A stretch of DNA of 64,000 nt from Dehalococcoidia bacterium. GTDB lineage: Bacteria; Chloroflexota; Dehalococcoidia; Lucifugimonadales; CATOSD01. Below, piece by piece: positions 1 through 64,000 of the stretch. Under the pieces are notes generated by a model, which was given only the letters and a program-made list of their open reading frames with translations, made no database searches and was not told where the DNA came from. The stretch covers positions 183,037 to 247,036 of the forward strand of contig CBDBBO010000001.1 of the NCBI GenBank assembly GCA_965203135.1. Direction: 5' to 3'. Position 1 is the first letter of the stretch, and each line of letters begins with the position of its first letter. The translations under genes were made by a program, and so were the position numbers.

Positions 1-394
1 GCGCGCTGGGGAAGTTGGGGACCGGCCTTTCGCCGGAGAGGTCCATGTTCCAGCCCACGTGGTCCTGGTGGAGGTGCGTGTGGACCACTACGTCCACGTC
101 GCCGGGGCGCACGCCCTTTACGCGCAGCTGGTTCAGCAGGTCGCCGGTGCGGTTGCCGCGCGAGGCGTGCGGCCCCGGCCCCTGGCCGGTGTCCACTAGC
201 ACCGTCTTGCCCCGCGTGCGGACGAAGAAGCAGCCATAGTACAGTTGCAGCGTCCCCTCCGTTAGAGCGTCCGGGTACGGTTGCCAGCTCTCCAAGGGGA
301 CGGCAGGGAAGAAGTCCGTGGCCGCCCTCGGCGGCGGCACCATGTCCAGCACGGAGACTATCTGGGCGCCGCCTACGGTTATGCTTGCCGGCAT
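1..394 (-). CDS. MBL-fold metallo-hydrolase (lactonase-like), N-terminal part only; gene runs off the window start
   Basis: Own minus-strand translation from ATG 394 (AAGGAG upstream): MPASITVGGAQIVSVLD...DVVVHTHLHQDHVGWN, the HxHxDH motif. Absent from the ORF track because there is no stop in the window. Confidence 0.75.
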   Translation of the reverse strand, partial: MPASITVGGAQIVSVLDMVPPPRAATDFFPAVPLESWQPYPDALTEGTLQLYYGCFFVRTRGKTVLVDTGQGPGPHASRGNRTGDLLNQLRVKGVRPGDVDVVVHTHLHQDHVGWNMDLSGERPVPNFPSA

Positions 395-452
395 TGGTCT
401 GCTCCTTAACCGGGACTCCGGTTGATTCGGTCCGCCTGACTGTAGTGAAGCG

Positions 453-1229
453 TCACACTGAGTAGTCGAGCGGGGGCATGAAGAACTCGTACTTCTCGGC
501 GTCGCTGTATCCCTCCATGGGAGATGGAGAAATACCGTGGCTGTCTATGGCGGCCCTTACGATGTCCCTCGTGAACTTGCCTATGGAACTCTCGCCAAGC
601 ACCTCTTCGACAGGCATCCAGACGCACGCCTCGATCTCCTCCTCCTGCATGACTATCTTGCTGCTCAGCGGGGAGAGGCGGCACACGAAGTAGATGTCGG
701 ATTTGCCGTAGCGGTAGCCGTGCCAGTGGCGGAAGCACACTAGCGATTCGAACTGGGTCCTGATCCCGGTCTCCTCGTACACCTCGCGGACGGCCGCTTC
801 GGCCACGTGCTCGCCTCGTCGCAAGGCCCCACCGGGCAGCTTGAAGGAGAACCCCTTACGGCTCGGGTTCCACTCCTTGTAGCGCTCCGACACCACCAGG
901 AGCTCGTTGGCCTCGTTGACGACCACGCCGCCCACACCCACGTAGTGCGTGGCATATGGGGGGATGAACGCGCCTGTCTCCAGCCGTAGCGTCAGCAGCA
1001 CGTTTGAGGCGCTGGCGTGGTGGTAGGTGAAGCCGGCGTCAACCGCGACCGGCACCAGCGCGGCCCTGGAGATGGGCACTTCCAGCCAGACCACCTTGTA
1101 GCCCTCGGCGCTCCAAGCCGCGAGGGAGAAAGCCAGTTGCTCGCGGAATCGCTCCGCGTCACTCTCCAGCGCTCCGGGGTCTACCACCACTCCGCCAAAG
1201 GGATTGGGCGACGCCTGTATCAGCTCCAT
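453..1229 (-). CDS. Nudix hydrolase with N-terminal accessory domain
   Basis: 258 aa ORF with a Nudix box: GGALRRGEHVAEAAVREVYEETGI. Confidence 0.85.
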   Translation of the reverse strand: MELIQASPNPFGGVVVDPGALESDAERFREQLAFSLAAWSAEGYKVVWLEVPISRAALVPVAVDAGFTYHHASASNVLLTLRLETGAFIPPYATHYVGVGGVVVNEANELLVVSERYKEWNPSRKGFSFKLPGGALRRGEHVAEAAVREVYEETGIRTQFESLVCFRHWHGYRYGKSDIYFVCRLSPLSSKIVMQEEEIEACVWMPVEEVLGESSIGKFTRDIVRAAIDSHGISPSPMEGYSDAEKYEFFMPPLDYSV

Positions 1230-1238
1230 GGTAATGCC

Positions 1239-2063
1239 TCACTCGTTCAGACTGTACTGCACGGCGGTTGAGGTGACCCGCCCTTCCTTGGCGAGCTTTT
1301 CGAGGTGAGTCGTTACGTTTCGCTCCGCGGACTGCCGCAGCCCTCGCTTCAGGTTGCGGGGATATATGTCGCGCGTGATGTCCGACACCTCCGAGAGACC
1401 TTTCGCCAGCGCGTCGAGCACCTGTTGCTCGCGCTCTTCCCGGTGGTCGATGTACCACTGCACGAGCCGTCTGCCGCGCGGCGGCGGGACGACCGGGCCG
1501 TGCGCCGGGCCTACGGTGTCGTGGGGAAACCTCGTCAGCAGCTTCAGCGACTTCATATAGCTCGACAGGTCTCGCACGGTCGACGACGACGCGCCCAGCA
1601 CGCTGTCGCCGGTGAACATTGTTCTGTCCTCTTTCAGGTAGTAGCAGACGTGGTCTATCTCGTGGCCCGGCGTGAACAGCGCCCTTAGCGTCGCGCCGCC
1701 GCCCGTGCGGATGACTTCCCTGGACTTGAGCGGCGACACCGTTCCCTTGCCCACCATCTTCTCCAGGCGCTCGGCGAGCTTGGGGTGGCACCGGACGGGG
1801 GCGCCCGTGGCGTCGTGGACGCGGTCCGCGCCGCCAACGTGGTCCTGGTGGCCGTGCGTTATCAGAATGTTATTTATCTTGGGACGCCCCAGTTCCTCGT
1901 AGTAGTCCAGGATCATTCCGGTCCATTCCCGGTCGTGCTCGCCGGTGTCGATGATAGTCATCTCATCGTCAGGGTCTCCGACGAAGTAGTTGTTGCTACC
2001 GCCGGGGTGAGCGACTCCCCCGTCGTCGATGTGCATGACGTAAACGTGCTCGCTAATCTGCAT
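1239..2063 (-). CDS. MBL-fold metallo-hydrolase with C-terminal winged-helix-like tail
   Basis: 274 aa. Contains ITHGHQDHVGGA (HxHxDH) and a later FTPGHE motif. Its stop lies 10 nt before the Nudix gene start. Confidence 0.85.
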   Translation of the reverse strand: MQISEHVYVMHIDDGGVAHPGGSNNYFVGDPDDEMTIIDTGEHDREWTGMILDYYEELGRPKINNILITHGHQDHVGGADRVHDATGAPVRCHPKLAERLEKMVGKGTVSPLKSREVIRTGGGATLRALFTPGHEIDHVCYYLKEDRTMFTGDSVLGASSSTVRDLSSYMKSLKLLTRFPHDTVGPAHGPVVPPPRGRRLVQWYIDHREEREQQVLDALAKGLSEVSDITRDIYPRNLKRGLRQSAERNVTTHLEKLAKEGRVTSTAVQYSLNE

Positions 2064-2124
2064 GTTTGCCTCTCGTCTGGGCTATCTGTGTTCGCCGCGC
2101 CGGTGCTTGCCCCGTTCGACTGCT

Positions 2125-4446
2125 CTACTCGGACGAGGCGCGCGCAGCTTGCAGCGCCTCGACCACCTTGCCGGGCGACATGGGCAGCTCGGTCATGCGG
2201 ACGCCGACGGCGTCGTAGATTGCGTTGGCCACCGCGGCCATGGGTGGCACGATGGACACCTCGCCCACGCCCCGAACGCCGTATGGGTGGCCGGGATTGG
2301 CGACCTCCACGATCACCGTGTCGATCATCGGAAGATCGAGCGACGTGGGCATCCTGTAGTCCAGGAAGGTGGGGTTCATCATCTGCCCTTGCCCGTCGAA
2401 GTAGTACTCCTCGTTCAGCGCCCAACCGATGCCCTGCACCGCTCCGCCCTGAATCTGGCCCTCGACGTAGCTGGGATGAATCGCTTTGCCGGCGTCTTGC
2501 ACGGCGGTGAACCGTAGGACGTCCACCTTGCCGGTGTCCGGGTCTACTTCCACGTCGACGATGTGGAACGCGAAGGCGTTTCCCACCCCGCCGGGATTTA
2601 CGGTGGCGCGTCCCACTATCGGGCCGCCGGTGTCGTTGAGCTGTGCGGCCAACTCCCCGAAGGTCATGCTCAGCTCCGAGTCCTGTCGGTGCCGCAACCC
2701 GCCCTTCGCGTACTCCACCTCGTCCGGGGATACCTCCCAGATGCGGGCGGCGCGGTCGACCATCTGGGACCGGATGTCCTGAGCGGCCTCGTAGCAGGCG
2801 TGTCCCATCTTGAAGGTTACGCCACTGCCGCCCGCGCCCGAGCTGTACCCGATGGAGTCGGTGTCCACTATGGCGGGCTTCACCAGGTCCACCGAGATGC
2901 CGAGCGCCTCGGCCACGTGCATGGCCATAGCCGCGCGGCTGCCCCCGATGTCGGGCGAGCCTTCGATGAGGCTGACGGTGCCGTCCGGGTTGACGCTGGC
3001 CACCGCGCTGGCCGGACCCGACCCGTTGAACCACGCGCCGCTTGCGACGCCGCGCCCTCGATTCGGCCCCTCCAGGGCGCTCTTGTAATGCGGATGTTCC
3101 CTGGATGCCTCCAGCATCTCCACGTTGCCTATGCGCAAGAATGCCGGCCCGGCGACCTGGCGCGTGCCCTCCCTGGAGGCGTTCAGCAGTCTGAACTCGA
3201 TGGGGTCCACGGAGAGCTTTTCGCAAAGCTCGTCGACCACCGTCTCGGCGGCGAATGCGGCGGCGGGCGAGCCGGGGGCGCGGTACGCAGCGGTCTTCTG
3301 CGTATTCACCACGACGTCCAGGCCCTCTACAAGGACGTTGGGGATGTCGTAGGGGGCCAGCATAGTGCGGCAGCCCGACGACACCGGCGAGCCGGGGAAG
3401 GCTCCCGCCTCGTACACAAGCCGGGCCTGCGCGGCGGTCAGCTTACCGTCGCTCGTCGCGCCCATCTTCACCCAAATCCGCGAGGCCGAGGTCGGCCCCG
3501 TGCCCTGGAACACCTCCGTGCGGGTCATGGTGAGCTTCACGGGGTGGCCGGTCTTGCGGGACAGTGCCGCGGCCACCGGCTCCAGGTAGCAGCCTCCCTG
3601 TCCCTTGCCGCCGAAGCCTCCGCCGATCTCCATCGGCACCAGCTTGACCCGCGACACCGGGATTCCGAGTATTCGCGAGGTATGGTCCCGTAGTGGAAAG
3701 TGGCCCTGGCTGCTGGTCCACACGGTCACGTAGTCGTCGTCGCCCCAGTAGGCGGTCGCCGAGTGGGGTTCGATGTAGCCCTGGTGCACGGCCTTCGTAC
3801 GGAACTCGCGCTCCACTACAACGTCGGCCTCCGAGAAGCCCTTGTCCGGGTCGCCCATGCGGAACTCGAACCTGTTGGCGAGGTTGGTCGGACTCTCCGA
3901 GTCCGTCGCGCCCCATCCGCCCGCGCGCGACGCCGCGCTGGTCATGGTGAGCAGCTTCTCGTGCAGGGCCGGCGCTCCTTCCTTCAACGCTTCCTCGGCG
4001 GTGAGGACGGCGGGCAGCACGTCGTAATCGACGTCGATGAGCGACAGAGCCTGCTCCGCCTCGTGGGCCGAAACCGCCGCCACCGCGGCCACCGCGTGTC
4101 CGGCGTACAGCGCCTTCTCACGCGCCATCACGTTGCGGCTGTAGAAACCGTAGTTGAGATTGGAACCTTCCCGCGCCTCCGCGGATATTTCGGGCAGGTC
4201 CGCGGCGGTGACAACCGCGCGCACTCCCGGCATGGCCAGCGCGCCGCTCGCGTCGATGGACCTGATGCGCGCGTGCGCGTGCGGACTCCGCAGCAGCCGC
4301 GCGTACAGCACTCCCGTAGACGGTGTGTCCGCGGCGTAGCGCGCGCGGCCGGTCACCTTCTCGTAGCCGTCGTGGCGGATGGGCCGCGTGCCCACGACGT
4401 TGAAGTCCTGGTTCGACAGGACCACGTTGGGCTCGTATGTGGTCAT
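2125..4446 (-). CDS. Molybdopterin-binding oxidoreductase, xanthine dehydrogenase / aldehyde oxidase / CoxL-family large subunit
   Basis: 773 aa. N-terminus FNVVGTRPIRHDGYEKVTGRARYAAD and C-terminus GVRGVGEVSIVPPMAAVANAI are typical of the family. AGGAGG RBS precedes ATG 4446. No small or medium subunit gene lies adjacent. Confidence 0.9.
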   Translation of the reverse strand: MTTYEPNVVLSNQDFNVVGTRPIRHDGYEKVTGRARYAADTPSTGVLYARLLRSPHAHARIRSIDASGALAMPGVRAVVTAADLPEISAEAREGSNLNYGFYSRNVMAREKALYAGHAVAAVAAVSAHEAEQALSLIDVDYDVLPAVLTAEEALKEGAPALHEKLLTMTSAASRAGGWGATDSESPTNLANRFEFRMGDPDKGFSEADVVVEREFRTKAVHQGYIEPHSATAYWGDDDYVTVWTSSQGHFPLRDHTSRILGIPVSRVKLVPMEIGGGFGGKGQGGCYLEPVAAALSRKTGHPVKLTMTRTEVFQGTGPTSASRIWVKMGATSDGKLTAAQARLVYEAGAFPGSPVSSGCRTMLAPYDIPNVLVEGLDVVVNTQKTAAYRAPGSPAAAFAAETVVDELCEKLSVDPIEFRLLNASREGTRQVAGPAFLRIGNVEMLEASREHPHYKSALEGPNRGRGVASGAWFNGSGPASAVASVNPDGTVSLIEGSPDIGGSRAAMAMHVAEALGISVDLVKPAIVDTDSIGYSSGAGGSGVTFKMGHACYEAAQDIRSQMVDRAARIWEVSPDEVEYAKGGLRHRQDSELSMTFGELAAQLNDTGGPIVGRATVNPGGVGNAFAFHIVDVEVDPDTGKVDVLRFTAVQDAGKAIHPSYVEGQIQGGAVQGIGWALNEEYYFDGQGQMMNPTFLDYRMPTSLDLPMIDTVIVEVANPGHPYGVRGVGEVSIVPPMAAVANAIYDAVGVRMTELPMSPGKVVEALQAARASSE

Positions 4447-4580
4447 GGTCGTTCCTCCTGGGCAGGGGATGCGCCAAATTTACCACAAACGAGTCGCAAA
4501 GAGAGACCCCGCCTACATGAAGCGGGGTCTCTCGTGTCGGCGGATGTACGCGGCGAGCACAAGGCCCGCCACCGGATGGG

Positions 4581-5510
4581 CTACTGGCGCGGCGCCTGTG
4601 CCGGGGCGGGATTCACCAGGTCCATTCCGAGCGTGCCGGGGAACATGGCCGCTATCTCTTCCACGCTCCAGCGGCCCTGGGTTGAGAGCGTCCGGACCGG
4701 CTCGGGGTTGCTCATCAGCGACACCTCGCCGCCCGTGACGTGGAACACCTGGCCGTTGACGTCCTTGGCGGCGTCCGAGGCCAGCCATGTCACCATCGGC
4801 GCGATGTCATCAGGCTCGCGCCGCAGCCGGATGGGCTGCGCGCCGGACGCGCTCTGAATGCCGCTGGCGGCCCTGATCTGCCGCGCGGTGTCCGGCACCG
4901 TCGCCGTCATGCGCGTGTCGGCGCCGGGCGATATGGAGTTGGCGCGCGCGCCGTAGCGGCCCATGTCGCGCGCGAAACAGCGCGTCAGGCCGGCTATTCC
5001 GTCCTTGGCCGCGCCGTAGTTGGCCTGCCCGGAGTTGCCGTACAACCCCGACGTGGACGAGAAGGTTATCAGGCAGCCGCTGCGCTGCTGCCGGTACAGG
5101 ATCGAGGCGAACTTGGCGACCGTGAAGGTGCCCTTGAGGTGGACGGCGATCACGGCGTCCCACTCATCCTCGGTCATATTGAATATCATGCGGTCCCTGA
5201 GGATGCCGGCGGGTGTCACGACGATGTCCAGCTTGCCGAACGTGTCGACCGCCGTGCGGATTATGTTCTCGCCGCCCTCCATGGTGGCCACCGAGTCGTA
5301 GTTCGCGACGGCGGTGCCGCCAGCCTCCTTGATCTCCTGAACCACCTGGTCGGCCGGGGCGGCCGCGCCGCCGGAGCCATCCACCGCCGCGCCCAGGTCG
5401 TTCACGACCACCTTCGCGCCCTCTTCGGCGAACAGCAGCGCGATGCCACGGCCAATGCCTCGGCCCGAGCCGGTTACGACGGCTACTTTGTCCTTGAGCA
5501 TGTCTCCCAT
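4581..5510 (-). CDS. Short-chain dehydrogenase/reductase (MFE-2-type hydroxyacyl-CoA dehydrogenase-like)
   Basis: 309 aa. TGSGRGIGRG Rossmann motif and YGAAK catalytic motif. Confidence 0.85.
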   Translation of the reverse strand: MGDMLKDKVAVVTGSGRGIGRGIALLFAEEGAKVVVNDLGAAVDGSGGAAAPADQVVQEIKEAGGTAVANYDSVATMEGGENIIRTAVDTFGKLDIVVTPAGILRDRMIFNMTEDEWDAVIAVHLKGTFTVAKFASILYRQQRSGCLITFSSTSGLYGNSGQANYGAAKDGIAGLTRCFARDMGRYGARANSISPGADTRMTATVPDTARQIRAASGIQSASGAQPIRLRREPDDIAPMVTWLASDAAKDVNGQVFHVTGGEVSLMSNPEPVRTLSTQGRWSVEEIAAMFPGTLGMDLVNPAPAQAPRQ

Positions 5511-5562
5511 ATGTTGCTATCTCCTGAAGCCATTCGAGTGAGGCTGAGTATGGTTATCGCGG

Positions 5563-6471
5563 CTACTGCCTTGGCGGTTGAGGCGGCGAGGGATTGACCA
5601 GCCCCTGGGTCAGCTTGGTGGGCGCCAGCCTGCTGATCTCGTCCAGCGTCCAGCGGCCGTTCTTGAAGATCGTGCGAATCCTGCGCGGCTGCGACAGCAG
5701 CGTGATGTTGCCGCCGTAGACGAGAAACGTCTGCCCGTTGACGTTGGCGGCCATGTCGCTCGCCAGGTACGCCACGAACGGCGCGATGTCGTCGGGGTCC
5801 ATGGTCTCTTGCTCGGAGGGCAGTTGGTCTTCCTGGCCCTGCCGCGCGATGTCGGGGATGGTGGCTATCATGCGCGTCTGGGCGCGCGGCGCGATGGAGT
5901 TGGCCGTGACGCCGTAGCGTCCCATATCGCGGGCGACCACCTTGGTGAAGCCGGCGATGCCGGACTTGGCGGCGCCGTAGTTGACCTGCCCGGTGTTGCC
6001 GACCAGGCCCGACTCGGAGCTGAAGGTGATGACGCGGCCGCTGCGCTGCTGCCTGAACAGGATGCAGGCGTGCTTGACCACGGAGAACGTGCCCTTGAGA
6101 TGGACGTCGATCACCGCGTCCCATTCGTCCTCGGTCATATTGAAGACCATGCGGTCGCGCAGGATGCCGGCGGGCGTCACCACGATGTCCAGCTTGCCGA
6201 AGTTGTCGAGCGCAGCCTTCACGATGTTCTCGCCGCCCTCCATGGTGGCGACCGACTCGTAGTTCGCGACGGCGGTGCCGCCTGCCGCCTCGATCTCGCC
6301 GACAACCTGGTCGGCCGGCGCGGCGGACTCGCCGGTGCCGTCAACCGCGCCGCCTATGTCGTTCACGACGACGCTCGCGCCCTCGGCGGCCAGCGTCATG
6401 GCTATGCCACGGCCGATTCCTCGGCCCGCGCCCGTGACGATCGCCACCTTCCCAGTCAAAGTGTCTGCCAT
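5563..6471 (-). CDS. Short-chain dehydrogenase/reductase, tandem paralogue of 4581-5510
   Basis: 302 aa. TGAGRGIGRG and YGAAK motifs. Long shared blocks with its neighbour (VVTPAGILRDRM.FNMTEDEWDAVI.VHLKGTF). Confidence 0.85.
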   Translation of the reverse strand: MADTLTGKVAIVTGAGRGIGRGIAMTLAAEGASVVVNDIGGAVDGTGESAAPADQVVGEIEAAGGTAVANYESVATMEGGENIVKAALDNFGKLDIVVTPAGILRDRMVFNMTEDEWDAVIDVHLKGTFSVVKHACILFRQQRSGRVITFSSESGLVGNTGQVNYGAAKSGIAGFTKVVARDMGRYGVTANSIAPRAQTRMIATIPDIARQGQEDQLPSEQETMDPDDIAPFVAYLASDMAANVNGQTFLVYGGNITLLSQPRRIRTIFKNGRWTLDEISRLAPTKLTQGLVNPSPPQPPRQ

Positions 6472-6508
6472 GAACTCTCCTTTCGAAGTTCGATCTCTCT
6501 GCTAACTC

Positions 6509-7804
6509 TTAGCTCGGGTGCTTGCTGAACATGATGAAGCCGCAGCTGTCGGGCGTGTTGCAGCCCGCGAGGGCGGTGTCGGCCCGTACCGTTACTTGCC
6601 GCGGCCCTGCCGTGCCTCTGAGCTGCTCTAGGCAGTCGGAGTAGATGGCGGCGCGGTTGCGTCCCGTCCCGTTGTTTCCTCCGCTGGACATGAAGGGATG
6701 CGGCCCTTCGACCCTGATGTCGTCGGCGTAGAAGTCGTGGGCCTCTCCCCACTTCACGCCGTGCCACTGGAAGCCCTCCAGGAACTGCTGGGTGAACGTG
6801 AGGTAGCCATCATACGGGTTGAAGATGTCGACATCCGCAGGACCCAGGCCGGAACCTTCCCACATCTTCCGCGCGAGGCTGGCGACCGCGTCCTGGTGCT
6901 CATCCAGGGTCGCCATGGTGCTTCTGCCCCGGATGTTGTTCTGCGCGTGGTTGAGGATGTAGACAGGCTTCTGCCTCAGGTCTTTGGCGCGTTCGGCGGT
7001 GGTGAAGATGAAGGCCACGCACGTGTTGATCGGCCTGTCGCAGTCGTAGATCAGAAGCGGCTCCTCAACCACGCGCCCGTTCAGGTACTCCTCCCGCGTT
7101 ATCTGGTGAGGCTCGTGCAGGGCGTAGAAGCTCCAGGGTGTCATCAGGCCGTTTCTTCGCAGGTTCATGCAGAGAGGAGCCAGCGCGTCGTGAGACGTGC
7201 CGTACTTCTGGCAGTACTGAAGGAATACAGTCAGGTTGTTGAACATCGCGCCGCTCTGATATCCCCACGGAAGTGAGAAGGCGCTGTTGCCGTGCGCCTC
7301 ATTGCTGACGTTCTGCGGGTTGTTGTGCCCGTACCGGCCCGAGAGGTTGACCATCGGGTACCACACCAGGGCGGTCTCGCACAGCCCGTCCCCGACCGCC
7401 TGGGCGGCCAGGCCCATCATCGGTCCGATGTAGGGCGAGTCCGACTTGATGTAGTGTACGTTCTTCAGGCCCAACTCCCTCTGTATCCACTCCCCCGAGG
7501 CGTAAGTCAGGCCGTCTTCGGTGTCGTAGGGAGGGTCGAAGTAGGGGCGCGGCGCCCAGGTCTGTTCTGCGCGCGTCTCAGCGCTGGTGATAAGCCCGTC
7601 GATGTCGTCCAGCGACAGGCCCGCGTCCGCGATTGCCTTCAGGCACGCCTCCTTGGTCAGGCCGCCGCAACTCCTGTCCATTGTCACGCCGTCCCAGCGC
7701 CGGTCGATGTGGGACTGGCCCCAGCCCACGACGGCGACCTTTCCGCGGTGCTCCCAGACTCCCATGCCTTCCTGGTCTCTCATCCAACCTGTTTGTGCAA
7801 CCAT
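6509..7804 (-). CDS. Thiolase-fold protein, SCP-x / lipid-transfer-type thiolase
   Basis: 431 aa. GAGGGAG RBS lies 5 nt before ATG 7804. It is paired with a downstream DUF35 gene, the usual arrangement for these thiolase or aldolase complexes. Confidence 0.8.
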   Translation of the reverse strand: MVAQTGWMRDQEGMGVWEHRGKVAVVGWGQSHIDRRWDGVTMDRSCGGLTKEACLKAIADAGLSLDDIDGLITSAETRAEQTWAPRPYFDPPYDTEDGLTYASGEWIQRELGLKNVHYIKSDSPYIGPMMGLAAQAVGDGLCETALVWYPMVNLSGRYGHNNPQNVSNEAHGNSAFSLPWGYQSGAMFNNLTVFLQYCQKYGTSHDALAPLCMNLRRNGLMTPWSFYALHEPHQITREEYLNGRVVEEPLLIYDCDRPINTCVAFIFTTAERAKDLRQKPVYILNHAQNNIRGRSTMATLDEHQDAVASLARKMWEGSGLGPADVDIFNPYDGYLTFTQQFLEGFQWHGVKWGEAHDFYADDIRVEGPHPFMSSGGNNGTGRNRAAIYSDCLEQLRGTAGPRQVTVRADTALAGCNTPDSCGFIMFSKHPS

Positions 7805-7859
7805 ATCGGCTCCCTCATGCCCAGCGTGTTACCGGCCGTGTCCTCAAGATCCGTGCGGG

Positions 7860-8288
7860 CTAGGTGACCACCCGCCACTCGTGGACCAACTGGCCGGTGC
7901 TCGTCTCTTCGAAGATCAGTTCCACCTGCGCACCGACCGGCACCTCGCCCGGCGGCGTGCCCGGCAGGTTCGACAGGAAGTTTATTCCCGGGTCCTCGTC
8001 CAGGGTAATCACCGCGAAGTTGATGGGCTGTGCGGACTGGAACCCCCTGATCCGGGAGTCGCGTATCACCATGTACACTTCGATGTGTCCCTTGCCCTCC
8101 ACCTCTCTCCACTCGAAGGTGTCGCCGGTACCGCACTGCTCGCACTGCGGGGTGGGCGGGTACTTCAATCTCTCGCAGTATGTGCAATACTGCAGAACGA
8201 GCCGCCGCTCGTTGCAGGCGTCCCAGAAGGGCTTTGTCAGCTCGTTCGGGACAGGCGCCGGTCTCTCCAATCCTGGAATCGTTGACAT
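7860..8288 (-). CDS. DUF35 OB-fold / Zn-ribbon acyl-CoA-associated protein
   Basis: Zn ribbon YCTYCERLKYPPTPQCEQCG. Start moved to ATG 8288 (MSTIPGLE, AGGAG upstream) because the ORF-track start 8366 overlaps the tRNA-Sec gene. Confidence 0.85.
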   Translation of the reverse strand: MSTIPGLERPAPVPNELTKPFWDACNERRLVLQYCTYCERLKYPPTPQCEQCGTGDTFEWREVEGKGHIEVYMVIRDSRIRGFQSAQPINFAVITLDEDPGINFLSNLPGTPPGEVPVGAQVELIFEETSTGQLVHEWRVVT

Positions 8289-8311
8289 GGTTCTTATCTC
8301 CTGTGGCTTCT

Positions 8312-8409
8312 TGGCGGGAGCGAGAGGGAGTCGAACCCACCATCCCGACCGCAGGGCCGGGACCAACGGATTTGAAGTCCGCGAGACCCACCAGGGCCCA
8401 TTCGCTCCC
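8312..8409 (-). tRNA. selC: tRNA-Sec (selenocysteine), anticodon UCA
   Basis: The reverse complement reads GGGAGCGA-AU-GGGCCC-UGGU-GGGUCU-C-GCGGA-CUUCAAA-UCCGU-(24-nt variable arm)-GGUGGG-UUCGACU-CCCUC-UCGCUCCC-G-CCA. It has an 8-bp acceptor stem, a 6-bp D stem with a 4-nt loop, a long variable arm and a 5-position T stem. Anticodon is at 8373-8375. Confidence 0.9.
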
Positions 8410-8454
8410 CTGATTATGATGCCGGCCGCGGGCCGGCGGCGGCACGGCCAGGGG

Positions 8455-8781
8455 CTAAGCCAGCGACTCTTCCAGCTTCTCCTTTAGCGCAGACTTGGGC
8501 ACCGCGCCCACAACCTGGCTTACGGGCACGCCGCCCTTGAAGATGAGCAGTGTGGGGATGCCCCTAATGCCGTAGCCGAAGTATGTCTTGGGGTTGCTAT
8601 CTATGTCCATCTTCGCGAACTTCACCCGGCCGTCGTACTCCTCCGCCAGGTCCTCCACTATCGGCGCGATCATCTTGCAGGGCGCGCACCAGTCCGCCCA
8701 GAAGTCCACCAGCACAGGTACGTCCGCCTTCAGCACGTCGGCGTCGAAGGTGTCGTCGGTTACGTCTACGGGATGCGACAT
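8455..8781 (-). CDS. trxA: Thioredoxin
   Basis: WADWCAPCK active site. Start set to ATG 8781 (MSHPVDV), with GGAGGA 5 nt upstream. Confidence 0.9.
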   Translation of the reverse strand: MSHPVDVTDDTFDADVLKADVPVLVDFWADWCAPCKMIAPIVEDLAEEYDGRVKFAKMDIDSNPKTYFGYGIRGIPTLLIFKGGVPVSQVVGAVPKSALKEKLEESLA

Positions 8782-8901
8782 GTCATTCCTCCGCAATTCC
8801 TAGTCCGGCGAGCGGGACCTCGATGAGTCGCCGTCGCCCTACACTCACAATTCAATGTATCACCCCGGCCTGTGGCGTGAGAACAAGCCGGCGGCGCGCC
8901 C

Positions 8902-9486
8902 CTACCTCCTGTAGTCGATGTAGTCGAGAAGAATGTCGTCCACTTCGTTCCACCAGAGCGTGCCCAGCGTCATACCCTGGGGCACGTCGAACACCATCCA
9001 GCCGCTCACCTGCGTCTGGCGGGCCAGCTCGATTTTGCCCCACAGAAACGGCACGTACAGGTTCGAATCGTCGCCGGCGCTGTCCAGGAACTCGGCCGAT
9101 CCCACCGGATCCACCGCCTCCACGCGGCGCGAACGCCGGTCGCCGATCTCCGCGGCCGCCTCGTCCACCAGCAGCGGCACCACGGTCGTGGTCCTGTTAA
9201 CGATGGTCACCTTCGCCACCGCGATTCGGCGGTTCGACGCGATGGGGCGAATCACGCGGTGCCGGCCATCGGCCCCGACGTAGGCCACCCTATCGACGAC
9301 CTCCGGAAGTGTGGAATGGATCTCCAGACTCCGGCCCCGCTTGGCGACCAAGTCCGATTCATCGCCTCCACATCCCGCGGCCGTCAACAACAGCGCGGCG
9401 GCGGCAAGCGCCATCAGGGCCACACTCAGGTACTTTCTTGGCGCTCCCGCCAGCGGAAGTTGTTGCGTGCGCATTCGCAGGTTCAT
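8902..9486 (-). CDS. Hypothetical lipoprotein (beta-rich, DUF4352-like)
   Basis: 194 aa. Signal peptide with lipobox LLLTAAGC. The family assignment comes from general sequence character only. Confidence 0.55.
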
Positions 9487-10676
9487 TCCACCGCCGAAAG
9501 CGAGGGCATGCTTCGGAGCCTTTCCAACATGCCCGGTAGTACCGAGAGCACGTAGTCCACGTCCTCTTCCGTGTTGTCCCGGCCCAGCGTGAAGCGCAGG
9601 CTTCCCTGCGCCAGCGTCGCCGAGCGGCCGATGGCGACCAGGACATGTGACGGTTCGAGACTGGCGGACGAGCAGGCGCTGCCGCTCGAGGCGTACACGC
9701 CGGAGAAATCGAGACTGAGCAGGATCGGCTCGCCCTCCACGCCCTCGAACGAGATGTTCAGGTTGTTGGGCAGCCTCTGAGTCGGGTGCCCGTTGAGGTG
9801 AGCACCGGAAACGGAATCCAGGATGCCGCGTTCCAGCCTGTCCCGGAGCGCCTCGCAGTGCGCGGTAACGGACTCCCGCTCCTCGTTGGCCAGCCGGAAC
9901 GCCTCCGCGAATCCCACGATGAGAGGCACATTTTCCGTGCCCGAGCGGCGCTGCCGCTCCTGGCCGCCGCCCTGCTGCTGCGGCTCGAAGGGCGTGCCGC
10001 GCTTGACGTACAGCGCGCCGACGCCCTTTGGCCCGTAGAACTTGTGGCCCGAGAGGCTCAGCATGTCCACGCCGAGCTTCCTCACGTTCAGGTCCAGAAA
10101 TCCGGCGGCCTGTACCGCGTCCGTGTGCACGACGATGGTGCGGCCCCTGCGTGCGGCCTCGTCCTTCACGATGCGAGCGATCTCCGGTACCGGCTCGATG
10201 GTGCCGATCTCGTTGTTGGCGAGCATCACGCTCACCACGGTCGTCTGGTCGGTGATCGCGTCGGCGACGTCGTCGGGATCGACCAGGCCGTAGGAGTCCG
10301 TCGGCAGGTATGTGACGTCAAAGCCGAACTGCTCCAGCTGATGGCAGGTGTGCAGTACGGCGTGGTGTTCGATGCTGGTCGTGATGATGTGGTTGCCGAG
10401 GCGCCGCAGCGCGAACGCCGCGCCCTTGATGGCGGTGTTGTCGGACTCGGTGCCTCCGCTCGTGAACACGATCTCGCCGGTGCGGGCGCCCAGCGCGCGC
10501 GCCACCACCTCGCGGGCATCGTCCATCGCCATGCGGGCCTGCTGCGCCAGCGTGTATATGCCGGACGGGTTGCCGAAGTTGGCCCCGAAATAGGGGAGCA
10601 TGGCCTCCAGCACCTCCCGGCGCACCGGTGTAGTCGCCGAGTGGTCCAGATATATGGCTCTTTCGCTTAGCGTCAT
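9483..10676 (-). CDS. Cysteine desulfurase (NifS/IscS class V aminotransferase)
   Basis: 397 aa. [18 protein letters not shown]-lysine motif and SSGSACSS active-site loop. Confidence 0.9.
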
Positions 10677-11089
10677 CCTCTCGCCTCGATCGCGTCGGCG
10701 CCTATGCCTCTCCGGACGCCTCAGCGTATTTTAGCATGTGCGCCAAGCCGTGTCTTGTATCCTGCGGCGGCCCAGCAGGGCCTCTTCATTATCCATCCCG
10801 AGAGTACTCGCATGTATCTTTGCGAGACATCTTGCATGGAAGACCGGCTCCTCCACGCCCGCTAGCCGCAGCCACCCCGAAAATAGTGTCTCAAACCTTC
10901 CCAACCGCGTAACCCAAACGCCACACCCATATCTCGCCGGCGTCTCGAACCTGCCTTTCACATGCCACACACATGCCGCAAAAATTCCCACTCTCAGGCC
11001 CACTCCCACGACTTTATGTCAAGTAGCGCTGCCTTGTGACAAGAGATCGGTGCATTTACCTTGACCTGACGGCAAGTCTCTGACCCTTC

Positions 11090-11113
11090 CATTCCGAGCG
11101 TAGCCGAGGAATC
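11090..11113 (+). repeat. Short interspersed repeat, family C (CATTCCGAGCG-N-AGCCGAGGAATC)
   Basis: cattccgagcgtagccgaggaatc. Near-identical copies at 11409, 46636 (rc) and 54460 (rc). Confidence 0.8.
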
Positions 11114-11207
11114 CGCCGCGTTCACGCGCCCGCGGCGCTGAGGGCTCTTGATTCTACAGCACACACGTGCTATTTTCTATCCCATAGGCGCTGTGGAGCG
11201 CCTGGTA

Positions 11208-11229
11208 GGGGCGGGGTTCAAACCCGCCC
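11208..11229. repeat. Hairpin repeat, family B (GGGGCGGGG-TTCAAA-CCCGCCC)
   Basis: ggggcggggttcaaacccgccc. A related copy gggcgggtttcagacccgccc is at 27488-27508, and degenerate halves (gtctcaaacc / gtctcgaacc) lie at about 10888-10950. Confidence 0.7.
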
Positions 11230-11408
11230 GCGGCCCACGACCACCCTCGCGCTCCTGCTACATTCTGCGCCACGCCTGCGCCAAATCTAACGCCGGTGTA
11301 CCGCGATTGAGCACAGATAGGACAGCCCGCCCAGCTACGAATTGGGCAGGATGTAGCAGAATTGAGCAGATTTTTCGTAAGGCCACGCCCAAAGGCCCTG
11401 CCCCTTAC

Positions 11409-11431
11409 CATTCCGAGCGCAGCCGAGGAAC
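11409..11431 (+). repeat. Family C repeat copy
   Basis: cattccgagcgcagccgaggaac. Confidence 0.8.
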
Positions 11432-11435
11432 CTAA

Positions 11436-11475
11436 CCCCCCATCCTGACCCGCTCTCCTGGCCGGAGAGGGGAAC
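11436..11475 (+). repeat. Family A hairpin repeat, variant copy
   Basis: ccccccatcctgacccgctctcctggccggagaggggaac. Same CCATCCTrAC leader plus a hairpin (CTCTCC/GGAGAG). Confidence 0.7.
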
Positions 11476-11626
11476 ACAAAACAGCCCTGTGCCAGCGCAG
11501 ACGAGCCGCACTTGCCCTTGAACGTTGCGCGCCGCGTGGTATACAATAATTTGCTGTGAACGCCGCACTTTTGCGGCAATTCAGCTTGAGGAGCGCGCCG
11601 GTGGGCGCGCTTTTGAGACTAGCCAA

Positions 11627-12583
11627 ATGATTGACCTGGACAAGGTATCCAAGTACTACGGCGACTTTCCGGCCATCCAGGACATCTCGTTCCGGGTGGA
11701 AAAGGGAGAGGTCCTGGGCTTCCTCGGACCCAACGGCGCGGGAAAGTCGACGACCATGAAGATCATCACCGGCTTTCTGCCGCCCACGTCAGGGCGCGCG
11801 ACGGTCGCGGACTACGACGTGGTGACCCAATCGGTCGACGCGCGTCGCCACATCGGCTACCTGCCCGAGACCGTGCCCCTGTACGCCGAGATGTCGGTGC
11901 GCGACTACCTGGGCTACATGGGTCGGCTCCGCGGCATGTCCGCCGACTATGTGCGCAAGCGCACGGACGACGTGGTGGCAATATGCCGGCTGGAGGACTA
12001 CCGCGACTCCTACATCGGCAAACTGTCCAAGGGTTTTCGCCAGCGCGTCGGGATAGCCCAGGCCATTCTGCACGAACCGGACGTGCTGGTGATGGACGAG
12101 CCGACCATCGGCATCGACCCGGTGCAGGTGGTGGAAACGCGCCAACTCATAAGGGACCTGGGCGGAGAACACACCCTCATCATCAGCACCCACATCCTGC
12201 CCGAAGTGAGCATGATCTGCGAGCGCGTGATCATCATCCACGAAGGGCAGATAGTGGCCGTGGACAAACCCGAGAACCTGAGCGCGCGGCTGAGCGGCAC
12301 CGAGCACGTCGAGGTTGACGCCAGGGGACCGCGCCGGCACGTAACCCAGGCGCTGCAGGCCGTCGAGGGCGTGCGCGAGGTAGAGCAGACCGACTCGCTG
12401 GGCGAAGGCCTGTTCAGCTACTCCATTGTCGCCAATCCCGAGGACCGCGTGCCGGCCAAACTGGCCGAGGCGGTCGTCGGCGGAGGATGGGAACTGGTGC
12501 GGCTTCAGTCCATCGGCATGACCCTGGAGGAGATCTTCCTGCGTTTGACCACCGTTGAAGAGGAAGGGGAGACACCGGCTTGA
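11627..12583 (+). CDS. ABC transporter ATP-binding protein (GldA-like)
   Basis: Walker A GPNGAGKST, signature LSKGFRQR, Walker B VLVMDEP. Start set at ATG 11627 (MIDLDKVSKYYG). Confidence 0.9.
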   Translation: MIDLDKVSKYYGDFPAIQDISFRVEKGEVLGFLGPNGAGKSTTMKIITGFLPPTSGRATVADYDVVTQSVDARRHIGYLPETVPLYAEMSVRDYLGYMGRLRGMSADYVRKRTDDVVAICRLEDYRDSYIGKLSKGFRQRVGIAQAILHEPDVLVMDEPTIGIDPVQVVETRQLIRDLGGEHTLIISTHILPEVSMICERVIIIHEGQIVAVDKPENLSARLSGTEHVEVDARGPRRHVTQALQAVEGVREVEQTDSLGEGLFSYSIVANPEDRVPAKLAEAVVGGGWELVRLQSIGMTLEEIFLRLTTVEEEGETPA

Positions 12584-13293
12584 GGAACACGCTGACCATA
12601 GCCTGGAAAGAGACCAAGCTATACTTCTCGACCCCAACGGCCTACATCGTCGGCGCCATGTTCCTTGCCCTGACCGGAGTCTTCTTCGTTGACGGGGTGA
12701 CCCTCCCCTTTGCGGAGGCCAGCATTCGAAACCTGGTGCTGCGCTCCAGCTTCCTTTTGCTGTTCCTGTCGCCGCTGCTCACCATGCGTCTGCTCGCGGA
12801 GGAGCAGAAGCTGGGAACGCTGGAACTGCTGCTCACCGCGCCCGTCCGCGACTGGGAAGTGGTGATAGGCAAGTACATCGCCAGTTTCGTCATACTGGTG
12901 GCGACTATCGCCCTCACTTCCTACTATGCGGTGCTGCTGTACGCGTTCGGCAACCCGGATACGGGGCCGTTGCTGAGCGCGTACCTCGGCCTTGTGCTGT
13001 ACGGTGCCGCCGCGCTCGCCGTCGGCCTGATGGCCTCGTCGCTATCCTCCAACCAGATAGTCTCCGCGGTGGTCGGAATCGCCCTGCTGCTCATCCTTTC
13101 CTTCGTCGACCAGATTGGCGTAGTAGTCACCGGGGCCGCCGCCGAAGTACTGACCGGAATGTCCATGAACACTCACTTCGTCGACTTCACCCGAGGCGTG
13201 ATCGATACCAGCCACGTGGTCTACTTCGTCAGCCTCGCGGCGGTGTTCCTGTTCCTGACCGTGCGCTCTCTCGAGACGCGGAGGTGGCGCTAG
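12580..13293 (+). CDS. ABC-2 type permease (GldF-like)
   Basis: 237 aa multi-pass membrane protein. 4-nt overlap with the upstream ATPase gene. Confidence 0.8.
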   Translation: MRNTLTIAWKETKLYFSTPTAYIVGAMFLALTGVFFVDGVTLPFAEASIRNLVLRSSFLLLFLSPLLTMRLLAEEQKLGTLELLLTAPVRDWEVVIGKYIASFVILVATIALTSYYAVLLYAFGNPDTGPLLSAYLGLVLYGAAALAVGLMASSLSSNQIVSAVVGIALLLILSFVDQIGVVVTGAAAEVLTGMSMNTHFVDFTRGVIDTSHVVYFVSLAAVFLFLTVRSLETRRWR

Positions 13294-13295
13294 AT

Positions 13296-14957
13296 ATGCG
13301 AGGCAATTCCAGACAGGCGGACTCCACTCGCGAGATCCTCCTTTCCACCGTCAAGTCAGCCGGCTTCTGGAGCGCCGTCGTCGCCATAGTTGGCGTGATT
13401 TCCATTATAGGCGGAGGAATCCTCTACCTCACGATCACCGAGATCGAGAACTTCGCCGTGAGCGTGTTGGTCATTGGTCTCGCGCTTCTTCTTCTGGCGC
13501 TGATTCTCTCGCCACGAGCGGCGGCGTTGTTCCTGGTCGGGCGTCGGGGCAGGTACGGCTCCAACGTCCTGATCATGACGCTGGCCTTTTTCGTCATAGC
13601 CATACTGGTCAACTTCCTGCTGTTCCGAAATCCGACACGCGTGGACACCACGGCGACTCAGGTGTTCACTCTCGCCCCGCAAACGATAAACATCCTCGAG
13701 GACCTGGATACCACAGTGCGGGCCAACGCCTTCTTCACGCCCTCCAGCGCGGCGACGGCGGCAGCCAGGCAACAGGCCGAGGACCTGCTGAACGAGTTCG
13801 AGCGGTACAGCGGCAACTTCGTCGTCCGATTCATCGACCCTGAGGTCAGCCGCGCCCTCGCCGAGCAGTACGAAGTCACCAGCTACCCCGCCGTGGTGTT
13901 CGAGGACGTGACCCGGGGGGTGCATGAGCACGTCACCGCCCTCACCGAGCAGGGCTTCGTCACCGGCATACTGATTGCCACCGGTGTGGAGCGGAAGGTC
14001 GTCTACTACCTCACGGGCCACCAGGAAGCGGCCATTACCAGGGACCCCGGCACCGACCAGGTCGAAGAAACCGGTCTGGATTTTGCGCTTCAGGGAATGC
14101 AGCGCGACAACTACGTGGTGCTCCCGCTTAACCTCACGCAGTTCGAGGTGGTGCCGGACAACGCCGCTGTGCTGGTAATCGCCGGCCCAAGGTCGGACCT
14201 GAGCGACGTCGAGCGAGAGGCGCTGATAGACTACATTCTGGGAGGCGGCCGCGTTGTGGCGCTGTTCGACCCGGCAACGCCCCAGTCTTACCTGGAATTG
14301 CTCGGGCTGTGGGGCTTGACCCTGGGAGAACACAACGTGGCGGACGCGCTGAGCAACGTCGCGGGCCAGGACTTTACGCCGCTGGCCCAGCAGGCGAACT
14401 CGCAGTACGTGCCGCAGAGCTTGGCCGGCGACATAAGCATAGCGAACCAGATCGACGTCACGTTCTTCCCCGGCGTCACTTCCATCAACGCGATCATGAA
14501 TCCGGCTGACTTTCCTCCGCATGTCCAGATCGTGCCGCTGGTGCTATCGACGCCGGTGAGTTGGCTGGAGACCGATCCCGAGAAGGCGGAGTACGATCCT
14601 TCCGAGGATGTGCGCGGCCCGTTCAATCTCGCCGCCGTAATCAGGGGCAGAGCGACCGTCGCCCACGACCCCCAGGAGGCGTTGGGCTTCCCTGAGCTCA
14701 AGCTCGTTGTTTTCGGCGACTCGGACTTCGCTCGCAACAAGTACTTCTACAGCAGCGACAACCAGGACCTGCTTCTAAACTCCGTGAACTGGCTGGCCGA
14801 GGACTACGACCTGATCTCGATTCGGCCCAAGCTGATCCCAATCAGGGAGCTCGTTCTCAACAGGCGCGAGCGCGAGTTCGTGAAGTGGTCGAGTTGGTTC
14901 CTGCCGCCGGCCATAATGCTCCTGGCGGGCGGCTACGTGTGGTGGAGAAGACGCTGA
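13296..14957 (+). CDS. GldG-like ABC-transporter-associated protein
   Basis: N- and C-terminal TM helices flank a large extracytoplasmic domain. Third gene of the ABC module. ATG 13296 follows the permease stop. Confidence 0.7.
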   Translation: MRGNSRQADSTREILLSTVKSAGFWSAVVAIVGVISIIGGGILYLTITEIENFAVSVLVIGLALLLLALILSPRAAALFLVGRRGRYGSNVLIMTLAFFVIAILVNFLLFRNPTRVDTTATQVFTLAPQTINILEDLDTTVRANAFFTPSSAATAAARQQAEDLLNEFERYSGNFVVRFIDPEVSRALAEQYEVTSYPAVVFEDVTRGVHEHVTALTEQGFVTGILIATGVERKVVYYLTGHQEAAITRDPGTDQVEETGLDFALQGMQRDNYVVLPLNLTQFEVVPDNAAVLVIAGPRSDLSDVEREALIDYILGGGRVVALFDPATPQSYLELLGLWGLTLGEHNVADALSNVAGQDFTPLAQQANSQYVPQSLAGDISIANQIDVTFFPGVTSINAIMNPADFPPHVQIVPLVLSTPVSWLETDPEKAEYDPSEDVRGPFNLAAVIRGRATVAHDPQEALGFPELKLVVFGDSDFARNKYFYSSDNQDLLLNSVNWLAEDYDLISIRPKLIPIRELVLNRREREFVKWSSWFLPPAIMLLAGGYVWWRRR

Positions 14958-14970
14958 ACCGGCGACTCAG

Positions 14971-16095
14971 ATGAACGTTAGCGTAACAATTGCCCTGGTC
15001 GTGGTGGCTATCGCGGTCGGCGCGGTGGTCTACTTCAACCCCTTCCAGCCCGAGGCTGAACCGAGGGACGACTCCCCTTGGTTCTTCCAGCTCGCCGAGG
15101 AGGACATCCAGTCCATCGAGGTGATTCACCGCGTCGAGAACGGGGAGGACGACCAGCCCGTCAAGACCGTCAGCTTCGTGAAGACCAGCCCGGAGCATTA
15201 CCTGTGGGAGTTCGCCGATCCACAGGGCATACCCCCGGACCGAAACCGCTGGGGCGGCATCACGCTGCTGCTCAGCGGCCCCAAAACCCGGCGCGACCTG
15301 ACGCCGCAGAACATCATCATCGAAGACCCCGCCGAGTACGGCCTGGACGATCCCGCCACCGTCGTCAAGGTGGGCCTCACCCTAGACAGGGACCTCGAAT
15401 TCCGGTTGGGCCACGAGACCACCGACGGCTACCACCACTACGGCCAGGTGATCGGCTTTCCGCAACTCTTCATCATCGCCGACTCCTGGGGCGACGTAAT
15501 TGCGCGCCTCGCCGTTGAGCCTCCCATACCTCGCTGGTACGTCGAGCACACACCAGAAGACATCGTGGAAGTCAATGTCCACGACGGTCCGCGCTTTGGC
15601 GATGAGACCCGCACGCTCACCTTCGACTACGACGAGGACGACGGCTGGACAGTCCAGCTCCGACCCACCGACGAAGAGAAGCGCCCGATCGACGAGGAAC
15701 GCTGGGCCGAGGTGCAGAAACTGCTCGGCAGACCTCTGGGCGTCCGGGTGGCCGTGCCCTACGTCGACGACAAGGACACCACGCCTTGGGGCATAGGCGA
15801 CGACACGTCGTCCGCCATCGAGATACGCTTTCCGGGCACCAGCCAGGGCGACGTCAGCTTCACCGACGGCGACACCTATATGATCGGCCACAAGGTGGAG
15901 TGCGAGGACGACGCCAACGTGCCGATCCCCTGCGAGGACGGCGCCATGGCGCCGGGGCCGGAGCGGTACTACGCCCAACGCATTTCCGACCACCTCATCA
16001 ACCCCATCCTCTACGTGGACGCCCTGTGGGTGGACACGCTGTTCGCCCTGTTCGACGACATCCCCTACGGCGAGGAGCAGGATCCCGAAGCGTAG
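14971..16095 (+). CDS. DUF4340-like protein (accessory to GldG-type ABC systems)
   Basis: 374 aa with one N-terminal TM helix (MNVSVTIALVVVAIAVGAVVYF). Position after the GldG-like gene is typical. Confidence 0.6.
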   Translation: MNVSVTIALVVVAIAVGAVVYFNPFQPEAEPRDDSPWFFQLAEEDIQSIEVIHRVENGEDDQPVKTVSFVKTSPEHYLWEFADPQGIPPDRNRWGGITLLLSGPKTRRDLTPQNIIIEDPAEYGLDDPATVVKVGLTLDRDLEFRLGHETTDGYHHYGQVIGFPQLFIIADSWGDVIARLAVEPPIPRWYVEHTPEDIVEVNVHDGPRFGDETRTLTFDYDEDDGWTVQLRPTDEEKRPIDEERWAEVQKLLGRPLGVRVAVPYVDDKDTTPWGIGDDTSSAIEIRFPGTSQGDVSFTDGDTYMIGHKVECEDDANVPIPCEDGAMAPGPERYYAQRISDHLINPILYVDALWVDTLFALFDDIPYGEEQDPEA

Positions 16096-16135
16096 CAGCG
16101 CGAGCACCAGGGTCCAGTGGCGACGATTACGGCGG

Positions 16136-16173
16136 ATTGGACACCGCCGCTTACATTGGACACCGCCGCTTAC
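16136..16173 (+). repeat. Perfect 19-bp tandem direct repeat (attggacaccgccgcttac x2) abutting the cinA RBS
   Basis: 16136-16154 is identical to 16155-16173. AAGGAGG follows immediately at 16174-16180. Confidence 0.9.
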
Positions 16174-16185
16174 AAGGAGGCCCGC

Positions 16186-17457
16186 TTGAACGCCGAAATC
16201 ATCGCCATTGGCACCGAAATCCTCTTCGGCGAAATCGTCGACACCAACTCGGCCTACATGGCCGCCGAGCTCGCCAAGCTGGGCATCGAGGTGCACTGGG
16301 TCTCCAAGGTCGGCGACCACCCCGACAGGCTCTACGAGACCATCGACCGCGCCGCCCGCCGCGCCGATGTCACCATAACCTCAGGCGGGCTCGGCCCCAC
16401 GTCCGACGACCTGACGCGCGAGACCGTCGCCAGGGTGATGGGCGAAGAGATGGAGGTGCAAGACGACCTCCTGGCGCAGCTGAAGGCCATATTCGCGGGC
16501 CGCGGCGGCGAAATGCCCGCCACCAACATCAAGCAGGCGACGCTCATTCCCTCCGCGGAGGTCATCCCCAACCCCATGGGCACCGCGCCGGGCTGGTGGG
16601 TGGACAAGGGCGGCCACGTCATCGTCTGCACACCCGGACCGCCGCGCGAGCTCGAGCGCATGTGGACCTACGAGATCGCACCCAGGCTGCGCAACCTCAA
16701 CCCCGACGTGGCCATCGTCACCCGCACCATCAAGACATTCGGCATATCCGAGGGCGGCCTCGACGAGATGCTGACGCCGCTCTTCCAGAGCGAGAACCCC
16801 ACGCTCGGCATCTACTCCAAGCAGGACGGCATACACCTGCGCGCCATAGCCACCGCCGGCACGGAGAGCGAGGCGGCCCGGCTGATAGAGCCGATGGAAG
16901 CGGAGATTCGCTCAATCGTCGGCGACGCCGCCGTGTGGGGCGTAGACGACGAGACGCCCGAGTCCCAGGTGGCCGCCTTTCTCGCCGGACGAGGAGAGAC
17001 GCTCGCCGTAATGGAGAACTTCACCGGCGGGCTACTTGCGAGCACCCTCGCCGAAACACCCGACAGCCGCGGCTTCCTGCGCGGCGGAATCGTGCTGTTC
17101 GACGACGAGCAGCTGGAAGATCACGGCGTTGACGCAGACCTGGTCGCCGAGCACGGCGCCGCCAGCGGGCCGGTCGCCGAGGCGATGGCGCGGGCCGCCC
17201 AGCGGACGTTCGGCGCGGACTACGGCATTGGCGTCACCGGAACGGTGAACCGGCCCACGCCCACCAGCGGCCCGCTGGGCACCTCCCACGTCGGATTCGC
17301 GCTTAGAGGCGGAACGGCCTCGACGGCGGGTCGCTATCCGACGAATCTCCGAAGGATCAGGGCGCGCGCCGTCACGCACGCGCTTTTGGAGTTCCTGCGC
17401 CACGCCTCGGACGACACGCCGCGACGGGGAGGCCGGCGGCGAATGTTCGGGCGCTAG
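16186..17457 (+). CDS. cinA: CinA family protein (MoCF-binding domain + nicotinamide-nucleotide amidohydrolase PncC domain)
   Basis: LNAEIIAIGTEILFGEIVDTNSAYMAAEL is a typical CinA N-terminus. TTG 16186 lies 5 nt after AAGGAGG. The ORF-track start 16117 would read through the tandem repeat. Confidence 0.8.
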   Translation: MNAEIIAIGTEILFGEIVDTNSAYMAAELAKLGIEVHWVSKVGDHPDRLYETIDRAARRADVTITSGGLGPTSDDLTRETVARVMGEEMEVQDDLLAQLKAIFAGRGGEMPATNIKQATLIPSAEVIPNPMGTAPGWWVDKGGHVIVCTPGPPRELERMWTYEIAPRLRNLNPDVAIVTRTIKTFGISEGGLDEMLTPLFQSENPTLGIYSKQDGIHLRAIATAGTESEAARLIEPMEAEIRSIVGDAAVWGVDDETPESQVAAFLAGRGETLAVMENFTGGLLASTLAETPDSRGFLRGGIVLFDDEQLEDHGVDADLVAEHGAASGPVAEAMARAAQRTFGADYGIGVTGTVNRPTPTSGPLGTSHVGFALRGGTASTAGRYPTNLRRIRARAVTHALLEFLRHASDDTPRRGGRRRMFGR

Positions 17458-19130
17458 CGGCCGGGCGTCGGCGCCGGCAGCGGGAAGTATTCTTCCACCG
17501 GTATCTCGATGACGCTTGGCCTGCCCTGCCTCAGCGCGTCTGAGACCGCCTCTCCGATGTCAGACGCGCGCTCCACGTAGTAGCCCTTAGCCCCGTACAC
17601 CTCGGCCAGCCTGTCGAATCGCGGGTTCTGCAGGTCCACGCCGATGTAGCGCTCGTCGTAGTTGCGTAGCTGCTGCGCCTTCTCCGCGCCGTGGCAGCTA
17701 TTGTTCAGCACGATGCTCACCAGCGGGATGTCCCAGCGCACTGCCGTGTTTATCTCACCGGACGTGTACAGGAAACCGCCGTCGCCCTGTATGCTCACCG
17801 CCGGCCTGTCGGGTCGACCCAGCTTTGTGCCAAGACCCACGCAGTAGCCCATACCGAGACCGCCCTGGTCTGAGTAGTTGAACATGGTGCGCGGCAGCTC
17901 GAATGAGAGCCTATCGTAGGACAGGCCGGGCGCGACGCCCGCGTCGATGGTGACCATGCAGTCCTGCGGCAGCGCCCGATTCAGCTCGGGGTACACCTGC
18001 TGCGGCATCATCGGCTCCGCGGTGATGGAGTGTTCCGCGCGCAGCCGCTCGTGCCTCGCGGCGGTGAGGCCCTCAACCTCCGCCCGCCATTCCGGGTTGC
18101 TCCGGCCCTCCGGGAACCGCTCCCTGAGTTCGTCGAGAAGCTGCCCCGCAACGGCCCCGGCGTCGCCCACGATACCGGACGTGACCGGGAAATTGCGGCC
18201 TATCTGCTGCGGATCGTAGTCCACCTGCACGATGGTCGTCCCGGGCGCTACGACGCTGTTGTTCCAGCCGGTGGTCTGCTGGTTGAGGCGACAGCCGAGC
18301 GCGAGCACCACGTCCGCGCGGTGTATGGCCTGCGATGCCTCGCCCGAACCCCGGCCCCCCGGCGGGCCGACGTACAGCGGGTGGCTGTTAGGCACGGCGT
18401 CGTGGTGGCCGTAGGACGGCACGAGCGCCATATCCAGCAGCTCCGCCAGCCGCACGGCCTCCTCGGTGGCCCCGGACTCGATGACGCCGCCGCCGGCCAG
18501 CAGCAGCGGGCGCTCGGCGTTCGCCAGCAGATCCGCGGCGTTGCGCACCGCGTCAGCGTCGCCCGGTGTACGGGTATTCACGGCCCGGTAGCTCTCCGGC
18601 GATTGGATGTCCCAGTCCACCTCCAGATCGTCCATCAGGTCGCGGGGTATGTCGACGAAGACAGGGCCTCGCGGCGGGGTGAGCGCCACGCGGAAGGCGT
18701 TGCGGAACGCCTCTGGGATTCGCTCGGTCTTGTTCACCTGGGTGGCCCAGTTGGTGATCGGCTTGAAGAGATTCACCAGATCGAACGCCTGGGTGCCATC
18801 GCGTCCCACGAAGTCGCGCGCGGTGTCGCCGCCGATGACCACGACCGGCGCGCGGCCCTTGTACGCCAGCGACACGCCGGTTATCAGGTTGATCGTACCC
18901 GGCCCGGACGTGGTGATGCACGCGGCGGGGCGACCCGTCGCCTTCGTGTATCCATAGGCCATGAACGCCGCGCCCTCCTCGTGGCGCGTGTCCACGAACT
19001 TGATGTCGGAGCGGTCGTACATCTCGGTTACGATGCTATTCGTCGTCAGCCCGACCAGCCCGAACGTGTACTCCACGCCCTCGGCGCGCAGCAGCTCGAT
19101 AATGCCCTGGCCAGCCTTCATGGTTGCCAT
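17454..19130 (-). CDS. Thiamine-pyrophosphate-dependent enzyme (acetolactate synthase / sulfoacetaldehyde acetyltransferase-like)
   Basis: GDGGFLYTSGE TPP-binding motif. Start ATG 19130 (MATMKAGQG), with GGAGG 9 nt upstream. Confidence 0.85.
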   Translation of the reverse strand: MATMKAGQGIIELLRAEGVEYTFGLVGLTTNSIVTEMYDRSDIKFVDTRHEEGAAFMAYGYTKATGRPAACITTSGPGTINLITGVSLAYKGRAPVVVIGGDTARDFVGRDGTQAFDLVNLFKPITNWATQVNKTERIPEAFRNAFRVALTPPRGPVFVDIPRDLMDDLEVDWDIQSPESYRAVNTRTPGDADAVRNAADLLANAERPLLLAGGGVIESGATEEAVRLAELLDMALVPSYGHHDAVPNSHPLYVGPPGGRGSGEASQAIHRADVVLALGCRLNQQTTGWNNSVVAPGTTIVQVDYDPQQIGRNFPVTSGIVGDAGAVAGQLLDELRERFPEGRSNPEWRAEVEGLTAARHERLRAEHSITAEPMMPQQVYPELNRALPQDCMVTIDAGVAPGLSYDRLSFELPRTMFNYSDQGGLGMGYCVGLGTKLGRPDRPAVSIQGDGGFLYTSGEINTAVRWDIPLVSIVLNNSCHGAEKAQQLRNYDERYIGVDLQNPRFDRLAEVYGAKGYYVERASDIGEAVSDALRQGRPSVIEIPVEEYFPLPAPTPGR

Positions 19131-19169
19131 AGGGAAGCACCTCCGTCGGGGCGGGCTCTCAATGGCGTT

Positions 19170-19210
19170 CACCCCCATCCTGACCTTCCCCCATTGAGGG
19201 AGAAGGGACT
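19170..19210 (+). repeat. Family A hairpin repeat (CACCCCCATCCTrACC-TTCCCCC-loop-GGGGGAAGG-GACT)
   Basis: cacccccatcctgaccttcccccattgagggagaagggact. Confidence 0.85.
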
Positions 19211-19217
19211 GTGTGGT

Positions 19218-20162
19218 TCATCCCAGCCCGTAAAGCCGCGCCGCGTTCCCGCCCAGCACCAGCCGCTTCTCTTCCTCCGACAACCCCAACCCTGCCGCCA
19301 CGTGCTCCTCGGGAACGTTCCTGTACATATCCAGGTACCAGCCATTGGAGGGCGACATGGGATTCGTCCAGTCGGTGGCGTACATCACCCGCTCGGCGCC
19401 GAGCACGTCCACCGCGTTCCGCAGGTAGCGGTAGAATCTGCCCGGGCCGCGCCGCGCCATTCCCTGCCAGAGCGCGGTGTCGATGACGATGTTGGGGTGG
19501 ACCTCGGCTATCGCCAGCATGTCCTGATACCAGCCGAAGCTGCCCCTGGAGTGACCCACGCCGCCGTGTCCTGCGTGTATGGTGAGACCGGGGAAGTCTA
19601 CGCTCACCTCCTCCAGATGCAGGGGGTGGGCGTACTTGCTGAGCATCGGCGGCGTGGCGACCGGGCCGACGTGGAACATCACCGGCGCGCCGGCCTCCTC
19701 GAGGACCTCGTAGATGGGATACACCAGCCGGTCGTTGGGATAGTACCCGCCCGCGCAGTAGAGCTTGAGTCCGCGCGCCCCCCACTCGTGGACGGCCTTG
19801 CGCACGAACCTTGCGGCGTTGGGACGGCGCGGGTCGATGCTCGCGCACCACGCGATGCGGTCAGGGTATGCGGCGGCGATCTCCGACGTGAGCCGGTTCT
19901 GCTCCTCGATGGGGACGGCGCTGTCCTGTCCTGGCACCACCGCTCCGTAGTCGACACGGAAGACCAGCGCCTTGTCCTGGCCGATGAGATCCATTTCGGC
20001 GATGAGGCCGCTGGCGTCGGGATCCCAGGTGCGTCGGACGAATTCCTGCGCTTCGTCGAGCGAAATGCCCCGCGCGCGGGCCGCGCTTGCGAGCGCGCGG
20101 TTCTGGTTCCACTGCGGACGCCACCCCTCGGCCCACACGTGCACGTGGGCGTCGATTATCAT
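19218..20162 (-). CDS. Amidohydrolase-2 family metal-dependent hydrolase (TIM barrel)
   Basis: 314 aa. MIIDAHVHVW N-terminal HxH metal motif. Confidence 0.85.
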   Translation of the reverse strand: MIIDAHVHVWAEGWRPQWNQNRALASAARARGISLDEAQEFVRRTWDPDASGLIAEMDLIGQDKALVFRVDYGAVVPGQDSAVPIEEQNRLTSEIAAAYPDRIAWCASIDPRRPNAARFVRKAVHEWGARGLKLYCAGGYYPNDRLVYPIYEVLEEAGAPVMFHVGPVATPPMLSKYAHPLHLEEVSVDFPGLTIHAGHGGVGHSRGSFGWYQDMLAIAEVHPNIVIDTALWQGMARRGPGRFYRYLRNAVDVLGAERVMYATDWTNPMSPSNGWYLDMYRNVPEEHVAAGLGLSEEEKRLVLGGNAARLYGLG

Positions 20163-20190
20163 GGATACCCCCTTCGGATGATGGCGTGAG

Positions 20191-20943
20191 CTACCAGAGT
20201 ATGGTCAGCACGTACTCGGGCGGAAACTCCGAATCGTCCATCGGATTCTCTGGCTCGATGTCGAAGCTCCTGAGCACGAAATAGAGCTGCCGCAGGTGCT
20301 GCGTGGTGTGTCCGGCGATGAGGTCTAGCTGCTCAGCGCCGGTGCGCATCCCCTCGCCGCGCGACTGCCGCAGCGAGTCGTGGTCGGCACCCGCAGCCCA
20401 CTCGCGCAGCTCATTTGCCACCTCAACGCCGTAGTCGGCTATCTGGGCGAAGCTCTCGTAGGAACGGCCCGGCAGGTCCATCGTCGCCTGGTCTTCCAGG
20501 GCGAAGACGCCCGTTTCCACGCCCCGGATCGTGCGCTGGATCATGCGGAATATGTGGTATCCGAACTCGCGCATCGGCCTGTCGCGGTCCGGAGCCGTGT
20601 AGTCGAGCTTCTCGTCCGGCATCTGCCGCAGCGCCCGTTCGACCGCCCCGGCGATCCTGACCAGCAGCGGCAGCGTCTCCGACGGGTCGCGCGGCTCGGA
20701 CTCCTGCCCCAGATTGAGAGCTTTGGACAGCTCGTTTGGGCGGAAGCCCGCAATGCCCTTGCCGTCGATGACTGTGACCGGCACCGTGCGGAATCCCAGT
20801 TCTCTCAACTCGTCCAGCGCGCCGGGGCTGTTCTCGATGTCCCTGTCCTGGTAGGGAACGTTGTTGTTCGAAAGAAACTCTTTCGTTCGCGCGCAGGTCG
20901 CTCAACCTATCCGCGCGTATACCTTGACGTCGGCTTCCAGCAT
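20191..20943 (-). CDS. Predicted selenoprotein: glutaredoxin/NrdH-like domain with a U-x-x-C redox motif, fused to a DinB-like domain (UGA 20902-20904 read as Sec)
   Basis: Own translation from ATG 20943: MLEADVKVYARIG-[TGA]-ATCARTKEFLSNNNVPYQDRDIENSPGALDELRELGFRTVPVTVIDGKGIAGF. It continues in frame into the 205-aa track ORF, whose C-terminus has DinB-like His residues (GYHIF, AGHTTQHL). The TGA falls on the first Cys of CxxC. Confidence 0.7.
20869..20885 (-). promoter_or_regulatory. Candidate bacterial SECIS hairpin
   Basis: mRNA sense CGAAAG-AGUUU-CUUUCG: a 6-bp stem and a 5-nt loop containing GU. The stem starts 16 nt 3' of the UGA. Confidence 0.45.
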
Positions 20944-21033
20944 GGCTTCTCGTCCTTTCACTCAACCCATCCAGATTGGTCGAGAACATGATACGCCAAC
21001 GGCGTATTGGCGTAAACGGCAGGGCCTCTTCAA

Positions 21034-21074
21034 AGTCCCTTCCCGCTTGATGGGGGAAGGTCAGGATGAGGGTG
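21034..21074 (-). repeat. Family A hairpin repeat (reverse orientation)
   Basis: agtcccttcccgcttgatgggggaaggtcaggatgagggtg. Confidence 0.85.
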
Positions 21075-21108
21075 ACGGCTCTGGCGCGACACATGCCGTT
21101 CCCAGCGC

Positions 21109-21624
21109 CTACCACGGCGTGCCGAAGCGCTCCCTGTGTGCGATGGTGGACATCTCCTTGCGCCTTACACCCCGCCTTTTGAATCCCTCCTGGCGGTAGC
21201 CGAACGGCAGCAGGGACACAAGCTCGACATCGTCGGGGATTCCGAGCAGGGACTTCACGGCGACCTGCTGCTCAGCGTCCCGCACGCCCACGAAGCAGGT
21301 GCCCAGACCCTCGCCCCAGCCGACGATCTCCATCTGCTGGATGGCGCGTCCCGCGTCCAAGTGCCCGCGCGGGGCGTCGTCGGCCACGCAGACGGCGATC
21401 ACCACCGGCGCGCCCGCGAGAAACGGCCCCTGCTTGGCGATTTCGCCGAGCTTGTCGATCGTGTCGCGCTCCCGCACGACGACGAAGTGCCACGGCTGGG
21501 AGTCACTGGAGCTGGGAGACATCCTCCCGGCTTGGAGCAGCCGTCTCACAAGCTCCTCCGATACCGGCTCATCGGTGTAGTCCCTCACCGTCCTCCGGCT
21601 TATCACTGTCTGATAAATGCTCAT
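21109..21624 (-). CDS. Nitroreductase family protein
   Basis: 171 aa. MSIYQTVISRRTVRDYTDEPV and SPSSSDSQPWHFVVV are typical nitroreductase motifs. Confidence 0.85.
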   Translation of the reverse strand: MSIYQTVISRRTVRDYTDEPVSEELVRRLLQAGRMSPSSSDSQPWHFVVVRERDTIDKLGEIAKQGPFLAGAPVVIAVCVADDAPRGHLDAGRAIQQMEIVGWGEGLGTCFVGVRDAEQQVAVKSLLGIPDDVELVSLLPFGYRQEGFKRRGVRRKEMSTIAHRERFGTPW

Positions 21625-21682
21625 CCTCTCGTCTCCTGGATGGTAGTTTAAACTGTGCGCACTACCTCTACGATTTTGATGC

Positions 21683-21895
21683 TCACGAATCCTGAAACTC
21701 CTCCCAGTCTAAGCCCAGTTGTCTGATTACTGAGCGGAGGGTGCCGACTTTCAGATCGCGTCTACCCCAGTCAGGGAGAGGGGCGTTTCTGTTCGTCTGC
21801 GGATTGAACCACCTCCTGTGAGAACCGCCCCCGCGCCTCGGAATCTCAGTACACCCTAGTTTCAGCAACTTTCGTGCGGCTTCCCGGTATGTCAC
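21683..21895 (-). CDS. hicA: Type II toxin-antitoxin system toxin, HicA family
   Basis: 70 aa. KLGCTEIPRRGGGSHRRW (GSH motif). 4-nt overlap with upstream hicB. Confidence 0.85.
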   Translation of the reverse strand: MTYREAARKLLKLGCTEIPRRGGGSHRRWFNPQTNRNAPLPDWGRRDLKVGTLRSVIRQLGLDWEEFQDS

Positions 21896-22137
21896 GGAAC
21901 GGACAGGATGGCTTCGACGGTAAGTGGGCCGTTGGCGTTGTCCACGAGTATGCCAGGCGGAAGGGGCCGACCCTCGTCCTCGTAGATTTCCAGGACGACC
22001 GCAAAGGCATCCTCCGCATTGGCCAGGGCCTCCTCGACGGTGTCGCCCTCGGTGATCAATTCCGGCAGTAACGGTGAGGTAACAGTGTACCCACCTTCAG
22101 GTTGTAGCTCGAGTGACAGGGGTATCTTTGCTATCAT
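21892..22137 (-). CDS. hicB: Type II toxin-antitoxin system antitoxin, HicB family
   Basis: 81 aa. EGGYTVTSPLLPELITEGDTVEEALANAEDA is a typical HicB N-domain. Confidence 0.85.
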   Translation of the reverse strand: MIAKIPLSLELQPEGGYTVTSPLLPELITEGDTVEEALANAEDAFAVVLEIYEDEGRPLPPGILVDNANGPLTVEAILSVP

Positions 22138-22252
22138 CGATCACCTCCGGCTGGTCTGGTCGACGGCTCCCAATGGGGCCTATATCAAGATATGTTGTAC
22201 AATCCTAAGCCGCAAGCCATACGCATGGCAAACCCCTTTACTGGAAGGCGCA

Positions 22253-23143
22253 ATGACCACACCGAAGAAGACCCCTGACGGCATCGAGATACCACCGCCC
22301 GGCCCGGACGACGTGCTGTACGAGAATGCCGACGTGTACGCCCGCATCGTGCTGAACAGGCCGACCATCCTCAACGCCATGAACAAGAACGTGCAGCGGC
22401 TGCTGCTCGCCGCGTTCGAGCGCGCCGAGGCGGACGACGACGTGAAGGCAGTCGTGCTTACCGGAGCGGGCAGGGCGTTCTCGGCGGGCGGCGACCTGTA
22501 CGCCTACCTGTATCCGGATGACGAGCCGGCGCCCAGCGGGTTCGACGTGCAGATGAAGATCTGGTCGTTCCCCAAGCCGGTGATCGCCGCGGTGCGCGGC
22601 CACGCCGTCGGGCAGGCGTGTGAACTCGCCGGGGTGTGCGACTTCATCATCGCAGCTGAGGGCGCGCGTTTCGGCGAGATTCACATTCGGCACGGCTTCC
22701 CGCCGCCGGTGTTGATCACGCCATTCCTGGTGTCGATGAAGAACGCCAAGGAGTTGCTCATGCTCGGCGAGCAAATCGACGCGAGGGAGGCACACCGCAT
22801 GGGCCTGGTGAACCGCGTAGTGCCGCCGGAGGCGCTGGACGCCGAGGCCGAGACCATGGCCCGCAAGCTGGCGGCGCTCCCACAGACGACCGTGCGCCTG
22901 AACAAGCTGCTGGTCAACCGAGCCTACGAGTTGATGGGACTTCGCGAGGCGATCGCGTACAGAGACGTGCCCGAAATCGCCGCCATTGCGGACGCCACGC
23001 GCGGCGACGAGGTGGCGACGTCGCGGCTGGCGCTGCTGCACGAGGCCGGCTGGTCGGCCTTCCTCACCACCCGCGACGCCATGTACCGCGAGCGTCCTTC
23101 GTTCCCATCCCAGCCTTCCCCCATTGAGGGGGAAAGCGCCTAA
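22253..23143 (+). CDS. Enoyl-CoA hydratase/isomerase (crotonase) family protein
   Basis: VVLTGAGRAFSAGGDL oxyanion-hole motif. Start set to ATG 22253 (MTTPKKT). The last roughly 13 codons run into a family A repeat. Confidence 0.85.
   Translation: MTTPKKTPDGIEIPPPGPDDVLYENADVYARIVLNRPTILNAMNKNVQRLLLAAFERAEADDDVKAVVLTGAGRAFSAGGDLYAYLYPDDEPAPSGFDVQMKIWSFPKPVIAAVRGHAVGQACELAGVCDFIIAAEGARFGEIHIRHGFPPPVLITPFLVSMKNAKELLMLGEQIDAREAHRMGLVNRVVPPEALDAEAETMARKLAALPQTTVRLNKLLVNRAYELMGLREAIAYRDVPEIAAIADATRGDEVATSRLALLHEAGWSAFLTTRDAMYRERPSFPSQPSPIEGESA
23104..23140 (+). repeat. Family A hairpin repeat (degenerate)
   Basis: cccatcccagccttcccccattgagggggaaagcgcc. Confidence 0.7.
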
Positions 23144-24165
23144 ATCATACCGAACGCGCGCGCCACCAGCTCGTAGGACTTTACGCGGTCGGCGAAGTCG
23201 TAGCACATGGTGACTATGCCCACGTCGGTGGTCTTGTACTCGGCGGCGAGGGCCTCGATGCGCTCGCGAACGTCGGCCGGCTCGCCGTCGACGTAGTTGG
23301 CCTTCAGCGACTCGATGTAGGCCAGCTCCTGCGGGTCGTACTCGTACTCCAGCGCCTCCTGGATGCTGGGCACGCCGGTGCGGTGTCCCTGCACCGACCT
23401 CACCCGGGCGAGGTTGCGGCTCAGCGCCAGCTTCTCGGCCTTCTCTCTCGTCTCCGCGCACAGCACCTGCAACGTGACGTTCACGAGCGGTTCGGACAGG
23501 AACTCGGACGGCTTGAAGTTGGCGCGGTACATGTCCGCTATCATCGGGCCGTGCTCGACCGACAATCCGAAGAAGTGGGCGTAGCTGAACGGCAGGCCCA
23601 TGTCCGCCGCCATCGCGGCGCTGTCGACGCGGGAGCCGAGCAGCCACACCTGCGGGGCGGTGGAGATACCTGGGCCGGCGCGCACCACAGCGAAGGGGTG
23701 CTCCTCCTCAAGGGTGTCGTTGAGATAGCCCAGCAGGTCGAGCACCTGGCGGGGGTAGTGCCGAACGTCGTTGGGCGGGCGCGGGTAGGACAACGCCGCG
23801 TTGGTGCGCTGGTCGCTGCCGGGAGCGCGCCCCACGCCCAGGTCGATGCGGCCGGGATACAGCGCCTCCAGCACCCGGAAGTTCTCCGCCACCTTCAGCG
23901 AGCTGTAGTGGGGCAGCATGACTCCGGCGGAGCCGACGCGGATGCTGGACGTGTTGGCGAGCACCTGGCCGACCATGATTTCGGGGCTGGTGCCGGCGAG
24001 GTTGCCGAGGTTGTGGTGCTCGGTGAGCCAGTAGCGGGAGTACCCGAACGACTCGGCGGCCTGGGCCAGGGCGATAGTCTCTCGCAGCGCGTCGCCCGCC
24101 GTGCCGCCGCTGCGGACCGGCGACTGGTCGACGACGCTCAGCGTGTACTTGGTTTCGGTGGTAAT
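23140..24165 (-). CDS. LLM-class (luciferase-like) flavin-dependent oxidoreductase
   Basis: LSVVDQSPV...YSRYWLTEHHN is a typical LLM N-terminus. No ATG/GTG/TTG lies near the conserved start. AGGAGG is followed after 6 nt by ATT at 24165, so the start is uncertain. Confidence 0.75.
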   Translation of the reverse strand: MTTETKYTLSVVDQSPVRSGGTAGDALRETIALAQAAESFGYSRYWLTEHHNLGNLAGTSPEIMVGQVLANTSSIRVGSAGVMLPHYSSLKVAENFRVLEALYPGRIDLGVGRAPGSDQRTNAALSYPRPPNDVRHYPRQVLDLLGYLNDTLEEEHPFAVVRAGPGISTAPQVWLLGSRVDSAAMAADMGLPFSYAHFFGLSVEHGPMIADMYRANFKPSEFLSEPLVNVTLQVLCAETREKAEKLALSRNLARVRSVQGHRTGVPSIQEALEYEYDPQELAYIESLKANYVDGEPADVRERIEALAAEYKTTDVGIVTMCYDFADRVKSYELVARAFGMI

Positions 24166-24347
24166 CGGGAGCCTCCTGCGGCGTCCGCGCCTCTCCGCGC
24201 GGGCCGGAATCAATGTATCACAGCGCCCGTCCGCGGTGAAGTTCAGGGCGACGGCCAAAGTTGACACGGCGCGAAAACAGGCCATATACTCGCCGCACCG
24301 TGGGGCCGCCGTCCGGCGCCTGCGGCACGTTCCCAAAGGAGGCGGCT

Positions 24348-25136
24348 ATGCCGGTCTCGACCCCAACCATCAAGTACGAAAAGCGCAACCGCATCGCCTA
24401 CATCACACTCAATCGCCCGGAGGTGCTGAACGCGCTGAGCCGGGAGTTGAGCGCCGGTTTGCGCGAGGCGCTCGAGGACTTCCGCGACGACAAGGACGTG
24501 CTGGTGGCGATCATGACGGGGGAGGGCGGACGCGCCTTCTCCGCCGGCATGGACCTCAAGGAGCGCGCATCGCTGGACGCCAGGGGCGAGCGGCGCTCAC
24601 CGTCCCGGCGCGGCGGCGGCACGTTCATCGACCTGGAGGTGTTCAAGCCGATCATCGCCGCCATCGACGGCTTCTGCGTCGCCGGCGGGCTGGAGCTTTC
24701 GCTCCAGTGCGACATGCGCATAGCCACGGCCAAGTCGGAGTTCGGCCTGCCCGAGCCGCGCTGGAGCCTGACCGCAGGCTACGGCCTACACAACCTCTCG
24801 CGCATGATCCCGCTGGGCGAGGCGCTGAGCATGCAGCTGCGCGGCCACCGCATCAACGCCGAGCGGGCCTACCAGATCGGCCTGATCCAGGAGATCGTGC
24901 CGGACCGCGAGACGCTGTTCGAGAGGGCGGAGGAGTGCGCCGAGGAGGTCAAGCTGTGCGCCCCGCGCGCGGTCCAGGCCATCAAGCAGATCGTCTACTA
25001 CGGGCGCAACCTACCTGTAGAGTACTCGCAGAAGATCGCCGGGCCGCTCAACGCGTGGGTGCAGTCGTCGCCGGACAGCGTCGAGGGGCCGAAGGCCTTC
25101 TCTGAGAAGCGCGCCCCGGTCTGGCAATCGGGCTGA
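24348..25136 (+). CDS. Enoyl-CoA hydratase/isomerase family protein
   Basis: IAYITLNRPEVLNAL and GEGGRAFSAGMDL motifs. ATG 24348 follows AAAGGAGG. Confidence 0.85.
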   Translation: MPVSTPTIKYEKRNRIAYITLNRPEVLNALSRELSAGLREALEDFRDDKDVLVAIMTGEGGRAFSAGMDLKERASLDARGERRSPSRRGGGTFIDLEVFKPIIAAIDGFCVAGGLELSLQCDMRIATAKSEFGLPEPRWSLTAGYGLHNLSRMIPLGEALSMQLRGHRINAERAYQIGLIQEIVPDRETLFERAEECAEEVKLCAPRAVQAIKQIVYYGRNLPVEYSQKIAGPLNAWVQSSPDSVEGPKAFSEKRAPVWQSG

Positions 25137-25200
25137 GTGGGTACAGGATTATCCACGAAGAGCACGAAGGCCACCAAGGATAGGGCAAGGAGACCGCAAG

Positions 25201-25241
25201 ATTCCCTTCTCCCCTGGTGGGAGAAGGTTAGGATGAGGGGG
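25201..25241 (-). repeat. Family A hairpin repeat (variant, reverse orientation)
   Basis: Reverse complement: tccccctcatcctaaccttctcccaccaggggagaagggaat. Confidence 0.8.
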
Positions 25242-25255
25242 AAGAGAGACAGACC

Positions 25256-25594
25256 ATGTTCAAGAGGCTATACACCGGAGACGACGGCCAGTCCCACCTG
25301 GAGGACCTGGACCTGGACGGGGCGGACGTGCCCAACTGGAAGGAGCTTCACAACGGCACCGGCATCATGTTCCGCAGCACGTCGCCGGACGCGCCGGTCA
25401 CTTGGCACGTCGCGCCGCGCAAGCAGTACTGCATAACGCTGTCCGGCCAGGTCGAGATCGGCCTGGGCGACGGCTCCAAACACTACTTCGGCCCCGGCGA
25501 CGTCATGCTGGCCGAGGACCTTACCGGGCAGGGTCACACCACGCGCGCCGTCGGCCCGGAGCCGCGCGTGGTCGCCTACGTGCCGGTGGACTGA
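25256..25594 (+). CDS. Cupin-domain protein
   Basis: 112 aa small beta-barrel-type sequence (WHVAPRKQYCITLSGQVEIGLGDG...GDVMLAEDLTGQGH). Confidence 0.65.
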   Translation: MFKRLYTGDDGQSHLEDLDLDGADVPNWKELHNGTGIMFRSTSPDAPVTWHVAPRKQYCITLSGQVEIGLGDGSKHYFGPGDVMLAEDLTGQGHTTRAVGPEPRVVAYVPVD

Positions 25595-25604
25595 TCTTGT
25601 CACA

Positions 25605-25645
25605 CCCCGCGTCCCTTCCCCCTGCGAGGGGGAAGGGACGCGGGG
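25605..25645. repeat. Perfect 19-bp-stem palindrome built from the family A hairpin core
   Basis: ccccgcgtcccttccccct-gcg-agggggaagggacgcgggg. The left 19 nt are the exact reverse complement of the right 19 nt. Confidence 0.9.
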
Positions 25646-25685
25646 AACCCCATCCAGGCCTTTCCCCATCGAGGGGGAAGGGATA
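25646..25685 (+). repeat. Family A hairpin repeat (variant), directly abutting the palindrome
   Basis: aaccccatccaggcctttccccatcgagggggaagggata. Confidence 0.75.
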
Positions 25686-25712
25686 TTCGGTAAGAACTCG
25701 GAGGAGACGCAC

Positions 25713-27437
25713 ATGATTCAGACCGCGCAGCCCACCCGGATGAGGCTAAGCAAGGACGAGGCCCAGGCCTCCAAGGGCATGGTTGCCACCAAGGACAGGC
25801 ACGCGACCGAGGCGGGCGTGCGGATGCTGGAGGCGGGCGGCAACGCCGTGGACGCCGCGGTTGCGGCGTGCTTCGCCATCGGCGTGGTGGAGCCGATGTC
25901 CAGTGGCATCGGCGGGGGCGGCTACCTGAACTACCAGGTCGGCGATCAGGGCGGAGTGGTCGGATTCCCGATGCGCGGCCCGCTCGCGGCCAAGCCAGAC
26001 ATGTACAAGCTCACCGGCGAGGCATACGTCGGCAACTTCGGCTGGGCGGGCGTCGAGAACGACGCCAACCTCGAGGGCTACCTGTCCATCGCCGTCCCCG
26101 GCGCGGTCGCCGGGCTGTGCGAGGCGCACCGCCGATTCGGTCGGCTCCCGCTGAGCGAGGTTGTGGCGCCCGCGGCGAGTCTCGCCCGCGACGGCTTCAC
26201 GCCCAACTGGTACCTGCTCTTCTCTCTCGGTCGCAGCGCGGGCAAGCTCTTCCAATACCCCGAACTCCGCCGCGTCTTCATGCCCGGCGACAACATGCTG
26301 CCCAGCGGCGACATGGGCGACGACGTCCGGCTTAGGCAGCCCGACCTGGCCGAGGTGCTCACCGGCATCGGCAAGCACGGCCCGGACGCTTTCTACCGGG
26401 GCGACGTCGCCCACGCCATCGCCTCCGACGTCCAGGCCAACGGCGGCATCCTCTCCGAGGAGGACCTGGCGCAGTACAAGCCGTTCGTGTGGGAGGGCGG
26501 CCTCGAAATCGACTACCGCGGCCTGACGGTGCGCGTGCCCCCGTTCGCCTGCGCCGGCAGCACCAGCGCCATGACGCTCAAGCTGTTCGCCGGATTCGAC
26601 GCCGCCGCGAGCGGCCACAACTCCGCCGAGACGCTGCACGCCTACATCAGCAGCGCGCGGCTCGCCTACGCCGACCGGTTCGAGTACTTTGGCGACCCCG
26701 CGTTCGTGGACACGCCCTGGAAGGGCCTGCTCTCGGACGCCTACGCCGACCGTCGCCGCGCCGAGATCGGCGACCGCGTGCCGGCCTCGTTCCTGCCCGG
26801 CGACCCCTGGCAGGAGGAGGGCAGGGCACCGCGCGAGAAGCTGCCCGCCAGCCTGCCCGCGTTCGACGCCGGCACCACGCACCTGTGCGCGATGGACAAG
26901 GACGGCAACGCCGTCTCGCTCACCAACACGCTGATGGCCGGATTCGGCTCCGGCATCGTGGCCAAGGGCACTGGGGTAGTGATGAACGACGGCATGATGT
27001 GGTTCGACCCGCTGCCGGGCCGCGTAAACTCGATCATGCCCGGCAAGTTCCCGCTCAACAACATGACCCCTGCGCTGGTGCTGGACGGCTCCGGCGTTAA
27101 GCTGGCGGTGGGCGCGTCCGGCGGGCGGCGCATCACCAACTGCGTGACGCAGCTCATCTCCAAGGTGATGGACTTCGGCATGGGGCCGCAGGAGGCCATC
27201 GACTCGCCACGCGTGGACTGCAGTCTGCCCGCGACCAGCGTCGACCCCAGGCTCGATCCCGAGGTCATCGCCGCGCTCGAGGCGAAGGGCCACCGCGTAT
27301 CCGTGGCCGGCGACGGGTTCATGGAGTCCGGCTTCTCCAGCTTCGCCAGTCCCTGCGCCATCACCCTGAACGGCGACGACGACTTCCGCGCGGGCGTGGA
27401 CACCTTCCACTCCGCCTACGCCGCGGGCCCGGAGTAG
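25713..27437 (+). CDS. ggt: Gamma-glutamyltransferase
   Basis: 574 aa. Autoprocessing and catalytic Thr context FDAGTTHLCAMDKDGNAVSLTNTL. GGAGGAG RBS. Confidence 0.9.
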   Translation: MIQTAQPTRMRLSKDEAQASKGMVATKDRHATEAGVRMLEAGGNAVDAAVAACFAIGVVEPMSSGIGGGGYLNYQVGDQGGVVGFPMRGPLAAKPDMYKLTGEAYVGNFGWAGVENDANLEGYLSIAVPGAVAGLCEAHRRFGRLPLSEVVAPAASLARDGFTPNWYLLFSLGRSAGKLFQYPELRRVFMPGDNMLPSGDMGDDVRLRQPDLAEVLTGIGKHGPDAFYRGDVAHAIASDVQANGGILSEEDLAQYKPFVWEGGLEIDYRGLTVRVPPFACAGSTSAMTLKLFAGFDAAASGHNSAETLHAYISSARLAYADRFEYFGDPAFVDTPWKGLLSDAYADRRRAEIGDRVPASFLPGDPWQEEGRAPREKLPASLPAFDAGTTHLCAMDKDGNAVSLTNTLMAGFGSGIVAKGTGVVMNDGMMWFDPLPGRVNSIMPGKFPLNNMTPALVLDGSGVKLAVGASGGRRITNCVTQLISKVMDFGMGPQEAIDSPRVDCSLPATSVDPRLDPEVIAALEAKGHRVSVAGDGFMESGFSSFASPCAITLNGDDDFRAGVDTFHSAYAAGPE

Positions 27438-27867
27438 GGGACTAACCACGAAGGGCGGGAAGTACACGAAGGGACTGTGAGAGCGGCGGGCGGGTTTCAG
27501 ACCCGCCCCTGCCGACGCTCGCGATGGGAAACTCCGCAAAACCTGTCCCATTTCGCCGCATTTGTCCCGGCCCGTAGCTGGGGCGGGGTCGATTCGCGAT
27601 ACGAGTGTCGCACGGGTTGTCGCGTTTAGCGGGTGGAGTGTGCCGTATCGCGGCGAAAACGAGACGGTGTTGGGACACTCGGCCCGGGCCTCGCATCGAG
27701 TACGGGGCAGGCAGTTCGCGGTCTCTGTATGTGGGTGCTGGTGCGTCATGGGAGGATAGTAGCACGGATGTGCTGAGCGCGTCAATGGCCCTGGCGAGAT
27801 TGAGCCTGTGTCAGATTACCGGGTGATCTCCACACCGGCGTTTCCAAGGATGCGGCAACCTGTTCAT

Positions 27868-27908
27868 CACCCCCATCCTAACCTTCCCCCTTGATGGGGG
27901 AAGGGACT
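27868..27908 (+). repeat. Family A hairpin repeat
   Basis: cacccccatcctaaccttcccccttgatgggggaagggact. Confidence 0.9.
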
Positions 27909-28425
27909 CATCGGAATGCGGTGACGCGAATTCTGTTAGATTCTGCGACTTTCTGTGCGACTCCTAGCTGAGGCGGGCGCCGGTCCTGCTCAATTCTGTA
28001 ATGCTGGCGTGGGCAAATCGTGACAGAAGCGTCGCGTGGCGTGACAGAGTGGGACGGTGGCCGGTGGCCAGTCTTCAACGTCGCGACGGATGCCTGGGGC
28101 GGGTCGGTCCCGAGGGAGGGTTTGAAGCGCGCGCATACCGTGTGCGAGAATAGCACGGATGTACGTACCATGCAAGACCGTTGGCGAAATTGCGGGATCA
28201 GGGCCGAAATTGGCGGTTTGGGGGCGGATTTGTGGGGAGAAATTGCGCAGGCGCGGGGACGGGGCGTGGGTGGGGCAGGGCTGGGGAACGCGTGGGGCGG
28301 GAAGGTGACGGTTTTTTCGGGGTACTTGCGTGCAAGTGAGCGGGTGTGCGCGTGGGCAGGGCAGGGTCGCGCGCTCGGAATGGCAGATTGCTCGGAATGA
28401 AAGCGTTGACGATAGAGGCGGACTA

Positions 28426-28866
28426 ATGCCTGGATTGACTAAGCAGCAGATGTACGAGTTCCTGACCAGCGGTCGCCGGTTGCTGAAGCTGGCGACGCTC
28501 ACGGAGGACGGGACGCCCTACGTAGTGCCGCTGTGGTACGACTACGACGGCGAGGCGTTCAGCGTGGCCGGCCGCCGTCGCGCGAGGTGGGTCGCAAACA
28601 TCCGGCGTGACGGGCGCGTGGGCGGCCTCGTGGACACGGAGGAGGCGGCCTACGTCCGGGTGGTGTTCCAGGGCCGCGCCGAGATACTGGACGACGCATG
28701 GCTCCACTCATCGCCCGCGCGGGCCATCCGCTACCTCGGCGAGGAGGCCGGCCTGCGCTACTACGAGTCGGCCCACCGCGAGCCACGGGCGCTCGTGCGC
28801 ATCGTGCCGGAGTCGGTGCAGAGCTGGGCAGGGCCGGGGTGGCACCCGCGCTATCGAAAGAGCTGA
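28426..28866 (+). CDS. Pyridoxamine 5'-phosphate oxidase family (PPOX / F420- or FMN-binding split-barrel) protein
   Basis: LLKLATLTEDGTPYVVPLWYDYDGEAFSVAG is typical of PPOX-class proteins. Start set to ATG 28426. Confidence 0.8.
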   Translation: MPGLTKQQMYEFLTSGRRLLKLATLTEDGTPYVVPLWYDYDGEAFSVAGRRRARWVANIRRDGRVGGLVDTEEAAYVRVVFQGRAEILDDAWLHSSPARAIRYLGEEAGLRYYESAHREPRALVRIVPESVQSWAGPGWHPRYRKS

Positions 28867-29708
28867 AGGTTCAACCCAAGCCTGAGCTTAGAGTCTAGCT
28901 TCCTAACGAAATCGTCCTTCTTGGGCATTCCTGGATTGTTTCGCATCGCCTGATAAACCTCCTCAACGGTGGTCGATACAAGCCGGCCCAGTTGCAGCGT
29001 AACAGAGTCGCCTTCCGGGACGAGGTCGTACAGCGCAAAACGCGAGGCGTCACTAGGCGAAAAGCCCTCAGACTTGAACCCGTACCTGTTGACCAGGTTC
29101 GCATATATGTACTCCTGTATCACCCAGTAACACTTGGTATCCCAGGCCTCATACACTATGCCCTTGTTCATCAACTGGGTTATGGCTCGCTTGATGGAAT
29201 CGTAGGTGTTCATGCCAAATCGGTATGCTTTGGCGTTGACGTCCTCGCCTTCGGAGAACTCGCGTATAGCCTGCACAAGTCCGCCCGTGCTGGTCGTCGA
29301 GTCAGACTGATACTCGACCGACACGAAGTCATCCACTTCCGGTTTCATCGCCTTGTGCCGAACGAGAACGTGGTCTATGTTACCCACGTTCGGCAGCCTG
29401 ACCTCGGGGAATGCGACCACGTTGTCAAGGTCTCCGAAGTAGTGTAGCGCGATGTCCTCCAACACCCTGGATACGCCTGCAATAGAACCGGGTTCGTCGA
29501 ATCGATGCGGGCAAATGGCCCGGAGTCCGTCGCCGTGTTTCGCTGAACAGACGCCGAACGGGAAGTCAATCATCCGACTCTTCTTGTCGCACGTCTGGCC
29601 CTGAAACGGACACCAATGCCGTCGGAGGGCCTCCCGCGCTTCAGGCGATTGGTCCCACACAGGATAGCCGAAAATCTCGGACGGCCGATTACCCGGATTT
29701 TCTGCCAT
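28851..29708 (-). CDS. NotI-family type II restriction endonuclease
   Basis: 285 aa. The N-terminal four-Cys pattern CPF-x5-C-x13-GVC-x12-CPHR parallels the Fe-Cys4 motif of R.NotI. EIFGYPVW resembles NotI EFFGHRVYP, and VEYQS resembles NotI LEIQT (E-x-Q catalytic strand). Compared with NotI from memory only. Confidence 0.65.
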   Translation of the reverse strand: MAENPGNRPSEIFGYPVWDQSPEAREALRRHWCPFQGQTCDKKSRMIDFPFGVCSAKHGDGLRAICPHRFDEPGSIAGVSRVLEDIALHYFGDLDNVVAFPEVRLPNVGNIDHVLVRHKAMKPEVDDFVSVEYQSDSTTSTGGLVQAIREFSEGEDVNAKAYRFGMNTYDSIKRAITQLMNKGIVYEAWDTKCYWVIQEYIYANLVNRYGFKSEGFSPSDASRFALYDLVPEGDSVTLQLGRLVSTTVEEVYQAMRNNPGMPKKDDFVRKLDSKLRLGLNLQLFR

Positions 29709-31758
29709 CAGCCTTCCCCTGTATCAGCCCTCGCCACGCTGCCCTAATCTCGCTCTCGGTATGCCCACCCTCCAGCAGCCAGCCGAGCGTTACTCCGCAT
29801 TGCCGGCAGAACGTCTCGCTGTCTTTTGTCTCGATTCGCTCCGGCGGTTCCCACGCGGCAGCCGGGCCGCTGTCGCCGAGCGCGAACACCAGAATGCTGT
29901 CGTGCTTGATGGAGTTCAGATTCCTGATGTGTACTGAAATCGGGTGCTCGGAGTGCACAACGTAGCAGTTGGTCAACCTGAACCCGGCGGCCCTTAGCGC
30001 GATGGTAAGCTCGGCCCAAGCGTCGGGGTCCCAGTGGTGGAAGGTGAACGCCATACGGCCCACGTCGGCCTTGAGTACGCGGGCGCATTCGACGAAGATC
30101 CCTGACAGTGCGTCAGTGAATCCGCCGCCGGCCCCAGTCTCGACCGCACTGAGCGATTGATCGTAATCCCACTCCAGTTCGTCCGGCAACATTCGGGCCA
30201 GCCATACACGGAAGAACGCTGCCAAGTCGCTGTACTGAACGCTGTCGTAGTAAGGTGGATCTGTTACCACGAGGTCCACGGAGCCGTCGGAAATCGGCAA
30301 GCTGCGGGAGTCGCCGTGAATCAGCCAAAACTTCCGATGTTCGCCTACTAGACTGGCCTCGCCGAAAACCTCTTCGCCGTCGTCCACTTCGCCGGGTACC
30401 GTGATTGTCTTGCTATCACCGTTCGCGGTGACTAGTCGCTCGATAGGTAGCGCGGCCCACTTCCGCCCTCGTTCGATGCGGTCGTGGAACAGCAGCCGCA
30501 AATTGCCAGACGTTCGGCGGGGGTTGACTGGGTTGTTCTCCAACGCGGTGTAGGGGAACGAGTAGGCGTGCAGTGCGAACACGTGCCTGATAGCGCCCGG
30601 CCTACGCTTGTACCAGCCCTTGTAGCCGCACATCATCGAGTTGAACTCCAGCGATGTTGACACCAGCATCGCCAGATTAAGCTTCTCGACGCCGTGATAG
30701 TCTCGTAGTAGCCGTATAGATTCATGGATGTACAGCAGTTGCCGTGATGAGAACAGGTCCAGGTACGAATAGACGCCACGTCTCAGCAGGTCGCCGGACT
30801 TGGGGCCACCGGATATCGTGAAGTGCTCTGGCTGGCCGAAATCCAGTCCGGCGCGGCGCTTGTTCGCCTTGTCGATACGCGCCTTGTCCGACTCACTCGG
30901 CGCACGGAAGAACAGCCCATGAGCGTCGCAGACGGCGGCAACGGCGACCGAAACGTAACGTGCGTAGAACGGCACGTCCAACAGGTCGGCGTACTCGCGC
31001 CCGCAAGATGGGCATATCTTGTCCGCCTTAGTTACCAGGCCAGCAGTTGCGGCAGGCGCAAGCTCCCCGGCGTTCTCTAGAATCTCCCCACTCTCTGGAC
31101 AGATGCCAATCGTCCTGCCACTCTCCTGGCGGAGTTCGTACCGATCTATCTGAACGACTTCCCGGCAGGCGCAGGTCTTGCGAACGCCGTGAAGGGCATA
31201 CTGAACATCAGTAGGGTCGTCACAGATTGGGCACTCGGTTTGGAAATAACTTCCCACGCTCTCGTACAGGCGAGCGTGAAATTGGTCGAAGGCGGCTCTC
31301 AGCCTTGGCAATTCGGCCTTGGTGAGCGACGCGCGGGCCTGCGCTATCGGGATAGGGTCTATGTCAGCGCCTATTACATTCGCGCCTAGACGAATCGCCT
31401 CATGTAGGGTTGTGCCGCCGCCCATCATCGGGTCGAGAACGACCTTTCCCTCCAGTCCGCCGGGCGCGTAGTAGTCGCGTCGCTCACTCTCCGGCGCGAA
31501 GTGCTTGAGTATGGCGCGAAACATCGAGCCGCACCGTCGCGCCCACCACTTGTGAAGGTAGGTGTTGGGACGGAACAAGTGCTTGTTGAACACCTCGCGG
31601 CGGGAAAGCTCGTCAACGAAACTCTCCGGAAAGGGGTGGTCGATGTCCAGGCTGCGGGCCGTCTGAGTTGAGAGCGTCCATTCATCCAAGGCCATCTGGC
31701 GGTCGTCTCGGATGGTGTATCCTGAAGCCTCTCTTCTCTTTGCTCGGTAGTCAACCAT
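29689..31758 (-). CDS. DUF1156-type DNA amino-methyltransferase with Zn ribbons (COG1743-like)
   Basis: 689 aa. YLHKWWARRCGSMFRAIL (DUF1156 signature), SAM motif DPMMGGGTTLHEAIRLGANVIGADIDP, CxxC...CxC and CPxxG...CPSCG ribbons, catalytic VTDPPYYDSVQYSDL. 20-nt overlap with the endonuclease gene. Confidence 0.8.
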   Translation of the reverse strand: MVDYRAKRREASGYTIRDDRQMALDEWTLSTQTARSLDIDHPFPESFVDELSRREVFNKHLFRPNTYLHKWWARRCGSMFRAILKHFAPESERRDYYAPGGLEGKVVLDPMMGGGTTLHEAIRLGANVIGADIDPIPIAQARASLTKAELPRLRAAFDQFHARLYESVGSYFQTECPICDDPTDVQYALHGVRKTCACREVVQIDRYELRQESGRTIGICPESGEILENAGELAPAATAGLVTKADKICPSCGREYADLLDVPFYARYVSVAVAAVCDAHGLFFRAPSESDKARIDKANKRRAGLDFGQPEHFTISGGPKSGDLLRRGVYSYLDLFSSRQLLYIHESIRLLRDYHGVEKLNLAMLVSTSLEFNSMMCGYKGWYKRRPGAIRHVFALHAYSFPYTALENNPVNPRRTSGNLRLLFHDRIERGRKWAALPIERLVTANGDSKTITVPGEVDDGEEVFGEASLVGEHRKFWLIHGDSRSLPISDGSVDLVVTDPPYYDSVQYSDLAAFFRVWLARMLPDELEWDYDQSLSAVETGAGGGFTDALSGIFVECARVLKADVGRMAFTFHHWDPDAWAELTIALRAAGFRLTNCYVVHSEHPISVHIRNLNSIKHDSILVFALGDSGPAAAWEPPERIETKDSETFCRQCGVTLGWLLEGGHTESEIRAAWRGLIQGKADGRKSG

Positions 31759-31825
31759 CTAACGGCACATCTCCCAGCGTGTGATCATTGGCGAGTTCAT
31801 CGTACACAGATTCGGCCCGCCCCAT

Positions 31826-32572
31826 CTACCCCACGATCACCATGTGGACCTCGCCCGGGCCGTGGACGCCGGTGACGAGTTGGTACTCGATGTCGGCGGA
31901 GCGGCTGGGGCCGGTGATGATGTTCATGTAGCTCTCCGGGTCGCCATCGCCGAAGCGCTCCCGCAGCAGCGCGAATAGCTCGTCCAGGCTCGGCAGCACC
32001 TGGCCCAGTTCGACGACCGCGACGTGCACCGGCGGCAGCAGCGACACCAGCCTGCTCGCGCCCTGGCGGGCCACGATGACGGCCGAGCCGGTCTCGGCGA
32101 TGGCGTAGTCCACGCCCGTGAGGCCGATGCCCGCGCCGATCATGCGCTCGCGGTTCGCAAGCCGCTGCTCCTCACGCTCGGCGGCGGCGGCGTCCAGCGC
32201 CATCGTCCGCACCTCCACGCCGCTGCCCTCCAGCGCGCGCTCGATGCCCAGGCGCTCCACCGCGTCGTGCGCCGAGCGCACTACCGAACCGGCCTCGATC
32301 TCGCGCGCAAGGTCGGCCACGTAGCGCGCCGCCTCCTCGTGCGTCTCGCACACCGCCACGCGCCAACCCGCGGTCGCGGCGGCTTGCTTCAGTGCGTCCG
32401 ACAGTGGGCCAGCGTTGTCCCGCGCGTGTTGCCGGATGCGTGCCGCCCTCGCGCAGACGTCATTGGCGTCGCGGGAGAGGGCGGACTCGGGCGCGGGGGC
32501 AGGCGGGGCAGCGCCGGGTTCGCGGCCCAGGGAGCGACGCAGCGAGTCGAAGAACCGCGCCCGCTCGGTCAC
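31826..32572 (-). CDS. lutC: Lactate utilization protein C (LUD domain)
   Basis: GVDYAIAETGSAVIV LUD motif. GTG 32572 overlaps the lutB stop (GTGA). Confidence 0.8.
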   Translation of the reverse strand: MTERARFFDSLRRSLGREPGAAPPAPAPESALSRDANDVCARAARIRQHARDNAGPLSDALKQAAATAGWRVAVCETHEEAARYVADLAREIEAGSVVRSAHDAVERLGIERALEGSGVEVRTMALDAAAAEREEQRLANRERMIGAGIGLTGVDYAIAETGSAVIVARQGASRLVSLLPPVHVAVVELGQVLPSLDELFALLRERFGDGDPESYMNIITGPSRSADIEYQLVTGVHGPGEVHMVIVG

Positions 32573-34017
32573 TTGGAAGAGTCCCCCATGTCGTCTTGCA
32601 GGTCGCGCCACCGCTTGCGGAACGGCTTGTCCGCCAGCCTGGGCGCCTCACGGTGGCGGGTCCAGCCCGCCATAGGCCCCGGCCCCGTTTGTTGTCCACC
32701 TGGACCGCCAGACATCGGGCCTTGCATCAGCCGACCGGCGGAGCGCACGGCGGACATTATCGCGGGGTTGGACATGGCGGCGCGCCAGCCCTTGAACGCC
32801 AGCCGCTCGGCCAGCGACGAGCTGCGCTCCTCCGGGTGATTGTCGCCCTCCGAAATCTCGTTGCGTAGTTTCAGGAGCATTCGCGGGATGTTGATTTTGA
32901 CCGGGCAGGACTCTTTGCACGCGCCGCACAGGCTGGACGCGAACGGCAGGTGCTTGGCGTCGGATATGCCGGTCAGTACTGGCGACACGACCGCGCCGAT
33001 AGGGCCGGGATACACCCAGCCGTAGGCGTGGCCGCCAACCTTGCGGTAGACCGGGCAGGCGTTCAGGCACGCGCCGCAGCGCAGGCAGTTGAGCGCCTCG
33101 CGGAAGTGCGGGTCGGCGAGCAGTGCGGAGCGGCCGTTGTCCACGACGACGAGGTGGAACTCCTCCGGGCCGTCCTCGTCCAGCCGCTTGCGCGGGCCGG
33201 TGACGGTCGTCACGTAGCTGGATATGCGCTGTCCGGTGGCCGACCTGATGAGCAGCCGCAGGAACACAGCCAGGTCCTCGAGGGAGGGCACCACCTTCTC
33301 CATGCCGGTTATGGCGACGTGGATCCTGGGCATGGAGGTGCACATGCGCCCGTTGCCCTCGTTCGTGACCAGGGTCAGCGTGCCGGTCTCGGCGACGATG
33401 AAGTTGGCCCCGGTGATGCCCATGTCCGCGCCGATGAACTTTTCCCGCAACTGCCGCCGCGCCTCGCCAGCCAGCTCCTCGATGCGCTCGTAGCGCGGCG
33501 CGTTCAGCTTGTCCTCGAACAGCTCGGACACGTCCTCGCGGGACTTGTGGATGGCCGGCGCGATGATGTGGAAGGGCGTCTCGCCGGCGAGCTGGATGAT
33601 GTACTCGCCCAGGTCGGTCTCGACCGGCTCGATGCCCTCGGCGATGAGCCGGTCGTTCAGCCCGATCTCCTCGGAGACCATGGACTTGCTCTTGATTACG
33701 AGCTTGACGCCGCGGTCCCGCGCCAGCTTGGCTACGTACTCCCGCGCCGCCTCGGCGTCCTCGGCGAAGTAGACGCTGCCGCCCGCGGCCCTCACGTTGC
33801 GCTCGGCCATCTCGAGGTAGTAGTCGAGATGCTCTATCGTGTGGGTCTTGATCGCCCTGCCGCGCTCGCGCAGATCCTCCCAGTCGGGCGTCGCCGCCGC
33901 GGCGGTCAGGCGCGCCGAGTGGAAGCCGCCGTAGAGGCCGCTCAGGCCCTGCTGAACGCCCGGGTCGGCGAGCGCTGCGGCCGCGCCCTGCTCGAACTGC
34001 GCTGTCTTTGGCTCCAT
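32569..34017 (-). CDS. lutB: Lactate utilization iron-sulfur protein B
   Basis: 482 aa. CLRCGACLNACPVY and CGACKESCPV ferredoxin-type clusters plus a LUD domain. Confidence 0.9.
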   Translation of the reverse strand: MEPKTAQFEQGAAAALADPGVQQGLSGLYGGFHSARLTAAAATPDWEDLRERGRAIKTHTIEHLDYYLEMAERNVRAAGGSVYFAEDAEAAREYVAKLARDRGVKLVIKSKSMVSEEIGLNDRLIAEGIEPVETDLGEYIIQLAGETPFHIIAPAIHKSREDVSELFEDKLNAPRYERIEELAGEARRQLREKFIGADMGITGANFIVAETGTLTLVTNEGNGRMCTSMPRIHVAITGMEKVVPSLEDLAVFLRLLIRSATGQRISSYVTTVTGPRKRLDEDGPEEFHLVVVDNGRSALLADPHFREALNCLRCGACLNACPVYRKVGGHAYGWVYPGPIGAVVSPVLTGISDAKHLPFASSLCGACKESCPVKINIPRMLLKLRNEISEGDNHPEERSSSLAERLAFKGWRAAMSNPAIMSAVRSAGRLMQGPMSGGPGGQQTGPGPMAGWTRHREAPRLADKPFRKRWRDLQDDMGDSSK

Positions 34018-34785
34018 CTAACCCATAACCTCGTCCATCAGCTCCGCCAGGTGCATTGGGCGAGTCCTCATACGCTGGCGCGCCATGCCCCCGCCGATGT
34101 GCATGAGGCAACTGCTGTCGCACGCCACCACCGCGTCGGCGCCGGTGTCGCGGATATTGTCGAGCTTGTCTTGCAGCATTGCGCCCGATATGTCCGGGTA
34201 CTTCACGGAGAAGGTGCCGCCGAATCCGCAGCACACCTCGCTCTGCTCCATCTCATAGAGCTTCACCGCATCGAGCGAGCCAATCAGCGCGCGGGCCTGT
34301 GTCGTCGCGCCAAGCTCCCGGCGAAGGTGGCAGGTCTCGTGATAAGTGACGGTGCGGGGGGAGCCTGGCCTGTCATCGCCCAAGTGCGCACCAAGGTCGG
34401 TCACGCCCAGCACGTCAACGACGAACTCGGAGAACTCGTAGACACGCGGGACGAGTGCCTCGGCATGGGCCAGCAGCTCGGGGTCGTCCTCCAGCAGCTC
34501 GGCGTAGAACACGCGCAGCATACTCGCGCACGACCCCGACGGCACCACCACGTAGCGGTCGCCCTCGAACGCGCGAAGCGTGCGCCTGGCGAGCGGCTTG
34601 GCGTCGCGCCAGTAGCCGGAGTTGAACGCGGGCTGGCCGCAGCAGGTCTGGCCTAGCGGAAAGTCGAGGTCGACGCCGAGGCGGCGGAGGACGCGAGTGG
34701 TCGCCTCGCCGACTTCGGGGTAAATCTGGTCGATGATGCAGGTGACGAAGAGTGAGGCCCTTATTGGGGCGCCGTGTGCCTGCAC
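34018..34785 (-). CDS. lutA: Lactate utilization protein A ((Fe-S)-binding CCG-domain oxidoreductase)
   Basis: 255 aa. LFVTCIIDQ...QTCCGQP and CCGFGG CCG motifs. Abuts the lutB start. Confidence 0.9.
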   Translation of the reverse strand: MQAHGAPIRASLFVTCIIDQIYPEVGEATTRVLRRLGVDLDFPLGQTCCGQPAFNSGYWRDAKPLARRTLRAFEGDRYVVVPSGSCASMLRVFYAELLEDDPELLAHAEALVPRVYEFSEFVVDVLGVTDLGAHLGDDRPGSPRTVTYHETCHLRRELGATTQARALIGSLDAVKLYEMEQSEVCCGFGGTFSVKYPDISGAMLQDKLDNIRDTGADAVVACDSSCLMHIGGGMARQRMRTRPMHLAELMDEVMG

Positions 34786-34804
34786 TTGCGACGTCTCCGG
34801 CCGC

Positions 34805-35068
34805 CTAGACGAGCGTAAGCTCGCGGACCACGAACCCGGCGAGCCATGCCATCATGTACACCGGCCCGCTCGCGAACAGCCAGCCCTCGGTCCGCTGACT
34901 TGCCGCGCCGTGCAGCCAAAGGTAGACGAGAAAGACTCCCAGCCCGGCCGCGACCAGCCAGACCGACAGCGTGGTGACGCCGAGCGCGGCGCCGATGGCG
35001 AATCCGATTATTCCCCACGGCAATGGGGAGTCGACCAACCTGATCCAAGTGGCTCGCCCGTCTTCCAA
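34805..35068 (-). CDS. Hypothetical small membrane protein
   Basis: 87 aa with 2-3 hydrophobic helices. No recognisable family. Confidence 0.4.
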   Translation of the reverse strand: MEDGRATWIRLVDSPLPWGIIGFAIGAALGVTTLSVWLVAAGLGVFLVYLWLHGAASQRTEGWLFASGPVYMMAWLAGFVVRELTLV

Positions 35069-35155
35069 ATCTCACGCTCCGCGCGGGCGGGCATTCGGGG
35101 CCCGCCGCGGCGTACAGCTTACAGCATCGCGCTCGCGCCGCGCAATCGGCGGACG

Positions 35156-35638
35156 CTATGCGCTCGCGCCGCCCAGTCCGGTTACGATGCGCCACTCCTC
35201 GGCGGTCACCGGCTGCACGGACAGCCGCGAGTTCTTCACCAGGGCCATGTTCTCCAGGCCCGGCGTCTTGCGTATCTCCGCCAGCGTGACCGGCTCCGCG
35301 AAGGCCGCGATCGCCTGGATGTCCACCATGAACCACACGGGGTTTTCGGGGGTGCTCCGGGGGTCGGGGTTGTCGGAGTCGGGGTCCCACGCGGTGTGGT
35401 CGGGGTAGCCCCCGCGCACGATCAGCGCGGTGCCTATCACGGCGGTCGGCTTGGCGTTGGAGTGGTAGAACAGCACGCCGTCGCCTTCCTTCATGTCGTC
35501 GCGCAGCGTGTTGCGCGCCTGGTAGTTGCGCACGCCGTCCCACTCAGCGGTCCGATCCGGCTCGTCCATCAGGTCGGCGAATGAGTAGGTGTTCGGCTCT
35601 GACTTGACGAGCCAGTAGCGCCGCTCGCCTTCGGGCAT
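35156..35638 (-). CDS. EVE (PUA-like) domain protein
   Basis: RYWLVKSEPNTYSF...WDGVRNYQARN is a typical EVE N-terminus. AGGAGG precedes ATG 35638. Confidence 0.8.
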   Translation of the reverse strand: MPEGERRYWLVKSEPNTYSFADLMDEPDRTAEWDGVRNYQARNTLRDDMKEGDGVLFYHSNAKPTAVIGTALIVRGGYPDHTAWDPDSDNPDPRSTPENPVWFMVDIQAIAAFAEPVTLAEIRKTPGLENMALVKNSRLSVQPVTAEEWRIVTGLGGASA

Positions 35639-35772
35639 GGCTACCTCCTGAAGCACTGGCTTGGGCGAATCCAGAGCGCCCGGCCCACATCATAGCACGG
35701 CGTGCCCGGCTCGCGGAGCGTGACGCCTCCGGGCGCTTGACCGTCGACGGGCAACCCATCACAATCTCTAGC

Positions 35773-38259
35773 ATGACATCAATCATCACCCCCCGGGAGC
35801 ACCTGGGCTTCGACGTGGGGGAGGCGCGGCGCCTTGCCGATTGGCCCCGGATAGTAGAGTACTTCCGCATCCTCAACGAGGCTTCCGACCGCGTCGACGT
35901 GCGCGAGGTCGGTAAGACCACCGAGGGCAGACCGTTCCTGCTGTGCCTAATCTCCTCGCCCGGCAACCTCGCGAAGAGCGAGCGCCTGCGCGAGGTCCAG
36001 GCCAGGCTGGCAGACCCCCGCAGGATCGACGGCGAGGCCGAGGCGGAGGCGCTGATCGCCGAGGCCAGGGCCGTGGTGGCCGTGTCGTGCAGCATCCACG
36101 CGACCGAGGTGGGCGCCAGCCAGATGTCCATGCTGCTGGCCCACCACCTGGCGACCAGCGACGACTCTCGCGTCCGCCGCGTGCTCGACAACGTGGTGCT
36201 GCTCCTGATTCCGTGCCTCAATCCGGACGGCCTGGACCTGGTGAAGGAGTGGTACGACTCCACCGTGGGCACGCCGCACGAGGGCGTCATCCCGCCGCGT
36301 CTGTACCACAAGTACGCGGGCCACGACAACAACCGCGACTGGGCGACGTTCGCCCTGGCCGAGACGAGGCTCACCGTCGAGCACTGCCTGAACGCCTGGC
36401 ATCCCCAGATCATGTACGACCTGCACCAGACGCGGACGCAGGGAATGCGCATGATACTGCCGCCCTACGAGGACCCCATCGGCCCGAACGTCGACCCGAT
36501 TCTCCAGAGCGAACTGGCCATGCTGGGCGCCTCGATGGCGAACGACCTGACCGCGCAGGGCAAGGCGGGCGTGGCGATCAACGTGGTGTACGACGGCTTC
36601 AGCCCGAGCCGGTCGTACCTGCACTACCACGGCGGCGTGCGCGTGCTGTCGGAGGTCGCGAGCGTGCGTATCGCCACGCCCATCACCCTCAAGCCCGGCC
36701 AGCTCAGATCCATCCGCCGGGAGGACCCGCTCAAGCCGTCGTGGAACCACCCCATGCCCTGGAAGGGGGGCGAGTGGAGCCTGAGCGACATCGTGGACTA
36801 CGACTTCGCCGCCGTGATGGCGTGCCTGGACAACGCCGCCAGGTATCGCGGCGAGTGGGCGCGCAACTTCTACCGCGTCGGCAAGCGGGCGGTATCCCGG
36901 ACCGCGCCTCCTTTCGCCTACGTGCTGCCGTCCAAGCAGCGCGACCCCAAGGCGGCGAGCGAGCTGCTGGACGTGCTGGACACGGCCGCCGTCGAGGTCC
37001 ACGAGTCGGCGGCCCGCTTCACCGCGGACGGCATTTCGTACCCGACAGGCTCCCGCGTGGTGCTCATGGCGCAGCCCTACGGCGCGTTCGCGAAAACGGT
37101 GCTGGAGACGGCGCGCTATCCCGACGTGCGCGACTATCCCGGCGGCCCGCCCAAGCATCCCTACGACGTGACGGCGCACAGCCTGCCGCTGCTGATGGGC
37201 GTCGAGGTGGCGGAAATCAGGCGGCCGTTCGAAGCCGATCTCGAACCGCTCACTCGTCCTTCGATGCCGCCGGTCGCCGGTACGCCCCGGTCAGAAGCAC
37301 ACGCCGCGGCCTACGTCCTGGGGCCGGAGAGCAACGCGGCGGCCCGCGCGGTCAACCGGCTGCTGGCCGAGGGCGTCGACGTGCGGCGGGCCGGCGAGGG
37401 CTTCAGCGCCAACGGCTCGGCATACGCACCGGGCGCGTTCGTCGTGGACGCGGCGGCGCCTGCCGCGCTGCTGGCGAAGATGGCGGAGCGTGACCTGCTC
37501 TCGTTCGCGCCGGCGGGCTGCGTGCCTGACGTCGCGCTCACGCGGCTGCGGCCTCCCAGGGTCGGGCTGTACAGCAGCTACGTGCCCAACTCCGAGGAGG
37601 GCTGGACGCGGCTCGTCTTCGAGGAGTATGGCTTCGACTTCCGGACACTCACCGACGAGGACGTGCGGGCGGGCGGACTGGAGGGCGAGTTCGACGCCGT
37701 GGTGCTGCCGCACCAGCGCTTCCGGCAGCTCCACAAGGGGTACAATCCGTCGACCTACCCCGAGCTGTACGCCGGTGGGCTGGGCGACGAAGGCTCGGAG
37801 AGCCTGGGCCGGTTCGTCGAGTCCGGCGGCGTGCTCGTCGCATGGGACGGGGCGGCGCGCTACGCGATCAACCGGCTGCGGCTGCCGGCGAAGAACACGC
37901 TCAGCGCCTACGCGCCGTCGTCGTTCTTCGCGCCCGGGAGCCTGCTCCGGACGACGATGGACTTCGGCCATCCGCTCGCCTACGGAATGCCCCGCGACGC
38001 GGCGGTGATGTTCATGAACGGCCCGGCGTTCGACCTGGTGGAGGGCGTCGCGGTCGCCAGGTTCCCCCGCTACAACCCCCTGCTCAGCGGCTGGCTGATC
38101 GGCCAGGAGAAGCTGCACGGGCGGGCGGCGCTGGCCTGCGTGCCGCTGGGCAAGGGCAGGGTGGTGCTGATGGGCTACAGGCCCCAGTTCAGGGCGCAGG
38201 CGAGGGGCACCTACAAGACGCTGTTCAACGCGCTGTACTGGGCGGCGTCCGAGGGTTAA
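35773..38259 (+). CDS. M14-family zinc carboxypeptidase-like protein with large C-terminal extension
   Basis: SIHATEVGASQM (HxxE zinc ligands) and CLNPDGLD motifs. ATG 35773 is chosen over the upstream TTG 35737. Confidence 0.75.
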   Translation: MTSIITPREHLGFDVGEARRLADWPRIVEYFRILNEASDRVDVREVGKTTEGRPFLLCLISSPGNLAKSERLREVQARLADPRRIDGEAEAEALIAEARAVVAVSCSIHATEVGASQMSMLLAHHLATSDDSRVRRVLDNVVLLLIPCLNPDGLDLVKEWYDSTVGTPHEGVIPPRLYHKYAGHDNNRDWATFALAETRLTVEHCLNAWHPQIMYDLHQTRTQGMRMILPPYEDPIGPNVDPILQSELAMLGASMANDLTAQGKAGVAINVVYDGFSPSRSYLHYHGGVRVLSEVASVRIATPITLKPGQLRSIRREDPLKPSWNHPMPWKGGEWSLSDIVDYDFAAVMACLDNAARYRGEWARNFYRVGKRAVSRTAPPFAYVLPSKQRDPKAASELLDVLDTAAVEVHESAARFTADGISYPTGSRVVLMAQPYGAFAKTVLETARYPDVRDYPGGPPKHPYDVTAHSLPLLMGVEVAEIRRPFEADLEPLTRPSMPPVAGTPRSEAHAAAYVLGPESNAAARAVNRLLAEGVDVRRAGEGFSANGSAYAPGAFVVDAAAPAALLAKMAERDLLSFAPAGCVPDVALTRLRPPRVGLYSSYVPNSEEGWTRLVFEEYGFDFRTLTDEDVRAGGLEGEFDAVVLPHQRFRQLHKGYNPSTYPELYAGGLGDEGSESLGRFVESGGVLVAWDGAARYAINRLRLPAKNTLSAYAPSSFFAPGSLLRTTMDFGHPLAYGMPRDAAVMFMNGPAFDLVEGVAVARFPRYNPLLSGWLIGQEKLHGRAALACVPLGKGRVVLMGYRPQFRAQARGTYKTLFNALYWAASEG

Positions 38260-38265
38260 CCGCCG

Positions 38266-39027
38266 CTAGGGTTTGCGCGCCTTGAAGACAATTGCGAACG
38301 GCACGCGGGTCAGCCTCTCCGCGTGGTCGGCCCAGTAGGGGCCGGAGTAGGGCGTGGCGCGGCCCGGGGGCGCCGGGTACGGCTCGACGACGCGCTCCAC
38401 CACGAAACCGCTGTCGGTCAGCAGGTCGTGCAGCTCCTGGAAGGTGCGGAAGTGGGTGACCGCCCGCCGGTCCGAGTCCTCCCAGACCTCAATGGGCGGA
38501 TTGAAGTAGTCGGTGACGATGAGCGACTTATCCTGGTCGTCCCACTCGAACGCCGACAGCGGGTGCACCGTGCAGACCACCAGCAGCCCGCCGGGCGAGA
38601 GGATGCGGTGGCACTCGCGGAAGCAGGCGGCCAGGTCGGGCACGAACTCCCAGCCGAACGACGACAGCACCAGGTCGAAGGACGCCGGCCTGAACATGGC
38701 CGGACGCTCCATGTCGCCACGCACCAGCCGCACGTCCGCGCCGCACTCGGCGATCAGCCGTCGGGCGTGGTCAAGCTGCCGCGCGGAGAAGTCCATCGCG
38801 GTGACCTGCGCGCCCCACCTGCTGAGCGCGATGGCGTTCTGCGCGGCGCCGCAGGCTAGCTCCAGCGCGCGCCTGCCTCGCACGTCGCCGAGCAGGCGCA
38901 GCGAACGCTCGCCGGGGGCGAAGGGCGCGTAGTGCACGTCGTCGACCGAGATGCGGGACTGCCGCTGGTAGGAGTCCGACATCGCGTCCCAGCCGAGCTG
39001 TACGGCGCGCTTGAGGTCGTTGGACAT
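38266..39027 (-). CDS. Class I SAM-dependent methyltransferase
   Basis: ALELACGAAQNA (motif I) and DLVLSSFGWEF. Start ATG 39027. The track's longer N-terminus is translated family A repeat. Confidence 0.85.
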   Translation of the reverse strand: MSNDLKRAVQLGWDAMSDSYQRQSRISVDDVHYAPFAPGERSLRLLGDVRGRRALELACGAAQNAIALSRWGAQVTAMDFSARQLDHARRLIAECGADVRLVRGDMERPAMFRPASFDLVLSSFGWEFVPDLAACFRECHRILSPGGLLVVCTVHPLSAFEWDDQDKSLIVTDYFNPPIEVWEDSDRRAVTHFRTFQELHDLLTDSGFVVERVVEPYPAPPGRATPYSGPYWADHAERLTRVPFAIVFKARKP

Positions 39028-39048
39028 GGTGGTGGGGTCCGGCCTCTT

Positions 39049-39089
39049 CACCCCCATCCTAACCTTCCCCCTGCGAGGGGGAAGGGACT
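39049..39089 (+). repeat. Family A hairpin repeat
   Basis: cacccccatcctaaccttccccctgcgagggggaagggact. Identical to the copy at 54395-54435. Confidence 0.9.
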
Positions 39090-39099
39090 GATTGGAGGG

Positions 39100-39177
39100 T
39101 GGCGGCCCCAACGGAATTCGAATCCGTGTTTGCGGCTTGAAAGGCCGCTGTCCTAGTCCACTAGACGATGGGGCCGC
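39100..39177 (-). tRNA. tRNA-Glu (anticodon UUC)
   Basis: Reverse complement: GCGGCCCCATCGTCTAGTGGACTAGGACAGCGGCCTTTCAAGCCGCAAACACGGATTCGAATTCCGTTGGGGCCGCCA. Anticodon stem GCGGC/GCCGC with loop CUUUCAA. Confidence 0.9.
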
Positions 39178-39186
39178 GAAAGGCGC

Positions 39187-40221
39187 TTACGGGTAGAGCG
39201 CCAGCTGTTCCAGGCCCTGCCGTTCGGGCAGGTCGAACATGAGGTTCATGTTCTGGATGGCCTGTCCGGCGGCGCCCTTCACCAGGTTGTCCAGGCAGCT
39301 CACCACGATGAGCCTGTTGGCGCGCGTGTCGACCGTCGGGAACAGCACGCAGTCGTTGTTGCCCAGCGTGTGCTTGGTCATGGGCGGCGCTCCGACCACC
39401 TTGGCGAACGGAGCGTCGGCATAGTAGTCCTGGTACAGCTCCCGGACTCGCTCCCTGGAGGCGAATCCCTTCGCGACCGCCTCGTCCGTGAGGGGGGCGT
39501 AGCAGCTAGCCAGAATGCCGCGCGTCATCGGTATCAGGTGGGTCAGGAACGTCAGCCGTAGCTGGGCGTCCTCGTCGATTGCGCCGAGCTCCTGGGTTAT
39601 CTCCGGCAGGTGCCTGTGCCCGTCCACCGAATAGGCCAGGACGTTTTCGTTCACCTCCGAGTAGTGGGTGGTGAGCGAGAAGCCGCGCCCCGCGCCGGAC
39701 ACGCCCGACTTGGCGTCGACGACCACGTCCGGCTCGATGATGCCGGCCTCCACGGCCGGGGCGAGCCCGAGTATCGCCGCTGTGGGGTAACAGCCGGGGT
39801 TGGCGACCAGGCTGGCGGCGGCCACCTCGTCGTGGTGAAGCTCCGGCAGGCCGTAGACGGCCTCCTCCAGGTACTGGGGGCAGGGGTGGTCGATCTTGTA
39901 CCAGGACTGGTACTCGTCGAGGTCCTTCAGCCGGAAGTCGGCGCTGATGTCGATAGCCTTGACACCGTCCTTGAGCGCCTGCTCGAGCCGCTCCGCGCTG
40001 GCCGCGTGGGGCAGGGCAGAGAACACCACGTCGACGCTCTCGGTCACCTCATCGGTGATGGTGATGTCGATCTCCGACAGGTGCGGGAAGACCTCCTCCA
40101 GCTTCTTGCCGGCGGCGCTCCTGCCCGTAACCGAGGCTATCTGCACGTCGGGATGTCGGTGCAGGATGCGCGCGAGTTCGACACCGGCGTATCCCGTTAC
40201 GTTAAGAATCCCGACCTTCAT
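39187..40221 (-). CDS. argC: N-acetyl-gamma-glutamyl-phosphate reductase
   Basis: 344 aa. MKVGILNVTGYAGVELARIL and the NPGCYPTA active-site Cys motif. Confidence 0.95.
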   Translation of the reverse strand: MKVGILNVTGYAGVELARILHRHPDVQIASVTGRSAAGKKLEEVFPHLSEIDITITDEVTESVDVVFSALPHAASAERLEQALKDGVKAIDISADFRLKDLDEYQSWYKIDHPCPQYLEEAVYGLPELHHDEVAAASLVANPGCYPTAAILGLAPAVEAGIIEPDVVVDAKSGVSGAGRGFSLTTHYSEVNENVLAYSVDGHRHLPEITQELGAIDEDAQLRLTFLTHLIPMTRGILASCYAPLTDEAVAKGFASRERVRELYQDYYADAPFAKVVGAPPMTKHTLGNNDCVLFPTVDTRANRLIVVSCLDNLVKGAAGQAIQNMNLMFDLPERQGLEQLALYP

Positions 40222-40817
40222 GGCGTAGAGTACCTCCGTACTGATTTTGGGGTGGTATCAAGTATAAGCCCGATTGCCTGGTTTCACAATAGCGCGGTGC
40301 GCGCGCTGCGGCCCTTCCATCGGCGGCATGGGGGGCGCGGCACAGGCGATGCGTGGAAGGGGATTTCGCGAAAGCGTGATGCAAACTGATGCATTCCGAT
40401 GCAGCGCGTAGCCGGCGTCTTGGGTTACTCGTAGCGGCGGACGGGTCGAAGGCTCGCCGGGGGAAGGTGACTTTGCCGAAACGTGCCCCATATCGCACCA
40501 TTCCGCACCACGTCGTAGCTGGGAGAGGGGCCTCGTTGGGTCTCTCGGAGGCGCTGTTGGGTAGAGGCTTGGGCATGATGGCACCAGAATTGCACATAAG
40601 AGTGGCAGGCCGGCGAGAGTCGCCAGCGGGGGCCTTCGTGGTCGATGGTTTAGGGTGTCGGTCTGGCATGTGGGGAGAATAGCACAGATGTGCGGGGTGG
40701 GTCAAGGGCCCCCTCGGCTTGGTCATCCGCGAAGGGCGGTTATCTCCCCCGCGCACAGGCGTTCGTCGTCTTGTACAATGGAGTAATTCAATCATCGATA
40801 AGTTAGGAAGGTATCCA

Positions 40818-42251
40818 TTGAGACTCGTTGAACCCATAGAATTGTCAGGATTGTTCTGGTTGCCGGGGCAGGTAGATTCTCGGTTGCCCGGCGTCCTCAA
40901 GATTTCCGAGTCAGGAGAAATCACAGTTGACTTTACGGGGGCATTTGGAGACGCTCTCTCGACGCCAATTGGGGCAAGTGCGTTGGCAGCGCCAACAAGT
41001 AGAGAGGAACCAGAAACCGACCCGAGTCGAATTGTGGGTGTCTTGGAAAGAGGCGGGCGCGTTACGCTAGATAGGTGTCTCCAGAAGGAAAGTAGCTTCT
41101 CATTTCCGGCTGGGTTGTCTAGTTCAACGTTCACGGCCGAGCTCGCTTTCGTCGGTGCTGAGTATAGTGAAGGGGAGGAAGCGGTATTTTCGGAGTTCAG
41201 CTTCTCAGTAGAAGGACTTGACGACTGGATAGCGGTATCCGGTATCGGGATCGAGCGTGATCCACACGCAAGGACTCCCAAGGGCTTGATTCGGTTTGAT
41301 GCCCCAGACGACATTGAGCTATCGCTTCCATCCGACACTGAAATGAGGTTTAGGTTTGGACTCACGTCTTCCAATGTGTCTGTACCACTAACCAGAGTTT
41401 CGATCCAGCAGTCCGCGTCGGTTCTGGTCAGACTTAAGGAACCACGTCCAATTAAGCACTTCTCGTCACTAGCGATAAGGCTCTGCAACTTCCTGACTCT
41501 CGCGTTGGATCAGGCTGTATCGATACAGTCAATGACCGGATTCCTTGAACTCGATGGAGCGGCGGAAAGGAACCGTCGACTTCCGGTCAAGGTGTATGAC
41601 GAGTTTGGTCCTTGGCCTGAAAGGGAACCCGTCATACGCTGGCACGAAGCCCTTTTCTTGTACCCACGTGTCGCCGAGAGTCTTGAAGAAGTGATGGGCA
41701 GGTGGTTTGAGAGCTACGATACCTTTGAAGCAGCATTTAACCTGTACTTTGCAACGAGGACACAGACTTCTCAGTTTCTGGATGCGAAGATTCTGTGGCT
41801 CACTCAAGCACTAGAGACATTACATCGCCGAAGCTCTGACGAGACGGAAATGGCTGACGAGGAGTTTCGGGAACTGATAGATTCACTTATGCAGGCCTGT
41901 CCGCCGCATAGATTAGAATGGCTACAAGCCAGGCTAAAGTACGACAACGAACTGTCTTTTCGGAATCGAATAAGGAGACTTCTGAAACCGGTCGAAAGAT
42001 GGTTCGGCAATGAAGAAGAGCGCAGAGCGTTCGTCAGCAGAGTCACGGACACGAGGAACTACCTTACCCGTTACGATGAGCTGTCTACCCCAAACAGAGC
42101 TACTACCGCTGAGGACCTGTTCGAACTGTATGAGAAACTAGAGGCACTTTTCCAGCTTCATCTATTGAACTTGATCGGCCTTGACGATTCGTCCATTGAG
42201 TCAATAGTGCAAGCAAATCGCAGACTTCAAAGGAAATTGAGGGCCACGTAG
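40818..42251 (+). CDS. apeA: ApeA-like HEPN-domain defence protein (ApeA N-terminal domain + Apea-type HEPN)
   Basis: N-terminus GLFWLPGQVDSRLPGVLKISESGEITVDFTG matches the characteristic ApeA NTD opening. C-terminus has ALETLH and VTDTRNYLTRYDE (HEPN helix). TTG 40818 follows AGGAAGG. The gene is visibly AT-richer than its flanks. Confidence 0.65.
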   Translation: MRLVEPIELSGLFWLPGQVDSRLPGVLKISESGEITVDFTGAFGDALSTPIGASALAAPTSREEPETDPSRIVGVLERGGRVTLDRCLQKESSFSFPAGLSSSTFTAELAFVGAEYSEGEEAVFSEFSFSVEGLDDWIAVSGIGIERDPHARTPKGLIRFDAPDDIELSLPSDTEMRFRFGLTSSNVSVPLTRVSIQQSASVLVRLKEPRPIKHFSSLAIRLCNFLTLALDQAVSIQSMTGFLELDGAAERNRRLPVKVYDEFGPWPEREPVIRWHEALFLYPRVAESLEEVMGRWFESYDTFEAAFNLYFATRTQTSQFLDAKILWLTQALETLHRRSSDETEMADEEFRELIDSLMQACPPHRLEWLQARLKYDNELSFRNRIRRLLKPVERWFGNEEERRAFVSRVTDTRNYLTRYDELSTPNRATTAEDLFELYEKLEALFQLHLLNLIGLDDSSIESIVQANRRLQRKLRAT

Positions 42252-42321
42252 CAGTGCGCCGTCCTCTCGCATAGCTTCAATGCTTGTCCCAGCAGATGTC
42301 GAGGATGCACCTTCGGTCACC

Positions 42322-42369
42322 TGTCAACTGCTCAAACGTTCCTGACCATCCACAGCAGAACAGTTGACA
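42322..42369. promoter_or_regulatory. 9-bp inverted repeat TGTCAACTG-(30 nt)-CAGTTGACA in the apeA/methyltransferase intergenic region; contains a TTGACA -35-like hexamer
   Basis: 42322-42330 is the reverse complement of 42361-42369. No convincing -10 box was found. Confidence 0.3.
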
Positions 42370-42420
42370 TCCAGAACACCCGGACGCGAGAGGCCGGGTC
42401 CGCTGAAGCGAGGGAATGCC

Positions 42421-45324
42421 ATGCCGCAACAGACTGAGCCGAGCGCGAATAATGCGCTGGGCGGGCTGCTTCAGGGGATGCTGTCCCGGAGCCGTGTGCA
42501 CTCGGAGAACACGCAGGCTATCGCGGGCCATGCGGGCTTGCAGCCTGACGTGCTGGTCATCACGCCTGGAGCGGCGCCCGTGGTCGTGGAAGCGGAGTTC
42601 GATCCCGCGTCGAACGTGGAGACCGAGGCGAAGGACCGTCTTGGGCTGGAGGTGGCTTCCAACGGGCGCGTGATCGAGGCGGTAATCGCTCTGCGCTACC
42701 CGGAGGACGTCCGGCAGGCATACGACCTGCGGGCCGCGCTCAAAACGGCGCGACTATCGTACTGCGTCTTCACGGAGGAGACGGTCGGCGAGAGCAGGTT
42801 CCCGGCGTCCGGCTGGCTGAAGGGGTCGGTCGAGGACCTGGCAAACATGGTGCGGCTGGTGTCGGTGCCGCAGCGCGCGGTGGACGCCGCGACGTTGGCG
42901 ATGGAACAGGGCATCGATAGAGTGGCCGCCATACTGGACGAGATGGAGGAGAGCCGTCCGAACATCAATCCGACCATAGCTCGGCTGTTGGGCATGACGA
43001 ACGTGCCACAGATGCGACGCATGGCCTGCGCCATCGTTGTCAACGCGATGGTGTTCCACGACCGCATAGCGGGGATGCACCCCCAGATCAGCCCGCTGAG
43101 GCTCGTGTGCGGGCCGGACGTGTCCAATCCGCAGGCTGAGACGCTGCAAGCCTGGTCCAACATCCTGAAGATCAACTACTGGCCGATATTCTCCATAGCG
43201 ACGGACATACTCAACCAGCTTCCCTCTGAATACGCCACACGGGTTCTGCGTACGCTCCTCTACACCGTTGGCGAGCTTTCCGCGACCGGCGTGGACAACG
43301 CGCACGACCTGACGGGGCGCATCTTCCAGAGACTGATCGCCGACCGCAAGTACCTGGCCACTTTCTACACGCTGCCCGCGTCGGCGGCGCTGCTGGCTCG
43401 GCTGGCTGTGGCAAAGATGGAGGACGTGGACTGGTCGGACGCGGAGGCGATAGGAAAGCTGCGTGTCGGGGACTTCGCGTGCGGCACGGGCGCGCTGCTG
43501 TCGGCGGTTTACGAGCAGATGGCCGCCCGCCACGAGCGAACCGGGGGCGATCCGGCGAACCTGCACAGGGCGATGATGGAAGAGGTGCTGTACGGCTGCG
43601 ACGTGATGCCGTCTGCGATACACATAACAAGCTCTACCCTGGCAGGTGCGCAGCCGAACGTCGGATACAACGAGTCCCGCCTTTACACGCTAGCCTACGG
43701 ACGCCAACAGGACCTCAGCGTCAAGGTCGGCTCGCTGGAACTGCTGGACTCTCAGTCCGCAATGGCGCTCTTCAACACCAGCGACCCGGCCAGACGCACC
43801 GGCAGCATAGGCGAGGAGACCGCCTCGATGGTGGTGGCGGACATACCGGACGAGAGCTTTGACGTGGTGATAATGAACCCGCCGTTTACGAGCGCCACCA
43901 ATCACGAGGGGGCGCACGCGGACATTACCAACCCCGCATTCGCTGCCTTCAACGCCACGCGCGCCGACCAGACCGCAATGGGCAAGCGGGCTAACAGGTT
44001 GGCGAAGGGAACCTGCTATCACGGGAACGCGGGTCTGGCCTCCGCGTTTGCGGCGTTGGCCCACAAGAAGCTCAGGCCGGGCGGCGTGCTGGCGTTGGTC
44101 ATCCCTCTTTCGGTCGCCAACGGCCTGTCATGGAACGGCTTCAGGGAGATGCTTGCCCGCGATTACACGGACCTGACCGTCTTAAGCATTGCAGCCAATG
44201 GACGCGACATGTCCTTCTCGTCTGACACGGGAATGGCCGAGTGCCTGGTGATAGCCCGCAGGCTTGCGGCAAACGAACAACCCGGAGAACGGGTAGGCTT
44301 TACGACGCTCAGGCAGAGGCCTCAGGGGTTCGCCTACTCAAGCTCGCTGTCCGCGGCACTCCTCGACGACGGAGAGGCAAGGGGCATCGAGGACGGGCCA
44401 TACGGGGGCACCCTGTTGATGGTGGGCGACGATGAGGAAGGGCAGAGGATAGCAGCGCTCGGTGGCAGTGCCGGCGAGAGTTGGGGTGCGGTTCGTGTGG
44501 CAGACTATGCCCTAGCTCAAACCGCCCACTATCTCGAACGGTCCAAGCTGTGGCTGCCCGGCAGCGCATCCTCTGTTGACTTGAAGACAGCGACGCTGGG
44601 AGTTGCAGGCGAGTTAGGCATTGTTCATCGTGACATCACAGGCCCGGTCCCGCGAGGGCCCTTTGACAAGGCGCCTCCGAGCCCGACGGCCACCTACCCC
44701 TCGCTTTGGAACCACAACGCTAAGAACGAGACCCGAATAGTCTGCGCTCCCGACTCGCGGCTAACTGTAAGACGGGGAATGGAAGAGAAGGCCGACACGA
44801 TTTGGGCGACTGCCAGCCGTGCTCACCTCAATCTCGACTTCACGTTCGGGGCGCAACCATTGGCTGTCGCATTCACCGATACGAAGACCATCGGTGGCAG
44901 GGTGTGGCCAAACGTTTCCTTCCCTGACAACCGATGCGATTACGCCTTTGCGGTGTGGGGGAACTCGACGCTGGGTCTGCTGTCATACTGGTGGCACTCC
45001 AGCCGCCAGCAGTCCAGCAAGGCGAGCGTTACCATCCGCTCGGCGGAGACGCTGCCGGTGCTGGACTTTCAGGCGCTCACGGACGAACAGTTTACGGAGG
45101 CGGAGGCGATCTTCGAGGAGTTCCGCGACAAGGAGCTGAAGCCGGCGTACCTTGCGGACGCGGACGCCAACCGGGCGCTGCTGGACAGGCGCGTGGTGTG
45201 CGACCTGCTGGGGTTCGACGAGGCGACCTACGAGGGGGTGCGTCGGCTGGCGGCGAAGTGGTGCGCGGAGCCGTCGGTGCACGGCGGGAAGGCGCGGCCG
45301 AAGGGCGCGGCGCTGGTGGTGTGA
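42421..45324 (+). CDS. Large solitary N6-adenine/N4-cytosine-type DNA methyltransferase with extra N- and C-terminal domains
   Basis: Motif I VGDFACGTGALLSAVYE and motif IV VIMNPPFTSAT. Start set to ATG 42421 (MPQQTEPSA). The N-terminal 110 aa carry PDVLV...VVVEAEF (possible degenerate PD-(D/E)xK). No adjacent S or R subunit. Confidence 0.75.
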   Translation: MPQQTEPSANNALGGLLQGMLSRSRVHSENTQAIAGHAGLQPDVLVITPGAAPVVVEAEFDPASNVETEAKDRLGLEVASNGRVIEAVIALRYPEDVRQAYDLRAALKTARLSYCVFTEETVGESRFPASGWLKGSVEDLANMVRLVSVPQRAVDAATLAMEQGIDRVAAILDEMEESRPNINPTIARLLGMTNVPQMRRMACAIVVNAMVFHDRIAGMHPQISPLRLVCGPDVSNPQAETLQAWSNILKINYWPIFSIATDILNQLPSEYATRVLRTLLYTVGELSATGVDNAHDLTGRIFQRLIADRKYLATFYTLPASAALLARLAVAKMEDVDWSDAEAIGKLRVGDFACGTGALLSAVYEQMAARHERTGGDPANLHRAMMEEVLYGCDVMPSAIHITSSTLAGAQPNVGYNESRLYTLAYGRQQDLSVKVGSLELLDSQSAMALFNTSDPARRTGSIGEETASMVVADIPDESFDVVIMNPPFTSATNHEGAHADITNPAFAAFNATRADQTAMGKRANRLAKGTCYHGNAGLASAFAALAHKKLRPGGVLALVIPLSVANGLSWNGFREMLARDYTDLTVLSIAANGRDMSFSSDTGMAECLVIARRLAANEQPGERVGFTTLRQRPQGFAYSSSLSAALLDDGEARGIEDGPYGGTLLMVGDDEEGQRIAALGGSAGESWGAVRVADYALAQTAHYLERSKLWLPGSASSVDLKTATLGVAGELGIVHRDITGPVPRGPFDKAPPSPTATYPSLWNHNAKNETRIVCAPDSRLTVRRGMEEKADTIWATASRAHLNLDFTFGAQPLAVAFTDTKTIGGRVWPNVSFPDNRCDYAFAVWGNSTLGLLSYWWHSSRQQSSKASVTIRSAETLPVLDFQALTDEQFTEAEAIFEEFRDKELKPAYLADADANRALLDRRVVCDLLGFDEATYEGVRRLAAKWCAEPSVHGGKARPKGAALVV

Positions 45325-45413
45325 GGGGAGGCAAATCAGAGCAAGTGCACAATAATGGCTCTCCACGAAAGACGATTGGCTCCCTCAGGAACAGACGCCT
45401 TGGTAGGTGAGGA

Positions 45414-46247
45414 ATGATCAATGGAACTGTGAACCGGAACCTCGTTCCTATAGTTCCGGTAAAGGTCAAGAGACTGGATGGGAACTGGCAGAAGCTAGGC
45501 ATGCTGTTGGACACTGGCTTCGAAGATAGGTTGTTAGTAGCAATGAACGCAGTTATGCAGCATAACATTTCAGTTTGGCCGCCCTACAATCCGACGAATC
45601 TGGAATACTACTCTCAACTCGGAGGTCGCTCAGAGTTCAAGTTGGAATGCAAAGTTGAACTCCTTCTGAGAAGAAACCAAAGGGTAGATGAGGCTGAGAT
45701 CATCAACATGCATGATTTCCCGGGCGTAATAGGGGTGGGCTTACTGTTACGACAACGGATAACCATTGATGTGATAGAGAATGGGGCAGTCGGAATAGAC
45801 CATATACCGCCACCTACCCGAACTGGACGAATCCGAAGGCTATTTCGCCGGCCCAAGCGCCAACGTCCCTATTCCGACTGTCCGCCTCTCTTCTCTACCC
45901 TTCCATGGGCAGAAGTAGCAGTTAGGGATAGAGAAGGCACTTATCACACCCTTTGTGCGAATGTGGACACGGGTGATAACGGGGAGTTGACCTTACCCCT
46001 TGACGAAGTCGAGAGACTCGGCTTGAGGCTTAATGAGAATAGCTGGGTGAGCACTATGAACGGGCCGGCTCATGCGAGCTGCGGTGAAATAGGGATAATC
46101 TGGCAAGGGGAAACACGCACCGTACAGTGCAGACAGCGCAGTGATGTAGACCGGCCGATCATCGGGATGAAGCTCTTGTCCGGCAATCGAATCACAATGG
46201 ACATTGGCTACCCCACCAAGATCGTTGACATCGCGCCCATACCCTAG
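45414..46247 (+). CDS. Tandem (two-lobe) retropepsin-like aspartic protease
   Basis: 277 aa with two D-T-G active-site motifs (MLLDTGFE at codon 33, NVDTGDNG at codon 185). Each is followed by a hydrophobic-Gly motif (VIGVGLL, IIGMKLL). Sampled lines are about 43% GC. Confidence 0.65.
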   Translation: MINGTVNRNLVPIVPVKVKRLDGNWQKLGMLLDTGFEDRLLVAMNAVMQHNISVWPPYNPTNLEYYSQLGGRSEFKLECKVELLLRRNQRVDEAEIINMHDFPGVIGVGLLLRQRITIDVIENGAVGIDHIPPPTRTGRIRRLFRRPKRQRPYSDCPPLFSTLPWAEVAVRDREGTYHTLCANVDTGDNGELTLPLDEVERLGLRLNENSWVSTMNGPAHASCGEIGIIWQGETRTVQCRQRSDVDRPIIGMKLLSGNRITMDIGYPTKIVDIAPIP

Positions 46248-46410
46248 TGGGGCTTGACCGAGTGCAAGAGTTCTCGAAATGCTGGTCAGACATCGTAGAC
46301 CGGTTACGATAGAAGGATTACTGTTCCGCGAAACGCAAGGCCAAAGGCGAAGTAGATGCCGGGGATAGTGGACGGCGCGGTCGTACGCGAGAAGTCCAGT
46401 CCACAAGAAA

Positions 46411-46430
46411 GGGGCGCGAAGTCGCGCCCC
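46411..46430. terminator. GC-rich hairpin (8-bp stem GGGGCGCG/CGCGCCCC, loop AAGT), possible bidirectional terminator closing the island
   Basis: Flanked by A-rich sequence upstream (cacaagaaa) and tgggtgttg downstream. T-rich on the minus strand. Confidence 0.35.
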
Positions 46431-46635
46431 TGGGTGTTGATAATCGGACCGCCATTGGTTCCCAAAATGGCGGGTGGCAGTCCGATGGGTGTTAATTGAA
46501 ACTAACGATACCGCCGCGACGATGCTCTGTCAAGTCCGATCGATAGCTGAGGGACGCCACTCCCTGGATTCCGGCTCGGGGGCCGGAAAGACGAGAGGGG
46601 CGCTCGGTGGTCGCGAGGCATGGGCAACCCCTTTA

Positions 46636-46775
46636 GATTCCTCGGCTCCGCTCGGAATGACAGGGTGTGACGGCGCTCGGAATGGCGGGGTGGGATGGCG
46701 TTCGGAATGGTGCGGGGTCGGATGCGCGAGAGGACGGGAGGTGGGGCGCTCCGAATGGTGTGGGGTGGACTTCGT
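46636..46775 (-). repeat. Family C repeat followed by about four degenerate 25-bp tandem units (GGCGCTCGGAATGG-yG-GGGTGGGAy), G-run rich
   Basis: gattcctcggctccgctcggaatg, then ggcgctcggaatggcggggtgggat, ggcgttcggaatggtgcggggtcggat and gggcgctccgaatggtgtggggtggac. Confidence 0.7.
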
Positions 46776-46831
46776 AATCAGGGTTGAATGTTGGCGGGTG
46801 TTCTCGGAAACTGTCACTGTTCAATGACAGG

Positions 46832-48589
46832 ATGGAGAATGGCCGACCGTTGAGCGCCAGGAGCGTGGAGCAGCCCATAAGGTTCGAGCCCGAGGAGGCC
46901 TGCCCTCTGCCGGTCGCGCTGGTGGTGGGGTTCCAGGGCGCCGCGCTGGTGCTGGCGCCGACGGTGCTGAACGTTGCGATCGCGATACGCTCGTCGGGAC
47001 TGGATGACACGCATCTGACCTGGGGCGTGTTCGCCGCGATGCTGATTTGCGCGGCGCTCACCGCTTTCCAGGCGTTCCAGCTCCGGCGATTCGGCGCGGG
47101 CCACATCGTGCTCGCCTGGCCGGCGGCGATGTTCATCGCGATCATGGTGTCGGCGGTTTCCGCGGGCGGCCTGGAGACGTTCGCGAGCCTGATGGTCGTA
47201 TGCAGCCTGATCCAGGTCGCGCTCGCCTGGTGGCTACCGACGATGCGGCGGATTATCACGCCGACGGTCTCCGGCACCGTGACGATGCTGATCGCCGTCA
47301 GCGTGCTCCCCATCGCGTTCGACAGCGTTCAGGACCTGCCGTCCGGCGCCGATCCGGTGGCGGGTCCGGCAATCGCGGGCGTCACGCTGCTGGCGTCGGT
47401 TGTGGCGACGCTGCGCGCGAGCGGACGCTGGCGCCTGGTTGCGCCGTTCATCAGCATACTGGCCGGGTGCGCCGTCGCCGCCGCCTTTGGCGTGCTCGAC
47501 GGCGACCGGATCGCGAGCGCCGCCTGGTTCGGCATACCCGAGGTCCCGCCGCTGAGCCTCAACCTCACGCCGGGCGCGGAGTTCTGGGCGCTGCTGCCCT
47601 CGTTCGCGATTCTCACGCTGGTTCTCGGCATCAAGACTATCAGCGACGGCGTGATCATCCAGCAGGGTTCTCGCAGGCTGCCGCGGGCAATCGACTTCCG
47701 CAAGATACAGGGCATGGTGAGCGTCAACGGCATCGGGATGCTGCTCGGCGGAATCGCCGGCACGCTGCCCACGATGGCAAACGCTTCGTACAGCATATCG
47801 CTTATCAGCATGACCGGCGTCGCGGCCCGCCGGGTCGGGGTTGGCGTGGCGGTCGTCATCGTGACGCTGGCGCTCTTCTCCAAATTCACCGCGGTGCTGC
47901 TGTCGATTCCCGGGCCGGTGCTTGGCGCCTACCTGATGCTCGCCATGGGCATCCTGTTCGTCAGCGGGTGCCAGGCGGTGCTGCGCGACGGTCTCGACGC
48001 GCGGCGCATGCTGGTGGTCGCGCTCGCGAGCGCGCTGGGTCTGGGTCTGAACGGCCACCCCGTCGCGCAGGACCTGTTTGGCGAAGAGCTGGGCGCGCTG
48101 CTCGGCAACGGCGTCATGATCGGCGCCGCGGTCGCTATCGGCATGACGTTCCTGTTCGAGGCGATGAGCACGCGCCGGTCGCGCCTCGAGGTTAGGCTGG
48201 ACATGGCCTCGCTCCCGGCGATCGACGCGTTTCTCGCGGGGCTGGCGTCGAGGCTGTCGTGGAACGAGCCGTCCACGCTGCGGCTGCGGTCGGCGGGCGA
48301 GGAGACCCTGGCCAACCTGCTGTGGCAGGACGACGATGCCGGAGTCTCCGTCAGTCCGCGGCTGGTCATAGTCGCGCGGCCTCAGGAAAAGATGGTGGAG
48401 CTGGAGTTCGTCGCCACGACGCGCCAGGAAAACATCGAGGACCAGCTTGCGTATCTGACCGAAGAAGAGGCGCTGCCAACGCTGGAAGACCTGTCGCTGC
48501 GGCTGCTGCGCTACCACGCTTCCACCGTCCGCCACCAGAAGTTCCACGGCGTGGACATCGTGACGGTGCAGGTGGAGGGCAGCGGGTGA
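46832..48589 (+). CDS. NCS2 (xanthine/uracil permease)-like transporter with a C-terminal cytoplasmic domain
   Basis: About 12 predicted TM segments followed by a soluble tail of roughly 140 aa. The family call comes from overall sequence character only. Confidence 0.6.
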   Translation: MENGRPLSARSVEQPIRFEPEEACPLPVALVVGFQGAALVLAPTVLNVAIAIRSSGLDDTHLTWGVFAAMLICAALTAFQAFQLRRFGAGHIVLAWPAAMFIAIMVSAVSAGGLETFASLMVVCSLIQVALAWWLPTMRRIITPTVSGTVTMLIAVSVLPIAFDSVQDLPSGADPVAGPAIAGVTLLASVVATLRASGRWRLVAPFISILAGCAVAAAFGVLDGDRIASAAWFGIPEVPPLSLNLTPGAEFWALLPSFAILTLVLGIKTISDGVIIQQGSRRLPRAIDFRKIQGMVSVNGIGMLLGGIAGTLPTMANASYSISLISMTGVAARRVGVGVAVVIVTLALFSKFTAVLLSIPGPVLGAYLMLAMGILFVSGCQAVLRDGLDARRMLVVALASALGLGLNGHPVAQDLFGEELGALLGNGVMIGAAVAIGMTFLFEAMSTRRSRLEVRLDMASLPAIDAFLAGLASRLSWNEPSTLRLRSAGEETLANLLWQDDDAGVSVSPRLVIVARPQEKMVELEFVATTRQENIEDQLAYLTEEEALPTLEDLSLRLLRYHASTVRHQKFHGVDIVTVQVEGSG

Positions 48590-48607
48590 TTCGCCGCGCG
48601 CTGTCAA

Positions 48608-48647
48608 CCCTCACCCTAACCCTCTCCCAGTCTTGGGAGAGGGGACT
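48608..48647 (+). repeat. Family A hairpin repeat (variant with CTCTCCC/GGGAGAG stem)
   Basis: ccctcaccctaaccctctcccagtcttgggagaggggact. Confidence 0.8.
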
Positions 48648-48775
48648 GACGCCTCGCGCGGATAGCTATTCCCCATCGACTCTGAACTGTTGCAGTCACT
48701 TCTATTGAGTTGTAGCGTATCAACTCGTGTGATACAATACCTCCATGCGTCGCGAGCGGCGCTCAGGAGGATAAC

Positions 48776-51220
48776 ATGTCGATGCGTCCCGAGAGGTTTA
48801 CGGAACAGGCGCGCGAGGTGCTGGGCAGGTCGCAGGAGATACTGCGGCGCTACAGGCACACGCAGTGGGAGAGCGAGCACGTGCTGCTGGCGCTGCTGGA
48901 GCAGGAGGGCGGCGTGGCCGCCGACGTTCTGGCGGACATCGGCGTATCCGTCGCCGAGCTTCGCGCCGCGCTGGAGTCCCGGCTCGTCCAGTGGCCGACC
49001 TTCCAGCGCGACGCCAGCCAGATCTTCGCGTCGCCCAGGGTGACGGAGATGCTGGCCCGCGCCGACGCGGAGTCGCGGCGCTTCAAGGACGAGTACATAG
49101 GCGCCGAGCATCTGCTGCTGGCGCTGGCGCAGGACGAGGCGGGAGGCGTGGCGCAGTCGGTGCTGCGGCAGTTCGGAGTCGACCAGGAGAGCGTCTATCG
49201 CTCGCTCCAGGCGGTTCGCGGCAGCAACAGGATCACCGACCCCAAGTCGGAGGAGCGCTACCGCTCGCTCGAGCGCTACAGTGTGGACCTGACCGAGCTC
49301 GCGGAAGAGGGCAAGCTCGATCCGGTGATCGGGCGGGACACCGAGATCGCGCGCGCGATGCAGACGCTCATCCGGCGCACGAAGAACAACCCCGTGCTCA
49401 TAGGCGGCGCGGGCGTGGGCAAGACCGCCATCGCCGAGGGACTGGCGCAGGCCATCGCGTCCGGCAACGTGCCGGACGAACTGAAGGAGAGGCATCTGCT
49501 CGCGCTGGACATGGGCGCGCTGGTGGCCGGCGCGAAGTTTCGCGGCGAGTTCGAGGAGCGGCTCAAGGCGGTCATGGACGAGGTGCGCCAAGCGGAAGGG
49601 GAGGTCATCCTCTTCATCGACGAGATACACACCGTCGTAGGCGCGGGCGCGGCAGAGGGCGCGCTGGACGCCAGCAACATGCTGAAGCCGGCGCTGGCGC
49701 GCGGCGAGCTCCAGTGCCTGGGGGCGACGACGGTGGAGGGATACACCCGCAACATCGAGAAGGACGCCGCGCTGGAGCGCCGCTTCCAGCCCATCCTCGT
49801 GGAGGAGCCGGACACCGAGACCGCGCTGGAGATGCTGCGCTCGCTGCGCCCCAGGTACGAGGCGCACCACAAGGTCGAGATCGAGGACGCGGCGCTGGAG
49901 GCCGCGGTGCGGCTGAGCAGCCGGTACGTGACCGAGCGGCTTCTGCCCGACAAGGCGGTGGACCTGATAGACGAGGCGGCGAGCAAGGTGCGCATCGGAG
50001 TCCCAGATGCTGTCGCCGGAGCTACAGGAAGAGAGCGTCGCGGCTGCGGCGGCTGGAGGACGAGGAGCAGGCGGCGTCGCAGTGCGCGGAGTACCAGAAG
50101 GCCGCCGAGCTCCGCGCGGAACGGCTCAGGCTCCAGGAGGAGTTCGAGCGCGCGCTGGTGGAGTCGGGCAGGGACGCGGACGGCGGCAAGACCGTGGACG
50201 CGGCGGCGATTGGCGCGCTGGTTTCCACCTGGACGGGCGTGCCGGTGGACAGGCTGCTAGAGAGCGAGGCCGACAAGCTGGTCCACATGGAGGAGCGGCT
50301 GCACGAGCGCGTCATCGGGCAGGACGCCGGCATCTCGGCCGGTGTCCGACGCCATACGCCGCGCCAGGGCGGGCCTGAGCGACCCCGACCGCCCGTACGG
50401 CAGCTTCATTTTCCTGGGGCCGACCGGCGTCGGCAAGACGGAGCTTGCGCGCGCGCTGGCCGAGTACCTGTTCGACGACGAGGCCAACATGGTGCGCATA
50501 GACATGTCCGAGTACATGGAAAAGCACACCGTCTCCAGGCTAATCGGCGCGCCGCCCGGCTACGTCGGCTACGACGAGGGCGGACAGCTCACCGAGGCGG
50601 TGAGGCGGCGTCCCTACAGGCTGGTGCTGTTCGACGAGATCGAGAAGGCGCACCCGGACGTGTTCAACGTGCTGCTCCAGATCCTGGAGGACGGTCGGTT
50701 GACCGACGGACACGGCAGGACCGTCGACTTCCGCAACACGCTCGTGATAATGACGAGCAACCTGGGAACGGCGCAGCTCGGGCGTCCCACGGCCGGTTTC
50801 GTGCGCGACGACGGCGCCGCACCGCGGCTGCGGGCGTCCATCGAGGACGCGCTGAGAAAGGCGTTCCGGCCGGAGTTCCTGAACCGCATCGACGACATAG
50901 TAGTCTTCGATCCGCTGACCCAGGAGCAGATACTCCAGATCGTGGACCTGATGCTGGCGGACGTGGCCGCACGGCTGGCCGAGCGCGGCGTCGGCATCGA
51001 GTTGACGGACGAGGCGAGGCGCTGGCTGGCGGACAAGGGCTACGACCCCGTCTACGGGGCGAGGCCGCTGCGCCGGGCGGTGCAGCGGTACGTGGAGAAC
51101 GCGCTGGCGATGAAGGTGATTTCGGGCGAGTTCGCCGAGGGCGACACCGTGGTGGTGGACGTGGACGGCGACGACCTGGGATTCCGCGAGCATCGGGAGA
51201 GGGTGGCCGTGCCGGCGTAG
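48776..51220 (+). pseudogene. Clp/Hsp100 AAA+ chaperone (ClpC-length middle domain, ClpB-like N-terminus) interrupted by three +1 frameshifts
   Basis: NBD1 ([13 protein letters not shown]) is in the frame of 48776. The segment [14 protein letters not shown] is in the frame of 50007. LRRLEDEEQ...[40 protein letters not shown] is in the frame of 48865. [12 protein letters not shown]...[11 protein letters not shown] (NBD2) is back in the first frame from 50342. Confidence 0.8.
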
Positions 51221-51236
51221 GGTCCGGGCGGGCGCG

Positions 51237-52454
51237 TCAGATTATCGCGCCCGCCTCCTTCATGGCCGTGATGTCGTCCCAGCCGTAGCCCAGCTCCAGC
51301 AGCCTGGACTCGGTGTGCTGGCCCAGCTCCGGCGCGGGCCGCGTGGGGCGAGCGGGCGTGCGGTGAAAGCCCATCGGCGCGCTGATCACCTCGAACTCGC
51401 CCTCATCGTCGTGCGTCAGGGCGGCGGTGTAGCCGTTGGCCCTCACCTGCGGGTCGTCGGCCACCTCGTCGAGCGTCTGCACCGGCGACCAGATGCAACC
51501 CTCGGCGTCGAGCCGCGCGGCCCACTCCGCCCTGGCGCGGGTGCGGAATCGCTCCCTCAGCAGCGCCGTCAGCTCGACGGTGTTGTCCATGCGGCGGAAG
51601 TGGTCGCTGTAGCGGGGGTCGTGGGTCAGCTCCTCGATCCCTACCGCCCGGCAGAATCCGTCCCAGAAGCGCTCGGACTCTATCATAACGAGCTGCATCC
51701 ACCTGCCGTCGGCCGCCTCGTAGAAGTTGAACAGCGGATTGCCGGACCGGTCGCGGCGGTTGCGCTGCGTGGGCCGGCGCTCTCGCAGGGCGGCCACCGC
51801 GTCGGCGCCGATGACCCACAGGCCGGTGTGGAGCAGCGCGCAGTCGATGCGCTGGCCCTCGCCGGATCGCTCGCGCTCGAACAGGGCCATGCCTATGGCC
51901 GCGGTCATGGCGAGGGAGGTGGTCTGGTCGCCCATGCCCGGTCGCTGTTGCACCGGCGGCTCCCCGTCCTCGCCCAGCGTGCCCATGATGCCGGACCGCG
52001 CCCAGAAGGCGGCGTAGTCGAACCCGGAGCGGTCCCGCTCGGGGCCTTCCATGCCGTAGCCGGTGAGCGCGACGTAGACTATGCGCGGATTGGAGGGGCG
52101 GAGGTCGTCGTAGCGCAGGCCGTAGCGCTCCTGGCGATGCGGCGTCAGGTTGGTTACCATCACGTCGCTCTGGGCGGCCAGCTTGCGCACCGCCTCCTGG
52201 CCCAGCGGGTGGCGCAGATTGATGCCCATGCTGCTCTTGCCGCGGTTGAGTAGCTGAAAGCCCGTGTTCAGGCCTCCATCGCTTGGGATGATGCCCCGCG
52301 TCGCGATGGCGATGTTGCGGACGGCGTCCCCGGTCTCGGGGTGCTCGACCTTCACGACGTCCGCGCCCATGTCGGCGAGCATGGCGCAAGCGGAGGGGGC
52401 TGCGACCCAGTTGGCGACTTCCAGCACCTTGATGCCGTCGAGCAGTCCGGGCAT
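51237..52454 (-). CDS. CaiB/BaiF family (class III) CoA-transferase
   Basis: MPGLLDGIKVLEVANWVAAPSACAMLADMGADVVKVE is a typical N-terminus. GGAGG RBS precedes ATG 52454. The 695-aa track ORF has a spurious N-terminal extension. Confidence 0.9.
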   Translation of the reverse strand: MPGLLDGIKVLEVANWVAAPSACAMLADMGADVVKVEHPETGDAVRNIAIATRGIIPSDGGLNTGFQLLNRGKSSMGINLRHPLGQEAVRKLAAQSDVMVTNLTPHRQERYGLRYDDLRPSNPRIVYVALTGYGMEGPERDRSGFDYAAFWARSGIMGTLGEDGEPPVQQRPGMGDQTTSLAMTAAIGMALFERERSGEGQRIDCALLHTGLWVIGADAVAALRERRPTQRNRRDRSGNPLFNFYEAADGRWMQLVMIESERFWDGFCRAVGIEELTHDPRYSDHFRRMDNTVELTALLRERFRTRARAEWAARLDAEGCIWSPVQTLDEVADDPQVRANGYTAALTHDDEGEFEVISAPMGFHRTPARPTRPAPELGQHTESRLLELGYGWDDITAMKEAGAII

Positions 52455-52638
52455 TGGGAAACCTCCGTGGGTGGGATGTGGGATTGGAGCGCGGGGGCGC
52501 AGGGCTAGGTTATGAAGTGGACTGCGGCGTGTCAAGAAGTTTCCAATGGCCGCGTTCGGCTTGCCGGACACTCGGCCTTGCCATATAATTGACGCCGCGT
52601 CGCCCCACGGCGCACACCACCACGGAGGACACGCGGCT

Positions 52639-52824
52639 ATGGACAAGAAGACGGACGGCAAGCGCGGGCTATCTCGCAGGGACTTCCTCAAGGGCCTGCC
52701 CCTGGGCATCGCGGGCGCGCTGGCCGTTGGCTCGCTGCTGCCCAAGGTGATCCGCAGGGGCCGCCGGTCCGAGCTGCCGCCCGACTCCATCTTCACCCCC
52801 GCCGACGGCTCCGACGCCACGTAG
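52639..52824 (+). CDS. Small Tat-signal protein (61 aa)
   Basis: MDKKTDGKRGLSRRDFLKGLPLGIAGALAVG contains the twin-arginine motif SRRDFLKG. GGAGGA RBS precedes ATG 52639. Confidence 0.5.
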   Translation: MDKKTDGKRGLSRRDFLKGLPLGIAGALAVGSLLPKVIRRGRRSELPPDSIFTPADGSDAT

Positions 52825-52830
52825 GGGGGC

Positions 52831-53439
52831 CTATAGGCTGGCGGCGAGCCACTCCACCAGCAACGCCACCACCTCACCGCGAGCCTCACGCAGGCTGTGC
52901 GACGCTCCCCGCATGAACCGCAGCTCCTTGGGCTGGCGCGCCCACGAGTAGATCTGCTCCGAGCAGTAGGGCGCCAGCCGCTCGTCCTCCGTGCCGTGTA
53001 CCAGCAGCAGCGGCCTGGGGCTGACGAGGTCCGCTCTCGCGGCGCCGTAGGTCTGGCTCGCGAGCGCCGCCGCCGCGACGACGCGCTCGCTGCGGGGCGC
53101 GGCGGATATGACCACCGCACCGCTGAACGAGTGGCCCACCATCGCGACCCGCTCGATTCCCTCGCTCTCGAGCCGGCCGACCGAGGCCAGGGCATCTTCG
53201 ACGCACCCGGGCAGCTCGTAGGGCGCGCGGTAGCGCAGCAGCAGGGAGGACACGCCGCGCCCCAGCAGCGCATGGGCAACGTCCGCGGGAAGGCCGGCAG
53301 GGGACTCGCTGTCGCGCCATCCACCGGCCCAGAGCACGGCGCGGTCGCTGTCGGGGCAACCGAACAGCAGCGCCATTGTTTCGTCGTTCGTACCGGGGAT
53401 GATAACGTCGACAGGAAGCTCGGTTTCTCTGCGAGGCAT
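52831..53439 (-). CDS. Alpha/beta hydrolase (dienelactone hydrolase-like)
   Basis: 202 aa. Nucleophile elbow GHSFSG and a later His in LVHGTEDE. Confidence 0.75.
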   Translation of the reverse strand: MPRRETELPVDVIIPGTNDETMALLFGCPDSDRAVLWAGGWRDSESPAGLPADVAHALLGRGVSSLLLRYRAPYELPGCVEDALASVGRLESEGIERVAMVGHSFSGAVVISAAPRSERVVAAAALASQTYGAARADLVSPRPLLLVHGTEDERLAPYCSEQIYSWARQPKELRFMRGASHSLREARGEVVALLVEWLAASL

Positions 53440-53454
53440 CGGCGGTTTGACGAG

Positions 53455-54177
53455 CTAACAACTGGTCAGATAAATGGTTCGGAGAGAGTCCTCTTCATCT
53501 CCCGGAATTGCTCCCCACAAAGACAGCTGCACCTCCTCGGGATGGAATAGCCAGTCCTTGGTGTAGGGGGCTTCGACGTCAAACGAGTCGAGAGTGTTTT
53601 CGAACTTGGTCGCTACGATGTCTCTTTCGTCCAATGGATCTGTCCACTCCCAACCCGGCTCCAGTGGCTTGAGTATTGACGCAATCGGACTGTAAGTGAT
53701 AACGAGGCCTGTTAGCGATTTCTCCGACTCATGGTAGAGGTTGATCGCTGGTTCAGGGCCACTACCTTCATCCACAAACTCAGCTCCATTTTGCAGAGAT
53801 CCTGACAAGCTGAGTACGCCGTTGCAGACAACTGGCTCTTGGGTGAACACGACATATCTATCACTGTACCGCCATTCGTCGGCTTGTGAATTGTCGTCGG
53901 GATATGACGGGGGCTGTGGCGCAAGAGTCGGAGTGGGTCTAGGCTGCGGAGAGTTACTGACATCCGAACTCGGCGTGGCATTCTCGACATTCGTAGGAGA
54001 GGACGCTCGCCAAGCGTCGCTGCGAGGCTCGCAGCCGCATGCCAACATGCCCAGCGCCAGCATTAGAATCAGTCCCGTTGCTCTGAACAAAAGGAACCTC
54101 CATGACCTCGGCGCGCAATCGACCACTTCGAGATTGTCGGCTCTAACGCCAGCGTCCGATCTGTCACCCACCGTCAC
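53455..54177 (-). CDS. Hypothetical lipoprotein
   Basis: 240 aa. Hydrophobic leader with LGMLACGC lipobox and a Pro-rich linker. No recognisable family. AT-richer than flanks. Confidence 0.5.
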   Translation of the reverse strand: MTVGDRSDAGVRADNLEVVDCAPRSWRFLLFRATGLILMLALGMLACGCEPRSDAWRASSPTNVENATPSSDVSNSPQPRPTPTLAPQPPSYPDDNSQADEWRYSDRYVVFTQEPVVCNGVLSLSGSLQNGAEFVDEGSGPEPAINLYHESEKSLTGLVITYSPIASILKPLEPGWEWTDPLDERDIVATKFENTLDSFDVEAPYTKDWLFHPEEVQLSLWGAIPGDEEDSLRTIYLTSC

Positions 54178-54380
54178 CCGAACAGCATCGGCGGGTCCTC
54201 TTCCAGCACCTCGGCCTCGCAGGACTCGCTGATGCGCTGCCAGGTCTCACGCTGTTCGTCCCTCAGGTAGACGAGGTAGCCCTCGGCCTCGCGCGAGTAG
54301 TCGATGCCCGACTCTTCGAGCGCGTCCATGAAGGCCATGCGAAGCTCGAACGGCGGCGGCTTGACCAGGTAGGTGGGCAT
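54174..54380 (-). CDS. Hypothetical small acidic protein
   Basis: 68 aa ORF. 4-nt overlap (ATGA) with the downstream lipoprotein gene. Confidence 0.4.
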   Translation of the reverse strand: MPTYLVKPPPFELRMAFMDALEESGIDYSREAEGYLVYLRDEQRETWQRISESCEAEVLEEDPPMLFG

Positions 54381-54394
54381 ACAGTTGGCCTCCT

Positions 54395-54435
54395 CACCCC
54401 CATCCTAACCTTCCCCCTGCGAGGGGGAAGGGACT
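54395..54435 (+). repeat. Family A hairpin repeat
   Basis: cacccccatcctaaccttccccctgcgagggggaagggact. Confidence 0.9.
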
Positions 54436-54459
54436 TTGCGGGGTCGGGCAGGCACTCTA

Positions 54460-54483
54460 GATTCCTCGGCTACGCTCGGAATG
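54460..54483 (-). repeat. Family C repeat copy
   Basis: gattcctcggctacgctcggaatg. Confidence 0.8.
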
Positions 54484-54514
54484 GCATGACGGCGCGAGGG
54501 GGAAGGGACCTTTC

Positions 54515-54554
54515 ACCCTCACCCTGCCCCTCTCCCATCAAGGGAGAGGGGACC
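54515..54554 (+). repeat. Family A hairpin repeat (variant), preceded by a half copy at 54495-54510
   Basis: caccctcaccctgcccctctcccatcaagggagaggggac. Confidence 0.8.
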
Positions 54555-54556
54555 CT

Positions 54557-55690
54557 TTAGAGCTCCAGCAGCCTCGCCATGCGCGCCTTGTGGTACTGCG
54601 CGTCGCCCAGGTAGTGCTGGAGCGTGCGCGCGCGCTTGGTGTACTGCGTGAGGCCGTACTCGAGGTCGGTGCCTATGCCGCCGTGCACGTGGTGGGAGGC
54701 GTCGCAGGCGCGGGGGAAGCCGACGCTGACGATGGACTTGGCCATGGACACGCTCACCGGCGCGCTGGGCATACCCTCGTCGAGCTGCCACAGCGCCTCG
54801 AACGCGGACCACTTGGCGGAATCGGCGTCGTTGAGGGCGTCGATGACGTGGTCCTGCACGCGCTGGAAGGTGCCGATGGGCACGCCGAACGCGATGCGCG
54901 TCTGGCTATACTCGCGCGCCATGTCGTAGACGCGCTGGGTGCCGCCCGCCATGAACACCGAGATGAGCGCGGTGCCCCTGTCCCGGGCCGCCTCGACCGC
55001 CGGCCACGCGCCGCCGATCTCGCCCAGCGCGTTGGAGGCGGGGACCTCGACGTTGTCGAAGTTCACCTCGCACACCTTGGGGCCTATCCAGCCGGTCTGG
55101 ACGCGCACGGACACGCCGGGGGAGTTTCTGTCTACCACGAACATGCTGATGCCGTCCTCGCCGGCGCCCTCGGAGGTGCGCGCGACGACGATCATCTGGT
55201 CGCACACGTTGGCGTCGGGGATGAACAGCTTGGCGCCGTTGAGCACGTAGTTGCCGTCCCGCTTGGTCGCGGGAAGCTGCACCACGCCGGGGCCCCAGCC
55301 GTAGTCCGGCTCGGTGTAGGCGAAGGCGAATATCTGTTGGCCGGAGGCGATGGCGGGCAGCATGGACTCCTTCTGCGCGCTGCTGCCGGCCTCCTGGATG
55401 GCGTGGGCGGCGAGCACCGCCGAGGAGTGGTGGGGGCTGGGGCAGGCGTAGTAGCCCATCATCTCGTAGACCACGCCCATGTCCGTGTAGGAGTTGCCGG
55501 AGCCGCCGTACTCCTCGGGGATGAGCATACCGGCGTAACCCAGCTCGGCTATCTGCTGCCAGATGTCGCTCGCGAAGCCCGACTCGCTGTCGTCGATTTC
55601 GAGCACCCTGGACTTGGGCATCTCGGCTTCCAGGAACTCGCGAGTCGAGTTCTGGAGCAGATTCTGGATTTCGGTAAGGGTCAGGTCCAT
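54557..55690 (-). CDS. Acyl-CoA dehydrogenase
   Basis: MDLTLTEIQNLLQNSTREFLE start after AGGAGG. C-terminal GGIGTDLEYGLTQYTKRA is typical of the family. Confidence 0.9.
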   Translation of the reverse strand: MDLTLTEIQNLLQNSTREFLEAEMPKSRVLEIDDSESGFASDIWQQIAELGYAGMLIPEEYGGSGNSYTDMGVVYEMMGYYACPSPHHSSAVLAAHAIQEAGSSAQKESMLPAIASGQQIFAFAYTEPDYGWGPGVVQLPATKRDGNYVLNGAKLFIPDANVCDQMIVVARTSEGAGEDGISMFVVDRNSPGVSVRVQTGWIGPKVCEVNFDNVEVPASNALGEIGGAWPAVEAARDRGTALISVFMAGGTQRVYDMAREYSQTRIAFGVPIGTFQRVQDHVIDALNDADSAKWSAFEALWQLDEGMPSAPVSVSMAKSIVSVGFPRACDASHHVHGGIGTDLEYGLTQYTKRARTLQHYLGDAQYHKARMARLLEL

Positions 55691-55892
55691 CGATAGCCTC
55701 CTGGGTTCATGCCGGGCCTTCCGGCGCGCGTCCTTGGCGTGTTTCGGGGCGCCGGGCGTCAGCAGCCCGCGCCGCACAGATTATATCCCGTACAGCCTCG
55801 CGCGCGCCACCGGCGCTCCACTTGAGAGAAGTGCGAAACGGCGCTCTCCGCCGGTCGAAGCGATTTCGGCGTGCTGAACCCGGAAGCTCGTG

Positions 55893-57848
55893 TTACTCCG
55901 CAGGACGAATGGTCATCCTGACAGTATCGCCTTTATTGAAGGGCTGCTCGGAAACGTCCCAGGTGAAGCTACTGTTTCCAGGCAAAACACGCGCGTCACT
56001 GACAGCGAGATTTAGAATCTCATCACCTGTAGAGTCCAGCACTGAGATTACATGACCTGACAGATTAGCGGATGTTTGTGTCAAAAACTCTATTCTTTTG
56101 TTGGCCCAGTAGAACGCCGCTATCGGAACGGATCGACCTCCGAACTGAAAAGCCCCAGGCGTGAGGCTACCCGAAAAGCCCTGTAGAAATCCGGGTTCTC
56201 TAGGTGAGCTAAGACTTCCGACCGTCAGTTGAGCATCAAAGATTGGAGGCGGCAGATCTGACGTGATACGCAGCATCAGTTGATCACCTGCAGCCCAGGG
56301 AGCCGGCGATACGTCCCACGTCAGAGCCGCGCCTGTGCTGGTGGCCACTTCAGGGTCGAGCGAGAGCGCGGTAGAGCCGTCCAGGGCGATGAAGTCCAGA
56401 TTGGTGTTGGCGAGCGCGCCTGCGGGGTTGGTAGTGACCTGCACCTTTCCGTTCCCCCAGGTGAGCGACGTGATGCCGCCGCCGTCGAAAGCGGCCGGTT
56501 CGAGAACGCCCGTGGACGTGCCGTAGCCGACGCCATCTGTCGTGGTGGCCGGGTCGAAGAACGCCTCGTGAATCGTACCCTTTGGGGCCATCACTTCAAT
56601 CGACATGACGGCGTAGGTGTCTTCAGTGTGGAAGTTGCAGCGTTGAGCGGACCAGGAGTAGACCTCGTAATGAGCGGTGTAGGAACCTGCCGGCAGTGGC
56701 CGCGCCGTGGTGACACGATACGTGTAGCCCGTAGACGCCACATTGTCGGGGTCGGTCATGGTGACAACCAACAAGTCGGCATCGGGGCCGTCAACCCAAT
56801 GTCTGTCGTACCCTTTGTGAAGGCTCTTGGGCAGCAGGTCCATCTTCGTGTTTTCCCACGTGAGGATTTCCACTCCAGCCGGTGCGCCTGAATTCAGAGT
56901 GTAGTCCCACACTGTGTTCGGCCTCGGCCGTCCTGTGTGAGCCTCGATGTCCCGCTCATTCCGTATGAACCCCAATGAGGCCCGAATACAGTGTTGGTAT
57001 TCTTCAGGGCTTACAGTGAGGAGAGTGGATGATGCAGTAGTCGTCGAGGGGCCGGATTGCCCCCCGACAGGCGGGGCCGATGCTAGAGCGGGCGGTCCCG
57101 CCATCCAGTCGATAACGGCAGCCAGAGAGGATTCCGAAAGGTCTACAACCCCACCAGTCACGCCAACATCCTTGATGGTTCTGTCGCCAGCGGGGGGATT
57201 CGATGACGCCCCGGATACACCCCCAGAAGGCGGCGACGCCTGTAGAAGCGGGTCGAGCGGAAGCCATACGGGGTTGCGGCTGCCTATGGTATAGCCCTTG
57301 GGTAGATTCCCCGTGTACTCGTAAGCAGTGAATGTGTCTTCTTCGAGATATACCCACGTGGTCGTGTCGATGAACTCGTAGTCCTCAGTCTGGCCGGTCA
57401 GCTCGTTGAGAAACAGGATGGCGTCCCGGTTGTCCCATCGGGTATCGCGCCCCGCAGTCGTGGCCCTAACTGTGAACTCAGCCGCCCCAGTCCCCTTGAG
57501 GTACTCGATTGAGTGAAATCGGAGAACGTCGTCAGCTGCCGAGGTCAGGCGCGCCTTTACAACCACGTCGGCCAGGTAGGTCCGCTCCTCAATCGAAGCG
57601 GTCGACTTCCCCCAATGGTCTACAAGTGGGACAGTCGCCCAAGTAATAGGCGTGGAGACCGGATCTCTCTTCACGCCCCCCACAGCAGTAGGCATCTGCT
57701 GTGGCACATGGGGTGTTGCCGTAGGCGTGTGTAAAGTCGGGGTGGGGGTTGCGTTCGTGGTAAGGGCATCGGATGGCCCCGAATCTCCACAAGCACCCCC
57801 CAGAAGCGCCACAACAGGTAGCAGGAGTGTCATTAGGTATCTAAACAT
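55893..57848 (-). CDS. Hypothetical large secreted protein / lipoprotein with two C-terminal repeat modules
   Basis: Signal MFRYLMTLLLPVVALLGGACGD. Internal repeat LTWDVSPAPWAAGDQLMLRI / FTWDVSEQPFNKGDTVRMTI. No family recognised. Confidence 0.55.
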   Translation of the reverse strand: MFRYLMTLLLPVVALLGGACGDSGPSDALTTNATPTPTLHTPTATPHVPQQMPTAVGGVKRDPVSTPITWATVPLVDHWGKSTASIEERTYLADVVVKARLTSAADDVLRFHSIEYLKGTGAAEFTVRATTAGRDTRWDNRDAILFLNELTGQTEDYEFIDTTTWVYLEEDTFTAYEYTGNLPKGYTIGSRNPVWLPLDPLLQASPPSGGVSGASSNPPAGDRTIKDVGVTGGVVDLSESSLAAVIDWMAGPPALASAPPVGGQSGPSTTTASSTLLTVSPEEYQHCIRASLGFIRNERDIEAHTGRPRPNTVWDYTLNSGAPAGVEILTWENTKMDLLPKSLHKGYDRHWVDGPDADLLVVTMTDPDNVASTGYTYRVTTARPLPAGSYTAHYEVYSWSAQRCNFHTEDTYAVMSIEVMAPKGTIHEAFFDPATTTDGVGYGTSTGVLEPAAFDGGGITSLTWGNGKVQVTTNPAGALANTNLDFIALDGSTALSLDPEVATSTGAALTWDVSPAPWAAGDQLMLRITSDLPPPIFDAQLTVGSLSSPREPGFLQGFSGSLTPGAFQFGGRSVPIAAFYWANKRIEFLTQTSANLSGHVISVLDSTGDEILNLAVSDARVLPGNSSFTWDVSEQPFNKGDTVRMTIRPAE

Positions 57849-57866
57849 GATGCGACCTCTTCGAAC

Positions 57867-59282
57867 TCAGCGTACGTGCACGTGGTTCCCGACTATTTTC
57901 TCCAGGCCATGCAGGTCATGGGAAGTGAAGTCTTTAGGCGGGTCAGAAGTGAAACTGTACCTCTCCCTCATTACCGACTCCTCTCGGGGGTCGTTTGGAA
58001 GATGGCCGAGTCCCAATGCGTGTCCCAGTTCGTGCAACACAACCGTCGGCAGGTAGATGTACTGTTCACGTGTGTCGTTGTGGGTAGCCTTTGCGTAGTC
58101 AGTCGTCCAAACGCTGATTTCTCCATTCCTGATGCCAAACGGAGGCCAGCGAATCCACAACTGCGCTGACTCGATGTGGTCTTGATTGCTATCTCGCCCA
58201 GGTACATTGGGCAACTCCTCTAACTTTGGCTTAAGGCACGCCATAGCGTCCCATGCGTAATCGCATCTGTGGTCTTGTCGTAAGCCACTGTGCCAAAAGT
58301 GCTTGACCTCGACCTCAGCGTTCGCGGAAGTGACTTCCGCAAAGAGTCTTGCGATGCCCGAAGCACGGTTCCACCTGTTGGCGGACACCCTCGTGTTTCG
58401 CTCCACTAAAGCGTTGCCCTCTCGCCTGTAGGAGTCCAGAGTGAAGTCATCGTCGTCGTCACTCCGTAGATAACTCGGAACTGACCCTTCAAAACCAGGC
58501 AACACCGCGTATGGCACGTATTTGTCTCCCTGGTGTATAGCCTGCCTCAGCTCCGGCGTTGCGTGTATGGTCACTACCGAACCTGTGCTGCCGCGTTTCA
58601 CTTGCAGGTCTACGCCGCCATTGACGTCAAGCCCGACCTCGCAGCGAATCAACTGCACGCGCGTCGTAGCAGTCAAGGGAGCCCACGTTGTCGCGTAGGC
58701 AGATGGGTGGGCTGGGCACTTCCCACCTCGCCGGTCCTCGTGTATTCCAGTCTGGCCCGTATTGAACACCAATCTGAACAGGTAGTCGCCGATTACAGCT
58801 CCTCCTTGAGGCGTCACCCTCAGGTCGAACTCTCCAGAATCAAACACAGCCCAGCTATATGCATGGTCCACGACGTCATATGGGCTGACGCTTGCGAGAG
58901 TGGCGCTGAAGGGCAGGAGCACGTTCTGATTTCTTCTGGGAGTTGGCGTTGGCCCTGGAGTATCCGTTGGGCCAGGCCCGGGCGTATCTGTAGGGCCGGG
59001 CCCGGGCGTCGGTGTATCCGTAGGCGTGTTGGTGGGTGTGGGCGTGTCGGTGGGTGTATCTGTTGGCGTCGGTGGCTTGGGTCGCGTCCTCGTGGGAGAC
59101 GGCGGCGGAACCTTAGTCGCTGTCGGACGTGGAGTAGGTGGCGCAATGACTCGAGGCTTTGGCGTAGGACTCGGAGTTTTGGTCGCAGTCGGCTTAGGCC
59201 TCGGGGTCTTGGTCGGCGTTGCTGTCCAGCACTCAGGATAACCTGAGAATCCTGGCTTGGTGCAGTCCGGCGGCTCTTCCAC
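57867..59282 (-). CDS. Matrixin-like (M10) zinc metalloprotease with Pro/Thr-rich N-terminal region
   Basis: HELGHALGLGH zinc motif with a downstream Met-turn (ESVM). GTG start. No signal peptide is detectable at the N-terminus. Confidence 0.7.
   Translation of the reverse strand: MEEPPDCTKPGFSGYPECWTATPTKTPRPKPTATKTPSPTPKPRVIAPPTPRPTATKVPPPSPTRTRPKPPTPTDTPTDTPTPTNTPTDTPTPGPGPTDTPGPGPTDTPGPTPTPRRNQNVLLPFSATLASVSPYDVVDHAYSWAVFDSGEFDLRVTPQGGAVIGDYLFRLVFNTGQTGIHEDRRGGKCPAHPSAYATTWAPLTATTRVQLIRCEVGLDVNGGVDLQVKRGSTGSVVTIHATPELRQAIHQGDKYVPYAVLPGFEGSVPSYLRSDDDDDFTLDSYRREGNALVERNTRVSANRWNRASGIARLFAEVTSANAEVEVKHFWHSGLRQDHRCDYAWDAMACLKPKLEELPNVPGRDSNQDHIESAQLWIRWPPFGIRNGEISVWTTDYAKATHNDTREQYIYLPTVVLHELGHALGLGHLPNDPREESVMRERYSFTSDPPKDFTSHDLHGLEKIVGNHVHVR
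58938..59222 (-). repeat. Low-complexity coding repeat (Pro/Thr-rich, PTDTP units)
   Basis: Encodes TPTKTPRPKPTATKTPSPTPKP...PTPTDTPTDTPTPTNTPTDTPTPGPGPTDTPGPGPTDTPGPTPTP. Confidence 0.7.
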
Positions 59283-59345
59283 CTCGCCACCCCAACCCCT
59301 GAACCTACCAGAGCCTACCCCTGTCAGCCCATCTAGGGGGAGGCG

Positions 59346-60329
59346 CTAGTCCGCGGCGGCGATGCTGTACCCCGCCGCGTGCATCGCGCAGCGGTTGCCG
59401 TGGCGGCTCACGTACTCGTAGGCGGCGGTGGCGGCGAGGGCACCGGACGCGGCGGCGGTGATGGTCTGCTTCAGGTCGCCCGCGGCGTCGGTCAGGTCGC
59501 CCGCGGCGAACACGCCCTCCACGTTCGTGGACCCGTGCTTGTCCACCCGCACCTCGTCCTGGTCGTTCAGCTCCACGCCGAGCTGCCGCGCGAGCTCCAC
59601 GCGCGGGTCCGCGCCGATCTCGATGAAGATGCCGTGCATCGCAAGCTCCGTCGATCCGGCGTGAGGCCGGTCCAGCACCACGCCGTCGAGGCCGTTCTCG
59701 CCCAGCAGGCCGACCACGTTGGTGTTGAAGAGGGTGGTGACGTTCTCGGCGGCCTCCAGTTGGCGCAGGTTGACCGGCTCGGGCCGGGTGAAGCTCCCGC
59801 GCCGGTAGATGACGTACACCTGGCGGGCGTACTTGGAGAGCAGCGCGGCGCCCTTCACGGCGGAGTCGCCCCCGCCCACTACGCCCACCACGTTGTCCCG
59901 GTGCAGCGGAGCGTCGCACGTCGAGCAGTAGGACACGCCGCGTCCGGTCCACTCCGCCTCGTGCTCCAGGCCGAGCGTGCGGCGCTCGCGGCCCACCACC
60001 AGGATTACGGACGCGCCCAGGTAGACGTTGCCCTCGTCGGTGGTCAGCTCGAAGCAGTCGGAGCGGCGGACTATGCTGGCGGCGTCCTCGTCCACGATAG
60101 GCACCTCGTACTTCTCGGCGTGCTCGCGGAACTTCAGCATGAGGTCCAGGCCGTCGATTTCGGGATAGCCGGGGTAATTCTCGATGAGTCCGCCGGTCGC
60201 GGTCTCGCCGCCGAACACCGCGCCGAACACCACGGGGCGAATCTGGTAGCGCGCCGCGTACATGGCGGCGGCGTATCCCGCCGCGCCCTGGCCGGCGATC
60301 AGCACGTCGTAGATCGTTTCGTTGGCCAT
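59346..60329 (-). CDS. trxB: Thioredoxin-disulfide reductase
   Basis: DVLIAGQGAAGYAAA FAD motif and redox-active CSTCDA. GGAGGGAG precedes ATG 60329. Confidence 0.9.
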   Translation of the reverse strand: MANETIYDVLIAGQGAAGYAAAMYAARYQIRPVVFGAVFGGETATGGLIENYPGYPEIDGLDLMLKFREHAEKYEVPIVDEDAASIVRRSDCFELTTDEGNVYLGASVILVVGRERRTLGLEHEAEWTGRGVSYCSTCDAPLHRDNVVGVVGGGDSAVKGAALLSKYARQVYVIYRRGSFTRPEPVNLRQLEAAENVTTLFNTNVVGLLGENGLDGVVLDRPHAGSTELAMHGIFIEIGADPRVELARQLGVELNDQDEVRVDKHGSTNVEGVFAAGDLTDAAGDLKQTITAAASGALAATAAYEYVSRHGNRCAMHAAGYSIAAAD

Positions 60330-60333
60330 CCGG

Positions 60334-61308
60334 TCACTCCCTCCCTGTCGCATTGTCGTGTCCGAAGCGGCGCAGCAACTCGCCGATGCGAACGCGGTCC
60401 ACGTTGCCGCCGCTGAGCACGCACACCACCGTGCCGCCCGCGGGCACCGTCACCCTGCCGGTGAGCAGCGCAGCGAGCGTGGACGCCGCGGCGGGTTCGG
60501 CCACCACCTTGCCGCGCTCGATTATCTGGAACATCGCCTCCACTATCTCGGCGTCGTTCACCACGGCGACGTCGTCCACGAAACGCTGAACGTGGTCGAG
60601 TGTGACCTCGCCGGTGAACGGCGCGGCTAGCCCGTCGGCGATGGTGTCCACGTCCAGGAACGCGGGGCTGCCCTGGCGCAGGCTGAGCGTCATGGTCTGC
60701 GCGCCCTCCGGCTCCACGCCGACCACCCTGGCGTTGGGCAGCGACTGCTTGACCGCGGCGGCGACGCCGGAGACCAGGCCACCGCCGCCGATGCCGCACA
60801 GCACCAGGTCCACGTCCGGGCAGTCCTCCACCAGCTCCATGCCCAGCGTGCCCGCTCCGGCGATGATGGCGGGGTCGTCGAACGGGTGCACCACCGTCAG
60901 GCCCTGCTCCTCCTGTATGGCCGCCATCCGCGCCAGGATGTCGCCCGGCTCGATCACCACGTCCGCGCCGTAGCCGCGCGTGAGGTCCACCTTCACCTGC
61001 ACGGAGGTAGCCGGCATGACGACGGTGGACGACGCGCCCGAAAGCGAGGCCGACCAGGCGAGCGCCTGGCCGTGGTTGCCGGACGACACGGTGATGACGC
61101 CCCTGGCCTTCTGCTCCGGACTGAGCTTCGACATCTTGTTGAGCACGCCGCGCACCTTGTAGGCGCCGGTCTTCTGGAACATCTCCAGCTTGAACAGCAC
61201 CCGCGCGCCGAACAGTTCGCTGAAGTAGTCGTTCTGCACCAGTGGCGTCCTGGCGATCCTGCCGTCTATCGCGCGGCGCGCCGCCGCTATGTCGTCGAGT
61301 CCTGTCAT
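60334..61308 (-). CDS. PLP-dependent threonine/serine ammonia-lyase (short form, no ACT domain)
   Basis: FKLEMFQKTGAYKVRG PLP-lysine motif and SSGNHGQA. Start ATG 61308. The track N-terminal extension is spurious. Confidence 0.85.
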   Translation of the reverse strand: MTGLDDIAAARRAIDGRIARTPLVQNDYFSELFGARVLFKLEMFQKTGAYKVRGVLNKMSKLSPEQKARGVITVSSGNHGQALAWSASLSGASSTVVMPATSVQVKVDLTRGYGADVVIEPGDILARMAAIQEEQGLTVVHPFDDPAIIAGAGTLGMELVEDCPDVDLVLCGIGGGGLVSGVAAAVKQSLPNARVVGVEPEGAQTMTLSLRQGSPAFLDVDTIADGLAAPFTGEVTLDHVQRFVDDVAVVNDAEIVEAMFQIIERGKVVAEPAAASTLAALLTGRVTVPAGGTVVCVLSGGNVDRVRIGELLRRFGHDNATGRE

Positions 61309-61375
61309 GTCTGCGCTCCGGTTGTGTGGTATTCTCATTTCGATGATACACAATTTGGCAAACGGGAGGGAAACG

Positions 61376-61780
61376 ATGGCCGAAGTAAAGAGGGAGATAC
61401 TCAATCCGCACCCGCCGATTGGCGCGTATTCGCACGCGGTGCGCGTGAGCGGCGGCGAACTGCTGTTCATCGCGGGCCAAGTGTCCGTGGAGAACGGCGT
61501 CACGGTCGGCGAGGGCGACGTGGCAGCGCAGACGCGGCAGGTGTTCGCGAACCTGCGCAAGGTGCTCGACGGCGCGGGCGCCACGTTCGCGGACGTGGTG
61601 GAGTTTACGACGTACCTGGTGGGCAGCGAGTCGTTCGAGCCGTTCGCCCAGGCGCGAACGGAGATCTTCCCGGAGCTGTTCCCAACCGGGGAGTACCCGC
61701 CGAACACGCTGCTCATCATCAGCGGCCTCGCTAGGCCGGAGCTGCTGGTGGAGATCAAGGCGGTGGCGGTGGTCGGGTAG
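61376..61780 (+). CDS. ridA: RidA/YjgF family reactive-intermediate (enamine/imine) deaminase
   Basis: PPIGAYSHAVRVSGGELLFIAGQV and the C-terminal LVEIKAVA are typical. GGGAGGGA RBS precedes ATG 61376. Confidence 0.9.
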   Translation: MAEVKREILNPHPPIGAYSHAVRVSGGELLFIAGQVSVENGVTVGEGDVAAQTRQVFANLRKVLDGAGATFADVVEFTTYLVGSESFEPFAQARTEIFPELFPTGEYPPNTLLIISGLARPELLVEIKAVAVVG

Positions 61781-61791
61781 GGCCTTCTCGA

Positions 61792-61839
61792 AGTCCCTTC
61801 CCCCCTCGCAGGGGGAAGGTTTAGGATGGGGATGAGGGT
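61792..61839 (-). repeat. Family A hairpin repeat (reverse orientation)
   Basis: agtcccttcccccctcgcagggggaaggtttaggatggggatgagggt. Confidence 0.85.
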
Positions 61840-61980
61840 CTGACCGCCCCCGAAGTGTGGTATAATGGAACTGCCGTCACTGTTCGCCCCCGCACGCCTG
61901 CCAGCCGGCGGCGCGCACGCAGCGAGTCATTCCACCGCCTCAAGCACAAGACCCGGCTCTCCGTATCGAGGCTGCCCTAG

Positions 61981-62238
61981 ATGCCGCCGACTTCCGCAAT
62001 GGACAAAATCCGCGCGCGCGCCGTGCGCAACGCCCAGAAGCGCATCAGCGAGCACCTGGAGGCGATGCAGCGGGACGCCCACGGCCTGGAGTTCGCGCCG
62101 TGGCTGGCGGAAGTAGACGACCTGTGGAAGGGCATTTTCGGCAACATCAACCGGATGAGCGCCGGCCCCCAGCGGGAGGCTCTGGAGTCGATACGCGAAC
62201 TCTGGACGAGCTACATCACCCACTACGGCATTCGTTAG
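61981..62238 (+). CDS. Hypothetical protein (85 aa, helical)
   Basis: ORF only. No family recognised. Confidence 0.4.
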   Translation: MPPTSAMDKIRARAVRNAQKRISEHLEAMQRDAHGLEFAPWLAEVDDLWKGIFGNINRMSAGPQREALESIRELWTSYITHYGIR

Positions 62239-62272
62239 CGGAGCGCCGTTTCAGACGCCCGGCGAGGTGAGA

Positions 62273-62635
62273 ATGGCAAACGCGCTCGAACCGGACATGG
62301 ACCATGCCAGGGAGACCTCGCTTATGGCGCACAGCGTCGTCATCAAGCTGAAGGAGATGGGACTGCCCGCCGAGTACGACGAGGCCCTGGCGCGGGTGTC
62401 CACCGACTTGGGCGACATCTGGGGGTCGCACAAGGCGCTGTGCGAGGGGCTGGAGGACCTGATCAGGGGCTCGCGTAGCTGGGAAGAGGTAGGCGACAGC
62501 CTGGTGGACCTGCGGGCCAGCATCGACCACTTCTCCTGGCATCTGGGCAACGTTCGCGGCCCGCTGACGAAGCTGACGAGGTACGCCTACCGCGTTGCGC
62601 AGGACGAAGAAGAGGGGAACCAGGAGAGCGATTGA
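62273..62635 (+). CDS. Hypothetical protein (120 aa, helical, acidic tail)
   Basis: ATG 62273 after GAGGTG. Its stop overlaps the dnaG TTG start (TTGA). Confidence 0.45.
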   Translation: MANALEPDMDHARETSLMAHSVVIKLKEMGLPAEYDEALARVSTDLGDIWGSHKALCEGLEDLIRGSRSWEEVGDSLVDLRASIDHFSWHLGNVRGPLTKLTRYAYRVAQDEEEGNQESD

Positions 62636-64000
62636 GCGTAGTAGACGACATAAAGGCCCGGCTGGACATCGTGGACACGGTGTCCGGCTACGTCGCGCTC
62701 CAAAAGGCGGGCCGTAACTTCAAGGCGCTCTGCCCGTTTCACACGGAGAAGACGCCCTCGTTCGTGGTCAGCCCCGAACGGCAGTCGTGGCGGTGCTTCG
62801 GCGCCTGCGCCACCGGCGGCGACGCCTTCTCGTTCGTGATGCGGTCCGAGAACCTGGAGTTCGGCGACGCGCTGAGGCTGCTCGCGCGCAAGACCGGCGT
62901 GGAGCTCGGGCCGTCGTCCGGCGAGAGGCGGGACGGCCTGTACACGGCGAACGCCGAGGCCGCCCGCTTCTACCAGGACGCGCTGAGGTCGCCGCAGGGG
63001 GAGCAGGCCAGGGAGTACCTGAAGGAGCGCGGCCTGTCCGCCGACGTGGCTAGGCGCTTCCAGCTCGGCTTCAGCCCGCCGGGCGACGCGCTCAAGGCGC
63101 ACCTGGCGCGGTTGGACGTGAGCGAGGACGACGCGCTGAAGGCGGGCCTTCTGCGCCAGAACGAGGAGGACCGCCCATCCCGCGACTTCTTCTACAACCG
63201 CATCATGTTCCCGATACACGACCGCCAGAGTCGGGTGATCGGCTTCGGCGCGCGCGCCATGGGCGACGCCATGCCCAAGTACATCAACACGCCACAGACG
63301 CCCGTGTTCAACAAGAGCGACACGGTCTACGCGCTCCACCTCGCGTCCGAACGCATCAGGTCGGAGGGCGTCGGCGTGGTGGTGGAGGGCTACATGGACG
63401 CCATCGCGGCGCACGAGTTCGGCTATGCCAACGTGGTCGCCTCAATGGGCACCGCGCTCACCGAGCGGCAGGTGTCGCAGCTGCGCTCGCTGGCGTCGTC
63501 TTTCGTGCTCGCGCTGGACGCCGACGCCGCCGGACAGGAGGCGACGCTGCGCAGCCTGGAGTCGTCGTGGCGCGTCATCAGCCGGCAGCAGGCGCCTTCC
63601 GGCTCGGCGCTGGGCGGCGGCATGATCTGGCGCGAGCCTGTCACGCTGCGAATCGCGCCGCTGCCCGCCGGCACGGACCCGGACGCGCTCATTCGCAGCG
63701 ACCGCGAGGCGTGGGAGCGCGTCATCGAGGGCGCGACGCCGCTGGTGGAGTACCTGGTGCCCGCGATGGCCTCGCGGTTCGACCTGAGCACCGGGCAGGG
63801 CAAGGCCCAGGCGGCTGAGGCGGTGTTTCCATTCATCGCCTCGACGGGCAACACGTTCGACCAGGAGCGCTACACGCGGCTGCTCGCCGACGCTCTCGGC
63901 GTCTCCACGGAGGCGCTGCGCGCCAGCGTATCGTCCGCGCGCCGCGCGCCGGCCGCCCGCGCTGGCGGGCGACGCCAGGCCACGCCCGCGCCAGGCATGA
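62632..64000 (+). CDS. dnaG: DNA primase, N-terminal about 456 aa; runs off the window end
   Basis: Own translation from TTG 62632: SVVDDIKARLDIVDTVSGYVALQKAGRNFKALCPFHTEKTPSFVVSPERQSWRCFGACATGGDAFSFVM (CHC2 zinc finger), then the TOPRIM segment VVVEGYMDAIAAHEFGY. Absent from the ORF track because there is no stop in the window. Confidence 0.9.
   Translation, partial: MSVVDDIKARLDIVDTVSGYVALQKAGRNFKALCPFHTEKTPSFVVSPERQSWRCFGACATGGDAFSFVMRSENLEFGDALRLLARKTGVELGPSSGERRDGLYTANAEAARFYQDALRSPQGEQAREYLKERGLSADVARRFQLGFSPPGDALKAHLARLDVSEDDALKAGLLRQNEEDRPSRDFFYNRIMFPIHDRQSRVIGFGARAMGDAMPKYINTPQTPVFNKSDTVYALHLASERIRSEGVGVVVEGYMDAIAAHEFGYANVVASMGTALTERQVSQLRSLASSFVLALDADAAGQEATLRSLESSWRVISRQQAPSGSALGGGMIWREPVTLRIAPLPAGTDPDALIRSDREAWERVIEGATPLVEYLVPAMASRFDLSTGQGKAQAAEAVFPFIASTGNTFDQERYTRLLADALGVSTEALRASVSSARRAPAARAGGRRQATPAPGM

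Follow-up and report, generated by a model that had tools for sequence, protein, structure and literature searches.

A tRNA-Sec gene and a putative glutaredoxin–DinB selenoprotein gene in an uncultured SAR202-type Dehalococcoidia bacterium

A 98-nt gene on the minus strand of a Dehalococcoidia contig raises the question of whether UGA is read as selenocysteine (Sec) in the source organism. The preliminary description had presented the gene as a tRNA-Sec with the anticodon UCA and had taken it to imply that UGA is decoded as Sec. Two tRNA genes were called by ARAGORN in the window (the whole stretch of DNA analyzed, 64 kb), and one of them was tRNA-SeC(tca) at exactly 8312–8409 on the minus strand, as first described. 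The Rfam model RF01852 (tRNA-Sec) matched 8316–8409 on the same strand over its full length (model positions 1–91 of 91), with 70.1 bits, 23 bits above the gathering score of 47, and an E-value of 2.6e-12 for the whole window searched against all 4227 families. As these two independent programs agree, the gene was identified as a bacterial tRNA-Sec (Table 1).

The MFE fold of selC (−50.5 kcal/mol, z = −2.55) comprised an acceptor stem of 8 bp, a 2-nt linker, a D stem of 6 bp with the 4-nt loop UGGU, an anticodon stem of 5 bp with the loop CUUCAAA, and a variable arm of 9 bp with a 4-nt loop. The 8-bp acceptor, the 6-bp D stem with its 4-nt loop, and the long variable arm had all been described correctly. 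The sequence reads GGGAGCGA-AU-GGGCCC-UGGU-GGGUCU-C-GCGGA-CUUCAAA-UCCGU in its 5′ half and, after the variable arm, GUGGG-UUCGACU-CCCUC-UCGCUCCC-GCCA. Each strand of the T arm (GUGGG/CCCUC) contributes five positions, and one of the five pairings is a U.U mismatch (50:64). The acceptor/T branch is of the 8/5 type with 13 positions. The terminal GCCA provides the discriminator G (G73) and an encoded CCA. By each feature testable here, the tRNA belongs to the bacterial tRNA-Sec family, and we hold with high confidence that 8312–8409 represents an ordinary tRNA-Sec(UCA) and a functional selC of an uncultured SAR202-type Dehalococcoidia (Chloroflexota). Its peculiarities are minor: the U.U in the T stem, the linkage to trxA/nifS rather than to selAB, and the insertions at its 3′ end in relatives. 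The gene itself is routine and had been obscured by an ORF caller without a tRNA track.

Table 1. Coordinates of the selC locus and of the putative selenoprotein gene in the window
Feature	Position	Strand	Details
DUF35/ChsH2-type OB-fold gene	7860..8291	-	Pfam PF01796 and PF12172; ATG 8291, 20 nt past the tRNA
Spurious N-terminal extension of listed ORF 7860-8366	8292..8366	-	Overlaps the tRNA; homology of L002/L006 ends at 8313-8315
tRNA-Sec (selC)	8312..8409	-	98 nt including discriminator G and encoded CCA; ARAGORN, Rfam RF01852, fold, covariation
Anticodon TCA (reads UGA)	8373..8375	-	ARAGORN: position 35 of the gene; anticodon loop CTTCAAA
G+C-rich hairpin in the 45-nt trxA-tRNA spacer	8421..8455	-	ViennaRNA -20.8 kcal/mol; without a U tract after it
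trxA, thioredoxin with WCAPC	8455..8796	-	Pfam PF00085, 112.7 bits; NCBIfam TIGR01068, 122.4 vs cut-off 96.8
Hypothetical protein, lipoprotein-like N-terminus	8902..9486	-	Homologue of 52% identity at the same place in L105
NifS-type cysteine desulfurase	9483..10676	-	Pfam Aminotran_5, 277.8 bits; TIGR03402 NifS, 533.9 vs 530.75
Putative selenoprotein gene, glutaredoxin/NrdH-like (UxxC) and DinB_2 fusion	20191..20943	-	250 codons including one for Sec; read-through translation
Candidate bacterial SECIS hairpin CGAAAGA-GUU-UCUUUCG	20869..20885	-	16 nt past the UGA; fold, RNAalifold
In-frame TGA, proposed Sec codon	20902..20904	-	Codon 14, motif G-U-A-T-C; TGA kept in homologues

The fold was further examined in an alignment of 32 homologues, comprising the window selC, the copies in the related loci L004, L005, and L105, and 28 tRNA-Sec genes from metagenome contigs, which were picked by the same D-arm and anticodon-arm pattern as the window gene. 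Standard pairs of the window 8/5 structure were found in 94.5% of the cells, versus 44–55% in slid controls, for which the 3′ partners were shifted by 1–3 columns. Changes on both sides were observed at 20 of the 33 pairs, and the observed values were reached by none of the 500 shuffles. The acceptor helix was paired in 92.1% and the T helix in 96.9% of the cells; the D helix was also 96.9% paired, with both-side changes at three of its six pairs. At position 50:64, 21 of the 32 sequences have U-A, and five (the window, L004, L005, L105, and L147) have U.U. Because five sequences, including L105 and L147, carry the U.U, it appears to be a lineage trait and not decay. It falls in the part of the acceptor/T branch that bears the determinants against EF-Tu in E. 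coli tRNA-Sec. In the L105 tRNA, compensatory changes occur in both the D stem and the variable arm, and the same U.U pair is retained. The selC copies in L003, L004, and L005 are near-identical, and the closing pair of the anticodon stem (27:43) changes without compensation, being G.U in the window and, among these close relatives, C.U in L004 and G.A in L005.

Compared with E. coli selC (RF01852, 8/5), the window gene shares the UCA anticodon, the 8-bp acceptor and 5-bp T stem, the 6-bp/4-nt D arm, the long variable arm, G73, and the encoded CCA. It differs in the T-stem U.U, common to the four relatives named above, and in being linked to trxA/nifS and not to selAB, while 39 of 80 metagenome tRNA-Sec loci were adjacent to SelB. 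An (8/4) tRNA-Sec has been described for Actinobacteria and Chloroflexi, with one variant reported from Chloroflexi (Mukai et al. 2016, PMC5389517). The long D stem with its tetraloop, the long variable arm, and UCA are shared by the window tRNA with these (8/4) tRNA-Sec, the allo-tRNAs, and selC* of that study, whereas its T stem has five positions per strand with a mismatch instead of four pairs and a bulge, and its discriminator is G73 instead of U73.

The Pfam matches of the flanking genes (PF00085, PF01796, and PF12172) bore out the placement of the tRNA between trxA and the DUF35 gene on the same strand. The listed ORF 7860–8366 has its TTG start inside the tRNA, and the preliminary description had regarded its N-terminal extension as spurious. 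The real start of the DUF35 gene is ATG 8291, located 7 nt past GGAG, and the same MSTIPGL start was found in L001, L002, and L003. As the homologues begin at MSTIPGL behind GGAG, the extension is indeed spurious. Past the DUF35 gene, a thiolase-like gene and then two short-chain dehydrogenases follow on the same strand. For the lipoprotein-like protein at 8902–9486, no family match was retrieved from Pfam or NCBIfam. The speculation that the NifS neighbor is a selenocysteine lyase found no support, as the protein scored 118.8 bits against the cutoff of 525 for SclA (NCBIfam NF040779) and exceeded the cutoff for NifS. The hairpin in the trxA–tRNA spacer may be a terminator or a processing/stability element. 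Hairpins of different sequence occur at the same place in L003, L004, and L005 (−21.7 to −28.4 kcal/mol), i.e., the structure is kept across these loci and the sequence is not. Around the tRNA, neither the promoter nor the terminator scans outperformed shuffles, whether in the window or in L105.

The preliminary description had also flagged every in-frame TGA as needing a second look, and a client of the tRNA was therefore searched for by seeking an in-frame TGA upstream of every predicted gene in the window. A 'DinB' ORF (20191–20808, minus strand), 12.5 kb from selC, was found to run on via the TGA at 20902–20904 to an ATG at 20943, which lies behind GAAAGGA. In the product of this extended gene (Grx–DinB), the Pfam family PF00462 (Glutaredoxin) matched residues 6–64 across the TGA with 52.5 bits against a cutoff of 22.9, and small Trx/Grx/NrdH proteins from the PDB matched residues 5–78. 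The DinB_2 domain occupies residues 99–220. The TGA corresponds to the first Cys position of the CxxC redox motif, and RTVPV provides the cis-Pro position. When every TGA of the window was scanned with relaxed criteria, no other Sec candidate with a redox motif or family support emerged. Two TGA junctions were considered as selenoproteins and rejected, since each joins two complete genes (MBL hydrolase/NUDIX at 1241 and amidohydrolase/TPP enzyme at 19220).

A total of 85 database homologues of Grx–DinB were retrieved, and Cys was present at the site in none of the 82 sequences read, all of them at 34% identity or more. These were gene calls that start past the TGA (many at MKEFLS) or have Trp at the site. 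All seven homologue loci read as DNA had TGA at this codon, with identities of 88, 89, 64, 59 (two contigs), 53, 37, and 34% (TGA-bearing loci L081, L209, L082, L083, L084, L207, L208, and L210). One relative's contig, CATOSD010000002.1, carries both a tRNA-Sec (L004) and the TGA gene (L210). In a search of 1.84 billion representatives, distant full-length homologues of 25–31% identity had CxxC aligned to UxxC, which would be a classical Sec/Cys pair. Three public metagenome calls give Trp for the Sec TGA (P0011, P0015, and P0084; L082 283–285 and L083 181–183). The Trp calls are presumably an annotation artefact that hides selenoproteins, and the short contigs were presumably put under genetic code 4. 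The public NCBI records among the matches are named 'DinB family protein'. Grx–DinB thus appears to be systematically misannotated, the close public homologues that were read being either a truncated 'DinB family protein' or Trp calls.

Glutaredoxin selenoproteins are already known (Zhang et al. 2006, PMC1794560). Like the glutaredoxin-type bacterial selenoproteins of that study and the NrdH and YruB families, Grx–DinB has a thioredoxin fold, a predicted Sec at the first CxxC position, and Cys homologues. Unlike the glutaredoxin selenoproteins, it carries a C-terminal DinB_2 fusion, and none of the NCBIfam models reached its cutoff on the product (64.6 vs. 85.75 for NrdH and 39 vs. 66 for Uxx-star). 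No paper linking DinB with selenoproteins was found within the searchable literature library. We tentatively suggest that the Grx–DinB fusion is, quite possibly, an undescribed selenoprotein family, which could be a main reason the tRNA-Sec has been kept. Its hosts are presumably aerobic, sponge-type SAR202 bacteria. This putative family is more novel than selC itself, which is an ordinary gene.

The hairpin at 20869–20885 is likely the SECIS of this gene. It has a 7-bp stem with the apical loop GUU, and the consensus from RNAalifold is the same hairpin as that from the single-sequence fold. The seven Sec forms, which span 41% to 65% G+C, share the hairpin core AAAGAGTTTCT without variation. 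In the window genome, AAA accounts for 7.3% of Lys codons, TTT for 8.2% of Phe codons, and CTT for 5.3% of Leu codons, and the joint probability of the AAA, TTT, and CTT codons in AAAGAGTTTCT given this codon bias is 2.7e-4. Two of the three Cys forms encode the same K-E-F/L-L via AAG, TTC, or CTG, and one keeps the A/T-rich version. In stability the hairpin did not exceed shuffled sequence (z = −0.12), nor did its covariation over the seven sequences rise above the controls; energy and covariation were not counted as evidence for the SECIS. In the Cys form at L211 301–1098 (CTSC motif, gene GC of 71%), K-E-F-L is still encoded by AAA GAG TTT CTC, and these A/T-rich codons could be a fossil SECIS after a Sec-to-Cys change.

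No SelA, SelB, SelD, or classical selenoenzyme was found in the Pfam scan of all plausible genes of the 64-kb window, and tblastn searches of the window and of 84 related loci (flanks up to 10 kb) with the three E. coli Sel proteins detected no selA, selB, or selD. The tblastn approach works, because the same E. coli queries matched in 80 unrelated metagenome tRNA-Sec loci, with SelB in 39, SelA in 19, and SelD in 14. A weak SelA-like match was observed in a SAR202 relative (L058 11867–12625; 26.6% identity over 278 aa, E 7e-6). It was rejected as a selenocysteine synthase and is probably a paralogue, which fits the 1–4 copies of COG1921 per SAR202 bin.

Slaby et al. 2017 (PMC5649159) reported the joint occurrence of SelA and SelB for most sponge-symbiont bins and their absence from most related reference genomes. 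Table S4 of that study lists COG1921 (SelA), COG3276 (SelB), and COG0709 (SelD) for all five sponge SAR202 bins (bin22, bin127, bin90, bin16, and bin87), of which bin22 corresponds to MPMM01, i.e., locus L043, a relative recovered here. COG1921 is present in more than one copy in four of the five bins; SelB and SelD each have one copy. Since the multiplicity of COG1921 shows that SelA-like paralogues exist, little weight can be put on the SelA COG by itself. We infer the Sec machinery of the source genome from this clade. The present locus adds support at the sequence level to the published enrichment of selenocysteine machinery in sponge symbionts, including SAR202 (PMC5649159).

UGA very probably encodes Sec in the source organism. 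The conserved TGA of the Grx–DinB gene and the SelA, SelB, and SelD COGs of the clade (PMC5649159) support the earlier claim on this point. The recoding would be local and not a changed genetic code, because TGA is the normal stop for about 15 of the 49 predicted genes, at the expected domain ends. By the established pathway, the selC transcript, possibly derived from a trxA–selC transcript, would be trimmed at its 5′ and 3′ ends. SerRS would charge the tRNA with serine, the long variable arm and G73 being the presumed serine identity elements. SelA would convert the Ser-tRNA to Sec-tRNA with selenophosphate from SelD, and SelB would deliver the Sec-tRNA to UGA codons with a SECIS hairpin downstream. 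The client in the window would be the Grx–DinB gene, with its UGA at the first position of UxxC and the conserved hairpin 16 nt on. For annotation, TGA would not always be a stop in this lineage, and acting on the flag raised for in-frame TGA codons recovered the putative Grx–DinB selenoprotein gene.

Other readings of the tRNA were weighed against Sec decoding. It is very unlikely that selC is an orphan or decaying relic in a lineage past Sec decoding. Such a relic would be consistent with the sel genes not being found in the window or related loci, the T-stem U.U mismatch, the uncompensated 27:43 pair in L004 and L005, and the site being absent or displaced in L001 and L002. However, the U.U is retained in L105 across the change from 65% to 41% GC with compensatory changes elsewhere, the Rfam score is well above the cutoff, the intact TGA gene with the conserved hairpin is present in the window and on the relative's contig, and related bins are listed with the COGs of SelB and SelD (PMC5649159). 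As described by Mukai et al. 2016 (PMC5389517), look-alikes that read UGA as Cys or Ser (selC* tRNA-Cys or allo-tRNA-Ser) do exist and have surfaced as false positives in tRNA-Sec searches; the selC* tRNAs have U73, and the branches of the allo-tRNAs are 8/4 or 9/3. The window tRNA has instead G73 and an 8/5 branch with equal strands, and it is in register with 31 tRNA-Sec genes; SelB, moreover, adjoins 39 of the 80 metagenome tRNA-Sec loci. A look-alike is thus very unlikely, and a tRNA-Sec serving Sec decoding is preferred.

The linkage on the 5′ side of selC invites an add-on idea. The order nifS–lipoprotein-like–trxA–selC is kept in the window, in L003–L005, and in the distant L105 (1822–4343), where the proteins are 70% (nifS), 52% (lipoprotein-like), and 70% (trxA) identical to those of the window. 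Because this gene order is common to L105, a metagenome contig of 41% GC, and the window of 65% GC, the linkage appears to be old. In vitro, NifS-like enzymes are able to provide SelD with selenium. The four genes could accordingly be pictured as a dedicated selenium-delivery module, in which NifS would free selenium from selenocysteine for SelD and thioredoxin would be the reductant, both being co-expressed with the tRNA. The conserved order and the trxA–tRNA spacer of just 45 nt are in favor of such a module, but the protein fits the housekeeping NifS equivalog rather than SclA, both nifS and trxA belong to the general housekeeping genes, selD is absent nearby (in the window and related loci), and the promoter and terminator scans were uninformative. 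We consider the module improbable.

On the 3′ side, the arrangement differs among relatives. Using the thiolase-like protein as the query, 80 loci from different species representatives were retrieved at 85–98% amino-acid identity, all from Dehalococcoidia, Chloroflexota, or SAR202 MAGs, several of them from sponges. Among the 80 loci, an upstream tRNA-Sec was present only in L003, L004, and L005. Of these, L003 matches the window collinearly, with 92.9% nucleotide identity. In L004 (5913–9405), 3.5 kb with a sulfatase and a GMC oxidoreductase separate the tRNA 3′ end from the DUF35 gene. L005 (7236–9404) has a 2.1-kb insert with a solute-binding protein at the tRNA 3′ end, and a degenerate copy of the last 15 nt of the tRNA lies at its far junction. 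L001 has a segment of 53% GC (65% in the rest of the locus) that ends in GAGTTCGATAATCTCTCGCTCCCGCCA directly before the DUF35 gene. This GAGTTCGATAATCTCTCGCTCCCGCCA (1163–1189) consists of an exact copy of the last 15 nt of the tRNA and a T-loop-like stretch, and the contig ends 1.2 kb beyond. In L002 (1–9470), a type I restriction-modification system fills the 9.4 kb upstream, the island thus being at least 9.4 kb. No tRNA-Sec was found within the locus in the remaining 75 species. When the tRNA-less loci L002 and L006 were aligned to the window, homology stopped at the tRNA 3′ end.

Because the inserts of relatives begin, and homology stops, at the tRNA 3′ end, this end is both a synteny breakpoint and an insertion site in the clade, i.e., a hot spot for gene insertion. 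The window is the empty state of the site (equivalent to 8292–8311). No second copy of the tRNA 3′ end was found in the window at up to three mismatches; therefore, no island bounded by tRNA-derived repeats is present here. The adjacency of selC to the DUF35–thiolase operon is lineage-specific, accidental, and without functional meaning. selC is an insertion site for genomic islands in enterobacteria. The locus resembles those islands in that the varied inserts of relatives lie exactly at the tRNA 3′ end. It differs in that no integrase was seen at the insertions in the available parts of L001, L002, L004, and L005, the L004 and L005 inserts carry metabolic genes at native G+C content, and the site in the window is empty.

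Several other features were observed in the window. A ClpB/ClpC-type ATPase (48776–51220, plus strand) is present as two same-frame ORFs of 494 and 292 aa with a TAG between them, and about 60 codons near the break seem to be in the wrong frame. Either the gene is a pseudogene with a frameshift, or the assembly is in error here. The region 40719–46247 (plus strand) encodes an ApeA-like HEPN protein, a 986-aa Eco57I-type methylase/restriction fusion, and an ORF without an assigned family, and it looks like an acquired defence island. The G+C content is low (55%) at 40–42 kb of the window. At 28851–31758 (minus strand), a NotI-like restriction endonuclease adjoins a 689-aa DNA methyltransferase in a stretch of about 60% GC.
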